This document shows positions 1-64,000 of a stretch of DNA of 64,000 nt, in pieces. Position 1 is the first letter of the stretch. The number at the start of each line of letters is the position of its first letter. The translations under genes and the position numbers were made by a program. The notes under the pieces are model-generated. The model made no database searches, had not been told where the DNA came from, and saw nothing but the letters and a program-made list of their open reading frames with translations. Source of the DNA: Candidatus Freyarchaeum deiterrae (GTDB lineage: Archaea; Asgardarchaeota; Jordiarchaeia; Jordiarchaeales; Jordiarchaeaceae); NCBI GenBank assembly GCA_037305845.1, contig CP147778.1, forward strand, positions 800,001-864,000, in the 5' to 3' direction.

Positions 1-75
1 TGCTGTAGGTTTCCAGTTACCAACGTTCAGTTCCACTAGTTCAATCGCCTTGTCAATATCTACTTTTTCCGTCAA
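1..75 (-). CDS. 5' part of a divergent Roadblock-fold protein (runs off window); paralog of 14947 and 16758
   Basis: Not in the ORF track. TTG at 75-73 reads MTEKVDIDKAIELVELNVGNWKPTA, matching MSVDVSIDKLIERVELNIGNWKPIA (16758). Confidence 0.85.
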   Translation of the reverse strand, partial: MTEKVDIDKAIELVELNVGNWKPTA

Positions 76-114
76 ATAGTATAACCCTCACTAGCGTCAT
101 TAGGATAAAACACG

Positions 115-140
115 CATTTATATGTTATATATGTTTTTAT
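115..140 (-). promoter_or_regulatory. TATA-type promoter shared by the Roadblock/7TM module genes
   Basis: Minus strand ATAAAAACATATATAACATATAAATG; near-identical at 15556-15580 and 16699-16721. Confidence 0.6.
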
Positions 141-264
141 GTTAACAAATTATCACGCCGCCTCCATAATTGTTATGGGTGGCAAAAAAATTAGAATTCC
201 TTTAATTTTTTGTGGGTTCGGCACCATTGATTTTAAACTGAATCAAGGGACTTAAGTGGTTACC

Positions 265-1620
265 TTATTTTTTTGTTTTTTGCATTATTTTAATGGCTTT
301 TTCTACCGCTTCTTTGGCTGTGGGTGCTAGTATTCTGACCATGGCTTCCTTGCCGATTCCGCCCCGGTCGAATATTACGTCTGGGACTTTGCCGATGGAT
401 GTGATAGCCTCTTCGATTCCCTCTGGTAAACATTGGTCTTCTTGCTTTTTGGTTTCTTCGGGCTCTTCGCTTCTGTTGAAGGTTGAGATAATTAGGTTGA
501 GCTGCGTACAGGCGTTGATTATCTCCTCGGAATACTTTATGTTAATGGCAGCTCTTATAGAGGGATCATACCCCATTGTTGCGAGGATGGTTCTCGCCAT
601 TTGGCTTGAGGCTCCGAACCTAATGTTACCTAAGGGTTTCGCCTGCCCATGATAATTCACTATTCTACCTTCTACTGCTGCGATATCCTCTACGCTTTTG
701 GCGGTGGGCAGAGCCATTCCAATGTTTGTACAAACTTCCGGAATGAAATCTCCAAAATTCTCCGTGGACTCTATCATCTGAACCGCCTCATCTAAATTAT
801 TAATTACTCTCCACCTCTCAGCGTCTATTTCAAGCCAGAAAATGGGGTTGACGGGTTTTCTTCCTCCTCCCACCATTACGGGGTTTCCAACCGCCACATC
901 AATAAATTTTTCCGCATGGGGCACGGCCTCCGCGGACTCCAAGCCTTTAGCTATGTATGCTGCTATAGCAGCGGAAAAGCTGCAGCCACTCCCATGATTA
1001 CCTGGTTCATCAATCCTAGGCTTCTTGAACTGTGTTACTTCTCCTTCGTGAAACATTACATCTACGACACTGGCACCGGTAGCGTCCAAGTGTCCTCCTT
1101 TAATCACCACGACCTCTGGGCCGAGGGTGGAGATAACCCGCGCCGCCTCCTCCATATCCTTAACCGAATTAATCATTGTGTCAGCGATTATAGAAGCTTC
1201 AGTGATATTTGGTGTAACTACACGAGATAATGGAACCAGGTTTTTTACTATTGCCTTCTCGGCTGCGGGAGTGACCAGCCTGTCACCGGAGCCCGCCCAT
1301 ATTACCGGATCTACAACGAGAGGGAAACCGTGTTCATCCTGTTCGTTGCGTATCAGTTCTATTACTTCTGGTTCGTAAAGCATCCCAGTTTTAGCTGAAT
1401 CCACTTCTATATCTTCTATAACTACGTCGATTTGGGCCATTACAATTTCAGGGGGAATAGAAATAATGTCTCGAACATAGAGCGTATTCTGAGCGGTAAC
1501 AGCTGTAACTGCGCACGTTCCATGAACGCCCAACGCTGCAAATGTTTTAAGATCCGCCTGAATGCCTGCGCCTCCACCCGAATCCGAACCCGCGATTGTC
1601 AAAGCTACCGGAACCTTCAA
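265..1620 (-). CDS. thiDN: HMP(-P) kinase / thiamine-phosphate synthase ThiD-ThiN fusion
   Basis: IAGSDSGGGAGIQADLKTF and HGSGC motifs; C-terminal IPEVCTNI...GASS...DRGGIGKEAM ThiN domain. Confidence 0.93.
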   Translation of the reverse strand: MKVPVALTIAGSDSGGGAGIQADLKTFAALGVHGTCAVTAVTAQNTLYVRDIISIPPEIVMAQIDVVIEDIEVDSAKTGMLYEPEVIELIRNEQDEHGFPLVVDPVIWAGSGDRLVTPAAEKAIVKNLVPLSRVVTPNITEASIIADTMINSVKDMEEAARVISTLGPEVVVIKGGHLDATGASVVDVMFHEGEVTQFKKPRIDEPGNHGSGCSFSAAIAAYIAKGLESAEAVPHAEKFIDVAVGNPVMVGGGRKPVNPIFWLEIDAERWRVINNLDEAVQMIESTENFGDFIPEVCTNIGMALPTAKSVEDIAAVEGRIVNYHGQAKPLGNIRFGASSQMARTILATMGYDPSIRAAINIKYSEEIINACTQLNLIISTFNRSEEPEETKKQEDQCLPEGIEEAITSIGKVPDVIFDRGGIGKEAMVRILAPTAKEAVEKAIKIMQKTKK

Positions 1621-1759
1621 ACCGCAACCTCCAACACTCGAAATATTAAGTAAGAAGTGTAATCAGAATTATTAAATCTATGGCAAAATCCGAAAAGAAA
1701 ATTTTTGTTCAATTTTTTGTTGTTAGTTCAAATTATACTATGTTTGTTAATATTAGCTT

Positions 1760-2632
1760 TTGATTTTCTTCTTAAAAAGGTTGGATTTAGGGGAGATTAC
1801 TTTTATAATCGGATACAAAATTAGCTTAAGTGAAGATGGAGCAAATAACTCGAATGGTGATGACGACGTCTTGCTCATAATCTTTTGTGGTATACCGAGT
1901 GTTGGGAAGACCCTGGTCGCAAGAAGGCTGGCTGTGGAACTCGATAAACAAAATAATTCCACGTTTGTTATAGGTTCCGACGATATTCGCCGCCTTATCC
2001 CCACCCACGAGGAGCAGTTCGACCCGAAGCGTGAGTCCTTCATAAAAGAGACAACACTGCACATAGTAAACTACCTGCTCGCAAAGGGAAAAACTGTAAT
2101 CAGTGATGATACAAACTATTATAACGCCATGAGACGGGATCTCATAAAAATCGCTAAGAAGAACAAAGGAGAATACGCCATAGTATATCTTCACGCTCCT
2201 CTGGAATTTGCTCTAAAATGGAACAAGGAACGCGGGGAACCCATACCACCTGAAGTTATTCTCAAGATAAATGATAAGTTCGACGTCCCCGGTAAAAAGT
2301 ACAAATGGGACCAGCCAATCGTTTCCATAGATACATCCCAAGAACCATTAGAAGATGCTGTAAAAACCATTCTTCAAAAACTTGAAGATTTGAAGTCTCG
2401 AAAGAAAATTAAAATCAAGTCCTCAGATGAGTCGGGTAAATCGGAGGAGATTGATCATCTTACCCGCAGAATAATTGGAAAAATCATGGTTGAGAGAGGC
2501 GACAAGTCGCTGGCGCGACATTTGAGTTCTTTAAGAAAAAGTTTCGTGAAAGAAGCCGTCGAAAAAAATCTGAGTCCCGCTCAAGCAGAAAAAGAGTTTA
2601 CAAAGAGAATAAATAAAGAGTGTGGTGAATGA
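1760..2632 (+). CDS. pstK: L-seryl-tRNA(Sec) kinase (probable start TTG 1871)
   Basis: GIPSVGKT P-loop, [18 protein letters not shown] and YKWDQP motifs; near selB, sepSecS and tRNA-Sec. Confidence 0.9.
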
Positions 2633-3690
2633 TGAAAATCTCTGATTGGATACCTCGAGACGGAGATGCTATCCTCACAAAAGAGGGATTCATTTTTTAC
2701 ACTATAGGGTACGTTCATCCAGACGACAGGGTAATCGCTTTCATTAAATACATTCCCAAAGACCTTAAAGACCGTTTCGATGTTCCTTGGCTGCCCTACG
2801 AGTGGGTGTTAGAGGGCAACCCACTGGTACGGCCGGAGAAGCTCTACTCTCCCAAAATTTACAGTTCTTTCATATCGTCACTGAGAGAAATTATTCCCGA
2901 TGCGGTGTACTTTAATCCCTACGTTGGAAAAGAATTGGTCACCGTCCCTAAAGACCATATAAAAGCCGTTTATGTACCCAACGAAAGCTTACAATTCCTT
3001 CTAAGAAAAAAAGAACATGATGAACTTGAAAGAAAGGCAGTAGAAGTCATAGGTATGCTCTCCAAAGAGTCTGGAGTACCAGTAGAGGATTTTGGAATAC
3101 ATGGCTCCATTTCTCTTCAGATGCACAACTACCAGAGTGATATCGACATCGCGATTTATGGGTCAGAGAATTTCAGGAAGGTCAAGGAAGCATTTCACAG
3201 TCTGGCTACTAGGGGCGAGGTCTCAATTCTTGAAGCAGACGAATTCGACCCAATAAGGCAAAACAGAGGCGTATACCAGAGCAGCCGATTTGTGATTAAT
3301 GCCATCCGAAAAACAGAGGAGATAACTGAGAGGTTTGGCCAATACAAATACGAAGCTACAAAACCTGTGGAAGCCGTTTGCCTAGTGGTGAATAACAACG
3401 CGTCGATGTTCCGCCCCTCGGTCTACGAAGTTAATAATTGCAAGTCAAAACAAATAAAGAAAGTAGAAGAGCCCAAAAGTATTGTGAGTATGATTGGGCA
3501 ATTCCGTGACTTCGCAAGTGTAGGAGAGAAAATAAAAGTCAGAGGCATGCTTGAAAAAGAAGAGGAGTTAACTACTGGTAAAAAAGAGTATAGAATAGTC
3601 GTGGGATCAGGAAAAGGGGAAGAGTATCTCTGGCCCACAAACAAGTTACCTCCACCAGACTCTTTCAAAAAAATAAGTCAACCTATTTAG
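2629..3690 (+). CDS. COG1665-like predicted nucleotidyltransferase
   Basis: GYxHP N-terminal motif; FGIHGS...SDIDIAIYG pol-beta motif; C-terminal OB-like part; ATGA overlap with pstK. Confidence 0.75.
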
Positions 3691-3753
3691 AAATATAACA
3701 GCAAAACCCATTTTATACTTGATGAATTCTTATTTCAAGAGGGAGATTCACAT

Positions 3754-4827
3754 ATGGTTCTAAAAGTAAGAGATAAGGACGCACCCATTTCACAAGAGGG
3801 TATAATCTTCAGGGTATACGGTTATGATCACCCACCAGACGCCTGCATATGCGATGTGGAGTACGCCCCCGAAACTATTTATCAAGCGCCGGAATCAAAA
3901 GCTGTTCGAACAGGCCTCCCCATAAAGTATTACAAGTTCTACGCTGACGGAGGTCTCAGATTCGTTCAGGAAAATTATCCCCAGTACCAGATTTTCTCGG
4001 AGCCTCTCCAACGCCTACTAGTAGGAATGAAAAAGAATCAGGTAGAAGAACTCAGAAAACCAGACAAGAAACTGGAAGAAATTCTAGTAAAGGAGCCCAA
4101 GGATAGTTTAATGAAATCCTTGAGGAAGGTTCTCGACCTTATTTTAGAACATTCGAAGCTTAAGCCCTCAGATTTCGGCGTCTTCGGCTCTCTCCTGCAC
4201 GGTTTTTACAACCCGGAATACAGTGATCTTGATTACATTATTTATGGCCGAGCGAAAGTAGCTGAACTTGTGGAGGTTCTAGGCGATTTTTATGGCGACC
4301 GAGTTGGGGTTCTTAAAAACGAGTTTGATTTTTTTGATGAGAGAGCGGAGCAAAAGAATTGGCGATTCGAAAACTACACACTCAAAGAATACGCATGGTA
4401 CGAGAAGAGAAAAGGTATCTACGCGGTTCACGACTCGAAGGAGCTAGGGAGAAGAGTAAAGATAGAGTTTGAACCAGTCAGAACATGGAACGAAATAAAA
4501 AACGAATACCAATCAGACACCCGAATAACGGGAGTTGGATGGACAAGGGCTAAAGCCATAATAAAAGACGACAAAGACTCCTACTTCATGCCAGCAATCT
4601 ACCCTATAGAAATCCTAGAATTCATCGAGGGAGACCGGGCGGACGACATAGAAAGAATAATAACATACGTCGAAGAATACAAAATGCAAGTCAGAAAAGA
4701 CGAAGAAGTCATAGTTGAAGGAATTCTGGAAAAAGTTCAGACACCCCAAAAAACATTCCACCAAATCACTCTTACCCACATTCCAGGAAAAAAATATTAC
4801 AAACAAGTAATAAAAATCGATGAGTGA
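3754..4827 (+). CDS. COG1665-like predicted nucleotidyltransferase, paralog 2
   Basis: GYDHP; FGVFGS...SDLDYIIYG; same architecture as the upstream gene. Confidence 0.75.
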   Translation: MVLKVRDKDAPISQEGIIFRVYGYDHPPDACICDVEYAPETIYQAPESKAVRTGLPIKYYKFYADGGLRFVQENYPQYQIFSEPLQRLLVGMKKNQVEELRKPDKKLEEILVKEPKDSLMKSLRKVLDLILEHSKLKPSDFGVFGSLLHGFYNPEYSDLDYIIYGRAKVAELVEVLGDFYGDRVGVLKNEFDFFDERAEQKNWRFENYTLKEYAWYEKRKGIYAVHDSKELGRRVKIEFEPVRTWNEIKNEYQSDTRITGVGWTRAKAIIKDDKDSYFMPAIYPIEILEFIEGDRADDIERIITYVEEYKMQVRKDEEVIVEGILEKVQTPQKTFHQITLTHIPGKKYYKQVIKIDE

Positions 4828-4893
4828 GGAAAGAAGAAGGTTCAACGGTAGTTCAAATTTGAAAAGATGAATCAGAAAATATTCAAGAGAGCT

Positions 4894-5430
4894 TCATTTT
4901 TTCAATACCGCTTCACATTTTTTGCATTTCTCGTTCGTTTTAGGATTTTCCTCTCCGCAGTATTCGCAAACTATAATGTCTCCGCTAACTGACGATTTCA
5001 TTTTTACACTTTTCTGAATAGTTTCTTCAAGATCCGCCTTTATTTTTTCAATTTTGTTTTTCTTACTTTTCACACTTTCAAAATTCAAAAATGTGTAATC
5101 AACTTCTTTTCCTTCTTGATGCGTGGTTATTTTTAGACTTTTTATTACCATGCCAGAAGCGACTAATTGTAGAATTTCTTCTAAGGAGATTCTTACTTCT
5201 AAACTATAGGTTGCTGTAATTAGGCCGGATTTCTGAACAAAGAACAAGTTATGATTTGTGAAGGCAAATAAGCCTGGGTCTCCTTCGGTTGCAGCTAATA
5301 CCTCGGTCACTGGAGTTACTTTTCTGCGAGCCTTGACGCAGAAGTCATAGAAAAGAACCGTTTCATCCGTAAGGAGATACTCCTTGACGATTTCAAGACC
5401 CTTTTCAATAATTTCTTCTCGGTTATACAC
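4894..5430 (-). CDS. PH-like domain protein with C-terminal C4 zinc ribbon
   Basis: GLFAFTNHNLFF bPH-like strand; CEYCG...CKKC. Confidence 0.55.
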   Translation of the reverse strand: MYNREEIIEKGLEIVKEYLLTDETVLFYDFCVKARRKVTPVTEVLAATEGDPGLFAFTNHNLFFVQKSGLITATYSLEVRISLEEILQLVASGMVIKSLKITTHQEGKEVDYTFLNFESVKSKKNKIEKIKADLEETIQKSVKMKSSVSGDIIVCEYCGEENPKTNEKCKKCEAVLKK

Positions 5431-5568
5431 TAGAATCCCTCACTTACACTAGAAATTAATTAAACACTCATAGTATAAAAGTTTATTCAGTGAGTTTAGA
5501 ATTTTTATATATCATGAGGCTTATTTAAGTAGTAATTAACTAGGAAATTTGTGTACTAAATTTTTGGG

Positions 5569-6582
5569 GTGTTGGAATTGACGAAATTTTACCATGACGA
5601 AGACGCGGATTTGGCTCTGCTGAAAAATAGACTAATCACTGTAATTGGTTATGGCAATCAGGGCCGTGCTCAAGCCCTGAATATGCGGGATAGCGGTCTG
5701 AACGTGATAATAGGAAACATTAGGGACTCATACTGGAAGTTAGCTGAGGCAGACGGCTTTGAAGTTTATTCAATAAAGAAAGCTGCCGCTAAGGGAGACA
5801 TAATATTTTTCCTTGTTCCCGATGAGTTGATGCCCCAAGTCTACGAAAAGGAAATTCAGAGCGAATTATCAGAAGGAAAGGTTCTCAACTTCGCGTCAGG
5901 TTACAACATAGCCTTTGGCTTAATCAAACCACCAAAAAACATAGATGTAATTATGCTGGCTCCCCGAATGATTGGAAAATACGTGCGCGAGCTTTTCGCT
6001 AAGGGCGAAGGCTTCCCAAGCTTCATCGCGGTGGAAAACGATGCCAGCGGCAAAGCGAAAGAGCTAGTTTTGGCTCTGGCAAAGGGCATAGGTTCCACTA
6101 GGGCAGGTGTGCTTGAGGTCACTATGGCTCAGGAGGCGTACATGGATCTTTTCTCCGAGCAGGGCACGGGTCCAATCATCGGTAGAACTTTAATGACTGC
6201 TTTTCAGATTCAAGTTGACGCTGGCCTACCCCCAGAAGCTGTTCTCATAGAACTTTACATGTCTGGAGAACTCGGATTGGTTTTTCAAACATTCGCTGAA
6301 ACTGGGATTGCGGGGCAAATGGGTTTACACTCCCAAACCAGCCAGTACGGGTCAATCAGCAGAAGCCTAACTCTCAATATCGATCCTATTGTTGAAAATC
6401 TTAAGGAAGTGTTTGAGAAAATAAAGAACGGAGCTTTTGCAGAAGAGTGGAAGAAAGAACAGGAAGCCGGATATCCCAAGTTTAAGCAGTTAAAAGAGTT
6501 ATCCAAACTGAACCCTCTTGCTCCATACGAGAAAAAAGTTATCGAAGGACTGAAGCGGAAAAAGTTCAAGGAATCTGTATAA
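5569..6582 (+). CDS. ilvC: Ketol-acid reductoisomerase
   Basis: IGYGNQGRAQALNMRDSG; DLFSEQ; SQTSQYG. Confidence 0.93.
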   Translation: MLELTKFYHDEDADLALLKNRLITVIGYGNQGRAQALNMRDSGLNVIIGNIRDSYWKLAEADGFEVYSIKKAAAKGDIIFFLVPDELMPQVYEKEIQSELSEGKVLNFASGYNIAFGLIKPPKNIDVIMLAPRMIGKYVRELFAKGEGFPSFIAVENDASGKAKELVLALAKGIGSTRAGVLEVTMAQEAYMDLFSEQGTGPIIGRTLMTAFQIQVDAGLPPEAVLIELYMSGELGLVFQTFAETGIAGQMGLHSQTSQYGSISRSLTLNIDPIVENLKEVFEKIKNGAFAEEWKKEQEAGYPKFKQLKELSKLNPLAPYEKKVIEGLKRKKFKESV

Positions 6583-6633
6583 ATTCTACTATAAACCCAA
6601 ATAGTAGGACTCCGTAAACTGTTAATAGGAGGA

Positions 6634-8031
6634 TTGTGCGTGCCTGATGCTATTCCGGTTAATATAGGTCTCATGGGCCACATTGACCACGGCAAAACAC
6701 AGGTAGCTAGAGTCTTAAGTGAAGTTGTTTCAACAGCAGGCCTGGATAAGCATCCGCAAGCTCAGGAGAGAGGAATCTCCATAGACCTAGGGTTCACATC
6801 CTTCCACTTAAACGGTTACCTGGTAACGCTGGTTGACGCCCCCGGCCACGCAGAACTCATCCGCAGTGTTGTGGCTGGAGCGAACATAATTGACGCCGCA
6901 ATACTGGTGATTGCAGCTGACGAAGGACCAAAAATTCAAACAGGCGAACACATTATTATCCTCCAGAGTTTCGGAATCTCAAAGGTAGTGGTGGCTTTGA
7001 ATAAGATGGATCTGGTATCCCAAAGCCAACTTGAGACTGTTAAGAATCAGGTTAAAAGTGTTCTTAAGGATACCATTCTGGAGGGGGCTCCCATAGTTCC
7101 AGTTTCCGCGGCTACCGGCGCAGGAATTGAGGATCTTAAAAGCGCTCTTTTGAGCATTCTGTCACCCCCAAAAAGGGAAATAGAAGGACCTTTCAAGATG
7201 CCTGTAGATCACGCTTTCCGCATCAAGGGAGCGGGAACAGTTATGACGGGAACAATTCATCGCGGTAGGGTTCATGTGGGCGATGAGATTGAGGTTATGC
7301 CCCTCAAACTGGCTGCAAAGGTGAGGTCAATACAAGTATTTAGGGAGTCGAGAGACGAAGCCCAAGCAGGGGATCGGGTAGGCATCGGTGTTACGGGACC
7401 GGAACCGGAGAGAATATATCGCGGGTGCTACGCTGGCACGCCTGGAACTTTGAAGGTAACCTACAAATTGATCGGAAGCATACAGATGAATAAATTGTTT
7501 AAATACTCTCTTCAAGCTGGTGTTAAAGTAAACTTAACAGTAGGGATGCCCACGGTCACTGCCACAGTGATTCCCTTCAAGAGATTCGAGGGAAAAAACC
7601 TTCTCACAGAAGAAGTGGAAAGTGGAGAAACCTTCGAAGCTCTTTTCAGACTTGATGAAAGCGTAGTTGCCGAAGAGAATACACCGTTACTGGTTTCACG
7701 TCTGGATTTGCCCCCCACAATCCTGAGAATCATGGGAAGTGGAAAAGTGACCGATACGGCTCCTGGTGGAATAGAATTCTTTACAGAAAAGACTAAGACG
7801 GGGAGGGTTAAAACGCCGGTTCACCCGAAGGGCAGCGTTATTGTTGGTTTGGCAGAAACAGGATATGGGGCAGAGAAACTATCAAACGAAACAGCAACCA
7901 CAGAAAACGGAACCCGGGGGAAAGTAGTTTCCGCTTTTGGAGGAAAGGGAGCGGTGATAGTTAAATTCGAAAAACCGGTTTCGGAGGGCGAAGCGGTTTT
8001 CATAAGAAAATATAAACCACGCAAAGTTTGA
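6634..8031 (+). CDS. selB: Selenocysteine-specific elongation factor (aSelB/eEFSec type)
   Basis: GHIDHGKT, ERGISIDLGF, DAPGH, NKMD; C-terminal GKVVSAFGGKG. Confidence 0.93.
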   Translation: MCVPDAIPVNIGLMGHIDHGKTQVARVLSEVVSTAGLDKHPQAQERGISIDLGFTSFHLNGYLVTLVDAPGHAELIRSVVAGANIIDAAILVIAADEGPKIQTGEHIIILQSFGISKVVVALNKMDLVSQSQLETVKNQVKSVLKDTILEGAPIVPVSAATGAGIEDLKSALLSILSPPKREIEGPFKMPVDHAFRIKGAGTVMTGTIHRGRVHVGDEIEVMPLKLAAKVRSIQVFRESRDEAQAGDRVGIGVTGPEPERIYRGCYAGTPGTLKVTYKLIGSIQMNKLFKYSLQAGVKVNLTVGMPTVTATVIPFKRFEGKNLLTEEVESGETFEALFRLDESVVAEENTPLLVSRLDLPPTILRIMGSGKVTDTAPGGIEFFTEKTKTGRVKTPVHPKGSVIVGLAETGYGAEKLSNETATTENGTRGKVVSAFGGKGAVIVKFEKPVSEGEAVFIRKYKPRKV

Positions 8032-8068
8032 GGGAGGAATTAATACGAAGGAACTAATCAGAAAGTAC

Positions 8069-9370
8069 ATGAAAGGGTTAATACCCGAAAATATGCTTGA
8101 AAGAGGAATCATTGTTCTGGAATCCCAACTAGACCCACTACGCATATTATTCGAACAGAGGAAAATTCCGGAAGAGGGATGGAGCGACCCTCAAATAAAA
8201 TTTCTACTCACCGTATTGTCTATGATGGATACAGATAAGGACACCCAAGCCGCTAGGGTAGGTGAGAGAGAAGCTAGAGTAGCCTCACCTCTAGTTTCCG
8301 AACTTGCTGCTGATTTCTGTCATGGTATAGGACGGAGCGGCGAGATATCTGCAGCACAGCCCAAAGCGCCTGGGGCCTCAATAATGTACAACATAGTAAA
8401 TACGCTCGCTTCCGACTCCGTCAGGAAATTCGGAGCCCCGAACCTAAAGCATGCTTTACTGCTTCCTCTGCCCACGGGAATGTCAATCGGTCTCACAATA
8501 TCAGCCATGAGACAGATGAGAAAAGCTAAGGGAAAATATGTTGTTTATCCTCGGATTGATCACAAATCTCCCCTGAAGGCCATAGAGCTCATAGGCTTGG
8601 AGCCGAAAATCATCGAAGGTGAACTGGAGGGTGATGCTGTTATTGTACCCCCGGAAAGGGTTGAGGAGGCGATTGACGAGGAAACGGTTGCAATTCTGTC
8701 CACAACCACATTCTTCCCTCCTCGTGAACCGGACGATGTGAAAGAGATTGCTAAAATCGCACAAGAGCACGACATTCCGCACGTAATTAACAACGCATAC
8801 GGAGTGCAGAGCAGGGAGATAATGAAAAGGATAAAATCAGCAATAGACGCTGGACGCGTGGACGCCGTTGTTCAGAGCACAGACAAAAACTTTCTTACCC
8901 CGATAGGAGGAGCAATTGTCGCCTCACCAAAACAGGAAACCCTAGACGAGATAAGCGAGCAATACGCGGGAAGAGCCACCGCGGCGCCAGCAACACAGTT
9001 CCTAGCAGCGATACTAGCGTTGGGTATCAAAAACTATGAAAAGCTCAGAAATGAACAAGAAGAAAACAGAGGATACCTTGAAGAGAATCTCAAAAAAATC
9101 GCAGGAGAATACGGGGAAAGAGTCCTCAACGTGTACAACCCCATAGCCTGCGCAGTGTCGCTTTCCAAAAGAGACCCACAAAAAGTCGGAGGAGCACTGT
9201 ACAACCTGAGAGTAACCGGACCAAGAGCGCTGGGGCCCACAGACTACGGTTCCTGCTGCAAAAAGTACCCCACAGCTTATATAACAATGAACGCGGCGAT
9301 AGGATCAAGACGTGAGGATATAGAAAAAGCGGTTCAAAAACTAGAAGAAACTCTCAAACAGGTCAGGTAA
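8069..9370 (+). CDS. spcS: O-phosphoseryl-tRNA(Sec) selenium transferase (SepSecS)
   Basis: RVGEREARV, HGIGRSG, QPKAPG, RIDHKS, INNAYG and VQSTDKNF (PLP Lys). Confidence 0.95.
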   Translation: MKGLIPENMLERGIIVLESQLDPLRILFEQRKIPEEGWSDPQIKFLLTVLSMMDTDKDTQAARVGEREARVASPLVSELAADFCHGIGRSGEISAAQPKAPGASIMYNIVNTLASDSVRKFGAPNLKHALLLPLPTGMSIGLTISAMRQMRKAKGKYVVYPRIDHKSPLKAIELIGLEPKIIEGELEGDAVIVPPERVEEAIDEETVAILSTTTFFPPREPDDVKEIAKIAQEHDIPHVINNAYGVQSREIMKRIKSAIDAGRVDAVVQSTDKNFLTPIGGAIVASPKQETLDEISEQYAGRATAAPATQFLAAILALGIKNYEKLRNEQEENRGYLEENLKKIAGEYGERVLNVYNPIACAVSLSKRDPQKVGGALYNLRVTGPRALGPTDYGSCCKKYPTAYITMNAAIGSRREDIEKAVQKLEETLKQVR

Positions 9371-9527
9371 TTCTTATATTTAACTGAAAATTAATGGGGA
9401 AATTTGCTGAACTTCCTAGAATTCTAGGACTTCCGTTCTTACTGCTCATTCGTTTTTCCAGCTCTTTTGGCTACAGTTTCGAAAAGGTTAAAATTTTGTG
9501 TTATTTATATTATAATTATTTATAATT

Positions 9528-10208
9528 TTGTTGAAGGGAGAGCATATGTTGCCTGCAAATGTTGACGAGTTAGTTAAGGGTTTGAGAGAAGCCTCGCGTG
9601 TTGTGAAGGCTGACGGAAAGCCTTTGGATCTTTTCAGGGTAGCGTATCACGCTGCTACTTCCTTAAGGTCTTATTGTGTGGATTTCTCTGAGAAGGGTGG
9701 TGAAGGTTCTTCCTACAGCGCCGGGGCTAGGCTTTACTCATCCGATGGTGGAGAGAAGGTTGTGAAGCAGATAAGAGTTGGAAGTGATGTCAAAGGAATA
9801 GAGCTGAAACTTTGGAGCCTAAGCAAAGAAAAATCAGACGCGAAAATCGAAGAAACCGCCAAAAAAATTCAGCAAATCCTATCCAGTGTAGGTAAACTAT
9901 CTGGTGAGAGTCTTCAGAACTTTTACAACGCCATGGTAATCGAAAGAAAGTTGGATATCTCATTAAACAAGCTTTTAACTGGTGCGACGAGTCAGCAGGT
10001 CTATTTCGATGTTGCTGACGCTAGGGAAAGAATTATTCTCTTAATGGGGCGTTTCGACCCCAGCATCATACAGATGGAAAGCGCGTTAGAAGAACTCAAG
10101 AAACTGGGTAAAGACGACCCGATCAAAAAAGAAATTGGTGAAAAAATAGCCTTATCGATTCTCAAGTGGAAAAAAGGAATTGATGAATACATTTCCCAAT
10201 TGAAGTAA
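9528..10208 (+). CDS. Hypothetical protein, helical C-terminal half
   Basis: 226-aa ORF with GGAG before ATG; no motif recognised. Confidence 0.6.
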   Translation: MLKGEHMLPANVDELVKGLREASRVVKADGKPLDLFRVAYHAATSLRSYCVDFSEKGGEGSSYSAGARLYSSDGGEKVVKQIRVGSDVKGIELKLWSLSKEKSDAKIEETAKKIQQILSSVGKLSGESLQNFYNAMVIERKLDISLNKLLTGATSQQVYFDVADARERIILLMGRFDPSIIQMESALEELKKLGKDDPIKKEIGEKIALSILKWKKGIDEYISQLK

Positions 10209-10383
10209 AAAGGAGAATTTCTTATCCATTTATTTTCTACAAAAATTCTATTTTCATTATACTTCTTGCATCAAACCCTAACAGGCTATAAGTAGCTTGC
10301 CGATTTTCTATTTTTTGTTTTTCTGTTTAATTAAGTGGTTAAAAAGAGGTTGTGGTTCAACTTTTTTCCAGTTGTAGGTTTAT

Positions 10384-10536
10384 TGGCGGCGGACTGGGGG
10401 ATTTTCGCACTCTTACAGGTACTGGAGGAGTGCATCGAACCCCGAACCCTTACCGGGTTCCACGGATTTGAAGTCCGGGGCAAGGGATTGGGCGAGGCCT
10501 CGATTTTAGGCATCTCCACCCCTGCTACAGTCCGCC
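10384..10536 (-). tRNA. selC: tRNA-Sec (UCA) with two introns (10488-10515 in the D-loop; 10402-10433 in the T-loop); 93 nt mature
   Basis: 9-bp acceptor GGCGGACTG/CAGTCCGCC, G73 and encoded CCA; 7-bp D-stem; CTTCAAA anticodon loop; long variable arm GAACCC/GGGTTC; 4-bp T-stem GGGG/CCCC; BHB motifs at both introns. Confidence 0.95.
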
Positions 10537-10555
10537 AATCATGGTTTTTGTGTTG

Positions 10556-10570
10556 TTTATAAAAAGTCGG
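10556..10570 (-). promoter_or_regulatory. TATA/BRE of the tRNA-Sec gene
   Basis: CCGACTTTTTATAAA about 20-35 nt upstream of the mature 5' end. Confidence 0.5.
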
Positions 10571-10672
10571 GTTGGGTTATTTTGTTTTTCGCTGATATAA
10601 TTATTGTTTTCGTGACCGACATCTTATTATAGCGAGTTCTGGTTTTTTCTGTAAGTACCTTTTGGATAACTG

Positions 10673-11668
10673 GTGGAGTGTGTTTTTTTGAGTCTTAAAA
10701 GTTTGGCTGAGTCTATTAAGAACTTTGATGGTGTTGTCAGAAAAAAGCCCATTATTGAGGTTACTCGTCCTCTGAGTCAAACTCTTGATTTTGCCAAGAT
10801 TGGCGTGGTAAAGTCGTTTGGTGAGGATTCCGCGGTTCTTGATTTGGGTGGTGAGGATTACCTCTTGGCTGCTACTGATGGAATCTGGCATAAGCTTTTA
10901 CTGGCGGCGCCGGAGTTTGCGGGTTACTGTTCTGTTCTGGTTAATGTGAATGATGTGGTGGTTAAGGGTGGAGAACCCATAGCGCTATTGGATACACTAA
11001 GCATCGAGGATATGGATATTGGTCAGAAAATTGTGGACGGTATTCTCTTGGGCTGCAAAAATTTCAGAGTTCCCGTGGTGGGAGGGCATCTTCACCCCTC
11101 CTCGCCCACTTATTCGCTTTCCGTAACAGTTTTGGGCCGTGCACCAAAGGATGCAGTTATTTACAGCGACACTGCGAAGCCCGGTGATGCCGTGATTGCC
11201 GCTGTGGATTTAGATGGCAGGGTGCATGAGGGATTTAACTATGCGTGGGACAGCACCTCGTGGAAAAGTCCAGAGTACGTTGAACAAAAGTTAAATACTA
11301 TGAAAGAGATTGCCAAGAAGCACTTGGCTACTGCAGCGAAGGATATCAGCAATCCGGGAGTCATCGGAACATTAGGCATGCTTCTTGAGGCCAGTCAGGT
11401 GGGTGGCAGAGTAGATGTTTCAAGTATACCAAAACCTTTGGATATGGATTTAGAAAAATGGGTTAAAATGTATCCAGGATTCGGAGTTATTATGACTTCC
11501 AAACCGAGTACGGCGTCAAGATGCCTCAAAATATTTCGAGGTGCAGACGTTTCGGCGGAAATAATAGGCGAAGTTGACGACTCGAAAAAGCTTTTAATTA
11601 CCGATGAGAGTGAGGTTTGTGAGGTTTTTAATTTCAAGCAGGATAGATTATCTGGAAAAATTTGGTGA
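10673..11668 (+). CDS. PurM/AIR-synthase-fold protein, methanogenesis marker 2 / COG2144 (selenophosphate synthetase-related)
   Basis: GEDSAVL, ATDGIW, VNVNDVVVKGG, GGHLHP, AWDST and KDISNPG motifs. Confidence 0.8.
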   Translation: MECVFLSLKSLAESIKNFDGVVRKKPIIEVTRPLSQTLDFAKIGVVKSFGEDSAVLDLGGEDYLLAATDGIWHKLLLAAPEFAGYCSVLVNVNDVVVKGGEPIALLDTLSIEDMDIGQKIVDGILLGCKNFRVPVVGGHLHPSSPTYSLSVTVLGRAPKDAVIYSDTAKPGDAVIAAVDLDGRVHEGFNYAWDSTSWKSPEYVEQKLNTMKEIAKKHLATAAKDISNPGVIGTLGMLLEASQVGGRVDVSSIPKPLDMDLEKWVKMYPGFGVIMTSKPSTASRCLKIFRGADVSAEIIGEVDDSKKLLITDESEVCEVFNFKQDRLSGKIW

Positions 11669-11753
11669 ACAAAAAAAATAGAAAAGAATATCGTTAAATA
11701 CTTCACCGTTCAAATTGTTCAATTTAATGACTGATTATTCGGGGAAATACGCG

Positions 11754-12131
11754 ATGTCGAAGAAAAAAAAGGGTAAAGTAACACTGAAGAAGAAAGACAA
11801 AGTAACACCGAAGAAGAAAGCTGAAATAAAGCCGAAAAAGAAAGAGAAGGTAAAGCCGAAGAAGAAAGAGGAGTTAGCACCTAGGAAGAAAGAGGTGTTG
11901 GTGCAGCAGAAGAAGGCAGTTGAATTAAAATGTAGTGTAGTGTCATGCGGAGAAAAGGCGAAACGTTCCTTCTCATCAAAAAGTGTTGAGGGTGTGATAA
12001 AGAAAGCAGGTCTTAAAATAGAGGGGAATCCTACAAGGATTCAGCTCTGTGACAAGCATTACAGAGCAATTAAAAAGGAGCTAAAAAGAGAGAAAAAGAC
12101 AGAGAAAATGAGGCAGGGTCTTCCCTTCTAA
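11754..12131 (+). CDS. Basic protein with Lys-rich 8-aa repeats and a C-x4-C...C-x2-H zinc finger
   Basis: ATG 11754; PKKK repeats; CSVVSC...LCDKHY. Confidence 0.7.
   Translation: MSKKKKGKVTLKKKDKVTPKKKAEIKPKKKEKVKPKKKEELAPRKKEVLVQQKKAVELKCSVVSCGEKAKRSFSSKSVEGVIKKAGLKIEGNPTRIQLCDKHYRAIKKELKREKKTEKMRQGLPF
11760..11920 (+). repeat. Degenerate 24-bp coding tandem repeat (about 7 units)
   Basis: Units such as ccgaagaagaaagctgaaataaag / ccgaaaaagaaagagaaggtaaag. Confidence 0.7.
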
Positions 12132-12144
12132 GTTCTACCTATTT

Positions 12145-13707
12145 TTATTCCCATTCTATTGTTGAGGGTGGCTTGTTTGTGATATCGTAGACTACCCTAT
12201 TTATTCCCTTAACCTCGTTTACTATTCTGGAAGCAATTCTTTCTAGTATGTTCCAGTCGAGTTTTGCAAAGTTTGCGGTCATGGCATCCTCGCTTTCCAC
12301 TGCTCTTATGGCTACGACGTTTTCATAGGTTCTCTCGTCCCCCATTACCCCGACGGTTTTTACAGGTAGTAGAACAGCAAAAGATTGCCAGAGTTTGTTT
12401 CGGTAATCGGATTTTTGGATTTCTTCCTGTATAATGACGTCAGCCTTGCGGAGAATGCTGAGCTTCTCTTTGGTGACCTCGCCAATTATTCTGATGGCTA
12501 AGCTTGGACCCGGGAAAGGCTGTCTCCAAATCACTTCGTCGCTCAGTCCTAGCATTTTGCCTACCTTTCTTACCTCATCCTTGTAAAGTGACGCTAATGG
12601 TTCAACTAGTTTTAGAGTCATGCCCTCGGGAAGAACCACATTGTGGTGGGACTTGATCCTCGAAGCGGATTTGCTGGTTGCAGCTGACTCAACCCTATCT
12701 GGATAAATTGTTCCCTGGCCCAGATACTCGAATTTTCCATAGGTGTTCTCAAGCTCCCTCGCCTTCGCCTCAAAAGTCCTTATAAAAGCGTCGGAAATGA
12801 TTCTTCTTTTCTTTTCAGGATCCGTCACGTCCTCAAGTCTACTGAGAAAGGTTCCACTAGCATCAACGAAGTGAACGGTCTCCAATTGGAGGCGTTTAAA
12901 TCGTTGGATAACCTCCTTAGCTTCGTTTTCTCTCAGCAATCCGTTATCAACAAATACACATTGGAGATTTTTTCCAATCGCCCGGTGGAGCAGAACCGCT
13001 GCGACCGTGGAGTCGACTCCTCCGCTCACAGCCATTATTACCTTAGCCCCGCCCACGGTTTTCTTTATGTTCCGGATTGTTTCTTCTATCCAGTCCTCCA
13101 TCCTCCAAGTTGCTTCGCATCCACATATTCTCTTTACAAAGTTTTCCAGAATCTTGTTACCCTTTTCCGTGTGGCGTACCTCTATATGAAATTGAACGCC
13201 GTATATTTTATCCGGCACATTTCGGTAAGCTGCTATGGGGCAACCATCGGTGTGTCCTATTCTTTCAAACCCTGGTGGAAGATCTAACACCTGATCCCCG
13301 TGACTCATCCAGACTATCTCGGTATCTTCTAGACCCTGGAAGAGGTCTTCTTTATTATCAACGTTAAGTACTGTTTTTCCAAACTCTCTCATGTCCAATT
13401 TTTTAACGCTACCGCCAAGAACATATGCTATCAGCTGATGGCCGTAGCATATGCCCAGAATCGGGAATCCCTTTTCCCCACACCAGGTGAAAAATTCTTT
13501 GGAAACAAGAGGACTGTTCTCATCGTACACACTGCTAGGTCCACCGGAAAAAATGATGCCTTTTATGTCAGGAATTTTTTCCAATTCCTCTAGTGAGATG
13601 TCATAGTTGCGGATCTCTGAATATACTCCGAGTTCACGTACTCTCCTCGAAATGAGATGAGTATACTGTCCGCCAAAATCCAATACAATTATGATTTCTC
13701 TATTCAA
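12145..13707 (-). CDS. guaA: GMP synthase, fused GATase + ATPPase
   Basis: DFGGQY, GICYGHQ, SGGVDS, IKSHHNV, KPPSTIEWE. Confidence 0.96.
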   Translation of the reverse strand: MNREIIIVLDFGGQYTHLISRRVRELGVYSEIRNYDISLEELEKIPDIKGIIFSGGPSSVYDENSPLVSKEFFTWCGEKGFPILGICYGHQLIAYVLGGSVKKLDMREFGKTVLNVDNKEDLFQGLEDTEIVWMSHGDQVLDLPPGFERIGHTDGCPIAAYRNVPDKIYGVQFHIEVRHTEKGNKILENFVKRICGCEATWRMEDWIEETIRNIKKTVGGAKVIMAVSGGVDSTVAAVLLHRAIGKNLQCVFVDNGLLRENEAKEVIQRFKRLQLETVHFVDASGTFLSRLEDVTDPEKKRRIISDAFIRTFEAKARELENTYGKFEYLGQGTIYPDRVESAATSKSASRIKSHHNVVLPEGMTLKLVEPLASLYKDEVRKVGKMLGLSDEVIWRQPFPGPSLAIRIIGEVTKEKLSILRKADVIIQEEIQKSDYRNKLWQSFAVLLPVKTVGVMGDERTYENVVAIRAVESEDAMTANFAKLDWNILERIASRIVNEVKGINRVVYDITNKPPSTIEWE

Positions 13708-13867
13708 TGTGAAGCCCCGCTTCCAAAGTAAAGTAAGAACTCAGATTTTGTTACTCTCTAATACGCTGAGACATTTTTAATTCTAGCGGGTGAAAAAGAT
13801 ATTTTTATATTGCACCAGTAATCGATGAATATCAAAGAGTCAAAAGAAATAGGAGGAAAGAATTTCC

Positions 13868-14389
13868 TTGGATGTTTTTGAGGCTATTAACAGGAGGAGA
13901 AGCACTAGACGTTACAAGTCTGAGAATGTTTCTGAAGAGCAGGTCAAAAAACTTCTAGAAGCGGCGATTATGGCACCCTCAGGAGGAAACCTGCAATCCT
14001 GGGACTTCATAGTCGTTAGGGACGAGGAGCAAAAGAAAGCCTTAGCTAGGGCTGCGTTAGGGCAAATGTTCGTTGCCACTGCTCCTGTTATCATTGTGGT
14101 GTGTGTAAATAAACCTCGAACAGCTAAAATATACGGGGATAGAGGTGTAGCACTCTACAGTCTACAGGATACAGCTGCAGCTGCTGAGAATATACTACTG
14201 GCTGCGACAGATATGGGGCTAGCAGGATGCTGGGTTGGGGCTTTCAATGATGACGCAGTTTCTAGTGTTTTGGGGCTTCCTAATTATGTAAGACCCGTTG
14301 CTATACTACCTATCGGCGTCGCCGGCGAATCCCCTCGGCCGCCACCACGCGCGCCGCTGAGTAAGGTTACTCATTACGACAAATGGTAA
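13868..14389 (+). CDS. Nitroreductase family protein
   Basis: RRSTRRY, APSGGNLQSW, GCWVGAF. Confidence 0.9.
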   Translation: MDVFEAINRRRSTRRYKSENVSEEQVKKLLEAAIMAPSGGNLQSWDFIVVRDEEQKKALARAALGQMFVATAPVIIVVCVNKPRTAKIYGDRGVALYSLQDTAAAAENILLAATDMGLAGCWVGAFNDDAVSSVLGLPNYVRPVAILPIGVAGESPRPPPRAPLSKVTHYDKW

Positions 14390-14426
14390 GCCCGCCTCAC
14401 TACTTACTGAACGATAGAAAGGTATT

Positions 14427-14819
14427 CTACCTTAACATTCCATATTCTTTTAGAAAGTTTTTGTCTGAAACAGACAGATTGTTTCCAAGGAATTTTGTCC
14501 CCTCAACTGTGAGCTCGATTCTCACATATTTCTCCTCTGCTGAAAATATTTTAACAAAGCTTCTCTCCTTCAACTTTTTTAGAGAGGATAAAACCAGTTG
14601 TTCAAACTGAGCTTCGTTAAGAGTAGCTTCCCCATCAGGCTTTTGAAAGTCTGGAATCCGCCTTAAAGCCTTTTGGAGAGAGATTAAAGTGCGTTTTCCA
14701 GAATCTGATGGATTGGAGTAAAGCCAAAGAAGTATCAACCAATCTACAAAAGATAGATTGGGGTCAACGCTGACTAGTTTACGAGCGATAATACTAATGG
14801 ACGGCATCGATATACCCAC
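14427..14819 (-). CDS. Winged-helix (MarR-like) DNA-binding protein
   Basis: LSFVDWLILLWLY...SSLKKLKERSFV...IELTVEGTKFL pattern; divergent from the Roadblock/7TM genes. Confidence 0.55.
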   Translation of the reverse strand: MGISMPSISIIARKLVSVDPNLSFVDWLILLWLYSNPSDSGKRTLISLQKALRRIPDFQKPDGEATLNEAQFEQLVLSSLKKLKERSFVKIFSAEEKYVRIELTVEGTKFLGNNLSVSDKNFLKEYGMLR

Positions 14820-14946
14820 AAAAAATATAAAAAAACCCGCAATAAACCTTTTGGTTAATTAATAAATAGAGGTAATACGCAGGTAGCAAAAAAATTTAAA
14901 TCTAGATTTTTCATAGTCTTTTTTTGCATAATAGGGGTTAATACAC

Positions 14947-15387
14947 TTGAGTGAAACAACCAGTTTAGACAATTTAACCAAGCTAGTGGAACTAAACTTG
15001 GGCCGATGGAAGCCTGAGGCAGTAGTTATCATCGACGTAAATCATAAAATGTGGAGTGGGAATGAAAGCGTTTCAAGAGATCTTCTCGACTACTACTACA
15101 AGTTCCCTCTATCAGAAATGCACGCAGGAGACAGCATTAGCAACAGCAAATCATTCTTCATGAAGGTCACCGAGAAAACCGGAGTAATAGTTGTTATGGA
15201 AGACCCCCACTTAGCCCGACTCGCAGCAATAAACCTCAACGGACGACTCAACGCCCTATCAGACTTCTACACACTAGAAAAAGTCATAGATGATAAAAAT
15301 AGACCAAAATCAGTGAAAAGAGCAAAAAATCCAAATTCGAAGAAACACAAAAAGCCAAGTAACAAGAAGAAGAGTTACAGTGAATAA
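14947..15387 (+). CDS. Divergent Roadblock/LC7-fold protein with basic tail
   Basis: Predicted alpha-beta-beta-alpha-beta-beta-beta-alpha order; near-identical core (MHAGDSI, MKVTEKTGVIVVMEDP, RLAAINL.GRLNALSDFYTLEK) with 16758. Confidence 0.7.
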   Translation: MSETTSLDNLTKLVELNLGRWKPEAVVIIDVNHKMWSGNESVSRDLLDYYYKFPLSEMHAGDSISNSKSFFMKVTEKTGVIVVMEDPHLARLAAINLNGRLNALSDFYTLEKVIDDKNRPKSVKRAKNPNSKKHKKPSNKKKSYSE

Positions 15388-15600
15388 GGGTTATGGCACT
15401 TGTTTTTAGACCTTTACGCTTCAAATGGGGCTTAAATTTATCCTGACTATTTTTGGGCAGTGTTTTTATGGAAGTTTTCCATTAAGATTAATAATCTAAA
15501 AAGAATTTTCAAGCTAAAGTTTCTAATTTTCAACTATCAATAGAATTTATCGATAGAAAAAGATATATATAAAATATAAACATTGTCTCTAACTAACGAC

Positions 15601-15696
15601 ATGTGTGAGGATATCCTCAAGAGAGAAGAATCAAGAGAGTGGATAAAAAAATCCATACGTAATGAACTTCGAAAAAGAGAAAGGGGTGCGTGTTAG
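15601..15696 (+). pseudogene. 31-aa remnant of a Roadblock-paralog C-terminus, overlapping the 7TM start
   Basis: MCEDILKREESREWIKKSIRNELRKRERGAC* aligns with KDKKTKLGEARKKEEKVW* of 16758; same 7-nt overlap with the 7TM start; same promoter motif upstream. Confidence 0.6.
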
Positions 15697-16535
15697 AATT
15701 GTCAGTATCTTATGTGAACACCGGTTTATACGAACCGTTAATTTACCTAATAAATTCCATCCTTCTCGCAGCCTGTGCAGTTTACCTTGTTAGACACTAT
15801 CTTGAAAAGCGAAAAATCCTAACCTGGCTCTTCGTCTTATTGTTCGTCTGGCTCGCATCATTTTTCTTCGTTGACTTCCTGGTTGTTACAGACGTTATAC
15901 AATTGGACGTAATTATGTTAAGTCTATTCGCGTTTTTAATTGCCACAGGAATAATAGCCACAATTGGACTTGTAATGTTAGGATTTAAGTCAATTTACCT
16001 GCTTCCCACGTTAATTGTGTTGATTATATTCTTCTATAATCAGACTTCGGTATCAAACTATAATTATTTAGTGAATTCAATCCAGCTCCTTTCATACCTA
16101 TCTACGGGAAATTTCTTAGCGGAACCTTGGTTCATAATTCTGAAAGACGTGTTTCCAAATTTCTTTGTGCAACGGCTACTAGTTACGAACCTACTGAACC
16201 TACTTTTTGATCCAATAGCACTAATATTTCCGAACTCCACAGTTCTCATATTATCTATCTTTGAGGGGGCACTTGCAGTTCCGACAACTATTCTATTCTA
16301 CTATTTAGCTTGGAAAAACAGGAGCGGCAGGTCTCTAGGATTCGCACTCGGCCTCACAACTTACCTCATACTTGGCGTTATAACGATCCCCCCTGGAATA
16401 GTGATACGAGGCTTATCGGGAGTAACGTTAATGTTTGCAGCAGCATTGTTCCTTGCTTTGGGAATCCTCGGAGTTTTCGACAAACTGATTTCAAAAGAAA
16501 ACTCCCAAAAAGGAAAAGAGAAAAACAATAAGTAA
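15690..16535 (+). CDS. 7-TM membrane protein (receptor-like), copy 1
   Basis: Seven hydrophobic segments, basic loops after TM1/3/5/7, long TM4-TM5 loop. Confidence 0.8.
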   Translation: MLELSVSYVNTGLYEPLIYLINSILLAACAVYLVRHYLEKRKILTWLFVLLFVWLASFFFVDFLVVTDVIQLDVIMLSLFAFLIATGIIATIGLVMLGFKSIYLLPTLIVLIIFFYNQTSVSNYNYLVNSIQLLSYLSTGNFLAEPWFIILKDVFPNFFVQRLLVTNLLNLLFDPIALIFPNSTVLILSIFEGALAVPTTILFYYLAWKNRSGRSLGFALGLTTYLILGVITIPPGIVIRGLSGVTLMFAAALFLALGILGVFDKLISKENSQKGKEKNNK

Positions 16536-16757
16536 AAACGCTTATCTTTCTCTAGGTTTCAATTCCGAGCCAAGCATAATATTAGACAAACAACAACCCT
16601 TCTCTTTTTTCGAAAGCTGTTCACCAAGTTTCGTTACTCCACATTTATCAAAAGAAATCGAGACTCTAATTGTTTAATATGCATACGATTTATTATCAGA
16701 AAAATATATAAAATATAAATGTATCATAAATGTATGGCGTGATGCGGGGGCATCCAT

Positions 16758-17168
16758 TTGAGCGTAGATGTTAGTATAGACAAGCTGATTGAACGCGTTG
16801 AGCTGAACATAGGCAACTGGAAACCGATAGCGGTAGCTATAATTGACATAAACTATAAGATTTTGGGAGAAAAGGGAAGCATCCCAACAGAGTATGTCAA
16901 ATACTACGAAACTTTCCCCCTATCAGGTATGCACGCAGGAGACAGCATAAACAACAGCAACTCATTCATCATGAAGGTCACCGAGAAAACCGGAGTCATA
17001 GTCGTTATGGAAGATCCCTATATATCTCGACTCGCAGCGATAAACCTCAGAGGACGCCTCAACGCCCTATCCGACTTCTACACCCTTGAGAAATTCGTAA
17101 AGGAAAAGGAAAAGGATAAAAAAACCAAACTTGGTGAAGCACGAAAAAAAGAGGAGAAAGTGTGGTAG
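16758..17168 (+). CDS. Divergent Roadblock/LC7-fold protein
   Basis: Paralog of 14947 and 1-75; its stop overlaps the start of the 7TM gene. Confidence 0.72.
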   Translation: MSVDVSIDKLIERVELNIGNWKPIAVAIIDINYKILGEKGSIPTEYVKYYETFPLSGMHAGDSINNSNSFIMKVTEKTGVIVVMEDPYISRLAAINLRGRLNALSDFYTLEKFVKEKEKDKKTKLGEARKKEEKVW

Positions 17169-18028
17169 AATTGTCAATATCCACTGCTAATACCGGTTTA
17201 TACGAACCACTAACCTACATAACAATTTTCGCCGTCTTCGCAGTTTGCACAGCTTACCTTATTAGGCACTACTTTGAAAATCGGGAAAAACTCACCTGGC
17301 TCTTCATCGCATACTTCGCTGTAATCTCGGCATGTTTCTTCGTTAGCTCCTTAATTGTTATGGACGTTCTAAATTTTTCGTTAGGTCTGGCAATAGGATA
17401 CACGTTTTTAATTGGCTCAGCAATCACAGCTACAATAGGAATAGTAATGCTAGGCGCCAAGCAACTCTACACGCTTCCACTATTCGTTGTGATAGTCGCA
17501 TTCTTCCATAGTACTCTTCTGGAGTCAAATTATGTTCAATTGATAAACTCAATCCAGACCTTCTCATACTTGTCTACAATGCAGTTCATAGGGAGTCCTT
17601 TGTACATAGCTCTACAAATCATGTTTCCAAATTTCGCCCCGTTAGGCCAACAACTAGGTACGACATTGCTGAACCTGCAACTTAATCCACTATCAGTGTT
17701 AATTCCAAACACAGCTTCATTAATAATCGTCCCCTACAATAGTGCAATCGCAATTCCAACAATTATTCTCTTCTACTATCTAGCCTGGACGAACAGAAGC
17801 GGCAAGTCTCTAGGATTCGCATTCGGCCTCACTACTAATCTTATACTGGGCCTCATGGTGAGTGTGTTGATAATAGGAGTCCGATCCATAGACGTGATGG
17901 TTTTGTATCTAATAGGAGCAGTGTTCTATGCTTCAGGAATCTTCGGAGTGTTCGACAGGCTAATGAAAAAGAAAGAAACCCCAACACGGAATGCGACAGT
18001 ACGGAATGTTAAGAAAGAAAAAGGGTAA
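17162..18028 (+). CDS. 7-TM membrane protein (receptor-like), copy 2
   Basis: Paralog of 15690 (NTGLYEPL, RHY.E.R, ILFYYLAW.NRSG.SLGFA, GVFD). Confidence 0.8.
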   Translation: MVELSISTANTGLYEPLTYITIFAVFAVCTAYLIRHYFENREKLTWLFIAYFAVISACFFVSSLIVMDVLNFSLGLAIGYTFLIGSAITATIGIVMLGAKQLYTLPLFVVIVAFFHSTLLESNYVQLINSIQTFSYLSTMQFIGSPLYIALQIMFPNFAPLGQQLGTTLLNLQLNPLSVLIPNTASLIIVPYNSAIAIPTIILFYYLAWTNRSGKSLGFAFGLTTNLILGLMVSVLIIGVRSIDVMVLYLIGAVFYASGIFGVFDRLMKKKETPTRNATVRNVKKEKG

Positions 18029-18192
18029 AGCAGTATCTCTTTTCTTTTTTTATTGAATCAACTTTGGGCTTAAGTTAACTTTCAGATGGAATAAAACTCT
18101 CCGAAAGCCCAGCTCTATTAACTGTCCCTATTCCGCCGAGTAATGATGATGATTTTTTAACTTGCCCTAAGGGGGTGTTTAGGTGGGGCTCC

Positions 18193-19134
18193 TTATTTTT
18201 TTGTTGAGGATTCCTTGGGAGTTAATCTGCTGGTAGTGTTTTCTACTGATATTCTGTGCATTTGGAATCCGAGTTTTTCAGGCTCCGCCCCCATTAGCAG
18301 AGCCAATAGTTGGGATAGATGAATAACCGGTTTAGGATTGTCCAGCATTTCAACATCCAGTAGGTTTCCTTGGTACTTATCAAGAACATTGAGGCAATAG
18401 GGACATATGACAACTACGGCTTCCGCCTCAGCCTCTGACAAGCTGTCAAGCTTCTTCTGAGTAGTAGCGTACGATATTTTTTTATTCACTGTTTGCTGTA
18501 TGCCACCGAATCCGCAGCACAGTATCTTTTCGGTGTACTCAACAGGCTTCCCTCCCAGTTTCTCAATCATCTCCTCTATAAAGGAGGGATTTTCTATACT
18601 GTCTAACCCTTTTTCCCCGTCAACGTGTGAGTAGTGGCAGCCGTAGTGCACCGCTAACTTCATGCCCCCGAGAGTCAAAGTGGTTTTTTCTAATATTCCA
18701 CCCATATTTTTGTAGAAGAAGTCAGCGATGTGAATGACTTCCACTTCTTCAAATTTTCTCCCGATTTTCTTGAGAATCCTTTCTGTTTGGGCTTTTATTT
18801 TCGGATCCTCCATGAGAGCTTCCGCCATATAAAAGGAGGAATAGCACCCATTACAATCCGTAAGAACAAAAGGTGTTTTTTCTGAGATTATGCTGGTGTT
18901 TCTTCCCGCAACACTTGTGAGCACAGTATCCGTGTTCAAAGAACTGAACTCGGGAGTCCCACAACAAGTCTGGTCGTCACTCACAACAAAGTTTACACCC
19001 AACTTTTCAAGCACAAACCTAGTAGCATACTCTATTCCGGGATAAACATTATTTATGAAGCAGCCTCTGAAATAGAAAAAGGAACCATTATCCGGAATCC
19101 TTTCGAGTCTTTCAAGATTCACCAAAAAGTACAC
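18193..19134 (-). CDS. hdrB: Heterodisulfide reductase subunit B-like
   Basis: Two CCG domains (CCGTP/CNGC; HYGCH/CCGFGG/CPYC). Confidence 0.88.
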   Translation of the reverse strand: MYFLVNLERLERIPDNGSFFYFRGCFINNVYPGIEYATRFVLEKLGVNFVVSDDQTCCGTPEFSSLNTDTVLTSVAGRNTSIISEKTPFVLTDCNGCYSSFYMAEALMEDPKIKAQTERILKKIGRKFEEVEVIHIADFFYKNMGGILEKTTLTLGGMKLAVHYGCHYSHVDGEKGLDSIENPSFIEEMIEKLGGKPVEYTEKILCCGFGGIQQTVNKKISYATTQKKLDSLSEAEAEAVVVICPYCLNVLDKYQGNLLDVEMLDNPKPVIHLSQLLALLMGAEPEKLGFQMHRISVENTTSRLTPKESSTKK

Positions 19135-19141
19135 ACCCTCT

Positions 19142-19759
19142 CTAGTAGTTCTCAGAACTCTCCTTTGATTCTTTAACCCTCTCCTCCAGATTGTCCAACA
19201 TTTCCCTGAAACCAGTCTCTTCCAAAATTATCTTCAACTCCTCTTTTGCCTTTTCCGAAACTTCATACCTCTCCGAAAGCCCCATTTCCAGCCTGCACTT
19301 AGCCAACTCCAATTCGGCCTTTTTAGGATCCATCCGAGCATAATCTCGAGAGCTAATAGAAAGCCCGCTTTCTATAAGATTCCTTCCCACACCACTCAGT
19401 ATTTTTATTAAATCCCAACCATACCCTTTCTCCATAGCCAACTTTCTAAGCCGATAAATAACATAAGGTATACCTATATGCCAAGGACATTTAATTGTAT
19501 AACACTGAAAACAGGTATAGCAGTACCATATTTCCTTGCTGCTCAGTACCTTCTCTTCCTCGCCTAGGGTCACATCACAGATTATTTTTCTGAAATTATA
19601 GCTAGAGTTCTTTGCCGCGGGGCAGTCACCTACGCATATTCCGCAGGCAAAGCAGTTTTCCATTTTTTTACTGTCGAGTCCTTCTACTTTATCGAAGAAA
19701 CTCCAGTTCCAGTTCTCCGAAGAGGATACTTTACTATCATTTGTGGTCATTCGTATCAA
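19142..19759 (-). CDS. hdrC: Heterodisulfide reductase subunit C-like
   Basis: CFACGICVGDCP and WYCYTCFQCYTIKCP; directly upstream of hdrB. Confidence 0.85.
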   Translation of the reverse strand: MIRMTTNDSKVSSSENWNWSFFDKVEGLDSKKMENCFACGICVGDCPAAKNSSYNFRKIICDVTLGEEEKVLSSKEIWYCYTCFQCYTIKCPWHIGIPYVIYRLRKLAMEKGYGWDLIKILSGVGRNLIESGLSISSRDYARMDPKKAELELAKCRLEMGLSERYEVSEKAKEELKIILEETGFREMLDNLEERVKESKESSENY

Positions 19760-19967
19760 CCCAAGCTTTTTGTTAATACGGCTTTAATTTTGCCTTTTTT
19801 GCAAATTTTTACTTCTTCTTGGGACTTGCAGTAAAAATCATATCTCATCAACTTTTCCAAGAAACGGTAATATCTCTAATTTATAAGTTTTCCATAAAAA
19901 GTGTTCGCCCATCTTTCTTTCTCAACACCTTCCTAAGGTTCAAACACCCAAGTTTTCATCCTACACT

Positions 19968-20516
19968 TTAGAGGCTATGCTGGTAAATCCTTTGCCTTGT
20001 TGTTTTATAGAGGATAGTATACCCCGCCTGAAGGAATAAATCGTCCATTTGCTTGTGGACGAAGATGTCCCAGAAAATAAGCGTGCCGTGCGGCCGGAGG
20101 ATCCGCTGGATTTCCTGTATCGCTTGGGGGGTCTTCTTAAATTCCCACCCTCGGTCCTCGAGATGGTGGAACATAAGTGTGGATAACACGAAATCAAAGG
20201 ATTTCGATTCAAAGGACAGATGCAAGGCGTCCTCTTGTCGGAACTCAAGTTCCGGGGGGATGGTTCCGTACTTCTTTTCCGCGAGTTTCTGACCTGCTTG
20301 AATTTGGCGTGGGTCGAAATCGCTGATGACCACCCGTTTTGGGTGAAATTTATCAAAGATAGCATAGGAAGTGTATCCTAAGCCAGCCCCAACCTCAAGG
20401 AATGTCCCCGAAATTGCGATACCAGCCTTGTCCAAAAGCGAAATGACCCTTTTGGGGACTCTCCGGCGATTGAAGCGATTTACAAAGAACTTTTGGAATA
20501 CATTCATTGAGACCAT
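19968..20516 (-). CDS. Class I SAM-dependent methyltransferase
   Basis: LEVGAGLG, SFDFV, ILRPHG; GC-richer than its neighbours. Confidence 0.85.
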   Translation of the reverse strand: MVSMNVFQKFFVNRFNRRRVPKRVISLLDKAGIAISGTFLEVGAGLGYTSYAIFDKFHPKRVVISDFDPRQIQAGQKLAEKKYGTIPPELEFRQEDALHLSFESKSFDFVLSTLMFHHLEDRGWEFKKTPQAIQEIQRILRPHGTLIFWDIFVHKQMDDLFLQAGYTILYKTTRQRIYQHSL

Positions 20517-20819
20517 TAGGAGTTTGCCTCCGCTTACTATTATCCGAGTTTAAGGAATCATCAATTTAGTCATCCGATTAAAGAGCAATGGTAAAACGCT
20601 TCATCCTAAGGATTAGCCTTAGTCAGCTTTAGTGTTGGAGCGTAAAACTTTATTTAATCGTGTTAAAATTATGGGAATTTACTCAGCTTAAAAATAGCAT
20701 TATGTTTTCATTCTTTAAAAGTTTTGTACAAATTAAGGGTCGTGAGGATTCAGCTCTTGTTTATAAATTTTCTACCGAATTCGTCTGCTTGTCTTAGAGT
20801 AGTAATGAGAACCTTTTTG

Positions 20820-23399
20820 TTAGTGGGAGTTGGGTTTTTCTACTTTGTTAATAATTTCTTGGATTTGTCCGACGAGGGCGTCTTTTTTTAGTATTTCAGC
20901 GATTTTGCTTATTGCTCTTAGATGGTGAATGAGGTCATTCAGATATCCGAAGAGGTCTCCGGGATATACGTACAGTTCGTACTCGTCCTTTAAAATTTGG
21001 GATATGTTGCTTGGCCTCAGTCCTCGCATTCTTAGCTCAATTATTTTTTGTGCTAGTTCCACTTGGCCGCACTCGCAGAAGGGGTTGTCCTTGCATTTGC
21101 AGTTAAAAATGTCCAGGGTCCATTTGGCGAAAAGGTCTAATACCCATTTCTCCAATTTTTTTGTTTTCTTTGTTCTTGAAGCGTCCATTAGGTCTAGGAC
21201 TGCTCCCGAAAAGAACCTTGTGGGAAAATTTGTGTTGTAAGCCTGGTTTAGTTCTCCCTGTAACCTTGAAGAGAGATAAATTGATTCGAAGGTTTCCAGT
21301 CTTATAGCGAGTTCAAGCGGATTCATGTCAATATTATCTTTGACGAACACTGCCTCTGAGGGGGTTAGAAAAGAAACACTTGCCGCGCTACCTAGGGGGG
21401 AAACTGTTACAATGTTTCCATTTCTGGAAACCATTCCACTTTTTTTTAGATAGGCTAGTGCCTCGTCTAACTCTACAGTCTTTCCAATCAATTGTTCATA
21501 GATTTTCTTCCACTCCTCTAGAGTAGCACTTCCTCTAATACATAGGCTGGCTAATAACTGTTCTGCGCATTGTTCCAAAGTATAGTTTGGGTAGACCTCC
21601 TCTATCTTGCCCTTGAGCAAATTCATCGCTACTTCGTCTTCGGTATTTTCCTGCGCAGCGTTATACCTCAAACCGGGTTCTACGAGAATAACGACTTTAC
21701 CCCTTTCATGCTTTCCATATCTTCCCGCTCTACCCGACATTTGTTCAAAATCCGCCACCGTTAACCATTCTCTGCCTTGGGTCAGTGATTCAAAAATCAC
21801 TTGGCTTGCGGGGAAATCGACACCGGCGCCAAGCGCTGCAGTGGAAATAACCGCGGATATGACCCCTGAAGCAAAACCGGTTTCTACTCTTTTTCTTTGG
21901 GCGTAGGTTAAACCGGCGTGATAAGCTTCGGCAGTTATGCCTCTGTCCCTTAGAATCTGCGCTAGGCGGTAGGCCCCCCTCCTCGAGTATGTGAAAACAA
22001 TTGTCTGCCCACGGAAGCCGAATTTGCTTACTTTCCTAAATTCGCTTCTGATGAGTTTTTCGATAAATCTGATTTTATCATTTGAGTTCATGGCTAGAAC
22101 GAGATGCCTCTCTAAGGGTACCGGGCGATTAGTTGAAACTACGGGTTTTAAGCCTAGACTTTCCGCCATTTCGTCAGTGTTACTGACGGTTGCAGAGAGG
22201 CAAATAAATTGGGCTTCTGGATAAAGGTCTCTTAGCCTTATAATTATCCCGTCGAGTTCCGGTCCTCTTTCCTCATCAGCCAGCATCTGAACCTCGTCTA
22301 CAATGATGGTTTTTACTTCTCCCAATTCGCGGTGACGCTGTGAACGAAGTAGGTAATCTAAGGCCTCGTAAGTTGCTGATACCAAATTGGCGTTCGAAAC
22401 CTCATCATCGACGATTACCAGCTCATCTTCACCGACGTCTATCTTGCTCATTCCCACCCGAATGGCGGTTCTGATTCCTAGTTTTTGATATTTCGTTTTG
22501 AATTCCAAATATTTTTGGTTAGCCAAAGCTACAAGGGGAGCTAAATAAACCATTTTTTTACCCTCAAATGCTTTAGGCAAACCCGCAAGCTCACCTATGA
22601 GGGTTTTGCCGCTGGTGGTAGAACTCACTACTAGCAAGTTTTCTCCCTCAAGCAACCCGGCTTCTACAGCCGCTATCTGCACTGGCATAAGCTGAGTAAT
22701 TCCAGTGTTATATAGAGCCTGTGTCAATTTGAGGGGTAAAGGAAGCTCTTCTAAACTCATTGTTCTGGATTTTTCATTAGCTTCGATAGTATCGAATAGT
22801 GTAATGCTTGTGTCTTTGGAAGGGTCGAAATTTGGGGACAAAATTGGTAGAATGCTTTCCAGGTCTTTTTTGTTATAGAGAATATTCCAAAGCTGCTTTT
22901 TCATATCCGTAGAAATACGGGCGCCCCTAAATTGCAGTTCCTTGTCAAACTCTGCTTTAACACAGTCCCAACACAGCTTATCTCCGTGCGCGTGAAAAGT
23001 ATTATCCTTACCGAGAACCGTTGTGAAACCATCAGCCTGACAGTATTTGCAAATTTCCAATACTTCTCCCTTTTTGATGCCGAAATCTTTCAACATATCC
23101 AAAATTTTGGTCATGAATTCCTCACGAAAATCCGAAGCAATAACTATTCTCCTAGCATTACGCAGTACAGAGGTGAACTCCTTCGGCTGAATAAAGGTCT
23201 GCTTTCCATTAGAAGATATGCCAATGCGATTAGGCCTCAAAAGATTTTCTTTCGGATGAAAGAATTCGACCAATAAACTAAGATCAGGCTTGACCCTCCT
23301 CAACTTAGGATAGCCACTAAAAAGCAAAATCTCCGCATTAAAATCCTTTTTCTTCTGAATAAATACAAGTATGTAACTTTTAGGGATAGCTTCCAACAA
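20820..23399 (-). CDS. Archaea-specific Ski2-like SF2 helicase (ASH / COG1202)
   Basis: TTSGKT, DEVQ, SAT, YHAGL, QMSGRAGR; C-terminal CKCKDNPFCEC. Confidence 0.9.
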   Translation of the reverse strand: MLEAIPKSYILVFIQKKKDFNAEILLFSGYPKLRRVKPDLSLLVEFFHPKENLLRPNRIGISSNGKQTFIQPKEFTSVLRNARRIVIASDFREEFMTKILDMLKDFGIKKGEVLEICKYCQADGFTTVLGKDNTFHAHGDKLCWDCVKAEFDKELQFRGARISTDMKKQLWNILYNKKDLESILPILSPNFDPSKDTSITLFDTIEANEKSRTMSLEELPLPLKLTQALYNTGITQLMPVQIAAVEAGLLEGENLLVVSSTTSGKTLIGELAGLPKAFEGKKMVYLAPLVALANQKYLEFKTKYQKLGIRTAIRVGMSKIDVGEDELVIVDDEVSNANLVSATYEALDYLLRSQRHRELGEVKTIIVDEVQMLADEERGPELDGIIIRLRDLYPEAQFICLSATVSNTDEMAESLGLKPVVSTNRPVPLERHLVLAMNSNDKIRFIEKLIRSEFRKVSKFGFRGQTIVFTYSRRGAYRLAQILRDRGITAEAYHAGLTYAQRKRVETGFASGVISAVISTAALGAGVDFPASQVIFESLTQGREWLTVADFEQMSGRAGRYGKHERGKVVILVEPGLRYNAAQENTEDEVAMNLLKGKIEEVYPNYTLEQCAEQLLASLCIRGSATLEEWKKIYEQLIGKTVELDEALAYLKKSGMVSRNGNIVTVSPLGSAASVSFLTPSEAVFVKDNIDMNPLELAIRLETFESIYLSSRLQGELNQAYNTNFPTRFFSGAVLDLMDASRTKKTKKLEKWVLDLFAKWTLDIFNCKCKDNPFCECGQVELAQKIIELRMRGLRPSNISQILKDEYELYVYPGDLFGYLNDLIHHLRAISKIAEILKKDALVGQIQEIINKVEKPNSH

Positions 23400-23590
23400 T
23401 TACAACTCCAATACCCTGAAAACAAAACGAAATATAACAATCAACTCATATAATTCGAAATGGATTAAAATTTCTAAAATCTGTGTTGTCATCTTCACAT
23501 CCGAGCATCGGGCTAAATTTTTTTCTCATTTAGTCGAATAGCAAAGAATAAAAAACGTTTTAATCCTCTTAGTGGTGGAGATGCCTAGAA

Positions 23591-24265
23591 TTGAAGGTTA
23601 CAGAGGAAATCTTTTACTTCGCAGGAGCCAACTTTGACAGCAACACCTTTTTGATAAGAGATAACGAATCAGAGGAGCTTACTGTTATCGATGCCGGTTC
23701 AGGCTTTTTCTTCGATCGCTTAATAAGAAGAATTACTCAGGAAGGACTAAATCCGCAAAAAATTACACGCGTAATCTTAACTCATGTACACTTTGACCAC
23801 AGCGGCGGGCTTATTAATTTTGTGAAAGAATACTCCCCAAAGGTGTTAGTTTTTCACCTTGAGGCTGACAGCATAGAAAAAGGTGGAAACGGTCTCCTTT
23901 TAGCCGAAAATTTCGGTGTAGAATTCACACCTACCAAAGTTCATCAAAGAATGCAAGAAGGAGAAATCATCAAAGCCGGAAGCCTTAACTTAACCGTTTT
24001 AAATACGCCTGGGCACACTCTTGGTAGCATATGCCTTTATGATGAAGATAAGAAAGTGCTCTTTTCGGGTGATACTGTGTTCTCTCAGGGTAGTTTCGGC
24101 CGTGTGGACTTTCCGACGGGAGATTCGAGGCAAATGGTTCAGTCGCTTATTCAGCTGAGTAAATTGGACGTTGAATACTTGCTCTGCGGTCACCTAGACA
24201 TAGCGACCAAGAATGCAAATGAGCAAATCAAGCTCTCATTGAAAAATGCGCGTCTATTTCTTTAA
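23591..24265 (+). CDS. Metallo-beta-lactamase-fold hydrolase
   Basis: THVHFDHSGG, TPGHT, SGD. Confidence 0.9.
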   Translation: MKVTEEIFYFAGANFDSNTFLIRDNESEELTVIDAGSGFFFDRLIRRITQEGLNPQKITRVILTHVHFDHSGGLINFVKEYSPKVLVFHLEADSIEKGGNGLLLAENFGVEFTPTKVHQRMQEGEIIKAGSLNLTVLNTPGHTLGSICLYDEDKKVLFSGDTVFSQGSFGRVDFPTGDSRQMVQSLIQLSKLDVEYLLCGHLDIATKNANEQIKLSLKNARLFL

Positions 24266-24357
24266 GATAAAAAAAAGGGCTATTCGCTTTTTTCAGTAAA
24301 ACAGTATCCTGATCCGAAGATGATTATTTTTTTCGGATCATGATTGTTTTGGGATGG

Positions 24358-24912
24358 TTATGCTGTGTCTTCTACTACAATGCGGTAGATAATTATTTTT
24401 CCCGCAGTTTTGGAATCTCGTGTTACTTTGATTACGTCTCCCGCCTTTCCTCCGATTGCTCTGATTGCTGGGTCGGAGATTCTTATCTTGGGGAGACCAT
24501 CTTTTTTGATGTTGTATTTTTCCAGAACTTGGTTGTAATCTTCGGGATGTGCTATCTCGTGTTTGGGGACGAGGTAGTGGTCAAATATGTCCAGTATAGG
24601 GTAGTCCACAATAAGTTCTATATTGGACTCTAATGCGATTTCCCGAGCTTTGGGTGTACTTCTTTTTCCTCCCACCAGGAAGCCTTTGGAGGCTGCTTTC
24701 TCATCCATAACCTCTTTTAAACCCCGCACCAAGGCTGTTCCAATTACCTTTTGAGCATCGTAACCTCTAATTATGAAGGTGTTTTCTTCCCCATTCTTTG
24801 AGGCTTTAATAATGCGGTAATTGCCTTCTGTTTTCTCCTCTATTTCTTTGACTTCGTAGCCCCTTAATTTTAGGAAACCGACAATTTTTTCCTCAGAACT
24901 CAACGCTATCAC
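24358..24912 (-). CDS. rpo5: RNA polymerase subunit Rpo5/RPB5 with N-terminal jaw-like domain
   Basis: HYLVPKHE, LPKIRISDPA, GDVIKVTRDSKTAG; about 105-aa N-terminal extension with LRGY. Confidence 0.9.
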   Translation of the reverse strand: MIALSSEEKIVGFLKLRGYEVKEIEEKTEGNYRIIKASKNGEENTFIIRGYDAQKVIGTALVRGLKEVMDEKAASKGFLVGGKRSTPKAREIALESNIELIVDYPILDIFDHYLVPKHEIAHPEDYNQVLEKYNIKKDGLPKIRISDPAIRAIGGKAGDVIKVTRDSKTAGKIIIYRIVVEDTA

Positions 24913-25359
24913 CCTTAGGAGTGAGAAACAAAATACTATATAAACACTAGGGATAGTACAAATAAATATTTAATAAAAACAATGAGAAATATATTTAATA
25001 CCTATTAAACTGGCTCAAAAAGAAAGCAACTAGCAACACCAAAAATACTTCTATTTGCAAAAATGTAAAACATGGAATTTTTATCCCAGATAAGTTAACG
25101 CACCAGCCAACTTAGGGCGTTTTTTCTGAGGAGACATCATTAAAAAGACTTACCAACACAGCGGAAAAGAAAAATTTCTCTAAAAACAAAGGGGATAAGA
25201 AAAGGATTAAATGTATATTTTTTATTAAAATAGATTAAAAGATACGAAGTGCTGAACTACCTAGACTTTGGTATTAATATGATAATGGAAATGGGAAAGT
25301 TAATTAACTAATGTATTCTTTATTTATGTAACGATGAACTGCGAGTGAGAGTGTGTTAA

Positions 25360-25782
25360 ATGACAGAAAGCAGACTCGGTACGCTCACCAAAATTCTCGA
25401 AAGCTTGAACTCAAAAGGTGGTTTCCAAGCAAGCATAATTGCGGGAGAAGACGGATTAGTTCTAGCTGAAGCCTCCAACAAACTTGACAAAAACGTCGTA
25501 GCAGCTATGGCTGGGCTTTCTCACAGCACCGCAGAAAGGGTCAAAGATCAGGTTGGTTTAGGAGATGTAGAAAACGTAATCATTGAGACAGATAGTGGCG
25601 TTATGGTTTTCCGAGGAGTATATCTTCCAACCAATAAACTGATACTAGCGGTAATAATGTCGTCAGCAAAGAGGACTAGTAGACTAAGAGATGCCGCAAA
25701 TGTTCTTTTACACAAGGATCGTAGATACGAAGTGATAATTGATGAAGCAGTAGGCGAGATCGTCAAAGCCTTCGCTAAATAA
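25360..25782 (+). CDS. Roadblock/LC7 protein
   Basis: SIIAGEDGLVLA, VAAMAG, VIIETDSG. Confidence 0.88.
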   Translation: MTESRLGTLTKILESLNSKGGFQASIIAGEDGLVLAEASNKLDKNVVAAMAGLSHSTAERVKDQVGLGDVENVIIETDSGVMVFRGVYLPTNKLILAVIMSSAKRTSRLRDAANVLLHKDRRYEVIIDEAVGEIVKAFAK

Positions 25783-26141
25783 TTGTTTAAAAAATGAGAG
25801 TGAAGTATAACAAACCAAGAAATATATGCGTTCATACTCCCTTTTTCTCTAGTAACTAACTAAGTCAAGCCCCCCAAAAACAATACTCTTCCTGTTTTCT
25901 AAAAATGTTAAAAAAAGGTGCAAGTTATTAGAGGCGTCACAAATTTTTCATGAGTGATAAAGAGTTTTTCTTTTTTCCCCATTTCAACTTGTAATTTTAT
26001 TAAAAATCATTCGCCATTTTTTTATAAATTATTAATGAAGACCAAGTATTAAATGAAACTTCATATTATTATCTAATACTTTTTGCACCAATCGCAAATG
26101 TGTACCAAAAGATTTTAAAAAAAATGAACTGTTTTTAAACT

Positions 26142-26161
26142 TGTACACAAATGTACACAAA
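26142..26161 (+). promoter_or_regulatory. Tandem TGTACACAAA x2, candidate operator
   Basis: Exact 10-bp direct repeat, each with a TGTACA palindrome, just before the GAGGT RBS; related TGTACCAAAA at 26101. Confidence 0.5.
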
Positions 26162-26175
26162 TTGAGGTAAATTAT

Positions 26176-27069
26176 ATGGCTATTGATGATTTAGATTCCA
26201 AGCTAATAGAGATTCTTAAAAAGGATGCAAGAACACCTGCATCGAAAATCGCTGAAGTGCTTGGAATCTCACGGATGACTGTAAAAAATAGGATGAAAAG
26301 ACTTGAAGACCTAGGCATTATTAGACAGTACACCGTAATGCTCGGTGTTAAGCCTTTGATATCTACTCCTTTTCAGATAAAAAAATTGGAGAGGGTTAAA
26401 AGTGGAGTCCCAGGTTTTGATAACCTATGCGAGGGTGGATTACCGAAATCTACGACCACACTGCTTCGGGGGCCTCCAGGAGCCGGGAAAACTATTTTCG
26501 GGTTTCAATTTCTTTATAATGGTTACAAAGAGTATGGCGAACCGGGAGCCCTCATAGCGTTACAGGATTCCCCCAGCGATTTGTTAACATTCGCATCCAC
26601 CTTAGGAATAAATTTGGACAATAGTAAAATATCTATCACAAGTCCCTTTGCCCCTGAGACTATTGTTCACGAGAGGGCGGACTATGAAACCTTGGCCCTT
26701 AACTTTGAGAAAACCATAGAGGAAGCAATATCACAAATAGGTGCGGAGAGAGTGGTTATAGACCCAATAACAATATTCCTATCCCGCTTTGAGGACATTT
26801 ACACAAGAAGAAGAGAAATCTACCTGATTAACAATTTTCTGCGTTCAAGGGGATGTACTACCATTATGATAGCTGAAGACTACGATGGGAGAGAGTATGC
26901 TTTAGAAAGCTTTGTGGCACAAAATGTTATAAATATGAGATATGGCGTAGAAGGCAATCACAGGAAAAAAGAGTTAGAAATATTGAAAATGTTTGCAACC
27001 GACCACAGCCGAGGCTTACACCCGTACTGGATTCAAAAAAACGGACTGAACATAGAACCTTCAACCTAG
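26176..27069 (+). CDS. Lrp/AsnC-type HTH fused to a KaiC/RecA-family ATPase
   Basis: DDLDSKLIEILKKDAR HTH; SGVPGFD, GPPGAGKT, RVVIDP. Confidence 0.88.
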   Translation: MAIDDLDSKLIEILKKDARTPASKIAEVLGISRMTVKNRMKRLEDLGIIRQYTVMLGVKPLISTPFQIKKLERVKSGVPGFDNLCEGGLPKSTTTLLRGPPGAGKTIFGFQFLYNGYKEYGEPGALIALQDSPSDLLTFASTLGINLDNSKISITSPFAPETIVHERADYETLALNFEKTIEEAISQIGAERVVIDPITIFLSRFEDIYTRRREIYLINNFLRSRGCTTIMIAEDYDGREYALESFVAQNVINMRYGVEGNHRKKELEILKMFATDHSRGLHPYWIQKNGLNIEPST

Positions 27070-27252
27070 GGTTTTTCCCCTTTTTTTAATCAAATTTTTA
27101 CATAGTCTCGTGGTTTGATAAGGTTTTAATAAAAACTTACTACATTAATAGATTAATATGTTTCTTATATAATTTTTATATTTAAGAAAAATATGAGTAG
27201 CAATATTTATGTATAATCGATGTTTATATAAATATAAAGGTGGGATGCGACT

Positions 27253-27378
27253 TTGGTATGCCCAGAATATGATTCTGAAGAAAAAAAATGCAAGGTTACA
27301 GGGATGGTATTCCGCCAGGGTATGGAAGCCCCTTGTGAATACATAAAAGATCCTAACAAGTGTAGGCTGAATATGTGA
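27253..27378 (+). CDS. 41-aa four-cysteine microprotein
   Basis: Below the ORF-track cutoff: MVCPEYDSEEKKCKVTGMVFRQGMEAPCEYIKDPNKCRLNM; GGTGG RBS, TATA upstream, T-rich tract downstream. Confidence 0.65.
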   Translation: MVCPEYDSEEKKCKVTGMVFRQGMEAPCEYIKDPNKCRLNM

Positions 27379-27572
27379 AAGCATCCTGTCCATACATCTT
27401 TCTTTTTCTTTTTTCATCACCAAAAAGCCATTCAGGGAATTTTTATAATGAATTTCCGAATTTTTGTAGAAAAGTTTTTTGATATGGTAGTAAATTAAAG
27501 AGTAGAAAATATAAAGAGTTAGAGTCTACAAGGTTGTTAATCTATTTATTTGTTTCAAGGATGTGAAGTAAA

Positions 27573-28361
27573 GTGGGCAAAAACTTTGACAAGGCTCTGA
27601 GAGATTATCTGAGACCCCTTGAAGGCTTCGATAACTACCAAAATTGGTGGAATTGGTATAAAAATACGGAAATAAGAGTACAGCTCTACACTAAGCATCT
27701 CGGGGAATATTTGCGAGAAGTTTCCAAGCTTAAAATTCTGGATTTGGGATGCGGCGCTGGAGGCGTATGTGTTTCTTTCGCTAATAGAAACAACATGGTG
27801 ATAGGACTGGACCTGGATAAAAAACTAATTAACCTTACAAAAGTTAATGTTAGTGACTCGGAAGACCATTTTCCCCCTAAAGGGGGAGTTAGTGAAACTC
27901 TAGCCAGCGGAACGGATCTGCCATTCGAAGATGAAACGTTTGACTTGGTTCTTTGTAATGATGTTATTGAACATCTGGATAAACAGGAAGAACTGATACG
28001 AGAGATCTACCGTGTACTGAAAGAGGGTGGGTATCTCTACCTTACCACTCCGAACAGAAGATATCCTGTCGAATCTCACACAGGTATTTTCGGTATCACT
28101 TTATTGCCCAAGCCTTTAGCTGATATTTTTATACGTATGTCTGGACTTGGCACAAGCTTCCCGGTTAAACTGCTTTCTTACGAGACTCTTATTCGCTTAC
28201 TTCTATTGGTTAAGTTTCAATCGGTTATTAACTCTCCCAAATGGGATAAGTATTTCCCGAATAGTGGTATCATGAAATTAATAAGAAGAAGTAGAGGTCT
28301 AGAGTGGGTTTTTAACCTATTTACGCCCTTATACACAGTTCTGACTAAAAAAATTAAATAG
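27573..28361 (+). CDS. Class I SAM-dependent methyltransferase
   Basis: ILDLGCGAG, LPFEDETFDLV, VIEH, VLKEGG. Confidence 0.9.
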   Translation: MGKNFDKALRDYLRPLEGFDNYQNWWNWYKNTEIRVQLYTKHLGEYLREVSKLKILDLGCGAGGVCVSFANRNNMVIGLDLDKKLINLTKVNVSDSEDHFPPKGGVSETLASGTDLPFEDETFDLVLCNDVIEHLDKQEELIREIYRVLKEGGYLYLTTPNRRYPVESHTGIFGITLLPKPLADIFIRMSGLGTSFPVKLLSYETLIRLLLLVKFQSVINSPKWDKYFPNSGIMKLIRRSRGLEWVFNLFTPLYTVLTKKIK

Positions 28362-28458
28362 GCGAGTCTATAATTGTATGCCGAAATGGAAAACTTTTTT
28401 GAATACGTTAATGATTTAAGCACCAAAGAAGACGAAGAATGTAAAACAGTAAAAAAGG

Positions 28459-29526
28459 GTGACTTCAATGTCAAAAATTAAAGTTGCAGTTTTAGGAGTA
28501 GGTGACTGTTGCTCCTCGCTGGTTCAGGGAGTCAGCTCCTACAATAACGGAGACTTCGTGGGAATAAAGTTTAATGATTTCGGAGGATACAAACCGAGTG
28601 ATATACAGTTTACCGCAGCTTTTGATATAGATTCCCTAAAAGTAGGAAAGGAATTATCCGAGGCAATTTTTGCAAAGACAAATCGCTATGAAAAAGTTAA
28701 TGGTGTCGAGCCTCTAGGCGTGACCGTTCAAAAGGGAGAAGTAATGGACGGACTCGGAGAATTCCTTCAAAACCAAATTAAGGTAGATAAAAAACCAAGT
28801 GTAAATGTAAGCGAAGAATTGAAAAAAAGCAAAACAGAGATAGTGATAAACTTTGTACCCACAGGTGCGGTACAAGCGTCAAAATGGTACGCAGAGCAGG
28901 CGCTCAAGGCGGGATGTGCCTTCATTAATGCAACTCCTACAGAAATTGCAAGTAGCAAAGATTGGGCTGCTCGATTCGAAAAGGCTAAACTCCCTCTTGT
29001 TGGTGACGATATTATGAACCAAATCGGTGCCACGATTCTGCACAAAACGTTACTAGAATTCTTGGTTGAAAGAGGAGTAAAAATAGACGAAACTTACCAA
29101 CTTGATATTGGAGGCGGCACCGAATCCTTAGTTACGCTTGAAAAGGCGAGAGGCGACATAAAGAGAGAAGTGAAAAGAAGAGCACTCCAAGCATCTATAC
29201 CCTACGAAGTGCCGATCACAGCGGGAACCACCGACTATGTAGATTTCATGAAAAACACGCGAGACTCCTACTTCTGGATAAGTGGGAGATACTTTAATAA
29301 TACACCTGTGAAAATCGACATCACACTCAGAACAGTTGATGCGCCTAACTCATCATCAATACTAATGGATGCAATAAGAGGAGTTAAAATAGCACTTGAC
29401 AGAAAGGTTTACGGAACCATTGACACGCTCTGCGCGTACGGGTTTAAAAAGCCCCCAAAATTCTTCTCGCCAACTGAAACAGAACAAATGATAAACGAGT
29501 ACATAGAAGGAAAAAGAAACAGGTAG
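28459..29526 (+). CDS. ino1: myo-inositol-1-phosphate synthase family
   Basis: GVGDCCSSLVQG, GCAFINATP, GDDI..QIGAT, DAPNS. Confidence 0.88.
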   Translation: MTSMSKIKVAVLGVGDCCSSLVQGVSSYNNGDFVGIKFNDFGGYKPSDIQFTAAFDIDSLKVGKELSEAIFAKTNRYEKVNGVEPLGVTVQKGEVMDGLGEFLQNQIKVDKKPSVNVSEELKKSKTEIVINFVPTGAVQASKWYAEQALKAGCAFINATPTEIASSKDWAARFEKAKLPLVGDDIMNQIGATILHKTLLEFLVERGVKIDETYQLDIGGGTESLVTLEKARGDIKREVKRRALQASIPYEVPITAGTTDYVDFMKNTRDSYFWISGRYFNNTPVKIDITLRTVDAPNSSSILMDAIRGVKIALDRKVYGTIDTLCAYGFKKPPKFFSPTETEQMINEYIEGKRNR

Positions 29527-29612
29527 TCAGTTGAACAATAATTTTCTACCAAACTTTAATTTTTAATTAATGTTACGCTATTTTTTCCAAGGCGCTTCAA
29601 AAAACCAAGGAA

Positions 29613-30572
29613 CTAAAAGATGATACCTTTAGGAAAATTTAAAATAAGTGTAATCAGCAATAGGGATATTCCCCATGCGATTAGAATAATCGGCTGAACC
29701 TTAAGTTGATATAAATAGATTTTGTATACCGAAAACCAAGGCATGTAAACGATGATATTTACTGCTTGAATGGCAACTAGGAGGAGGACTATTCTCAAAT
29801 CTATTGCTAGATACCACCCAAAGTAAATTGTTCCAATCGTTCCTAAAATAGCAAATGTTAGGAAGAAGTATCGGCCTCTTTGCCATGATTTAAGTGAGAC
29901 TGCTGTGGTTTTAATTCCCAAGTCTCTATCAACAAAATAGTCTCCTAGCAAGTTTTGCATTTGAAACAGGCAGGATACCACGAAAAATCCGACAGCAAAG
30001 AAGTAAGCGGTTTCGTTTAACGCTCCCCCGTAGGCTGTTGTTCCGATTAGAATCAGTAGTGAACCTAAGAATAGTCCGTGAGATATTACGTCAATTCCGG
30101 GTCTCTTCTTTAATCTGAAAGGTGGAACCGAATAAAGGAAACCTAGTACTGCACAGGTGGTTGAGAACAAAAATCCAAAAAGTCCGCCCATATAGGAAAA
30201 GAAAGCCACTGCAGCCATGGCTATTATAACACTGAATAGGACCGCCTCTTTTTTGGTGATGAGCCCTCGCGCCACAAGATTGCTGGTCTTGCCCGCGTTT
30301 ACGTCTTCCTGCACATCAAACGCGTTGTTTATGGAAAAAAATGAGCCGGTTAGGAAAAAGGCGAAGACAGCAAGAGGAAACATCTGTAATAAGGCGTTAA
30401 ATGTCAGCTGGAATATGTCATTGAACTTTCCAGGATTGAATGTAGTTGCCCAGCCTATGATTACCAAACTGGTCCAACCCGCAATGTTTCTTACTCGGCA
30501 GTTCAAAAACAGATTCTTAATCTTAGTTAACTTTGAAGTGCTAGGCATACTCATAGTGCTAGGCATACTCAT
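29613..30572 (-). CDS. UbiA-family prenyltransferase
   Basis: NNAFDVQED, YSVPPFRLK, DYFVDRDLGIKT; multiple TM segments. Confidence 0.88.
   Translation of the reverse strand: MSMPSTMSMPSTSKLTKIKNLFLNCRVRNIAGWTSLVIIGWATTFNPGKFNDIFQLTFNALLQMFPLAVFAFFLTGSFFSINNAFDVQEDVNAGKTSNLVARGLITKKEAVLFSVIIAMAAVAFFSYMGGLFGFLFSTTCAVLGFLYSVPPFRLKKRPGIDVISHGLFLGSLLILIGTTAYGGALNETAYFFAVGFFVVSCLFQMQNLLGDYFVDRDLGIKTTAVSLKSWQRGRYFFLTFAILGTIGTIYFGWYLAIDLRIVLLLVAIQAVNIIVYMPWFSVYKIYLYQLKVQPIILIAWGISLLLITLILNFPKGIIF
30537..30572 (-). repeat. Exact 18-bp tandem duplication of the start region (MSMPST x2)
   Basis: agtgctaggcatactcat twice on the + strand. Confidence 0.9.
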
Positions 30573-30811
30573 TCACCAATAATCAGGGGGGGGAGGTTTT
30601 TTCAATAATAATCTTGGAAAGATTGAGCTTTCTCTTATAAAAAGCTTTCATAACAGTAGATTCATAGCAACTTAATATAACTAACCGTCAGTTAATTAGA
30701 GGAAGTACTTAATATAGATTTTTATATAATAGTAGATATATGATTATATACTTAACCTAAATGGAAAATTAATATTAATAAAAAGGGTCATATATTTTTA
30801 AATTATAATAC

Positions 30812-31036
30812 TTAAATTTGTAACTCGTAAAGGGTTTGGAGTTCTTCGGATATTTTCAAAGATCGCGTGATAATCTGTGTGTCTTCTATTTCTGTTTCAA
30901 GCATTTCTGTAATCTTTTTGAGTCCCTCGGCTAATAGTATTGCTCTATCATACCATTCCTTTTCTAAAGCGAATTTCAGGCTTTCCGCCATACTGACTAT
31001 TGAATTTGCCTCACTTAACAGGGTACCACCCCACAA
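30812..31036 (-). CDS. Small helical hypothetical protein
   Basis: Amphipathic helical 74-aa ORF with a TATA-like element upstream. Confidence 0.45.
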   Translation of the reverse strand: MWGGTLLSEANSIVSMAESLKFALEKEWYDRAILLAEGLKKITEMLETEIEDTQIITRSLKISEELQTLYELQI

Positions 31037-31208
31037 GCATTCTTTATTTCATCATACGCAATGGAGTATATAAGCTTTTTTGTTGTTGCACTACATAATT
31101 ATCGAACGACTGACTATGAAACAGAGAACTCTATTAGTGTAACATCCTCGTCTCACACACTTTTTTTAGTAAAATCATTTCTAAAAATCAAAGGAAAGGT
31201 GGGAAAAC

Positions 31209-31754
31209 TTGTTTATATCCAAGAAAGGTAAAGCGCCAAAAGGAAATTATTGGGATAAAAAAGAAAATACCGAAAATATGACCAAAATCCTGTTTGAGGA
31301 AGTCTCCAGTCTCGACCGCCGTTTCAAAATTTTGGAACAGCAAGTGAAAACAATAATGCAGGATTTATACGGTTTTAGGAGAATTACCCCTGACGATTCA
31401 CAGGGAAAAATAAATCCAATCCAAGAATCGACCTCCGAAGCTAAAAGTAAAAACGAAGATTCTCCATTCTCTCTTCTCCTCGAAAAATTCTCTCAACCCG
31501 TTTCAGCTCCGTCAAATCCTTCCTCAAAAAACTTATTTTCTCCACCTTTGTCCCCTCCCTCAGAAAAGGATATGGATACGCCCCTCTCCAAACGCTTTGC
31601 CTTCTCCCCTTCCGAATCCGCACATCCTCCAAATTCGCCCACCTTTCCTAGCCCCTCTCAAAATAAAGAAAAAGAAGAAGAGCCGGTACAAAAGGAAACA
31701 ATATCCCGCATGATACCTAGAGTAAAACTTGCAATCAAAACTCGTACCGATTGA
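31209..31754 (+). CDS. Coiled-coil plus Pro/Ser-rich disordered protein
   Basis: LDRRFKILEQQV heptads, then SPPLSPPS and PPNSPTFPSPS. Confidence 0.6.
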   Translation: MFISKKGKAPKGNYWDKKENTENMTKILFEEVSSLDRRFKILEQQVKTIMQDLYGFRRITPDDSQGKINPIQESTSEAKSKNEDSPFSLLLEKFSQPVSAPSNPSSKNLFSPPLSPPSEKDMDTPLSKRFAFSPSESAHPPNSPTFPSPSQNKEKEEEPVQKETISRMIPRVKLAIKTRTD

Positions 31755-32132
31755 AGCATAAGAACGATGGATAATAAAAGCCCCCCGGACGAATAAGAGT
31801 TACAGGTCTTATATGAAGATGTTTACCGGCCTAAAACTGGTTTTGAACTACGCTAGACTTTACAAAAATAAGATGTCTGCATTTTAAGAGTTGTATTTTG
31901 TCACTCTTCCTCTATGAATATGTTTTTAAACTCTTAATTCGAGATACTCTCTCAAATGAGGTAATCCTCTTAGAAGGATAAGAGCTCTCAAAGTCTCATG
32001 CGTAAAACTTCGTCGGATAGTTAAAGTCTCGCGGCATACTCCACTTGTTACGACCGTTGTACGCTTGTAGCTTGAGAGAAAGTCAAGTAAGTCTAATGAT
32101 GACAAATTTGTAGAGTATTCGGGGGTAATCTT

Positions 32133-32696
32133 ATGGCGTTAGATCCTTGGGTCGTTAGTGTGCTGGTTTCTCTGCTACTTCTGAGTATTGGTATAATCCT
32201 TATGATTCTTGAAGCTAAAATAGGGCATGGACTTTTAGCTGTTTGTGGAATTGGTTGCGTGATAATTGCTGTCGTTATACTTTTCCAACTACAGGTTCCA
32301 CTGGAATCACAAGCATACGCCTACTATGCAGATGCAATAAAGTACACAATTATTACAACATGTGTAGTGTTAGGCGTCTTTTTCGGGTACGTAGCATACA
32401 AGGGGTATCAGGTTAGAAAACTCAAGTCCAAGTTAGGCCCCCAATCATTAATAGGTAAAATCGGAATAGCCAAAACGGATATTGATCCTAAAGGGCAGGT
32501 AAACGTTGAAGGAGAACTGTGGAGTGCAGTTTGTAACCAGAAACCTTATGCTTATGAGGGAGAAGATGTCGAGATTATTGGTTATGATGGTTTGACGCTT
32601 CAAGTTCGACCAGCGACACTCAAGAGTGAGGAGAAAGAAACTGCGGAAGAAGAGGTAAATAAGCCATCAAAAAGTAAGAAAACAGCCAGGCTTTAG
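32133..32696 (+). CDS. NfeD-like membrane protein (TM + C-terminal OB domain)
   Basis: LIGKIGIAKTDIDPKGQVNVEGELWSA. Confidence 0.85.
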   Translation: MALDPWVVSVLVSLLLLSIGIILMILEAKIGHGLLAVCGIGCVIIAVVILFQLQVPLESQAYAYYADAIKYTIITTCVVLGVFFGYVAYKGYQVRKLKSKLGPQSLIGKIGIAKTDIDPKGQVNVEGELWSAVCNQKPYAYEGEDVEIIGYDGLTLQVRPATLKSEEKETAEEEVNKPSKSKKTARL

Positions 32697-32815
32697 AATC
32701 CTAAAAAATTATTTTTTTATTATTTTTCCCAACCAAGGAAAAACTATGGTGCATTATTAGCCGCAAGGGAGAGATAAGTAGAGATTTTATTCCTTTTTAC
32801 TTGTTTTTGGGTTTT

Positions 32816-33955
32816 TTATTTCATTATTGTTTTCAGGGTTCTTATGAATTTTTTATTGTTTTCAGGTGTTGATGTGGATACTCTGAAAAATTTTTCGTTT
32901 AAACCTCTTTGGTCTCCGCAGTTTCTGACGAGAATTTTGCTTTCTAACAGTTTTGCGATTATTTTTCCAGCATCCATGTTTTCTTTTGTGATTTCTATTA
33001 GTATGAAATTGGCTTCTGAGGAGTAGGGCTTTAGACCATTGATTTTTGAGATTTCTTCTATTAGGTATTCTCTCTCTTTTATGGTTTCTGATACCACTTT
33101 TTCAGCGTAGTCAATATTCTCTAGGGCTGTGATGGCTGCTTGCATTGAGATAGTGTTTACGGTGAAGTACAATTGGAGTTTGTGTAGTTGTCTTATGATT
33201 TCAGGGTTTGCGAGTCCGTATCCTATTCTCAAGCCAGCTAAGCCGAAGGCTTTGGAGAATGTTCTAAGCACTATTAGGTTTTCATATTTGGGAATCAAGG
33301 GAGCTACTGTTTTTTTGCAGTATTCAAAGTAGGCTTCGTCGATGACAACGATTGCGTCCTCATCTAGAATTCTTTTAATGCTTTCTTCTGGTGTAAGGTT
33401 GCCTATGGGGTTGTTTGGATTGACAATAATTATGAGCTTGGTTTTCGGAGAAACTCGTTCCGTGATTCTTTCTGGTTCTAATATGAAATCTGGTTTGTGC
33501 AGTTGTATGAAAACAGGTTTTCCACCATTTATATTCAAAATTTGTTCGTATTGTTCGAATGTGGGTTGAGGTAAGATAACTTCATCGTCAGGGTCTACAA
33601 ATGCGTTATAAATTAGCGGGATTATACCAAGCGATCCTTGCCCCACGATAATATTTTCCTGTTTGAGACCAACGTATTCAGAGATTTTCGTAGACAAGGC
33701 GTAATAGGTGGGATCAGGGTATCTGTTCACCAAGTGTAACGAATCTTTTACAGCCTCCAAAACTTTAGGAGAGGGCCCGTAAGGATTCTCGTTAGCGACC
33801 ATCCTTATTGTTTCTTCACTTGTCATAATGTCACTAATTATTTTTGAACTCAAAAACTGAGTTAAAATTTCATAATCAGATTTAACATCCAGCACATGAG
33901 GTTTAACAAATTTAGTAATATCCTTCACTATGAAACCACCTCCCGAAACTATCAT
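32816..33955 (-). CDS. hisC: Histidinol-phosphate aminotransferase (probable start GTG 33928)
   Basis: NENPYGPS, NPNNPIG, DEAY, RTFSKAFGLAGLRIGY. Confidence 0.88.
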   Translation of the reverse strand: MIVSGGGFIVKDITKFVKPHVLDVKSDYEILTQFLSSKIISDIMTSEETIRMVANENPYGPSPKVLEAVKDSLHLVNRYPDPTYYALSTKISEYVGLKQENIIVGQGSLGIIPLIYNAFVDPDDEVILPQPTFEQYEQILNINGGKPVFIQLHKPDFILEPERITERVSPKTKLIIIVNPNNPIGNLTPEESIKRILDEDAIVVIDEAYFEYCKKTVAPLIPKYENLIVLRTFSKAFGLAGLRIGYGLANPEIIRQLHKLQLYFTVNTISMQAAITALENIDYAEKVVSETIKEREYLIEEISKINGLKPYSSEANFILIEITKENMDAGKIIAKLLESKILVRNCGDQRGLNEKFFRVSTSTPENNKKFIRTLKTIMK

Positions 33956-34103
33956 TATGCTTTCCAGCTTCTTGATTAAAGAATTAAGTTATCAGTATCT
34001 ATTTTAATATAGCGGAATCATGAGAGTATATTAGAATGAAAGGGAGCAATCTAGAATTATTTTTAATACTTAAAAGCTAAAGATTTGGGATCGTGAGGAT
34101 TAA

Positions 34104-34874
34104 ATGAAAGTTAAGGTGCTTGGTTCTAGTTCTGGCTGGGCGTTTCCTAGACTCGGTTGCGGTTGCAAAATCTGTTCCTCCGCAAATGAGAGAGATAAAC
34201 GTTTGAGGCCCTCTATTTTGATTAATTATTCAATTTTGATTGATGCGGGACCAGATGTTTACCATCAATTTTTAAGATTTAAGATAACGAAGGTGGATTC
34301 GATTGTTCTGACTCACGGTCATCAGGATCATGTTTTCGGTTTGCATGATCTTGCTCCAAAAAAAGTCAAGGCTATGAAAGGTGTTACACTTTATGGATCA
34401 GAAAAAACTTGGGCGATTCTTAACCGACTTTTTCCGAACGCGGGCTTTAAGAAAGAAATCTTTGAGAATTATAAATCATTTGAAGTAGGCGGATTAAGAT
34501 TTACTCCAGTACCTGTAGTTCACTCGAAGAGTGCGCCTACCGTGGGATTTGTCATCGAAGACAAAAACAGCGTTCTATGCTACTTTCCAGATTTTAGAAG
34601 TTTTAGTAATGAAGAGGACAAAAAATATTTTGAGGGAGTAGATTGTTTATTCCTAGACGGCTCAGTGCTGAAGAACCCTTTCCCAGTCTGGACGAACAAG
34701 TGGGGACATATGAGCATCATGGATGGAATAAAGTTGGCGACTGAGTGCAGAGTGAAAAAAACAATATTTACTCACATTGGACACCGAACGATACCTCATG
34801 ATGATTTGAGCGAATTACTCAAAAAGAAGGGTGAATTTTTCCCAGCCTACGACGGCATGGAGTTAGAACTATAA
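34104..34874 (+). CDS. PhnP-like MBL phosphodiesterase
   Basis: GCGCKIC, LTHGHQDH, GHMS, THIGH. Confidence 0.85.
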   Translation: MKVKVLGSSSGWAFPRLGCGCKICSSANERDKRLRPSILINYSILIDAGPDVYHQFLRFKITKVDSIVLTHGHQDHVFGLHDLAPKKVKAMKGVTLYGSEKTWAILNRLFPNAGFKKEIFENYKSFEVGGLRFTPVPVVHSKSAPTVGFVIEDKNSVLCYFPDFRSFSNEEDKKYFEGVDCLFLDGSVLKNPFPVWTNKWGHMSIMDGIKLATECRVKKTIFTHIGHRTIPHDDLSELLKKKGEFFPAYDGMELEL

Positions 34875-34993
34875 AGAATGAATAAATGCGTTTATGCTCT
34901 AACACTTTACAAAACTGTTTGTTTGTTGTTCCTTCCGGTCAGTAATCAGGTTTCGTTCCTTGTACGTGCATTTTTGATCCGGTTTCGCGATTT

Positions 34994-35623
34994 TCATTTT
35001 CTCTCCATAAAAACATAGTTTGCTATGTGTGGGGCTGACTTGCCGCTAATTTCTATTGTTCTTAAATCGATTATGTTGAAATATGGTTCGAAAAGATTTC
35101 TTAATTCGTCTTCAGAGGAAAAGTACAGGATAGTACCCAGTGTAGTTTTTCTATATTTTCCTGAGCCACCAAATTGAGCATCATTCTCACTAAAACAAAC
35201 GGAGAGGTACTTCCCTCTCGGATTAAGTATTCTATTCACATTTTCAACATATTTACTTCTTTTCTCCGGGAATATATGATGTAACAGCTCCCAGTCATAG
35301 GCGAAGTCAAAAGTTCCCTTAACTTCATCCAAAACGCCAAGTACATCTGCGACAAGAAAATTACACTTAACCCTTTTCTTCCTTGCATTTTCTTTGGCGA
35401 TCTTTATAGCCGATGGAGAAATGTCAACTCCGGTAACATCAAATCCCGTACTGGCAAGATAAATAGCATAATTGCCTGCACCACAGCCCATATCAATAGT
35501 TTTGCAGGGTTTGACTTTCCCACTCTCAACCAGCCCAACTAGAGCATCGGGAGGAGTCTCATTGTTCCAAGGAATGTTCTCCAGAGATATATTTCTATAA
35601 ATTCTATCCAGTTCATCCTGCAC
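34994..35623 (-). CDS. SAM methyltransferase (TPMT/TehB-like)
   Basis: IPW, DMGCGAG, GVDISPSAI. Confidence 0.85.
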   Translation of the reverse strand: MQDELDRIYRNISLENIPWNNETPPDALVGLVESGKVKPCKTIDMGCGAGNYAIYLASTGFDVTGVDISPSAIKIAKENARKKRVKCNFLVADVLGVLDEVKGTFDFAYDWELLHHIFPEKRSKYVENVNRILNPRGKYLSVCFSENDAQFGGSGKYRKTTLGTILYFSSEDELRNLFEPYFNIIDLRTIEISGKSAPHIANYVFMERK

Positions 35624-35801
35624 AATAGCATCCTCCTTATATCATGTTTACTTTAACTGGAAAACGATTATAAGTTTATACCTTAAAGCTTGTAGTAAAT
35701 TCCTATATGTTTTTCAGACCTGACTTTTTAAATCCGCAGCATTGATTGCTATCAAAAACATCTGATGGGAATTATTTATAATACTAGTAAATTTTTGTTA
35801 G

Positions 35802-37106
35802 ATGATAGTATTAAAATTATTAATGTTGGTGACTTTTTTGAAATCGGTGAAAGTCGTTAAAGGAATAGAGGATAAACGGGAAGAAATGGTAAAACTTTGT
35901 TGTGATTTGATTGGCTTTAAGAGCGAGAATCCGCCAGCGAACGTTACGGACATATCCTGCTTTATTAGAGACTACTTTAAGGAAAGAGGGTTTAAGGTTA
36001 GTACCTATGAGCCTAGAAAGGGCAAAATAAGTGTGTCTGCCAGATTGGAGAAAGGGGAGGGAAAGAGGCTTTTATGGAACGGTCATGTAGACGTGGTTCC
36101 TGCGGGTAGGCGTGAGAACTGGTCGACTGATCCATTTGTGGGAGTGGTGAGTGAAGGGAAAATCTTTGGTAGGGGGGCTTCGGATATGAAGGCGGGTGTA
36201 GCAGCCGCCATGGTTACGGCGTCCCACCTAGCCGAGGCAGACGTAGATTTTAAAGGGAGTATCCAGATGGATTTTGTCCCCGATGAGGAAACAGGAGGAG
36301 ATCATGGAACAAAGTATCTGGTCGAGAGGGGAATAAGTGTTGGCGACGCTTGCATTGTCGGTGAAGGGACCTCTTCCAGAGCGTGGGGGGTTGCTGTGCG
36401 GATTGCGGAGAAGGGAATTCTTAAACTGAATGTGTCTGCACAGGGAAGGACTTCTCACGCTAGTTCTCCTTTCCTCGGAGATAACGCTATTGACAAGCTC
36501 ATCAGGGTGCTGTCGATGGTTAAGGAGCTGGAGAATAAAAAAATCGAGACACCACCCATTGTGCGCAAAATTATCGAGCAGAGCATGCCTTACTATGAGA
36601 AAATCTCCAAGAGTTTCGGTATCCCATCTGATAACTTCAAGCAACTGTTCAGCAAAATGACTGTTAATATTGGAATAATTAGGGGAGGGGTTAAGAGCAA
36701 CGTGGTTCCGGATTATGCCGAAGCAAAGGTGGACATCAGGCTGCTTCCGGGTCAGAACCCCGAGGAAGTGTTCTCCGAGATTGTAAAAAAAGTTACTGAT
36801 TCGGATATAAAAGGAATTGAGCTGAAAAAGGATGTTTCTTTACCCTCTTACGAGGATCCTGAAGGCTCATTCGTTTCTCTTGTTAAAAGATGCGTCTCAG
36901 AATTAACAGGAGTGAAAGAGGTGAACACTATTATTGGTTCAGGTGCCACCGACGCTCGATACATAAGAAGTTTAAGGGGTATACCCACGGTTATTCTGGG
37001 TCCCGGAAATGAGACCTCTCACTCCGCCAACGAGTACATTGAGATTGAAGACATGACTATGATATCAAAAATCTATACACTCATCGCCCTAGAGTTTCTC
37101 TCATGA
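35802..37106 (+). CDS. M20 ArgE/DapE-family deacylase
   Basis: NGHVDVVP, GRGASDMKAG, DEETGG, HSANE. Confidence 0.92.
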   Translation: MIVLKLLMLVTFLKSVKVVKGIEDKREEMVKLCCDLIGFKSENPPANVTDISCFIRDYFKERGFKVSTYEPRKGKISVSARLEKGEGKRLLWNGHVDVVPAGRRENWSTDPFVGVVSEGKIFGRGASDMKAGVAAAMVTASHLAEADVDFKGSIQMDFVPDEETGGDHGTKYLVERGISVGDACIVGEGTSSRAWGVAVRIAEKGILKLNVSAQGRTSHASSPFLGDNAIDKLIRVLSMVKELENKKIETPPIVRKIIEQSMPYYEKISKSFGIPSDNFKQLFSKMTVNIGIIRGGVKSNVVPDYAEAKVDIRLLPGQNPEEVFSEIVKKVTDSDIKGIELKKDVSLPSYEDPEGSFVSLVKRCVSELTGVKEVNTIIGSGATDARYIRSLRGIPTVILGPGNETSHSANEYIEIEDMTMISKIYTLIALEFLS

Positions 37107-37208
37107 CCGTTCAGGCTATGCACTAAAAAAATGAGAGGATTATTGTTTGTATTATTTATTTGTTTGTTTGTTTGTTTGAAATTTTTTGAGAGTTTACCTG
37201 GGGCATTC

Positions 37209-37862
37209 TCAATCTGCTTTGTGGAAATACTTGTATACGTCTAGTTCGAATTTGACGGATTCTTCTGGTAACGGTTTGGGCTTGCCAATGAGTAGACTGG
37301 TGACGTATATTTGTGCCATTCTTTCCAAAAACTCTGTTACGTTAAACGCTTCCTTTAGATCTTTACCGCAACATAGAGATCCATGGTTTGCTAAGAAAAC
37401 CGCGGTTCTGCTTCCCAACGCTTTTAAGGCGCTGTCCGCTAAATCTTGAGTGCCGGCCATTTTGTATTCAGCTACCTCTACCTGGCCTCCCAGTCTTATT
37501 GCCATTTCGTCTATCAGCATTGGTAGGGGCTTACTCACAACTCCCAGAATTGTTCCATAAACAGGGTGAGCGTGAATAACTGAGCCCACATCCTTTCTCG
37601 CATTGTAAACCGCGAGGTGCATGATCTTTTCTGTTGATGGAGCTAGTTTTCCTTCTAGTACGTCGCCCTTCAAGTTGACTAGAGGTATATCCTCCGGTTT
37701 TAATACTTGATATTCTATCATGCTGGGAGTGATTAGAACAGTGTTTTCCCCAGGAACTCGTACACTGAGGTTTCCAGATTTACCTACAACCAAGTTTCTT
37801 TCGGGCATAAGTTTTCCATACATGACTAATTCTTCTCTTAGCTTCTGCTTTACAGTGCTCAT
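37209..37862 (-). CDS. Class II aldolase (fuculose-phosphate aldolase-like)
   Basis: SGNLS, PSTEKIMH, HAHP, NHG; ATG at 37862. Confidence 0.88.
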   Translation of the reverse strand: MSTVKQKLREELVMYGKLMPERNLVVGKSGNLSVRVPGENTVLITPSMIEYQVLKPEDIPLVNLKGDVLEGKLAPSTEKIMHLAVYNARKDVGSVIHAHPVYGTILGVVSKPLPMLIDEMAIRLGGQVEVAEYKMAGTQDLADSALKALGSRTAVFLANHGSLCCGKDLKEAFNVTEFLERMAQIYVTSLLIGKPKPLPEESVKFELDVYKYFHKAD

Positions 37863-37891
37863 AAGTACACCACCTACACTGGAGTAATAAT

Positions 37892-39427
37892 TTATTTTTG
37901 CAGATTTAACATTTTTGAGTATAGGTCTTTCCACTGTGAATAGTATCCTTGGTACAGATTATAGGTCGCATCAACGGGGTTAAATATTTCATCCCAAACT
38001 ATCATGGATTTCACGGCTTCGTTAAAGTTTTTGTAAATGCCCGCCCCCACAGCTGCACATATGGCACAGCCGAGGGCACTGCCCTCCTTAACCTTTGGTG
38101 TCGTCACTGACACACCTAAAGTATCGGCGAGAATTTTCAATAGTATTTTGCTTCGTGACAATCCGCCGGTAACTCTCATAGTGTCAAATTTGACTTTTGA
38201 GACCTCAACTATCCGCTCGCTGTTAGCTCTTATGGCGAAAGCAAAGTTTTCAAAAATTGATCTGATTATATTCTTCATGGATAACGCATCGGAAACCAAC
38301 AAGAGAGGAGGAAAAACAATAGCTGCGGGATAAACATTTATCTCTTGGCTGAAATCCATTATTTGAGGACCTAAAGACGCCCTCAATCCGTTTGCGCCTG
38401 GAGGAGCTTCGGAAGCCCAAAGATTAAGCATATCATAGATACTGGATTGATTGCCTGCAACCTCCTTCATTTCAAGGCTTATTACCCAATTTTTAAAAGA
38501 TTCTAAAACACTGCCCATTATACCACAGTTACCTTCTATAACCCATCTCTCAGGAATAATGTGGCATCCAGTCCAGATTTTTCTCTCAGCATCAACTATC
38601 GGTTTGGAGAGAATCATCTGAACCGGGGTGGTAGTCCCCGCAATAGCACCTATTTGTCCTTCATCTAGGGCTCCAGCTGCTACTAAGGCGCACTGAGTAT
38701 CCGCACCGCCAGCGATTACTGGAGTGCCCTTCTTAAGTCCAGTTAAACTGCTTACCTCTGAGGTTACTTCACCCACTACCGTGCCTGAGGGATACACTTT
38801 GGGTAAGATTTCTGGAGAGAGTTGGAAGCTTTCAACTATTTCATCTGACCAAGTCATATTTCTAATGTCGAATAGAAATGATTCGCTAGCATTACTGTGT
38901 TCCGAGGAGTACACTCCTGAGAGTTTGTATAAAACCCAGTCGTTAATCATCAGCATATGCGCTATTTTGTTATACACTTGCGGTTGATTCTCCCTAAACC
39001 AGACTATACGTGCAGGAGCGAACATTGAGGGAGGCCAGTGTCCAGTGATTTTTTGAAAGTCGGTTCGAACCATTTCCCGAACTTTGCTGTCTACGAGTAC
39101 ACCTCTAATGTCGAGGTTTGGTCCTCCGCAGAGTTCCTTTCCTTCCTTGTCCAGAAGAATTATTCCCTCTCTTTGACTTGTGGAACTCACACCTAGAACC
39201 CTTTCTTTATTGATTTTACCCTTTTTCATCGCCTCTCTTACGAGGCTGGCTATTAAATCCCATAGTTCCCAGCATACAAACTCTTTTCCGATGCCGAAAG
39301 TTTCTGGGGAGGTTTGGTATTCCCATGTCTGGGAAGCGAATGAGATTAGGTTTCCCGCTGTATCAAAAATTGCGCATCTTACGGAGCCCGTTCCCACATC
39401 TATAGCGATTAGATTTTCTCCAACCAT
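37892..39427 (-). CDS. FGGY carbohydrate kinase (LsrK/xylulokinase-like)
   Basis: IDVGTGSVR, STSQREG, GGADTQ, TGGLSRS. Confidence 0.9.
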   Translation of the reverse strand: MVGENLIAIDVGTGSVRCAIFDTAGNLISFASQTWEYQTSPETFGIGKEFVCWELWDLIASLVREAMKKGKINKERVLGVSSTSQREGIILLDKEGKELCGGPNLDIRGVLVDSKVREMVRTDFQKITGHWPPSMFAPARIVWFRENQPQVYNKIAHMLMINDWVLYKLSGVYSSEHSNASESFLFDIRNMTWSDEIVESFQLSPEILPKVYPSGTVVGEVTSEVSSLTGLKKGTPVIAGGADTQCALVAAGALDEGQIGAIAGTTTPVQMILSKPIVDAERKIWTGCHIIPERWVIEGNCGIMGSVLESFKNWVISLEMKEVAGNQSSIYDMLNLWASEAPPGANGLRASLGPQIMDFSQEINVYPAAIVFPPLLLVSDALSMKNIIRSIFENFAFAIRANSERIVEVSKVKFDTMRVTGGLSRSKILLKILADTLGVSVTTPKVKEGSALGCAICAAVGAGIYKNFNEAVKSMIVWDEIFNPVDATYNLYQGYYSQWKDLYSKMLNLQK

Positions 39428-39428
39428 G

Positions 39429-40460
39429 CTATTTTGCTCCTTTTTTGGGTTTAGGTTTTTTTAGAACCTCCTTGTTAAGAACGTATTTGGGTTCCTTTCC
39501 GGTAAGGTAACTATCTATGCCCTCCGCTATCATCTTTGATTGGCGTGTGACAGTATCGGTTGTGTTTCCTCCTATATGGGGGGTGGCTACAATGTTGTCT
39601 AGGGTTAGAAACCGGTCGCCGGATTCTATTGGGTCTTTAATGAAGACATCTAAGCCTGCTCCCGCTATTTTTTTGTCTCTAAGAGTTTCAAATAGAGCGT
39701 CTTCTTCGGTTATGGCGGCTCTGGCGGTGTTAATGAAGTAGGCGGTTTTTTTCATCATCTCAAAATGTTTTCTGGTAATCAGACCCTTAGTTTCGTTGGT
39801 AACTTTGGTGTGTACGGTTACGATGTCGGACTCTCTCATTAGGGTCTCTAGATCAACGCTTTTTCCATTGACCTCTTTTAGGCGATTCTTGTCCACGTAG
39901 GGATCATAGACCAGAATTTCTGAACCGAAACCGTTTCTCAGTCTTTTGGCTACCTCGAAACCTATTGCGCCCAAACCGATTATGCCCACTTTTTTCCCGC
40001 CGAGTTCAATTCCCTCGAACATGTTATGGTACTCTAAAAAGTCGGTCTCACTCTTGTAGATAATCTTTCCCGCTCTCAAGTAGCGGTCTGCCTTTGTGAT
40101 GTTACGCGCCACGCTCAGTATGAGTCCTAGGGTTAGTTCGGCGACTGACTGGGTGTTTCTGTGTGGGGCGGAGAAAACCGGAATGCCCTTTTCTGTGGCA
40201 GTTTTGATATCCACGTTCCAAGGGTCATCTCTGCAAGAGGCGATTATTTTCGGGTTGCATTGCTCTATGACGTTTTTCAAAACAAAATCGGGTTCAACAA
40301 TGAGAACATCTGCTCCTACACTCTTAATTTTTTTAATAAACTCGTTCTCATCAAAGAAAATCTTTTTGGTAGTACGCCAGCTCTCATATACGTATTCCAT
40401 ATGCTTCGTCAACAGTTTAAGCCCATACTCATCAAATTCAGCCGTTATAAACGCCTTCAT
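39429..40460 (-). CDS. D-2-hydroxyacid dehydrogenase
   Basis: GIIGLGAIG, INTARA, TPHIGG. Confidence 0.9.
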   Translation of the reverse strand: MKAFITAEFDEYGLKLLTKHMEYVYESWRTTKKIFFDENEFIKKIKSVGADVLIVEPDFVLKNVIEQCNPKIIASCRDDPWNVDIKTATEKGIPVFSAPHRNTQSVAELTLGLILSVARNITKADRYLRAGKIIYKSETDFLEYHNMFEGIELGGKKVGIIGLGAIGFEVAKRLRNGFGSEILVYDPYVDKNRLKEVNGKSVDLETLMRESDIVTVHTKVTNETKGLITRKHFEMMKKTAYFINTARAAITEEDALFETLRDKKIAGAGLDVFIKDPIESGDRFLTLDNIVATPHIGGNTTDTVTRQSKMIAEGIDSYLTGKEPKYVLNKEVLKKPKPKKGAK

Positions 40461-40642
40461 AAAAGCACCTTTAACAAAGCAAATTTAAATTATTTAACTA
40501 ATTAAGAAATAGCAAATTGGTTTAATAACCCTTTATGTGTAATTTACTGTGAACTTTTGTACGATACTCAAAAATGCATAGTAAAATTAAACTCTTAGTA
40601 AGAAGGGTGAATTCATATTTAAATTCTTGAATACCAAAAAGG

Positions 40643-41092
40643 GTGTTTTACATGAGCGAGGATGAAAAACCTGAAGTCTGCGAGATTTCTTCTGACCTTT
40701 TGAAACGAGCGGTAGAATTCCATGGGCATTTGGGTCCTTTCTTGGTGTTAGGTCTTATGATGTCGAATACAGCTTGCAGATTCCTGAAGCAAGTATCGGG
40801 TGTTAAAATTAAAACTAGATTAGTGCCCCCGCGTAGCTGTGTCCTTGACGGAGTTCAAGTAGCAACCAAATGCACATTGGGTAATACAAAACTGTTCTCC
40901 GTTGAATCCCAATCGGAGATAAGCGGTGAGTTCAGAGGCGAAGGTAAAAAAATATTAATAGTTTGTAAGAAAAAATTCTTGGAAAACCTTGAAAATCGCA
41001 TGAAAAGAAAGGAGAAAACTGGTGAAGAAGAGGCTTTGAACATCGCGGAAATGAATTATGAAGAAATATTTGATGTTAAGAAAATCGAATAA
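40643..41092 (+). CDS. FmdE/FwdE-family protein
   Basis: FHGHLGPFLVLG, CVLDGVQVATKCTLGN. Confidence 0.85.
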   Translation: MFYMSEDEKPEVCEISSDLLKRAVEFHGHLGPFLVLGLMMSNTACRFLKQVSGVKIKTRLVPPRSCVLDGVQVATKCTLGNTKLFSVESQSEISGEFRGEGKKILIVCKKKFLENLENRMKRKEKTGEEEALNIAEMNYEEIFDVKKIE

Positions 41093-41231
41093 GAATATAC
41101 CAACTCATCTGACTCAATGTGACGAGAAATTCAGAACCGCTGCAAAACCTCAATATGGAACATATGTTTATTTCTAATACTTCTTAAGCTTGCAAGCTTC
41201 CGAGTATTCTACTATTACATCTAAACCAGCA

Positions 41232-41452
41232 CTGACATACTCCCAACCCTGAAGGGTTAGGGGTTCTACACTTCTACTACTGTTGTTAGTGTTAGAAGTG
41301 TTGGACGTGCCACCGCCCAGTTAACGGCTTCCGCACCCCTCTCTCTTCGGGGTGAGCAAGCCCTATTATCCTCTTTTCTCTTTTTTCACTATTTAAACTC
41401 CACGCAATTCATCCCCGTCTTTAAAATAATGGGGCTTTCTTGCTAATCCTCT
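41232..41452 (-). mobile_element. Non-autonomous IS200/IS605-family element (PATE-like) with probable omegaRNA
   Basis: Left: TTAC target followed by AAAG guide and hairpin. Right: GAAC guide at -35, hairpin AACCCTTCAGGGTT and TCAG end. No ORF inside. Confidence 0.85.
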
Positions 41453-41604
41453 GTAATAATTGAGTTTGAATGGAAGGCGCCCTCTTGATTAGCTGAGTGG
41501 TTTATTACAAGCTTTATATTTGGGAAGTTTATTAATAGTGAACTAGTCTAAAGTATGTTTTTAGATTGGGTTAATTGAAAATTTTCAAATATGCAGGGTG
41601 ATAT

Positions 41605-43797
41605 TTGATGAGATCCGCGGTGGTTCGAGTATCAGAGGCGAAGCCCCGAGATGTAGGACATGGAATTGTTAGGGTTGATCCCCAAGTCGCTGAAAAACTC
41701 AACATAACCACAGGGGATACAGTTGAGATTGTTGGCAAGAAAAGAACCGTGGCGCTGTCTTGGTATGGTTATCCAGAGGATAGAGGGAATCAAATCATAA
41801 GAATTGATGGCGCATCACGAAGGAATGCTGGTGTAGGGATTGATGATAAGGCAAGTATTAGAAGAATCGATGCTCGACCCGCTACCAAGCTGGTTTTGGC
41901 TCCTACTGAAAACCTCAGCTTGACCGAAGGAGAAGAATATTTCAAAAAAATCTTAGAGGGTAGAGCAGTTACTTCCGGTGACTATCTGGAAATACCCGTG
42001 ATGGGTGAAAAGATTCTGCTAGTAGTAGCTTCTTATAAGCCAAAATGTGAAGCGATAATCGTAAACAAGGGAACGGAAATAAAAATCAACCCCAAACCAG
42101 TTAAGGAAATTAAAGATACCAGTGTGCGTAAGGTCTCATACGAGGATATCGGTGGTCTGCATGAGGAGGTTAGGCGAGTGCGTGAAATGATTGAGCTTCC
42201 TCTACGCCACCCTGAGGTATTCGATCGTCTGGGAATCTCTGCGCCCAAGGGGGTTTTGTTGCACGGACCACCAGGAACAGGAAAAACACTTCTCGCGAAA
42301 GCGGTTGCAAACGAAACCGAAGCATACTTTGTCGCCATAAGCGGCCCAGAAATCATGAGTAAATTCTACGGTGAGAGCGAAGGCAGACTGAGGGAAATAT
42401 TCCGAGACGCGGAGAGAAACGCCCCCAGCATAGTCTTTATAGACGAGCTTGATAGCATAGCCCCAAAAAGGGAAGAAGTAACAGGGGAAGTGGAGCGAAG
42501 AGTCGTCGCCCAACTCCTAGCACTAATGGATGGTTTACAATCCCGGGGTGAACTGGTTGTTATAGGTGGCACCAACCGACCTAATGCTCTCGACCCTGCT
42601 CTGAGGCGGGGAGGGCGTTTCGATAGGGAAATCGAATTCGGCATACCCAACAAGCAAGCCCGGTTAGAAATATTACAGATACACACCCGAGGAATGCCGC
42701 TGGCAGACGATGTGGATCTAAAATTTATATCAGAGTACACGCATGGTTTTGTAGGCGCTGACATCGAGGCGCTGTGTAAAGAAGCAGCTATGCTTGCTTT
42801 AAGAAGAGTTCTGCCCGAGATATATTTAGAAACAGATAGTATACCAGCAGAAGTGCTAAACAAGATAGAAGTAAACATGCAAGACTTTACTAATGCTCTC
42901 AGAAACATTGAACCATCCGCCATGAGAGAAGTCCTAGTAGAAGTCCCGAACGTAAAGTGGGAGGAAGTTGGGGGATTGCTGGAAGCAAAACAGCAACTAA
43001 TAGAAACTGTGGAATGGCCCCTCAAATATGGCAAGTTTTTCAACCATATGGGTGCAAAACCTCTGAAGGGAATATTCCTGCACGGCCCACCGGGAACTGG
43101 TAAGACTCTGCTGGTTAAGGCTCTGGCGAACGAGAGTCAGGCGAACTTCATCTCCATTAAGGGTCCGGAGTTTCTTAGCAAGTATGTTGGAGAGAGTGAG
43201 AGAGCGGTTAGAGAGACTTTTAGAAAAGCGAGACAATCAGCTCCCTGCATCGTATTCTTTGACGAGATTGACGCTATCGCTCCGGTTCGCGGTATGGGTT
43301 TCGGCGACTCTCATGTTTCCGAGAGGGTTATAAGCCAGATACTCACCGAAATGGACGGTTTAGAAGAACTCCACAACGTTGTTGTCGTTGCTGCAACCAA
43401 TAGACCGGATATCGTGGATCACGCATTACTGCGACCAGGCAGATTTGACCGCATAGTTTACATTCCTATTCCAGACAAAGAGTCAAGGATGGAGATTTTC
43501 AAAATCCACACTGCTCACAGTCCAATTGACAGAGATATAGACTTGAAAGAATTGGCGGAGAGGACTGATGGCTATACCGGAGCAGATATTTACGCTATCT
43601 GTAACGAGGCTATTATGATTGCAATAAGGGAGTATATAATGAGCAACCAGATAGACGAAAAAACCGAAGACTTCCAGACGTACACAATTAAAAGGAGCCA
43701 CTTCGAAAAAGCTTTGGAGAGAGTTAAACCGCTAACGAAAGGGCAAATAGAAAGATACGAAGAGATAGCCAGAAACTTCGCTGAAGGTTTGGCATAA
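41605..43797 (+). CDS. cdc48: CDC48/p97/VAT AAA+ ATPase
   Basis: N-domain plus two AAA modules (GPPGTGKT x2; FIDELD/FFDEID; SRH motifs). Confidence 0.96.
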
Positions 43798-43921
43798 AGC
43801 TCTAAAAATTCAGAGACTAAAAATGAGAGAAAGGGCTACACGAATCAGACGAAGTGTTATACCGGTTCTTTAAAATAATGAGCAGGGAAGGTTTTTTCCT
43901 TCGCCTGTGATTCTTTTTCTT

Positions 43922-44317
43922 TTACATTTGTTTAAGTACGCCAACTATCTTTTCTCCGGCTCTTTTCATTTCCACTAGTAGAAGCCCGAGATTGGCTCCA
44001 GATTTGGTTATCGCTGATAATACGGCTTCTGATCCTACTCCTCTAAGTATTATGTCACCTCTACTCCCGCTGACTATTACCTTGTCCATTTCTCCTCTTG
44101 CGAGTTCCGTTACAGCTCTGTTTCCTATGTTAAGGAGAGCGGCGCTCATAGCTGCGATTAAGCCCTCGTCTGCACTCTTAGGTAGAGCTGAGGCCATTAC
44201 CAGACCATCTGTCCTCACTATAGCAGAAGATTCTATATCTGGGTCAGCATCTTCCATGCCTTTTAATAGGCCTTCGAGTTCATTTTTCCAACTCTTCGAC
44301 GGCATATTTTTTCTCAC
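43922..44317 (-). CDS. Roadblock/LC7 protein
   Basis: SAIVRTDGLVMASAL, IAAMSAALL, ANLGLLLVEM. Confidence 0.93.
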   Translation of the reverse strand: MRKNMPSKSWKNELEGLLKGMEDADPDIESSAIVRTDGLVMASALPKSADEGLIAAMSAALLNIGNRAVTELARGEMDKVIVSGSRGDIILRGVGSEAVLSAITKSGANLGLLLVEMKRAGEKIVGVLKQM

Positions 44318-44683
44318 CTGTTAGACTTATTTTATTTCCAACATAATTAAAGTTTCCATTTTTGAGGAACATATTATTCTGTTTTTTAGTAAAATCTACT
44401 TATTAAGGTTTATTTTTGCTTAAAATCCCCCCCGAAATGATGTATCAGTTTCTAGGCGCTTGTATGAACTATTCTTTGCGTTTTTCTAATTGAAAATTTT
44501 GAAATAGTGAATATACATACCCCATGTGAGATTCTGTACTTCTAAAAAATTTGGGTAAAGTAATTGAGAAATGTTATATATTTTAGCAGCTTGGTAATCA
44601 CTAGATAAGAGAACTTCTGGAATATTCAATGGTTTTCCGTTGAGAATTTTCTCAAAATACCATTGCTTAAAGAGATGTTATAA

Positions 44684-45112
44684 ATGAGCCGACTCTCAAG
44701 GAGGATTCGTGGGCGGAGTGAATCCAAGGTAAAGAAGATTTTGAAGGTTCGAATTAAGAGTGAGGTTGTGGAGGGTGTTCTGGAGGCTTGTAGAAATGTT
44801 CATCCTAGAGAATTTCTAGGTCTTCTCAGAGCAGAAGAAGGTGTGATTACTGAAATCGTTCTTGCTCCAGCAAGCATTTACGGTAGAGGGGTGGCACAGT
44901 TTCAACCCCACATGCTACCGTTTGACTTCTCGCTTGTAGGAAGCATTCACTCACACCCATCCGGTTCTGGTAGACCCTCTACTCAGGACCTTAACTCTAT
45001 GTTTAATTTCGGTGTAGTACACATTATTGTAACTTTCCCCTACAGCAGCCATCAAGACCTGCACACGTACGACAAAAGGGGAAACCCCATTCAATGCGAA
45101 GTTGTAGAATAA
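44684..45112 (+). CDS. JAB/MPN+ metalloprotease
   Basis: PRE...GSIHSHPSGSGRPSTQD JAMM motif. Confidence 0.9.
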   Translation: MSRLSRRIRGRSESKVKKILKVRIKSEVVEGVLEACRNVHPREFLGLLRAEEGVITEIVLAPASIYGRGVAQFQPHMLPFDFSLVGSIHSHPSGSGRPSTQDLNSMFNFGVVHIIVTFPYSSHQDLHTYDKRGNPIQCEVVE

Positions 45113-45257
45113 TCCAATATGGAATCTCCATTCAAGAGGGTTAGATAAAAAAATTAAATATAAAAAGCAGGACAAAGAAAGTGGTATAGATAAAAATAAT
45201 AACACTGTTGTACTAGTATTTTTAGTTTTTAGACGGGTGCTTTTGAGGTGAGAGTTT

Positions 45258-46097
45258 TTGTGCAAATTTTGTTACAAGCACGGAGCCGGTAATAGATGGT
45301 ATCTGAACGAAAGAAACCTTTCCGTGAAATTGGCAAAAGAGCTAGGATACGAACAATGGGAGCTGGATCACTGGAAACTAATCGACAAAGTCTATGGTGA
45401 CGCAACAAAAATGTTAGCGGGCGTACTCAACGACCCCAAAATGCTGGAGCCAACAAAAATGATGCTTGAACAAATGATACAAAAAGACGAAGGCCCACGA
45501 GTTTTCCCAGAGGGTCACCTTGGACAGGTGATTACACTAGAAGAGGCTAAAAAGATTTGTGAAGTATCTGGAGACGTTTACAGAGTTATGTGCCCCTGTC
45601 GCAGGATGAACCGAAACGAGAAAGTGTATACCTGTATGCCGTTAGGATTACACGGTGAGACTGTGGAGGGATACGTAGACCACGCTCCAAAGGGAGTGGA
45701 GAGACTAACCGTTGCGGAAGGACAGGAATTCTTGGATGAATGCGATGAAAAGGGAATGGTTCACACAATAGCGGGAACACCACTTCCAATGGCATTCGCA
45801 ATGTGTAATTGCCAATATCCAGAATGCATCGCCCTAAGACCGAGAATAGATTTTGACATTCACCACTTCCTTAAGGGACACTACGTGGCAAATGTAAACA
45901 TAGACAATTGTACAGGATGCGGAAGCTGTGCGATGCGCTGCCAGTTCGGAGCAATAACTATCCAACCCACACTAGGCAGAGCCCACATCAACCAGTTCAA
46001 GTGCTTCGGGTGCGGAGTATGTAGAGGCGCATGCCCAGTGGGTGCGATATCTCTGCTTCAGAGAGAGGATATTCCAGCATTAAGAGAGGAGTGGTAA
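45258..46097 (+). CDS. 4Fe-4S dicluster protein
   Basis: CPCR, CNC...C, CTGCGSCAMRC, CFGCGVCRGAC. Confidence 0.85.
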   Translation: MCKFCYKHGAGNRWYLNERNLSVKLAKELGYEQWELDHWKLIDKVYGDATKMLAGVLNDPKMLEPTKMMLEQMIQKDEGPRVFPEGHLGQVITLEEAKKICEVSGDVYRVMCPCRRMNRNEKVYTCMPLGLHGETVEGYVDHAPKGVERLTVAEGQEFLDECDEKGMVHTIAGTPLPMAFAMCNCQYPECIALRPRIDFDIHHFLKGHYVANVNIDNCTGCGSCAMRCQFGAITIQPTLGRAHINQFKCFGCGVCRGACPVGAISLLQREDIPALREEW

Positions 46098-46101
46098 ATA
46101 G

Positions 46102-46341
46102 ATGGCAGCCAAAGTTTCTGTCGAGTGGTTTGAAAACAAGTGCCCCAAACCGCAGGATTGCGGAAAATGTTTAGAGGTATGCCCCAGCACGGTTTTCGTC
46201 ATGTATGCAACAGAAAGGGAGCGTTACAAAGTACCAGAGCACTATGTGATTGTACCATCATTCGCAAACTTCTGTGTAACATGCAACAAGTGTACAGACA
46301 TCTGCCCCAACGACGCGATTAAAGTTGAAGTAAAACAATAA
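46102..46341 (+). CDS. Ferredoxin
   Basis: C-x4-CGKCLEVCP and CVTCNKCTDICP. Confidence 0.88.
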   Translation: MAAKVSVEWFENKCPKPQDCGKCLEVCPSTVFVMYATERERYKVPEHYVIVPSFANFCVTCNKCTDICPNDAIKVEVKQ

Positions 46342-46594
46342 GGTGAGGAGACATAAAATAACATTAGGGCGACTTTTTAATGGCCCTTATTTTTTATTTT
46401 TCTTTTTTTCTGTGTTTTTGGTTTTTTATCTTGGGTTTTCCTTTTTGTTTTTCTGGGATATTTTTTAATATTTTTCTTCATTATTATTGGTTGTTTTTGA
46501 ATTTTGAGGAGGGAGAGGCTTGTTACTCATTTATTGGTAGCAACTCTTATATGTTAGGATGGGTGTATTTTCATCGAAATCTAGGTGGATTGAT

Positions 46595-47302
46595 ATGCCC
46601 TCAGAAAATATTCGCACCGCAATAAAGAGTTTGGCGGAAGGAAAATTCATTTTGTTGTTCGACAGGGAAGGCAGAGAAGGAGAAGTAGATCTGGTGAAGC
46701 TTGCAGAGATGGTTAAACCAGAAGATGTTTTCACATTGAGGCGTGATGCTGGTGGCTTAATATGTGTTGCAATGCATCCGGAAATCTGGCACCGCTGGGA
46801 GCTGCCTTTTCTCCATGAGTTGTTTCAATCATGCTATTGTAATTATGGAGTTCTTCAAGCTTTGATTCCCAACGATATTCCGTACGATGAGAAATCCGCT
46901 TTCTCGGTGACCGTTAATCACAGGAAAACATTTACAGGAGTAACCGATAAGGATAGGGCTTTAACTATTAGAGAACTGGGATTGTTGGGAAAGAATACTT
47001 ACTATAGCAAAAGTGACAACAATTGGAAGGAGGAATTGGGTAGAAATTTCCGATCCCCGGGTCATGTGCATCTCTTGTTAGCCACAGATGGTTTGTTGAG
47101 AAAGCGTCAGGGTCATACTGAGCTCACTGTTTCCTTAGCAGAGATGGGGTCATTGAATCCGGTTTTGGTTCTCTGTGAGATGCTCGACGGAAAAACGGGA
47201 AAGGCTCTTTCGGTTAACGATGCAAAAAAGTATGCACAAAAGAATAATCTGGTTTATGTTAGCGGCGTGGAGATAATGGATGAGTATTTAAAGAGGGCTT
47301 AG
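46595..47302 (+). CDS. ribB: 3,4-dihydroxy-2-butanone-4-phosphate synthase
   Basis: DREGREGEVDL, TFTGVTDKDRA, SPGHV, RQGHTE, LCEML; ATG 46595. Confidence 0.94.
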   Translation: MPSENIRTAIKSLAEGKFILLFDREGREGEVDLVKLAEMVKPEDVFTLRRDAGGLICVAMHPEIWHRWELPFLHELFQSCYCNYGVLQALIPNDIPYDEKSAFSVTVNHRKTFTGVTDKDRALTIRELGLLGKNTYYSKSDNNWKEELGRNFRSPGHVHLLLATDGLLRKRQGHTELTVSLAEMGSLNPVLVLCEMLDGKTGKALSVNDAKKYAQKNNLVYVSGVEIMDEYLKRA

Positions 47303-47303
47303 A

Positions 47304-47777
47304 ATGGCTAAAGTGAACGTGGGCGTTACAGACACAACATTTGCGCGTTACGACATGGCTAAGGTAGCTATTGAGGAGATGGAAGATAACAGCTCAAAGG
47401 TGAACATAATAAGGTACACTGTTCCCGGAGTGAAGGATCTTCCGGTAGCATCGAAAAAGCTGATAGAGGAGTATGGTTGCGAAATAGTTATGGCTATCGG
47501 AATGCCCGGGGCGGAACCCATCGATAAGCTGTGTGCACACGAAGCTGCGCTGGGCATAATAGACGCACAGATCTTAACTAACAAACACGTTATTGAGTGC
47601 TTTGTTTACGAGGATGAAGCAGAAACTCCTGAAGAGTTGGCGTCAGTGTGCGAAGACCGTGCCCGAAAACACGCTAGGAATGTGCTAAGACTTTTGTTCG
47701 ATAAGGAGTGGCTAACTAAAAATGCGGGGCAAGGGTTAAGACAGGGCCGCCAAGATGTGGGGCCTCTAAAACCGTGA
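47304..47777 (+). CDS. ribC: Archaeal riboflavin synthase
   Basis: DTTFARYDM, TVPGVKDLPVA, GLRQG. Confidence 0.94.
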   Translation: MAKVNVGVTDTTFARYDMAKVAIEEMEDNSSKVNIIRYTVPGVKDLPVASKKLIEEYGCEIVMAIGMPGAEPIDKLCAHEAALGIIDAQILTNKHVIECFVYEDEAETPEELASVCEDRARKHARNVLRLLFDKEWLTKNAGQGLRQGRQDVGPLKP

Positions 47778-47791
47778 TGTGAGGTATTGTT

Positions 47792-48208
47792 ATGGAAGAA
47801 AAAATAAGATTGGGTATTGTTGTTTCAGAATTTAATTACGATATAACGTATATGATGCTTCAGAGAGCGCTAGACCATGTCGAGTTTCTGGGTGCCACTG
47901 TTGAAAAAGTACTGAAAGTACCCGGAGCTTTCGATATGCCTCTCGCTATTAAGAAGCTCCTCGGAATGGACGAAATTGACGCGGTGGTCACCTTAGGTAC
48001 CGTCCTTAAGGGAGACACAGACCACGATCAGGTGGTAGCTCAGCATGCCGCGCGAAAAATGATGGATCTAGCTTTAGAGTACGGAAAGCCGGTTACGTTA
48101 GGTGTATCCGGACCAGGAGTGACTAGGGCTGAAGCAACGGAGAGAATTGATGAGTATGCGAAGAGGTCCGTTGAATCTGCCGTGAAGATGGTTAGGCGTC
48201 TTAAATAG
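47792..48208 (+). CDS. ribH: Lumazine synthase
   Basis: [23 protein letters not shown]. Confidence 0.95.
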
Positions 48209-48247
48209 AATATAATCGTTGTAGTAGAGTAGTAGAGGCGGAGTAGT

Positions 48248-49012
48248 ATGATTCAATTGACTTTGATACAGCTTGACAACTACGGTCCTTGGACTGAACT
48301 GTTGGGTACTGATCGTGAGCCTGATTTGCAGATATTGCAAGCTGAAATCTACGCGGATCTTCAGAGAATGTTTGCCTTAAAGAGGGGTTTGGTTTTCTTT
48401 AATCGTTTTGATAACATGATTGCTGTGTCCAATGGTATATCTGTTAAGGATCATGAATTGATGCTGAGAAGTGTGTCTAGGAGATATCCGGTTTCTGTTA
48501 GTATGGGTATAGGTTCCGCCGAATCGCCCTATGAAGCCCAGGTGTTAGCCACGAGGGTTCTTCAAGATGTTGGTAGTGCGCATTCCCAAACTAGGAAGGA
48601 AGTCCTTGTACAAGCGTCTAATGATGACAGCGGGCCGGATTACGTTCAGATCGCGCACATAGACGTGAATAAGTTTACAAGGGATGTTGTCGACCGTGAA
48701 TCGGCTTATCAGAGTTCTATTATGATTTATTCCGCCACTTCTATTCTCATGAGAATGTTTGCGAATAAGGGTGCCATTCTATTTTTTGTCAGTGGGGACA
48801 ATTTTATGGCTATTTGTAATGGTTTGAAGAAGAATGACTTCAAGGAGATATTCGACAAGTTTGAGGCAAGCATAAATCTGAAGCTTAAAGCAGGAGTTGG
48901 CTTTGGTAAAAACGCTTTAGATGCCTTATCGATAGCGAATGAGGGTCTCTCTCTGATTAGGGAAAAGAAGACTAATGAGGCAATCGTTATTAGCGAGGAA
49001 GAGAAGCTTTAA
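48248..49012 (+). CDS. arfA: GTP cyclohydrolase III (IIa)
   Basis: IQLDNYGPWT, RFDNMIA, IAHIDVN, GDNFM. Confidence 0.93.
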   Translation: MIQLTLIQLDNYGPWTELLGTDREPDLQILQAEIYADLQRMFALKRGLVFFNRFDNMIAVSNGISVKDHELMLRSVSRRYPVSVSMGIGSAESPYEAQVLATRVLQDVGSAHSQTRKEVLVQASNDDSGPDYVQIAHIDVNKFTRDVVDRESAYQSSIMIYSATSILMRMFANKGAILFFVSGDNFMAICNGLKKNDFKEIFDKFEASINLKLKAGVGFGKNALDALSIANEGLSLIREKKTNEAIVISEEEKL

Positions 49013-49015
49013 GCC

Positions 49016-50176
49016 ATGTCTTACACCATTTACTCGGACTTCTGTCTGGTGGGAAGAGAACTAGAACTACTGGAAGAGGTTTACATAACAATCTCGAGTG
49101 AAGGGTATTTCGAAAGTATTTCAGATAAAGCCCCGAGTTCCCGCAACTATTCGGTTTTTGAGGACTGCCTCGTACTTCCTACTTTTATAAATGCTCATAC
49201 ACATGTTGGAGACTCTTTTGCCAAGGAGGAGGGCTACAATTACTCCATAGAGGAAGTGGTTGAATCCCTCCGTGGATTAAAACATAGACTCTTGGCGGAT
49301 GCTTCCGATGAGGAGCTGATGTATGGAATCCATGATTCCTGCTTGGAGATGTTATTCTCGGGTACATCTACCTTCGTTGATTTTAGAGAGGGTGGATTGA
49401 AAGGGATAAACCTCATGAACGAGGCAACAAAAGATTTACCCATTACGGTTATAAAACTGGGTCGACCTACCCAAGAAACATCTCTGGGAGAGCTGATTCC
49501 AGTTGTCGACGGAATCGGGTTAAGTTCCACAAATGGTTACACAGATAAGGAATTAAAACAGATTTCAAGAAAATGCAAGGAGAGCGGAAAAATCGTCGCG
49601 GTTCACGCTTCGGAAACAGAGACGGAGAGAAAAATAGCTTGCGAAAAATATGGATTTTCAGACATTAAGAGAGCCATAACTGTTCTAGACGCTGATGTCC
49701 TAGTCCACCTGACTCATGCGGAAGAGGAAGATATAAGGTTATTAAATGGTAGAAGAGTGGTTTGTTGCCCTCGTGCAAACTCTTACTTCGGTGTGGGTTT
49801 CCCTCCGGTGCGTGAACTAGTAGAGGCGGGAATGAATGTTTGTCTGGGAACCGATAATGTTATGGCTAACTCTTTAGACCTTTTCAGGGAAATGGAATTC
49901 TTGGGGAAAACACTGAGGGGAATATATGGTAAAAATGCGCTGCACTCCAAGAAAATTATCGAAATGGTTACAGTTAATCCCTCCGATGCGTTTAATTTAC
50001 AGTCGGGATGGATAGGCGAGGGAAGAAACGCAGACTTCATGGTTATAGATCTGAACGCTCCCAATATTAGACCAGTCCACAACATTTATCACTCGGTGGT
50101 TCACAGAGCAAAGTCAGAAAATGTGCAACTTGTTTATATTAAGGGTAAAAAGGTGTACGAAAAAGGGAGCATATAA
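49016..50176 (+). CDS. Amidohydrolase / deaminase inside the riboflavin operon
   Basis: NAHTHVGD, HASE, VHLTH, LGTDN. Confidence 0.85.
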   Translation: MSYTIYSDFCLVGRELELLEEVYITISSEGYFESISDKAPSSRNYSVFEDCLVLPTFINAHTHVGDSFAKEEGYNYSIEEVVESLRGLKHRLLADASDEELMYGIHDSCLEMLFSGTSTFVDFREGGLKGINLMNEATKDLPITVIKLGRPTQETSLGELIPVVDGIGLSSTNGYTDKELKQISRKCKESGKIVAVHASETETERKIACEKYGFSDIKRAITVLDADVLVHLTHAEEEDIRLLNGRRVVCCPRANSYFGVGFPPVRELVEAGMNVCLGTDNVMANSLDLFREMEFLGKTLRGIYGKNALHSKKIIEMVTVNPSDAFNLQSGWIGEGRNADFMVIDLNAPNIRPVHNIYHSVVHRAKSENVQLVYIKGKKVYEKGSI

Positions 50177-50190
50177 AAGAGGGCTTCAAT

Positions 50191-50859
50191 TTGGGAAAAC
50201 CGTACGTAATCCTTAGCGCTGCCATGAGTGTTGATGGAAAAATCGCAACTCGAGGAGGAGACTCCGCCTACTCTGATGATGAGGACTGGAAACGTGTCCA
50301 TAAACTCAGATCCGAGGTTGACGCCATAATGGTCGGTATTCACACTATTCTTGTAGACGACTCGAAACTCACCTCAAAGGAGGGTAAAAATCCCATTAGA
50401 GTAGTTGTTGACAGCGATGCAAGAACACCTCCCAACGCTAGGGTAATCACTGTACGACCAGAAGTGGAGACAATCATAGCGGTAACAAGCATAGCACCCC
50501 CAGAAAGAATCTCTAATCTACAAAAAAAAGGAGCAAAAATACTAGTCTGCGGAGATGGAGAACTGGTAGACCTAAAAAGTCTCATGGAAAAACTTTTCGA
50601 CCGGGGCGTTAAGAAACTAATGCTTGAAGGAGGAGGAAACGTAAACTGGGGAATGATTAGCAAGGGACTTATTGATGAAATCAGAATAGCAGTCGCCCCC
50701 GTAATAGTCGGGGGAATTGAGGCAATAACCCTAGTCGAGGGCGAAGGGTTCACCAAAGTATCGGAAGGCGTAAAACTAGAACTAATCAACACCGAAAAAG
50801 TAGGCAAAAACTTGGTTCTCACATACAAAATCCTAAGAGATGCCAAGAGGGGATACTAG
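50191..50859 (+). CDS. arfC: 2,5-diamino-6-ribosylamino-pyrimidinone 5'-phosphate reductase
   Basis: MSVDGKIA, VHKLR, DAIMVG, MLEGGG; no deaminase domain. Confidence 0.92.
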   Translation: MGKPYVILSAAMSVDGKIATRGGDSAYSDDEDWKRVHKLRSEVDAIMVGIHTILVDDSKLTSKEGKNPIRVVVDSDARTPPNARVITVRPEVETIIAVTSIAPPERISNLQKKGAKILVCGDGELVDLKSLMEKLFDRGVKKLMLEGGGNVNWGMISKGLIDEIRIAVAPVIVGGIEAITLVEGEGFTKVSEGVKLELINTEKVGKNLVLTYKILRDAKRGY

Positions 50860-51573
50860 GTGAAATCGGTTATACTGCCAATCGGCAGCACAGAACAACA
50901 CGGACCCCACCTCCCCCTAGGCACGGACAGCATAATCGCAAAAAGATTATCCGAAGCGGTAGCCACAGAGCTAAAAGCAGATATACTCCCCGTGATAAAC
51001 TACGGAGTCTCATTCGAACACGCTGATTTTCCGGGAACAGTAAGCATCCGGCCGGAAACACTAACCCAAGCAGTAAGGGAGATATGCGAATCCCTGCTGA
51101 AACGCTATCAGAGTATCGTCATTATCAACTGTCACGGAGGCAACACCACTACGCTTCGGAGCCTAAATTGTGAAAAAACAGTTTTTATTGACTTTTTCAT
51201 CGTTCTGAAAAAAATTATAAACGAAGTAAGAGAAACGAAAATAGGAGGAGTAGGCCACGCCTGTGAGGTTGAGACCTCTCTAATGCTGTACCTTGAACCC
51301 CACTTGGTAAGAAGAGAAAAAATAACAGAAGACATAGTAAAATACGTCCCTCAGGTAGACCCCCAATCAGAAGAACCACTCCCAGACGGTTGGAAAACCA
51401 TAAACTTCTCCAAATCAGGCGTAATCGGCGACCCCACGAAAGCAACCGCAGAAAAGGGAGAAAAAATATTTCACCTCCTAGTCCAAAAAATTACCGAAAC
51501 ACTAAAAGAATCTCAAAAAGGAGAGAAAACAAGAACCAAACCAAAACTAGGAAAAGCGAAAAAGCCAAAGTAA
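50860..51573 (+). CDS. arfB: Creatininase-family FAPy deformylase
   Basis: EQHGPHLPLGTD, NCHGGN, HACEVETS; operon context. Confidence 0.82.
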   Translation: MKSVILPIGSTEQHGPHLPLGTDSIIAKRLSEAVATELKADILPVINYGVSFEHADFPGTVSIRPETLTQAVREICESLLKRYQSIVIINCHGGNTTTLRSLNCEKTVFIDFFIVLKKIINEVRETKIGGVGHACEVETSLMLYLEPHLVRREKITEDIVKYVPQVDPQSEEPLPDGWKTINFSKSGVIGDPTKATAEKGEKIFHLLVQKITETLKESQKGEKTRTKPKLGKAKKPK

Positions 51574-51618
51574 AGTAAATCCAAAAAGCAAATTAAAGAC
51601 AATATCCATCTGCAAATT

Positions 51619-52158
51619 TTATGAACCCTGTTTTTGAGAATTGAGAATTTTTAGAATGAGGCTATAAAAAAGGTTCATTACGTTTTTACCAGTTTTGGCT
51701 GACGACTCCAAATACTCCGCCCCATGACTCGAAGCGTAACTAAGAGCCTCCTGCTTCTGCACCCTGCGAGAACCACCAAGATCATACTTGTTACCAACAA
51801 GAACCAAAGGCACTTCCCCACCCAAATTTGACTCAGTCTGAGCAAACCAATCATCCAAAACTTGAAAACTGCCGTCACTCGTAATATCAAAAACTATTAC
51901 AGCACCATCAGCCCCCTTGTAAAGAACATTTTCCCCAAATCTAAACTTCTCCGGACCCCCAATCTCGAAAATACTCAGGGTAACATGCCTATCATCAACA
52001 TCCAACTCCTTAGTAAAAATACGCGTTCCAACAGTAGCCCTATACTTCTCCTCAAAAATACCCTGAATATACCTGCGGATAATACTGGTCTTACCAACAC
52101 CAGGCTCCCCAACCAAAACAATCTTAAACGTATACTCCAATCCACCCAACCAAAACAA
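51619..52158 (-). CDS. Rab-like small GTPase with deviant G3 box
   Basis: GEPGVGKT, ATVG, FEIGGPE (in place of WDxAGQE), NKYD, SAK. Confidence 0.88.
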   Translation of the reverse strand: MFWLGGLEYTFKIVLVGEPGVGKTSIIRRYIQGIFEEKYRATVGTRIFTKELDVDDRHVTLSIFEIGGPEKFRFGENVLYKGADGAVIVFDITSDGSFQVLDDWFAQTESNLGGEVPLVLVGNKYDLGGSRRVQKQEALSYASSHGAEYLESSAKTGKNVMNLFYSLILKILNSQKQGS

Positions 52159-52273
52159 CCCCTAACAAACCTAACCCAACCAAAAAAACCACACACACTA
52201 ACCAAAAAAAACAAAAAATTACAAATAGTACTCCCCGCGAGAATCACTCAACAAGAACAAAAGAAAAGTTAAT

Positions 52274-52801
52274 TCAAACACCCTTGCACTTAAGAATACA
52301 TTTAGCCAACGCTACAAAAGCATTCTCTACATTATCGCCAGCCTTGGCAGAAGTCTCAAAAAACGGCGCATTTATACCATCCGCATACTCCTTACCCTCA
52401 CTCTTCTTAACTTCCCTCAAACTATCCAAGTCACACTTATTACCAACCACAACACCAGCCGAAAGATCACCGCTATTCTTCCCCATCTCACTCCTCCAGT
52501 TATCAAGATTCTCTAAAGTAGTTCTACGAGTAACATCGTAAACCAACAAGCAACCAGCGGCACCCAGATAAAAACCAGCCCGCACATACTTGAAATGCGG
52601 CTGACCAGCCAAATCCCAAATAATAAGCTTCACACTACTACCATCAACAACAAGACTCTTCGCAAAAATATTCGTTCCAAGAGTCATTTTGTAGTCTTTT
52701 TCGAATTTTCCTGTGATGAATTTTTCTATTAGGCTTGTTTTTCCTACTGCTCCGTCTCCAGCCAAGATTACTTTGTACATGAGTTCTTTGCTTGCTGCCA
52801 T
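52274..52801 (-). CDS. Rab-like small GTPase
   Basis: GDGAVGKT, WDLAGQ, NKCD, ETSAK; ends in CKGV. Confidence 0.93.
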   Translation of the reverse strand: MAASKELMYKVILAGDGAVGKTSLIEKFITGKFEKDYKMTLGTNIFAKSLVVDGSSVKLIIWDLAGQPHFKYVRAGFYLGAAGCLLVYDVTRRTTLENLDNWRSEMGKNSGDLSAGVVVGNKCDLDSLREVKKSEGKEYADGINAPFFETSAKAGDNVENAFVALAKCILKCKGV

Positions 52802-53140
52802 TTTCTTACTTCCTTTATTTTGTGGTTTGGTTTATTTTTAGTTTTGTTTTTGCTTGCTCACTTTTTGCTTTCCTTTTCTTTTTATTTCATTTAAGTTTTT
52901 GTGTCTGGTTTAATATATTGTCAAGGTATAATATTTGTTTTTCGTTTTGGGCGCTTTTTTTATTATTGGCTGTTTTCGTGTTCGCTTTTTTCATTGTGTT
53001 AGTGAGTTATTGAACATTCTAATATTATATGTATTTAAAATTATTTGTGAATTTTCTCCTATGTGCACGGAATGTGATGGATGTAATTAATAAAACTGAA
53101 ATTTTTGAAGTGAAGAGATGTACTTTTATAGGGTTTGGAT

Positions 53141-54256
53141 TCAGCGTTTTATTCTTTTTACTATTTTTGGGCGTTTTGATTTTAGTTCTTCTTGGTTGAT
53201 TAGTTTGGTTTTTTTCGGGAGTCTGGGTAGGTAGAACCATCTGTAACGGTGAAATTCTGGGTGGGTGTCGTCTACGAATTTTTCCATTCCTGCGTATCTT
53301 TTGCAGTTTTCGCAGTAGAAGCATATTACGTCTCGTGTCTGGAAGTGCCATCCTTCGTCGTCGCTTATATCCCACATTCTTTTTGACAGCTTGTTCACGT
53401 ATCCCCATTGTACGTATTCTCCGCAGAGGCATAGTAGGAAGTGTTTGTCGAAGTTTACTATTTCATCGATTGTTTCCCGTAAGTCTAGTTTTTCGATGAA
53501 ACCGCGTAATTCTCCCGAATCGAAGTATTCTTCCCAGCTGTGCTTCGCATCTAAATAGTAGTAAACCTTTTTTTCAACGTATTTGTATAGGCTCATTGAC
53601 GGCTTGTACTCCGAGGGTGGACCTAGGTTATCGAGAGAACCGTAAGACTTTTTGACAAGATCCAAATCTCTTTCAACCTCTTCTACGTTTTCTGTAGGCG
53701 TTAAGCGGTTCGCCTGTACTATTTTTTCGGCTCTCTCTGAATCCAACTGCAGGAGCGCTCTTCCGGCAACTTCGCGCAGCAGTTCCGGTTCTTTGGGGTC
53801 GTTGAAAACCTCCTCCAGCGCAGGGAAAGCTTTTCGGTCTCCTATTTTTCCTAGAGCGTAGGCGGTGAACTTCCGCGTCTCGGAATATTCATTTTTCAGG
53901 AGCAAGAGTTCTGTGAGCGGTTGTACTGCCTCTCTTCCAAATTTTATTAGGGTATCCGTTGCGGCTTTCACGTGGAATGGTTCGAAAAATTCCGGGTTAA
54001 TCCCTGAATCTTTTAATGATTTTATAAGGAATGGAACCACAACATTTGGGTCGCCTAGCATCTCAAAAATGCGACAGGCTAGAATGAATTTATAAAAATC
54101 GTGATCTTCCTTTTCCAGATAATCCATGGCGCGAAGAGCCAAGTTCCCCCAAGCGTCGCCATGTTCCTTCACCAGTAATCCCACCATATAAAGACCAAAA
54201 ATAACGATATAAACTTGCTGCAAACATAAATAATAGTAGTGTACAGTTCCTTTCAA
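53141..54256 (-). CDS. HEAT/PBS-repeat protein with Cys-containing C-terminal domain
   Basis: RKFTAYALGKIGDRKAFPALE repeats; CLC and CENC motifs. Confidence 0.7.
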   Translation of the reverse strand: MKGTVHYYYLCLQQVYIVIFGLYMVGLLVKEHGDAWGNLALRAMDYLEKEDHDFYKFILACRIFEMLGDPNVVVPFLIKSLKDSGINPEFFEPFHVKAATDTLIKFGREAVQPLTELLLLKNEYSETRKFTAYALGKIGDRKAFPALEEVFNDPKEPELLREVAGRALLQLDSERAEKIVQANRLTPTENVEEVERDLDLVKKSYGSLDNLGPPSEYKPSMSLYKYVEKKVYYYLDAKHSWEEYFDSGELRGFIEKLDLRETIDEIVNFDKHFLLCLCGEYVQWGYVNKLSKRMWDISDDEGWHFQTRDVICFYCENCKRYAGMEKFVDDTHPEFHRYRWFYLPRLPKKTKLINQEELKSKRPKIVKRIKR

Positions 54257-54263
54257 AAATTTT

Positions 54264-56396
54264 TTATTGTATATACCGCATTCCGTATTCTGCGGTCATT
54301 CTAACTAATTTATCTTTGTCTTTGAGAGCTTTTTTTAGTTGCCTCACGGATTGAACGCCTCCCATTTTCAGGAGCGCCTCTACTGCTGCCATGCGGATGC
54401 GGGATTTGGGGTCGTAGAGTTTACTTCTCAGTATTTCGAGCGTGTATTTAGGGGGGAAGGAGGCGAGTGCCAGGATTGTTGCTTCCTGAACGCTTAAATC
54501 CTCATCTTTGAGGAGATTATTTAGGGTTTCAATAGCAGCTGGGTCTTCTAGCCGTCCTAGAGCGCATACTGCGAGCCTACGTATTTGGGTTTTTTCGCTT
54601 TTAAGCATGTTGATGAATAAATCCAAGGGCTTCGTGTCTTTCTTGGTTTCTGTTTCCGAGGTTTTGAGAGCTTCTGCTAGGCTGAGAACATTGTGTTGTT
54701 CTACGCCGAGTATTCCTAGTGACTCTAGGGCGGCTTGTCTGATGCTCTGTTCTTCGTCCCGTAGGGCTTCTATTAGTGATTCTGTGAAGGAGCTTTGCTC
54801 GGGCATGAAAGTATCCCAGTATGCGGCCATTTTTTCGGCGGTGTCTTTTCTAACCTCTGGATTGGGATTTTTAATCAGACTTTTGAGATCTTCTATTGCT
54901 TCCTCGGGTACAAACCACAAGTCTTCTCTCAGTGTCTCGTGTGTGAACTTTCTTATCCACTCATTCGGGCCGTTTCCTAGTTTTTTTATCAAAATTTCTG
55001 TGTATTCGTCGAAGCCTATATCTATGAGTTTATATGCTATCTCTGCGCGGAGGTCATCGTCTTCTTGGACCGCCGCCTCGATTAGATAATTTATGAATTC
55101 TTGGAACTTTTCTAGGTTGAAACTTTTTTTGTGATACACAGCCCATACTGCGTCTAGTAGGGTTTCCCTCACGTTTCGTCTGATATAGGGATTTTCACTC
55201 TTGAGCAATGGGTATAGTGCAGGAAATTTTGCGTATACGGAGAAGCCTTTGATAGCTTTTTTAGCCGCTTCTCGAATCTCCGAGTCTTCATTTCCCATGG
55301 CGTCAATAACAGCATCTCGATACATGCCTTCGTTTAATTCGTCTTTGACCTCCCATGCGTCACTGTAGCATGATTCGGGGTGGCTTACTTCGGACTGAGC
55401 GTTCGTAAAAACTTTAATAGCTTCTATTCTAACCTTATTATCGTCACTAATCATATAGTTAAAAAGCTCCTTCATGGCGTCCCTGAAAAGAGCACGATTC
55501 TCCTTGCACTCGAAGGAACACAAATCTGAGTGGTAACCAATTTTTTCCATAATCATCTCGTACTCTATGGGGTCAAATCTTAAGAAATCCTCTTGAAAGT
55601 CATAATCTGAATAGGAACGTCGGTTAGTATATCTCTTGATTATTCCTTCTATAAGTTTCAACCTCTCAAACACATATACGTCAATCTTGTCTTTTAGAAC
55701 CTGATTAAGACGCTCCTCCGCCCTTTCATTTATTATCTTTTCAAGGGATATTGCTGCAGCCATTCGAATCTCCCATTTCTCATCCTTTAGTGCTTCGTTG
55801 AGAGGTTTAACTGCTCTTTCATCCTTTATATAACCAAGAGCTCGAGCTGCCCCCCAACGAATGAACCAGTTTTCGTTTTTTAGTGCTTGGATGAGGTAGT
55901 CTAATGCAGGTTTACCAATATTTCTAAGAGCTAGTACGGCTTCTTCCCGAATATCGAAACGTTCATCGTTCAGGCTATGAATGAGAACTTGTACAGCTCG
56001 CTCATCCCCTATCTTCCCAAGCGCCTCAATGGCTCCCCTTAGAACAAGCATATCTTTGTCCTTAAGAGCTTGAATTAACGGTTCTACTGCTCTCTTATCT
56101 CGTATATTCCCTAGGGCATTTGCCGCTCCCTGTCTAACGAGCCAATAATCATCCTTTAGCGCCAGAACAAGAAATTCTACTGCGGGTTCTCCAATTTTTG
56201 CAAGAGCCTCTGTTGCTTTTTCGGTGATAATATAAAAACTATAGCTTAGAGCTTTTATCAAGCCTTTAACATCTTTCTCTGCTTCCATCCTTTCGATATC
56301 GCTCTCAGAGAGACTAGATTCTTTCATCTTTATCGCCCCTCTAACAACAATATTGTTTACAGCTACGTTATGTAAGACCTTGTGGTGTGGTAGCAT
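54264..56396 (-). CDS. HEAT/PBS-repeat protein (probable start 56327)
   Basis: Multiple VR..AA.ALG.I.D.RAV..L..ALKD repeats. Confidence 0.88.
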   Translation of the reverse strand: MLPHHKVLHNVAVNNIVVRGAIKMKESSLSESDIERMEAEKDVKGLIKALSYSFYIITEKATEALAKIGEPAVEFLVLALKDDYWLVRQGAANALGNIRDKRAVEPLIQALKDKDMLVLRGAIEALGKIGDERAVQVLIHSLNDERFDIREEAVLALRNIGKPALDYLIQALKNENWFIRWGAARALGYIKDERAVKPLNEALKDEKWEIRMAAAISLEKIINERAEERLNQVLKDKIDVYVFERLKLIEGIIKRYTNRRSYSDYDFQEDFLRFDPIEYEMIMEKIGYHSDLCSFECKENRALFRDAMKELFNYMISDDNKVRIEAIKVFTNAQSEVSHPESCYSDAWEVKDELNEGMYRDAVIDAMGNEDSEIREAAKKAIKGFSVYAKFPALYPLLKSENPYIRRNVRETLLDAVWAVYHKKSFNLEKFQEFINYLIEAAVQEDDDLRAEIAYKLIDIGFDEYTEILIKKLGNGPNEWIRKFTHETLREDLWFVPEEAIEDLKSLIKNPNPEVRKDTAEKMAAYWDTFMPEQSSFTESLIEALRDEEQSIRQAALESLGILGVEQHNVLSLAEALKTSETETKKDTKPLDLFINMLKSEKTQIRRLAVCALGRLEDPAAIETLNNLLKDEDLSVQEATILALASFPPKYTLEILRSKLYDPKSRIRMAAVEALLKMGGVQSVRQLKKALKDKDKLVRMTAEYGMRYIQ

Positions 56397-56419
56397 GTTT
56401 ATATCCTTTGATTAGCTTT

Positions 56420-58525
56420 TCATTCTCCGTTTTTCTTTTCATCAATCATCTGTAAAGCTCCCTTCGCTACTTCTTGAACCCACCTGTCCTTATCGTTGAG
56501 GTAATTTTTCAGGGTGTCAACGACACCAGTATCTCCCAGATAGGCTAGCGAGAGGATTGCGAGTACGCGGATTGAGGGTTTTTCACTATTTAGCAATTTG
56601 AGAAATATCTCCACAGCCGTCAGGTGTTTTTTGGCTTCTTTTTCCATTGAGGCTCTAAGGGCTTCAGCTATGTTTCCTGCAAGCGACTTTGTCACTCCGA
56701 TTGCTTCGAGTGCTTCTAAGATTGCTTCTCTGAAGCTCTGGTCTTTGTCCCCTAGAGTTTTTATTAGCTTGTATGTGAAGGGATTTTCTTCAGGTTTAGG
56801 CCTATCCTCAGGTTTGAGGTAGCAGAAAAATTCTCCCATTGTTTTTACAACTGCTTTTCTGACTCTGGGACTGGGGTCTTCAAGCGCCTCCAAAAGGGCA
56901 TCTATCTCTTCTTCTGTGCACTCCTGTTCTAGTAGCATCTCAGCTGAGTACTCTCTAACATGCTCGTTGGTACTGTTTCTGAGTTTTTCGACGAAAACAT
57001 CCGTGAAGTAAGGTTTGTTCATGCTTCTGAATTCAGATACTATCTTTTCGCGGATGTCATCATCTTCTTGACCAGCAGCCTCTATTAGATATTTCAGAAA
57101 TTCCTTAAAAGAATACTTATTGTACTTTTCGTAGGAGACACCGTCTTTATAATCATTATAGTAAACTTCCAATATTGAGTCTGCGATTGCTTCTCTTGCC
57201 ACTTGTCTGATACGGGGATTCTCGTTTTCAAGTAGGTCGTAGAGATCCGGAATTTTTACGTAAATCGAGAAGCCTTTAGCTGCGCTCTTAGTTAGTTCTC
57301 GAATCTCTGGGTTTTCCTCGCCCATAACGTCGACAACAGCGTCCCAGTAAATGCCTTCGTTTAGTTCGTCTTTGACCTCCCACTTGACACTGTATTCTTC
57401 TGATGCAATATGTCTTACTTTTGACTGGGCGTCTGTAAAAACTTTCATAGCTTCTACTCTAACCGTATTATCGTCGCTAATCATATAGTTATAAAGCTCG
57501 TCCATGGCGTCCATGAAAATTATGCGTTCCTCCTGGTACTCCCAAACACTTACCCTTTTTTTCTCCCCGATTTCCTGTATGATTTTATTATATTCTACTG
57601 GATTGAATCTCTGGAAGTTCTCGTTAGATATGCCACTGTCGCTAATGTACTGATCGATCATCTGATTTATTAGTTGTAGTCGGTCAAACACATCCATGCC
57701 AGTTTGCTCTTTTAGAGCCTGAGTTAGGGGATCCCACGCTCTCTTGTCTCCTATCTTTTTTAGAGACTTTGTGGCTATCATGCGAACGTACTTGTTTTCA
57801 TCTTTCAGCGCTTGGATGAGTGGCTCTACTGCCCTTTTATCGTCTATATCTCCAAGGATTTTTGCTGAGTCTATTCTAATTTGCACATTTTCATCTTTCA
57901 GCGCTTGGATGAGTGGTTCTACTGCGGGTTCTCCTATCTCTAAAATGGTCATTGCTGCCTGCATTCGTATATTTTCATCTTCATCCTTCAGAGCTTGAAT
58001 TAGGGGGGCTACAGCTTGCACATCTCTGATCTTGAGAAGAGCCACTCCTAAGCTAATTTTAAATTTTGAATCTGCTTTCTTTTGAACTTGTAGAATGGGT
58101 TCCACTGCTCTTGCGTCCCCTATATCTCCAAGAACATCTGCTGCTATATTCTGAATCTCTTCATTCTCATACTTTAGCAACTCAATGAGGGGCTCAACCG
58201 CTGATTTTCCAATATTTACAAGTTTTTTTGCGGCGTACATTCGAATGTACTTGTCTTTTTCATTATACTTATTCTTCAAGGCTTGGATTAGGAATTCTAC
58301 AGTTGGTTCTCCAGTATTTCCAAGAGCTTCTGCCCCTTTTTCTTGAACTGCTCTATCTATAAGAACATCTATAAATGAAGGACCCAGACTACGAAGAGCT
58401 TCCGCTGCTTTAAAGTGAATTACTGGGTCTAACCTATAATTCAAGCGTATGTTCTCCAGTCTCCGAGTATTGTTCTCTGCTCTCATTCTTTCAATAAATT
58501 GCTTGTACCAATTAATCCTACCCAC
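56420..58525 (-). CDS. HEAT/PBS-repeat protein, tandem paralog
   Basis: AVEPLIQALKDEN repeats; central segment shared with 54264 (NYMISDDN, WEVKDELNEG). Confidence 0.88.
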   Translation of the reverse strand: MGRINWYKQFIERMRAENNTRRLENIRLNYRLDPVIHFKAAEALRSLGPSFIDVLIDRAVQEKGAEALGNTGEPTVEFLIQALKNKYNEKDKYIRMYAAKKLVNIGKSAVEPLIELLKYENEEIQNIAADVLGDIGDARAVEPILQVQKKADSKFKISLGVALLKIRDVQAVAPLIQALKDEDENIRMQAAMTILEIGEPAVEPLIQALKDENVQIRIDSAKILGDIDDKRAVEPLIQALKDENKYVRMIATKSLKKIGDKRAWDPLTQALKEQTGMDVFDRLQLINQMIDQYISDSGISNENFQRFNPVEYNKIIQEIGEKKRVSVWEYQEERIIFMDAMDELYNYMISDDNTVRVEAMKVFTDAQSKVRHIASEEYSVKWEVKDELNEGIYWDAVVDVMGEENPEIRELTKSAAKGFSIYVKIPDLYDLLENENPRIRQVAREAIADSILEVYYNDYKDGVSYEKYNKYSFKEFLKYLIEAAGQEDDDIREKIVSEFRSMNKPYFTDVFVEKLRNSTNEHVREYSAEMLLEQECTEEEIDALLEALEDPSPRVRKAVVKTMGEFFCYLKPEDRPKPEENPFTYKLIKTLGDKDQSFREAILEALEAIGVTKSLAGNIAEALRASMEKEAKKHLTAVEIFLKLLNSEKPSIRVLAILSLAYLGDTGVVDTLKNYLNDKDRWVQEVAKGALQMIDEKKNGE

Positions 58526-58880
58526 TTTCGCACCTCTTGCACGAATAAATGTGCATAATCAAGATTTCTAGATAATTACAGTTTTATTTTACTACAATAA
58601 AGTTTTATTCACTTTTGAGAGTGCAGAAGTTGTACTTTTGGGATTCCTTGGATTGATTTATTTTTGACTCGATTTTGGGATAAGTCTATGTAAGATTGTT
58701 ATTAATATTTTTTTGGTGTCTTGTGTGGCATTTTTATGCTTTAGAGCTCTTATTTTTTCATGGTAGAACTGGTCCACTATTGAAAGCGTGAATACTAATT
58801 CAGCAATTTCGAATGTTAATTCAACGTATGTGTATAGCTTTACTCCTAATATTCTCGGTATTGGTTTCATTATTTATATT

Positions 58881-59660
58881 TTAGCTTCTCGATGACTGGT
58901 TCTGTGGTAGGTCTTTCCAGTTTTCGATAACTTTGGATTGTACGCTTCTGAACACCGCTAGAGTTTTGCGCAAATCGTTGAGTACGCCCAAATCTACATC
59001 GGTGTACGCTCGATAGCCTCCCAGCCATGCGGGTATGCCGGATTTGCTGGTTACCTCGCCGACTATTCTCTCCACTATTCCCTTCGTGTGCAGCCACCCT
59101 TTGGATAACTGTTTCCACAGGAACCTGACGCCCTTAACCTCCTTCTCCCAGCCGCACTCCTCCATGAGTTCAGACATGCTCTTATCACTGTCCTGCATCT
59201 CCCCTTCAAGCATCCGGATCTTATCCGTGAAGGACAGCTTGTTGGGGTACTTCATATCCGCATAGTAGAACTTGACCAGGGACTCGACCATTAGGCGTAG
59301 CTCCATGAAGCAGGCGACCACGTTTGAGGCCAGCAGGTCTGTGAACATCGCGTAGCTGAACGGCCGCAGGATCAGGAAAACGTAGGGGCGGATGCAGGAG
59401 TTGGCATATCTCTGTGGGAACTCGCCTCCTTCCATGAAATAGTTTACATACCGGTTCATATCGGCGATAAGCCTTAGAACCTCGCGGCTAACCGACTTGG
59501 TTTTACCGGGCTCAGAATCATCGAGGAGAAATTTCTGGTTCTCACGCATAACATCCACGATTCTCTCCAAAGAATCATTTTGCCCATTTTTTTCCACCAA
59601 TTTTTTAACACTATTCTCCCCGACCTTTTCTATACTTTTGGTGTCTCCCAAACTGGACAC
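58881..59660 (-). CDS. Helical protein, possibly HEPN-related (DUF5677-like)
   Basis: ELRLMVE...LWKQLSKGWLH pattern; GC-richer core. Confidence 0.45.
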   Translation of the reverse strand: MSSLGDTKSIEKVGENSVKKLVEKNGQNDSLERIVDVMRENQKFLLDDSEPGKTKSVSREVLRLIADMNRYVNYFMEGGEFPQRYANSCIRPYVFLILRPFSYAMFTDLLASNVVACFMELRLMVESLVKFYYADMKYPNKLSFTDKIRMLEGEMQDSDKSMSELMEECGWEKEVKGVRFLWKQLSKGWLHTKGIVERIVGEVTSKSGIPAWLGGYRAYTDVDLGVLNDLRKTLAVFRSVQSKVIENWKDLPQNQSSRS

Positions 59661-60279
59661 GTAAGTTCACCTCTCTCCATTTTTTGGGTTTTGTATAATC
59701 ATTTTTTCTATTCTCACGATGGTTGTTTGTGGGATGCGGCATTGCTGTTTGGACAATTTTTTGTATTGGTTTTTAATGCGAGAGAAACTTGATGAGATGA
59801 TTTCTGCGTCGCATCCAAGGGTTTTTTGGGTGGCTCCCTCGTTTATAAATTAATGTGTCTGTTTTTTGGGGAGAATTTCCACCTTTTTCGGGATGTTTTT
59901 TGGGTGCTTTCGATTTTTTGAGGATTTTTCACTTGTTTTTTTCATTTATCTCGTTTCTTTATTTTTGGTTTTCATTTTAGAGTTTTATGAGATTCCTTTT
60001 TTTCTGGTATAAAAGAAGGAGGATACATTGCGAAAGTACCGCGTGCAAAAAATATGTAAAAAAATGGTCAAAAATTACATATTTCTGTGGGCAAAAATTT
60101 CAGATAAAAAATAGGGGGATGGCTCTTAATTGTAGTTAAGTGAGTGGATGTTCTAATGGTATATATTTAAAATTATTTGTAAGAGTCTACTGAAAAATCG
60201 TTTTATGAAGGAAATACTAAAGCTTAAAATAAAACATGTTTAATAGTGGTATAGGAACTTACTTTGAGGGGTTTGTATC

Positions 60280-61062
60280 GTGTCAGGAGAGCTTCAACCG
60301 AATAAAAACTATGCTGAAATGGTGGAAAACTGTAACAAGTTGATTGATAGAGGAACTTTTCTTTATTCTCTTGAAAAATTTGAAGAAGCCCTGGGGTGCT
60401 TTGACGAGGCTACTAAGATAAATCCGAGGGATGGAGACGCGTGGACTAATAAGGGTGCTACTCTTTACAATCTCGGCAGGTTTGATGAGGCTTTGATATG
60501 TTTTGATGAGGCGAACAAGTTAAGTCCGAACATTTCTGAGGCGTGGTATGATAAGGGGGTTATTCTTAGTGGGCTGCGTAGATATGATGATGCGTTAAAA
60601 TGCTTTGATAAGGTAACTAAATTAAGTCCAAAGCTTGTTGAAGCGTGGTATAATAAGGGTGCTGTTCTTCATAAGATTGGTAAAGTGAAGGAATCCATGA
60701 AATGCCTCGATGAAGCAATCAAGTTAAACCCTGAGTACATTGAAGTGTGGAATCTTAAAGGTGCTGTTCTTCTCGGACTTGGTAAATTTAATGAGGCCGT
60801 GAAATGCTTTGACGAGGCAATTAAGATAAACCCAAAGTTTGCTGAAGCGTGGCACAATAAGGGTCTTGTTTTTCACAAGCTTGCTAGGGATGACGAAGCA
60901 ATCAAGTGCTATGACGAAGCAATCAAAATAAATCCCAAGTATACTGAAGCATGGTATAATAAGGGCGCCGCTCTCCAGGCGCTTGGTAAGGCTGAGGAAG
61001 CCAAAAAATGCTACGATGAAGCAATCAAGATAGACCCAAGGCTTGAAAATCCGCTTAGGTAA
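60280..61062 (+). CDS. TPR-repeat protein (about 7 repeats)
   Basis: 34-aa AW.NKG..L..LG...EA..CFDEAIKINP repeats. Confidence 0.95.
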   Translation: MSGELQPNKNYAEMVENCNKLIDRGTFLYSLEKFEEALGCFDEATKINPRDGDAWTNKGATLYNLGRFDEALICFDEANKLSPNISEAWYDKGVILSGLRRYDDALKCFDKVTKLSPKLVEAWYNKGAVLHKIGKVKESMKCLDEAIKLNPEYIEVWNLKGAVLLGLGKFNEAVKCFDEAIKINPKFAEAWHNKGLVFHKLARDDEAIKCYDEAIKINPKYTEAWYNKGAALQALGKAEEAKKCYDEAIKIDPRLENPLR

Positions 61063-61263
61063 ATTTCTTCAAAACCCACTCCACTAACTCTCATTATCGA
61101 AGAATATAACGAAAATATTTGTTTCTCAATAGCTTTCGACTGAGTAATGTTTTTCATTAATACTATTGGTTGTTTTTTGGTTTTTTGAAGTAATTTTTAT
61201 ATGGTTTTCTTTGTTATGGTGTAGTCTGAAAAAATTGTTTAATTCGGTCGGTATGGTGGTTCT

Positions 61264-61605
61264 ATGGAAGAGTTACTGGGGGAAGTTCTTGGTCAAATCG
61301 ATAAGGCTAAGTCTGCGGGTGATGCTGAGGCGAGGAAGTTGGAGGCTTGGATGGCTCGGACTAGTTTGGAGCTTTTTCTTGTTAAACTGGTTTTATTGCA
61401 CGGTTTGGAGGAAAGGGATGCTCCTCCTGCGCCTAGGATTAAAAGGGACGAGCCGGATAGGGATTTGAAACTTTTGAATTTGGCTGAGGAGAAGGTTAAG
61501 GAAGCGTTGAAGTATTTCAGTGAGGAGGATTATATTTTAACGTATGAAAATGTTTGGGGGGCTAAGAATTTTCTAACCAAAATCGTAACTTCTACTCTCA
61601 GTTGA
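61264..61605 (+). CDS. Hypothetical helical protein
   Basis: 113-aa ORF with GGTGG upstream. Confidence 0.6.
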   Translation: MEELLGEVLGQIDKAKSAGDAEARKLEAWMARTSLELFLVKLVLLHGLEERDAPPAPRIKRDEPDRDLKLLNLAEEKVKEALKYFSEEDYILTYENVWGAKNFLTKIVTSTLS

Positions 61606-61719
61606 GTGAAAAACATGTTTTTTACTTTGTTGAGTTCGTTTATTGAGGTTGTTTTTTGTTTGTTTTGGTGAAAAGTTTTATTTTTGTTTTGTGTTTCTTT
61701 TGTGTGTGGGGTTTGTTTC

Positions 61720-62292
61720 TTGAAGTTGGGTGTTAGAGTTTTGGGTATTGCGGAGAGTTTTGTGAAGGGTAAGAGTGAGAGGTCTGTGCTTGCGGGAGTG
61801 GTTATGAGGGGTGATTTTCTGATTGACGGTTTTGCTTTTGCCACTATTGCTGTGGGGGGCATGGATGCTACCGAGGGTGTGATTAGTGTTTATAGGAGTT
61901 TGGATAGGAGTGATATTAACTATCTGTTTTTGAATGGTTGTGTTATTAGTTGGTTTAATATTGTGGATTTGGATCGAGTTTATGCTGAGCTCGGCATCCC
62001 TCTGGTGTGTGTAACTTATGAGGAGTCTGAGGGGTTGGAGAAGTATTTTAAGGAGTACTTTGCGGATTGGGAGGAGAGGTTACAAATCTATAATAGGTTA
62101 GGGGTGAGGGAGCTAGTCAAGCTTCGAACAGGTTATGAGGTTTATGTGCGTTATCTGGGGATGAGTAGGGAGGATGCGGTTAGGGTTTTGAACAAGTTCA
62201 CTCTTCAGGGGTCTGTTTCTGAGCCTTTAAAAACAGCTCGGCTGGTTTCAAGGGCGATTATCAGAAGCGGTATAGCTGACCTAGAGACCTAG
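61720..62292 (+). CDS. DUF99 / endonuclease V-like protein
   Basis: RVLGIAESF, GGMDAT, GCVISWFNIVD, EPLKTA. Confidence 0.85.
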   Translation: MKLGVRVLGIAESFVKGKSERSVLAGVVMRGDFLIDGFAFATIAVGGMDATEGVISVYRSLDRSDINYLFLNGCVISWFNIVDLDRVYAELGIPLVCVTYEESEGLEKYFKEYFADWEERLQIYNRLGVRELVKLRTGYEVYVRYLGMSREDAVRVLNKFTLQGSVSEPLKTARLVSRAIIRSGIADLET

Positions 62293-62398
62293 TGCGGACT
62301 AGCACCAGAATTTTTCTCTATTTTTCCCCTCTTTTTTGAAGTTTAAGGTTTGTGAGTACGCTTTTCTGTGGTTTTGCCTGTTTTGTTTTGTGTTTGTT

Positions 62399-62857
62399 TT
62401 AGGGTTTTTCGGGTTCGTTTTTCTTGTTCCAGAGGAGGTCTTCTATGGCTTGGAAGTTCATTATGCTGTCTGCTTTTCCTTCAACTATTTTGAAGACTTC
62501 GTTTTCAAAGTTTTCTAATTCCGTTTTGTCTTTTTTTCCGTCTGTGGTTAAGGTTTGTTGTTTGTCTTGGAATTTTTTGTAGATTTTTTTGATTTTTGAC
62601 AAGTCTGATGAGTCTAGCTTGGCGTCAATTAGTGATATTATTGTAAATTCGGTGTCTTTGTGGAATATGAATCCGTTTTGTCCTAGTACGAATGATGAAA
62701 AGTCCCCGTCTTTCCCTTTTTCCGAGAATTGATTGGCGAAGTCGGATATTGCTGTAACAAAGTTGGTTAGTTCTCTAATTTTCAGGGTGCTTTTAGAGTA
62801 TTCTCTGGTGAATATCATTTTGCCCTCATTTGACAGTATGTATATTGCGTGGATCAA
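62399..62857 (-). CDS. Longin-like domain protein
   Basis: IHAIYILSNEGKMIFTREY...FVTAISDFA longin / sigma-adaptin-like N-terminus. Confidence 0.7.
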   Translation of the reverse strand: MIHAIYILSNEGKMIFTREYSKSTLKIRELTNFVTAISDFANQFSEKGKDGDFSSFVLGQNGFIFHKDTEFTIISLIDAKLDSSDLSKIKKIYKKFQDKQQTLTTDGKKDKTELENFENEVFKIVEGKADSIMNFQAIEDLLWNKKNEPEKP

Positions 62858-63320
62858 GCGTTTCCCCGACCTTTATTTTTGTATTTATCCTGAAATATAA
62901 TTACAGTAATCTAAAATAAAAATTTTTTGTATATAAGATTCACTACTAGAAAATAGTGAAAAACGTTCAGTTTAAAGTAAGGGTATATTTTTAGTATAAT
63001 TCTCAAAAGACTTGGTTTAAAGTGGGTTTGCTAGTTAAAAAGTCCAAGTGGCATTCCCTCTGTTTTGAAGAGTAAAAATATGCTTGAAGTAGTGGAACAT
63101 TGCTCGGAGTGAAAATTATCGATAAATGTATCCATCTGTAAAATTTGAGAATCTTGGCACAGTAGTTTGCCACTATACTCTTATCCATGTGGAGTTATTT
63201 GGAGAAATAACATTTTTTAATAGAAGGATCAGAAGTTATGGAATGGTTAGTGAAATAACCAGAAATCCTAATAAAGGGGCGAAATATTGTTGTTCACGGA
63301 TGTAGCCCAATCGAGATAAA

Positions 63321-63842
63321 ATGGTGTTAAACTTGGCGGAATCTAGTACAGAAAAAAATGTTGTGGATACGGAAAAGTTGGATTCATCGTTTCTTAGAAA
63401 GATAATGAAGCACCCCGGCGGTGAGAAAATTCTTGTTTGTCTCCAGTGCGGGGTCTGTTCTTCCAGTTGCCCCCTAAGGTTGGTGAATCCTGATTACAAT
63501 CCGAGAAAAACGGTTAAAAAAGCAATTCTGGGCATGAAGGATCAGGTGCTATCCAACGAGTTCATCTGGTTCTGCGCAGATTGCAACGCTTGCACGGAGA
63601 GGTGTCCGCAGGGTGTTAACCCCTCAGAGGTGATGAAGGCGATAAAAAACGTGGCGGTAGAGGAGGGAGTTATGCCAGATGCGGTTAAGAAGATTGTAGC
63701 CAACCTCGAGGAACATGGAAGAGTGTATCCTATAGAGGAGTTTACACAGGATGAGAGAGAGATGCATGATTTGCCAAAAATTGAACCAGACGCCAAGCTT
63801 TTCAAGATTAACAGAAAAAAATTGTTGAGGGAAAAGAGTTGA
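63321..63842 (+). CDS. hdrC: Heterodisulfide reductase subunit C
   Basis: CLQCGVCSSSCP, WFCADCNACTERCPQGV. Confidence 0.9.
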   Translation: MVLNLAESSTEKNVVDTEKLDSSFLRKIMKHPGGEKILVCLQCGVCSSSCPLRLVNPDYNPRKTVKKAILGMKDQVLSNEFIWFCADCNACTERCPQGVNPSEVMKAIKNVAVEEGVMPDAVKKIVANLEEHGRVYPIEEFTQDEREMHDLPKIEPDAKLFKINRKKLLREKS

Positions 63843-64000
63843 GTGAAGAGGAGTTTGCACTATTCTTAGGATGCACCATTCCAGTGAGGGGTATCGGTTA
63901 CGAGATATCCACTAGGAAGGTTGCTAAGGAGTTGGGAATTAAACTAGTCGATCTCAACTTCTCCTGTTGCGGTTATCCTCTAAAAAGTGTGGACATGGTT
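63839..64000 (+). CDS. hdrB: Heterodisulfide reductase subunit B, 5' part (runs off window)
   Basis: TTG overlapping the hdrC stop: MSEEEFALFLGCTIPVRGIGYEISTRKV...FSCCGYP. Confidence 0.85.
   Translation, partial: MSEEEFALFLGCTIPVRGIGYEISTRKVAKELGIKLVDLNFSCCGYPLKSVDMV

Follow-up and report, generated by a model that had tools for sequence, protein, structure and literature searches.

The window, a stretch of 64,000 nucleotides from Candidatus Freyarchaeum deiterrae (contig CP147778.1), very probably contains, on the minus strand at positions 10384–10536, a functional tRNA-Sec (selC) gene with two archaeal BHB-type introns, judging from its sequence, its predicted fold, and its relatives. In the standard tRNA numbering used in PMC3035459, one intron separates G19 from U20 in the D-loop and the other separates U59 from U60 in the T-loop. 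The gene itself, the occurrence of multi-intron tRNA-Sec genes in Asgard archaea, and the T-arm intron are already known; the published annotation of the gene lacks one of the two introns and the true 3′ end. The analysis corrects the structure and the 3′ end of the sole tRNA-Sec in a complete Asgard type genome and provides exact splice sites; it leaves the knowledge of tRNA splicing and Sec decoding unchanged.

Gene and Mature tRNA Structure

The 153-nt precursor, identified by sequence, fold, and HMM, consists of three exons and two introns, all on the minus strand. Exon 1 (10516–10536) carries the 5′ strands of the acceptor and of the D-stem, followed by the D-loop residues U, G18, and G19. 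Exon 2 (10434–10487) comprises U20, the D-stem 3′ strand, the anticodon arm with the anticodon TCA at 10469–10471, the variable arm (10444–10460), the T-stem 5′ strand, and the T-loop residues U54 to U59. Exon 3 (10384–10401) contains U60, the 3′ strands of the T-stem and of the acceptor (the latter at 10388–10396), G73, and an encoded CCA. When both inserts are removed, the 93-nt product adopts the 9/4 tRNA-Sec fold: the acceptor forms 9/9 pairs and is followed by G73 and CCA, the D-stem forms 7/7 pairs and closes a TGGT loop, the variable arm has a 6-bp stem, and the T-stem forms 4/4 pairs with the loop TTCGATT. The UCA anticodon is held in a 7-nt loop, CTTCAAA (10467–10473), above a 6-bp stem with one C.U mismatch (10478 and 10462, minus strand). 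This mismatch is fixed in every Freyarchaeum-type tRNA-Sec gene that we have seen, and a U-A pair is found there in Jordarchaeaceae. A TATA-like box, TTTATAAA (10556–10563, minus strand), located 20–27 nt upstream of the mature 5′ end, is a candidate promoter.

The initial annotation, made from the letters of the window, had proposed a 9/4 tRNA-Sec on the minus strand after removal of two inserts, and ARAGORN agrees, identifying the spliced 93-mer as tRNA-SeC(tca). The proposed coordinates, the insert lengths of 28 and 32 nt, the TGGT and TTCGATT loops, and the C.U mismatch all proved correct. The gene had also been expected to escape standard scanners, as it does: ARAGORN returned 0 hits for the unspliced tRNA-Sec in the raw window, and the unspliced gene reaches 27 bits against Rfam RF01852, whose cut-off is 47, in a cmscan alignment that ends at 10418.

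Splicing Motifs and Intron Boundaries

The T-loop intron (intron 2; 32 nt; 10402–10433, minus strand), which had been presented as a textbook BHB cut after the second bulge base, was confirmed as a strict hBHBh′ motif. Its three helices, GGGG/CCCC, TTCG/CGAA, and CACTC/GAGTG, provide a 4-bp central helix and both outer helices, and its two 3-nt bulges would be cut as AT^G and AA^T. Shuffled versions of the insert form both a 4-bp helix and a 5-bp intron helix in 6e-5 of trials, and the BHB sits 3.4 kcal/mol above the minimum-energy fold (ViennaRNA). A cut placed one base earlier, giving the loop TTCGAAT, was rejected: it scores lower and is absent from the intron-free Asgard genes used as reference. 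An insert of the same 59/60 type was assigned by a rough parse to 16 of the other 37 host tRNAs. Within the intron, the stretch 10419–10429 (minus strand) matches the 3′ exon at 9/11 bases; this look-alike has no counterpart in relatives and may reflect chance or a recent local duplication.

The D-loop intron (intron 1; 28 nt; 10488–10515, minus strand) pairs GGGT (10518–10521) with GCCC (10490–10493), between bulges with predicted cuts GG^A and AA^T. The 4-bp central helix is complete, the 5′ bulge measures 3 nt, and the intron helix h′ forms 6/7 pairs; on the exon side, the AAT bulge is followed by one pair in Freyarchaeum and two in other families. Because of this single closing pair, we classify the motif as a relaxed HBh′ and not a full BHB; the helix, bulges, cut sites, and TGGT loop initially described for this insert stand, but the motif is only of the relaxed kind. 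Among shuffled inserts, the fraction with a 4-bp helix and 2 further bp is 4e-3. The intron GCCC imitates the 3′ strand of the D-stem, three inner pairs of which the HBh′ must displace to form. In ViennaRNA predictions, the HBh′ (−11 to −13 kcal/mol) lies 7–9 kcal/mol above the fold with an intact D-stem (−20.3 kcal/mol), and in each of the six genes folded, the D fold needed for splicing is in competition with the mature D-stem. In general, energy models penalize 3-nt bulges, and EndA binding stabilizes such a motif. Searching the host genome for a copy of either intron at another locus yielded none that was convincing, the best match being of 16–17 nt at C1:183864.

The boundaries could be examined independently of the motif with an HMM built only from 28 distinct intron-free Asgard tRNA-Sec genes, which were obtained by a phylum-wide RF01852 search and belong to other families. 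Both mature loops are the rule in these genes, TGGT and TTCGATT each being found in 27/28. The HMM score rises from 24.2 bits for the precursor to 31.7 and 34.1 for the two single-spliced forms and to 42.7 for the double-spliced form, which ARAGORN calls SeC. Ranked by this score among all trial deletions, the D cut comes 1st of 1120 and the T cut 1st of 1225, which upholds both of the boundaries originally proposed. The spliced D junction, TGG-TCCC, was absent from the JGI contigs and GTDB genomes scanned, an absence that says little, as short tRNAs are rarely assembled.

Conservation and Distribution in Asgard Archaea

Both inserts are present in three genomes of the same genus, in which the exons are identical at 91/93 positions, the D inserts at 15–18/28, and the T inserts at 18–19/33. 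An RF01852 search of five same-genus genomes returned no match, though these three hold a tRNA-Sec gene; in two drafts (G002 and G003, 97–99% complete), no match to a tRNA-Sec gene was found. Default scanners, here RF01852 on these five genomes, under-call selC in intron-rich Asgard lineages, and tRNA-based counts of Sec-using lineages can therefore be too low. Five more Freyarchaeum-type genes from metagenomes, one of them identical to a gene already in the set, have both inserts with complete central helices and T inserts of 22–34 nt.

All pairs of the D central helix are present in 11/11 genes of Freyarchaeaceae, Jordarchaeaceae, and Atabeyarchaeaceae (slid controls, 13–28/44 pairs), in which it varies from U-G to U-A and from G-C to G-U, and in 9/9 further metagenome genes; the T central helix retains 122/132 pairs across 33 genes, versus 34–76 when slid. 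Because related genes are not independent samples, these counts are to be read as patterns and not as P values. Two-sided changes were also observed in the intron helices, where G-C replaces A-T in the D insert and C-G replaces T-A in the T insert. The interiors of the introns are not conserved.

The initial annotation had suggested surveying Asgard selC loci for the D-loop intron. Among 84 Asgard tRNA-Sec genes, a nonrandom sample whose parse was corrected by eye, 27 have at least two inserts, and the 19/20 intron was confined to the three intron-rich families: Freyarchaeaceae (D-loop and T inserts; 4 genes), Jordarchaeaceae (D-loop, 37/38, and T inserts; 4 genes), and Atabeyarchaeaceae (D-loop, variable arm, and T inserts; 3 genes). 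Family f30 combines D-stem, 37/38, and T inserts (2 genes), and family f9, probably Lokiarchaeia, is mixed, including D-stem plus T inserts (10 genes) and 37/38 plus T inserts (4 genes). A T insert only is found in family f16 (3 genes) and no insert in families f7, f23, f29, and f33 (29 genes). The D-arm insert of f9 (L086–L112) and f30 is a different one, lying inside the D-stem 5′ strand, and its presence varies among close relatives; the f30 genes (L076–L077) have three inserts each.

Comparison with Published tRNA Genes

The same gene, in the same genome and at the same locus, is listed as Freyarchaeia tRNA 38 in Supplementary Data 4 of Valentin-Alvarado et al. 2024 (PMC11291895), with the coordinates 810415–810536, the type SeC, the anticodon TCA, and a Secmarker score of 35.5. 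That entry gives one intron without intron coordinates and a 3′ end that is 31 nt short, whereas we find two introns and an end at 810384. The same study reports introns in 92–95% of the tRNA genes of these genomes, and describes the tRNA-Sec of Atabeyarchaeia-1 and -2 as “SeC UCA, 3 introns by R2DT,” positions not being given in the paper. Upon examination, these two genes resemble that of Freyarchaeum in having introns at D-loop 19/20 and T-loop 59/60 and in the order SelB-SepSecS-Sel_Asgard-selC-marker 2, but differ in having an additional insert, located in the variable arm, and longer D-loop introns (37–39 nt). The T-arm intron mentioned in the initial annotation for Lokiarchaeal tRNA-Sec is indeed described by Mariotti et al. 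2016 (PMC4989117): Lokiarchaeota tRNA-Sec (see also Santesmasses et al. 2017, PMC5330540) has a 31-nt T-loop intron and likewise a 9/4 fold, a 7-bp D-stem, and a 4-nt D-loop, but this intron is its single one and its D-loop is uninterrupted.

Goswami et al. (bioRxiv 10.64898/2026.10.13.758758) report that Freyrarchaeaceae average more than two intervening sequences per tRNA gene, that missed inserts are mostly in the D-arm while T-arm motifs are the strongest, and that some insert positions are common to Atabeyarchaeia; the main text of this preprint contains no discussion of tRNA-Sec structure. A known counterpart of the D-loop intron is that of Methanopyrus kandleri pre-tRNA-Glu, likewise a relaxed D-loop HBh′ in a multi-intron tRNA and removed by a CSL-type EndA (PMC5829648, PMC3241643); it differs in lying at 20b/21 of a canonical tRNA and not at 19/20 of the 4-nt tRNA-Sec loop. 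In the part of the literature covered, we found no report naming a 19/20 intron position in tRNA-Sec. A precursor combining one strict and one relaxed motif would be a handy substrate for tests of Asgard EndA.

Selenocysteine and Splicing Machinery of the Host

The host genome is assembled into a single contig of 3,576,204 bases, and its tRNA coordinates agree with those of the Freyarchaeia genome in Valentin-Alvarado et al. 2024. Close to the tRNA gene, the plus strand of the window encodes a PSTK-like kinase (1760–2632), the genome's best match to TIGR03574 (216 bits, below the curated cut-off), and SelB/EF-Sec (6634–8031; TIGR00475), SepSecS (8069–9370; TIGR03531), and a putative selenocysteine system protein, Sel_Asgard (9528–10208; NF045535), these three scoring over their cut-offs. 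The SelD gene lies outside the window and has an in-frame UGA in an HG-U-SCK motif; the cell therefore needs a tRNA-Sec, for which 10384–10536 is the only candidate. RF01852 and HMM searches of the host genome revealed no second selC. The “tRNA-SeC” reported by ARAGORN genome-wide at C1:1698331 was rejected as a second selC, as it is a tRNA-Val(TAC), and the other RF01852 and HMM matches are weak and fall on other tRNAs or noise. As to selD itself (L071:1470–1545; genome C1 about 2457930–2458010), no in-frame ATG precedes the UGA, and translation appears to begin at a CTG preceded by the ribosome-binding site GGAGGTG.

For splicing, the host encodes RtcB and two EndA subunits, i.e., an enzyme of the (αβ)2 type. 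The α subunit (best PDB match 3p1z, E-value 8e-43) has the Tyr/His/Lys catalytic triad and a CSL loop with the equivalent of Lys44 in Aeropyrum EndA, and the β subunit lacks the His. The CSL loop confers cutting of relaxed, noncanonical introns (PMC3241643, PMC5829648), and with its loop, Lys44 equivalent, and β subunit, the host EndA is of the type that cuts such motifs.

Proposed Maturation and Alternative Interpretations

Transcription of the minus strand from the TATA-like box would yield the 153-nt precursor, in which the T-loop intron would present a strict BHB and the D-loop intron a relaxed HBh′. Motif anatomy and established EndA chemistry suggest that the (αβ)2 EndA cleaves each 3-nt bulge behind its second base; ligation of the exons would then fall to RtcB. 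Because the intron GCCC displaces inner D-stem pairs, a broad-specificity EndA with a CSL/L1 loop would be needed, and the host has one. The elbow cannot form in the precursor, as the T central helix occupies U54 to G57 and the D-loop intron keeps G19 apart from U20. After both cuts, the D- and T-loops would be free to form G18-U55 and the U20-G19-C56 elbow; SerRS, PSTK, and SepSecS could then charge the tRNA, leaving its delivery to SelB. In a lineage in which nearly all tRNAs are interrupted, the introns themselves are most likely tolerated passengers, selected only to stay spliceable.

The initial annotation had added that recognition of the D-arm by PSTK and SepSecS awaits splicing. In the PSTK structure, Arg199 lies on U20 and U59 and C56, G19, and U20 form a triple (PMC3035459); the same paper describes the D-arm contact as secondary in the archaeal enzyme, which retains 40% activity without its C-terminal domain. 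The proposal finds support in the contacts to U20 and U59, which are beside the junctions, but is weakened by the secondary nature of the D-arm contact and by the fact that splicing before charging is true of every intron-containing tRNA. Dependence of PSTK on splicing is thus plausible, as a generic property.

Other readings of the locus have to be weighed against a doubly spliced, functional gene. The published form, a 122-nt gene (10415–10536) with one intron, agrees with the listing in Supplementary Data 4 and with cmscan, which likewise stops at 10418. Both of these ends fall inside the T-loop intron because the insert holds the 3′-exon look-alike, which is missing in relatives, all of which keep the distal exon; moreover, with this 3′ end the acceptor can form no more than 6/9 pairs and GCCA is missing, versus 9/9 pairs and G73-CCA for an end at 10384. 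The one-intron form has next to no chance of being right and is already refuted at the sequence level. A decayed pseudogene with insertions might be suspected from the low Rfam score of 27 bits and the mismatched C.U pair of the anticodon stem, yet all Freyarchaeum-type genes share this mismatch, the exons are nearly invariant genus-wide while the inserts have diverged, and the gene adjoins a full set of Sec machinery in a genome with a UGA-containing selD and no other selC; we regard decay as extremely improbable. It is very unlikely, though the predicted energies speak for it, that only the T-loop intron is removed efficiently and that the D-loop insert is kept on an intact 7-bp D-stem, or removed in another register. 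The most stable predicted fold does stack the insert on the D-stem (−20.3 vs. −11 to −13 kcal/mol), the UGG/CCA pairs of this fold are also conserved, and archaeal PSTK depends mainly on the acceptor stem (PMC3035459). However, intron positions −6 and −5, specific to the HBh′, are conserved and show the U-G to U-A variation, the insert length ranges from 16 to 39 nt, which is hardly tolerable for a structural part of a mature tRNA, a kept insert would break the G19-C56-U20 elbow, and a CSL-type EndA excises a D-loop HBh′ intron in vitro (PMC5829648).

Removal of both introns is also compatible with a further role, in which the hard-to-fold D-loop intron is rate-limiting and regulates the supply of Sec-tRNA. 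The 19/20 intron would then owe its shared position in Freyarchaeaceae, Jordarchaeaceae, and Atabeyarchaeaceae to a role as splicing checkpoint, a slow, controllable step gating selenoprotein synthesis at the elbow bases read by PSTK. The support for such a checkpoint is the competition of the splice-competent D fold with the mature D-stem in 6/6 folded genes; the junctions also lie beside U20 and U59, both of them PSTK contacts (PMC3035459), and the position is kept in three families. On the other hand, an intron is absent from many Asgard tRNA-Sec genes or lies elsewhere in them, the intron interiors are not conserved, and, as 92–95% of host tRNAs are interrupted, there is nothing Sec-specific in the arrangement. 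We consider regulation of this kind very unlikely, and the passenger status of the introns remains our preferred interpretation.

Neighboring Genes

Several features of the surrounding genes deserve mention. Sel_Asgard (NF045535), which sits between SepSecS and selC, shows 24–86% identity in related Sec clusters and had no match in Pfam. On the other side, a plus-strand gene of the methanogenesis marker 2 family (10673–11668; TIGR03267), AIR-synthase-like and divergent from the tRNA, has an AIR-synthase/SelD fold and adjoins tRNA-Sec in Freyarchaeaceae, Jordarchaeaceae, and Atabeyarchaeaceae loci (L130–L155). The order SelB-SepSecS-Sel_Asgard-selC-marker 2 is common to two classes described as nonsister, and this neighborhood may reflect a connection with selenium metabolism or transfer of the cluster. 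Directly 3′ of PSTK, two ORFs of similar size (2629–3690 and 3754–4827, plus strand) both contain a GS...D.D-like motif, the second with a weak nucleotidyltransferase match (PF01909).

Follow-up and report, generated by a model that had tools for sequence, protein, structure and literature searches.

What is the 221-bp stretch at positions 41232-41452 (minus strand) of the window, which is bounded by TTAC and TCAG and lies between an fmdE-like gene and cdc48? The window, the whole 64,000-nucleotide stretch that we analyzed, represents bases 800001-864000 of the genome of an Asgard archaeon, which is complete in a single contig of 3,576,204 bp (40.7% G+C). The stretch had been predicted from its sequence to be a derivative of IS200/IS605 that lacks ORFs and has ends of the IS608 type. 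This assignment is supported by the ends, by the copies found elsewhere in the genome and by the coding analysis, in which no ORF of at least 40 amino acids overlapped positions 41093-41570, the element included. Read on the minus strand, with 41452 as its first base, the element carries all of the features listed in the original prediction, base for base and at the same places. The features are as follows.

41453..41456, minus strand: TTAC, the target tetranucleotide, left cleavage site and predicted TnpB TAM, in the flank just 5' of the element
41393..41452, minus strand: left end, with the AAAG guide, the left subterminal hairpin and a GATGAATTGC block
41438-41435, minus strand: AAAG guide tetranucleotide, element nucleotides 15-18, directly 5' of the left stem
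41434-41413, minus strand: left subterminal hairpin, a CCCC(14-nt loop)GGGG stem
41390..41397, minus strand: TTTAAATA, an archaeal TATA-box-like element with a putative promoter function
41232..41366, minus strand: predicted omegaRNA scaffold, equivalent to the last 135-145 nt of full-length elements, including the tnpB 3' end
41363-41326, minus strand: helix 1 of the scaffold, its top formed by cacccc/ggggtg
41318-41303, minus strand: helix 2, part of the scaffold
41301-41268, minus strand: helix 3, with the 9-bp stem acacttcta/tagaagtgt
Right-end hairpin, minus strand: helices 4/5, part of the scaffold
41263..41266, minus strand: GAAC right guide tetranucleotide at -35 to -32, G being base -35
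41242..41262, minus strand: subterminal hairpin of the right end; its loop is TTCA and a single T is bulged
41241-41240, minus strand: A-10 and G-9, just after the right hairpin
41232..41235, minus strand: TCAG right cleavage tetranucleotide, the final bases, where homology among copies ends exactly
41212..41231, minus strand: predicted guide segment TGCTGGTTTAGATGTAATAG, 20 nt of flank, assuming read-through of the RNA past the right end

Terminal inverted repeats are absent, and subterminal imperfect hairpins are present at both ends. The 271-nt region covering the element folds with z = -5.3 relative to shuffled sequences. As DNA, the end hairpins alone are weak folds (z about -1), and the support for them comes from conservation and covariation, not from folding energy. 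A double change from C-G to T-A occurs in the left-hairpin stem of another copy (c301873), and the right hairpin of the copy at 41232-41452 has a C-G pair where most copies have T-A, again a double change. The order of the left-end motifs is kept in distant archaeal relatives, upstream of tnpB.

A search of the host genome for more copies, as suggested in the original prediction, gave 18 matches with boundaries at query positions 25/29-249/250, and identified 11 short copies of 205-225 bp at nine independent sites together with two full-length elements. The halves of two split matches, between which the tnpB ORFs of the full-length elements are located, lie about 1.2 kb apart. TTAC stands immediately 5' of the left end in 11/11 short copies and 2/2 full-length elements. 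The right end reads ...GTATGTCAG, or a near variant, before unrelated flanks in nine short copies and both full-length elements, and the tandem-duplicate copies at genome positions 3054057 and 3055576 are divergent within the right end. Chance does not explain the boundaries of the element: they are the points at which homology begins and ends in about 11 short copies and two full-length elements. One internal deletion junction is common to all short copies. At genome positions 274872-277679 and 3054057-3055788, two pairs of short copies lie inside local tandem duplications of about 1.2-1.5 kb with shared flanks, which indicates that some copies arose by segmental duplication rather than by transposition.

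Both full-length elements (genome 3249303-3247879 and 2434930-2436346) are tnpB-only, with ends matching those of the short copies, and are organized in the order TTAC, left end, TATA box, leader of ~85 nt, tnpB and right end. The last 135-145 nt of their right end correspond to the right half of the short copies, and the scaffold overlaps the final ~110 nt of tnpB. The ends of full-length elements and short copies are homologous, the relation on which identification as a PATE depends; the element is also of non-coding length and multi-copy, as expected of PATEs. The prediction that a TnpB with matching ends is encoded elsewhere was borne out by these two cognate elements. Their ORFs, of 409 and 418 amino acids, contain the Pfam domains OrfB_IS605 and Cas12f1-like_TNB, and the two proteins are 94% identical to each other. 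The TnpB encoded at genome 3247913-3249142 (L010:1535-2764, minus strand) carries Asn at the position of the RuvC-I Asp (VNLGV); the TnpB at genome 2435100-2436356 (L013:391-1647) keeps this Asp (VDLGV) and has an intact active site. Throughout the TnpB clade, the canonical RuvC-II Glu is replaced by Gly and an alternative Glu is conserved ahead of the TS motif, a pattern that matches the TnpB groups with a "rearranged catalytic site" predicted to be active by Altae-Tran et al. (PMC10691335). The nearest relatives of these proteins are found in Ca. Jordarchaeum madagascariense (a same-genus MAG) and in other Asgard and archaeal MAGs.

To characterize the right part of the element, we built a covariance model, R1, from 11 intact right ends. 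The model matches the tnpB 3' end in 28 archaeal loci, from Jordarchaeia, Wukongarchaeia, Bathyarchaeia, Alkanophaga, Methanohalarchaeum and others, and scores the copy at 41232-41452 at 139.6 bits, compared to 144-146 bits for the full-length elements. Across 29 archaeal sequences, in an alignment fitted to the R1 model and with helices 4/5 doubling as the DNA hairpin, base pairing is kept in 94.6% of cells versus about 48% with slid partners, and both sides change in 26/31 pairs. Among the copies of the host genome, variants per column are fewer in stems than in loops (0.32 vs 0.58, P = 0.025), and 11 of 20 stem variants keep pairing, as judged by simple binomial bounds; both results are suggestive only. 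The scaffold is positioned at the tnpB 3' end, overlapping both the coding end and the right end, so that a guide would come from the flank. The conservation at tnpB 3' ends and the strong covariation support the earlier proposal that the right part of the element is an omegaRNA, here the predicted conserved scaffold of the family. No Rfam family matched in the window at gathering thresholds. At relaxed thresholds, HgcC (RF00062) scored 18.8 bits, and 19.7 bits in a relative; membership in this family was rejected, as these values are far below the gathering threshold of 50 bits, and the likeness is limited to the right-end hairpin. A search of viral contigs with a 16-nt left-end motif gave 11 matches, none with the RNA model, which are thus chance matches.

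The element pairs the guides AAAG and GAAC with the cleavage tetranucleotides TTAC and TCAG, respectively. The right end of IS608 is cleaved at TCAA, which pairs with GAAT at positions -35 to -32 so that the last bases of the two tetranucleotides face each other; A-10 and G-9 engage in triples (PMC3201880). It was proposed that TCAG/GAAC is a compensatory change of TCAA/GAAT, and the relatives agree with this proposal in the IS608 pairing register: GAAC goes with TCAG (in one case CCAG) and GAAT with TCAA, with one exception. As judged from these sequences, the distribution of the two states is what the pairing rule predicts; the states follow clades, and hence represent few independent events.

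The mode of insertion was assessed by comparison with congeners. The copy c947859 is missing from the orthologous spacer of a congener (G002), where TTTAC runs directly into the homologue of the right flank, with a local score of 54 for the empty site compared to 27.9 ± 4.2 for shuffled sequences. Conversely, the same congener harbors a short copy (G002:C162) 88% identical to the copy at 41232-41452, the flanks of which are contiguous in the host genome at 2445758. These two clean presence/absence comparisons, both of other family members, demonstrate insertion 3' of TTAC without target duplication. At the second site, about 2445753-2445758, the host genome has TTAT rather than TTAC, a difference that would fit an ordinary substitution and a TAM-escape change equally well. 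Empty sites were thus recovered for other members of the family; for the copy at 41232-41452, with its predicted empty site TTAC|TGCTGG, no clean one was found in congeners, because the locus is rearranged there. The fmdE-like gene and cdc48 are separated by just 512 bp in the host genome, including the element (window 41093-41604), and congeners have a 316-aa GMP-synthase-like gene between them. Three congeners carry about 1.1-1.2 kb of extra DNA at this place; in the one examined (G003, L068:2426-3376) it contains a 316-aa GMP-synthase (C-terminal domain) gene. The host genome lacks this gene at the cdc48 site and has a 44%-identical paralogue at window 12148-13098. Of the remaining copies compared, the c2246527 locus is about 0.8 kb longer in congeners, and c85802 has no usable synteny.

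A PATE itself need not carry TnpA. No Y1 TnpA (PF01797) was detected in the complete host genome in a search to which the controls responded, and the best match by tblastn with TnpA ORFs from the tnpA loci of relatives had E = 0.33. TnpA is present in four of five congeners. The element was predicted to be mobilisable in trans: its intact ends agree with this structurally, but the complete genome offers no resident enzyme to move it, and the copy is currently fixed in place. Likewise, the proposed search for tnpA and tnpB with matching ends recovered the two tnpB elements and no tnpA in this genome. In relatives of this family, the left end is followed by tnpA, or by a remnant of its C-terminus, and then by tnpB; the remnant (...YIEEQKG; L032:1380-1500, L126:600-700) shows that the tnpB-only forms derive from tnpA+tnpB elements. 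Another congener (G005), the genome of which has TnpA, contains about 38 RNA-model matches, many of them located at the ends of contigs, a pattern suggestive of recent expansion. The copy examined there (G005:C72, L102:1330-1610) is a related gene-less element of ~270 bp with TTAC/AAAG and GAAT/TCAA ends.

Homology to the full-length elements, a shared deletion junction, the end code, a covarying fold and precise presence/absence sites were thus all observed, and we consider it highly probable that the 221-bp stretch is a PATE, derived by internal deletion from a tnpB-only IS200/IS605 (IS608-like) element and not autonomous. In the proposed scenario, one deletion, inferred to be single from the shared junction, would have removed about 1.2 kb of tnpB and joined the left end (TTAC target, AAAG, left hairpin and TATA-like box) to the last ~135 nt, which comprise the omegaRNA scaffold, the GAAC guide, the right hairpin and TCAG. 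The short derivative would then have spread as single-stranded DNA by the action of Y1 TnpA in trans, inserting 3' of TTAC with no duplication. Transcription from the TATA box would start within a few nucleotides of the scaffold 5' end, and the guide RNA would read 16-20 nt into the flank and load onto the TnpB of a full-length element, such as the 2435100-2436356 copy with its intact active site. The resulting TnpB-RNA complex would cut the vacated site (TTAC + flank), favoring retention of the element.

The expression step of this scenario was assessed from the promoter-like box and from the predicted guide. The box TTTAAATA is unchanged in both full-length elements and in eight of the 11 short copies, and relatives have a TATA-like box at the equivalent place. 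The RNA model begins 31 nt downstream of the first T of the box; archaeal transcription usually starts about 25-30 nt downstream of the TATA box. The motif TTTAWATA is enriched upstream of long ORFs in the host genome, without a sharp position, and the 9-17 tRNAs reported by aragorn are too few to calibrate the distance from TATA box to start. The box, assigned from its consensus only, is the only pointer to the putative transcription of the guide RNA. No strong T-run terminator follows the predicted guide. TnpB omegaRNAs take their guide from the flank beyond the right end. The first 16 nt of the guide predicted in this way have no other match with at most one mismatch in the host genome, and at the self site the guide follows TCAG instead of TTAC. 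Nor did a search with the guides reveal any other target in this genome with TTAC and at most one mismatch. We estimate the chance that the copy at 41232-41452 still produces its guide RNA as slightly short of even.

The alternative that survives best accepts descent as a PATE and regards the element as an inert fossil that has ceased to be transcribed into a functional guide and is never mobilised, its conservation being a matter of history only. In addition to the lack of TnpA in the host genome, the other copies are only 74-85% identical to the copy at 41232-41452 (15-26% divergence), which indicates that the short-element family is old in this genome and may be inert. The loop of the left hairpin is degenerate in this copy compared to the others, and archaeal tnpB elements generally show little recent mobility (PMC10691335). 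Decay of this kind is opposed by an RNA-model score almost that of the full-length elements, by the intact TATA box, guide tetranucleotides (both) and cleavage sites (both), and by the compensatory nature of the substitutions in helix 5. On balance, we regard inertness as a real possibility that falls somewhat below an even chance.

A second alternative is that a full-length tnpB element lost its gene locally, leaving a short form that never moved. In Haloquadratum, IS605-type elements are known to have lost their core through repeat-mediated deletion (PMC3119063); however, the same junction is present in 11/11 short copies at nine independent sites, and the 88%-identical short copy of the congener occupies a site at which the host genome is contiguous and lacks the element, making an in-situ origin very improbable. 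Equally improbable is a domesticated, TldR-like cassette guiding a nuclease-dead TnpB for transcriptional control, which would suit the D to N change at RuvC-I of one cognate TnpB and the location of the element about 150 bp upstream of cdc48, but not the lack of any TTAC-adjacent match to the predicted guide in the host genome, the origin of that guide as mere insertion flank, as in every copy, or the retention of TnpB inside a transposon with intact ends.

Returning to the PATE interpretation, one speculative and rather unlikely extension concerns the numbers of copies. The founding deletion would have placed the TATA box ~30 nt before the scaffold and thereby created a guide-only gene, and the spread of this form (11 short copies vs two full-length elements) would reflect selection for guide-only hyperparasites that use the TnpB of the full-length elements to defend their insertion sites, the Asgard lineage having later lost TnpA.

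The element is a clean example of a kind already described, the PATE, rather than a new system, and the known working of such elements is unchanged by it. Its value lies in a clearly delimited, Asgard-archaeal, guide-RNA-only IS605 derivative for which ends, code, fold and cognate TnpB have been mapped. This is of use in annotation, where such repeats are otherwise called unknown ncRNAs, and it provides a compact test case for the use of an omegaRNA in trans by a TnpB whose RuvC site is rearranged.

Among known systems, IS608 of Helicobacter pylori (PMC3201880) shares the TTAC target, the AAAG left guide, the right guide starting from -35, A-10/G-9 after the hairpin and a cleavage tetranucleotide that occupies -4 to -1. 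The two differ in the last pair, which is A:T in IS608 and G:C here (TCAG/GAAC); the spacing between TTAC and the left hairpin, 19 nt in IS608, is 18 nt here and 22 nt in sister copies; and, unlike IS608, the element at 41232-41452 lacks both tnpA and tnpB. The RNAs found at tnpB 3' ends provide a second parallel. The Halobacterium salinarum VNG_R0052 is a PATE-derived intergenic copy transcribed as an ncRNA, and a UUCA tetraloop in the right-end hairpin is common to sotRNAs, HgcC and PATE RNAs (PMC4615843); the predicted RNA described here likewise maps to the tnpB 3' end, and the copy at 41232-41452 has a TTCA loop. The PATE-like elements of Geobacillus stearothermophilus, also gene-less IS200/IS605 derivatives with conserved ends, frequently encode omegaRNAs, which only a TnpB supplied in trans by other IS copies can use (Meers et al., PMC10055086). 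They are bacterial, with TnpA in the genome and activity demonstrated experimentally, whereas here TnpA is absent and the element is known from its sequence alone. Further close counterparts are the PATEs of Haloquadratum walsbyi, gene-less IS605 derivatives, some of which are core deletions of tnpB-only (IS1341-type) elements (PMC3119063). Both are archaeal, of non-coding length and multi-copy, without target duplication, with near-terminal palindromes and no terminal inverted repeats, and in genomes in which tnpA is absent or broken. The element described here differs in its Asgard host, in its TCAG/GAAC end code, and in having kept a promoter-like box and the full RNA scaffold instead of the 52-bp, ends-only form.
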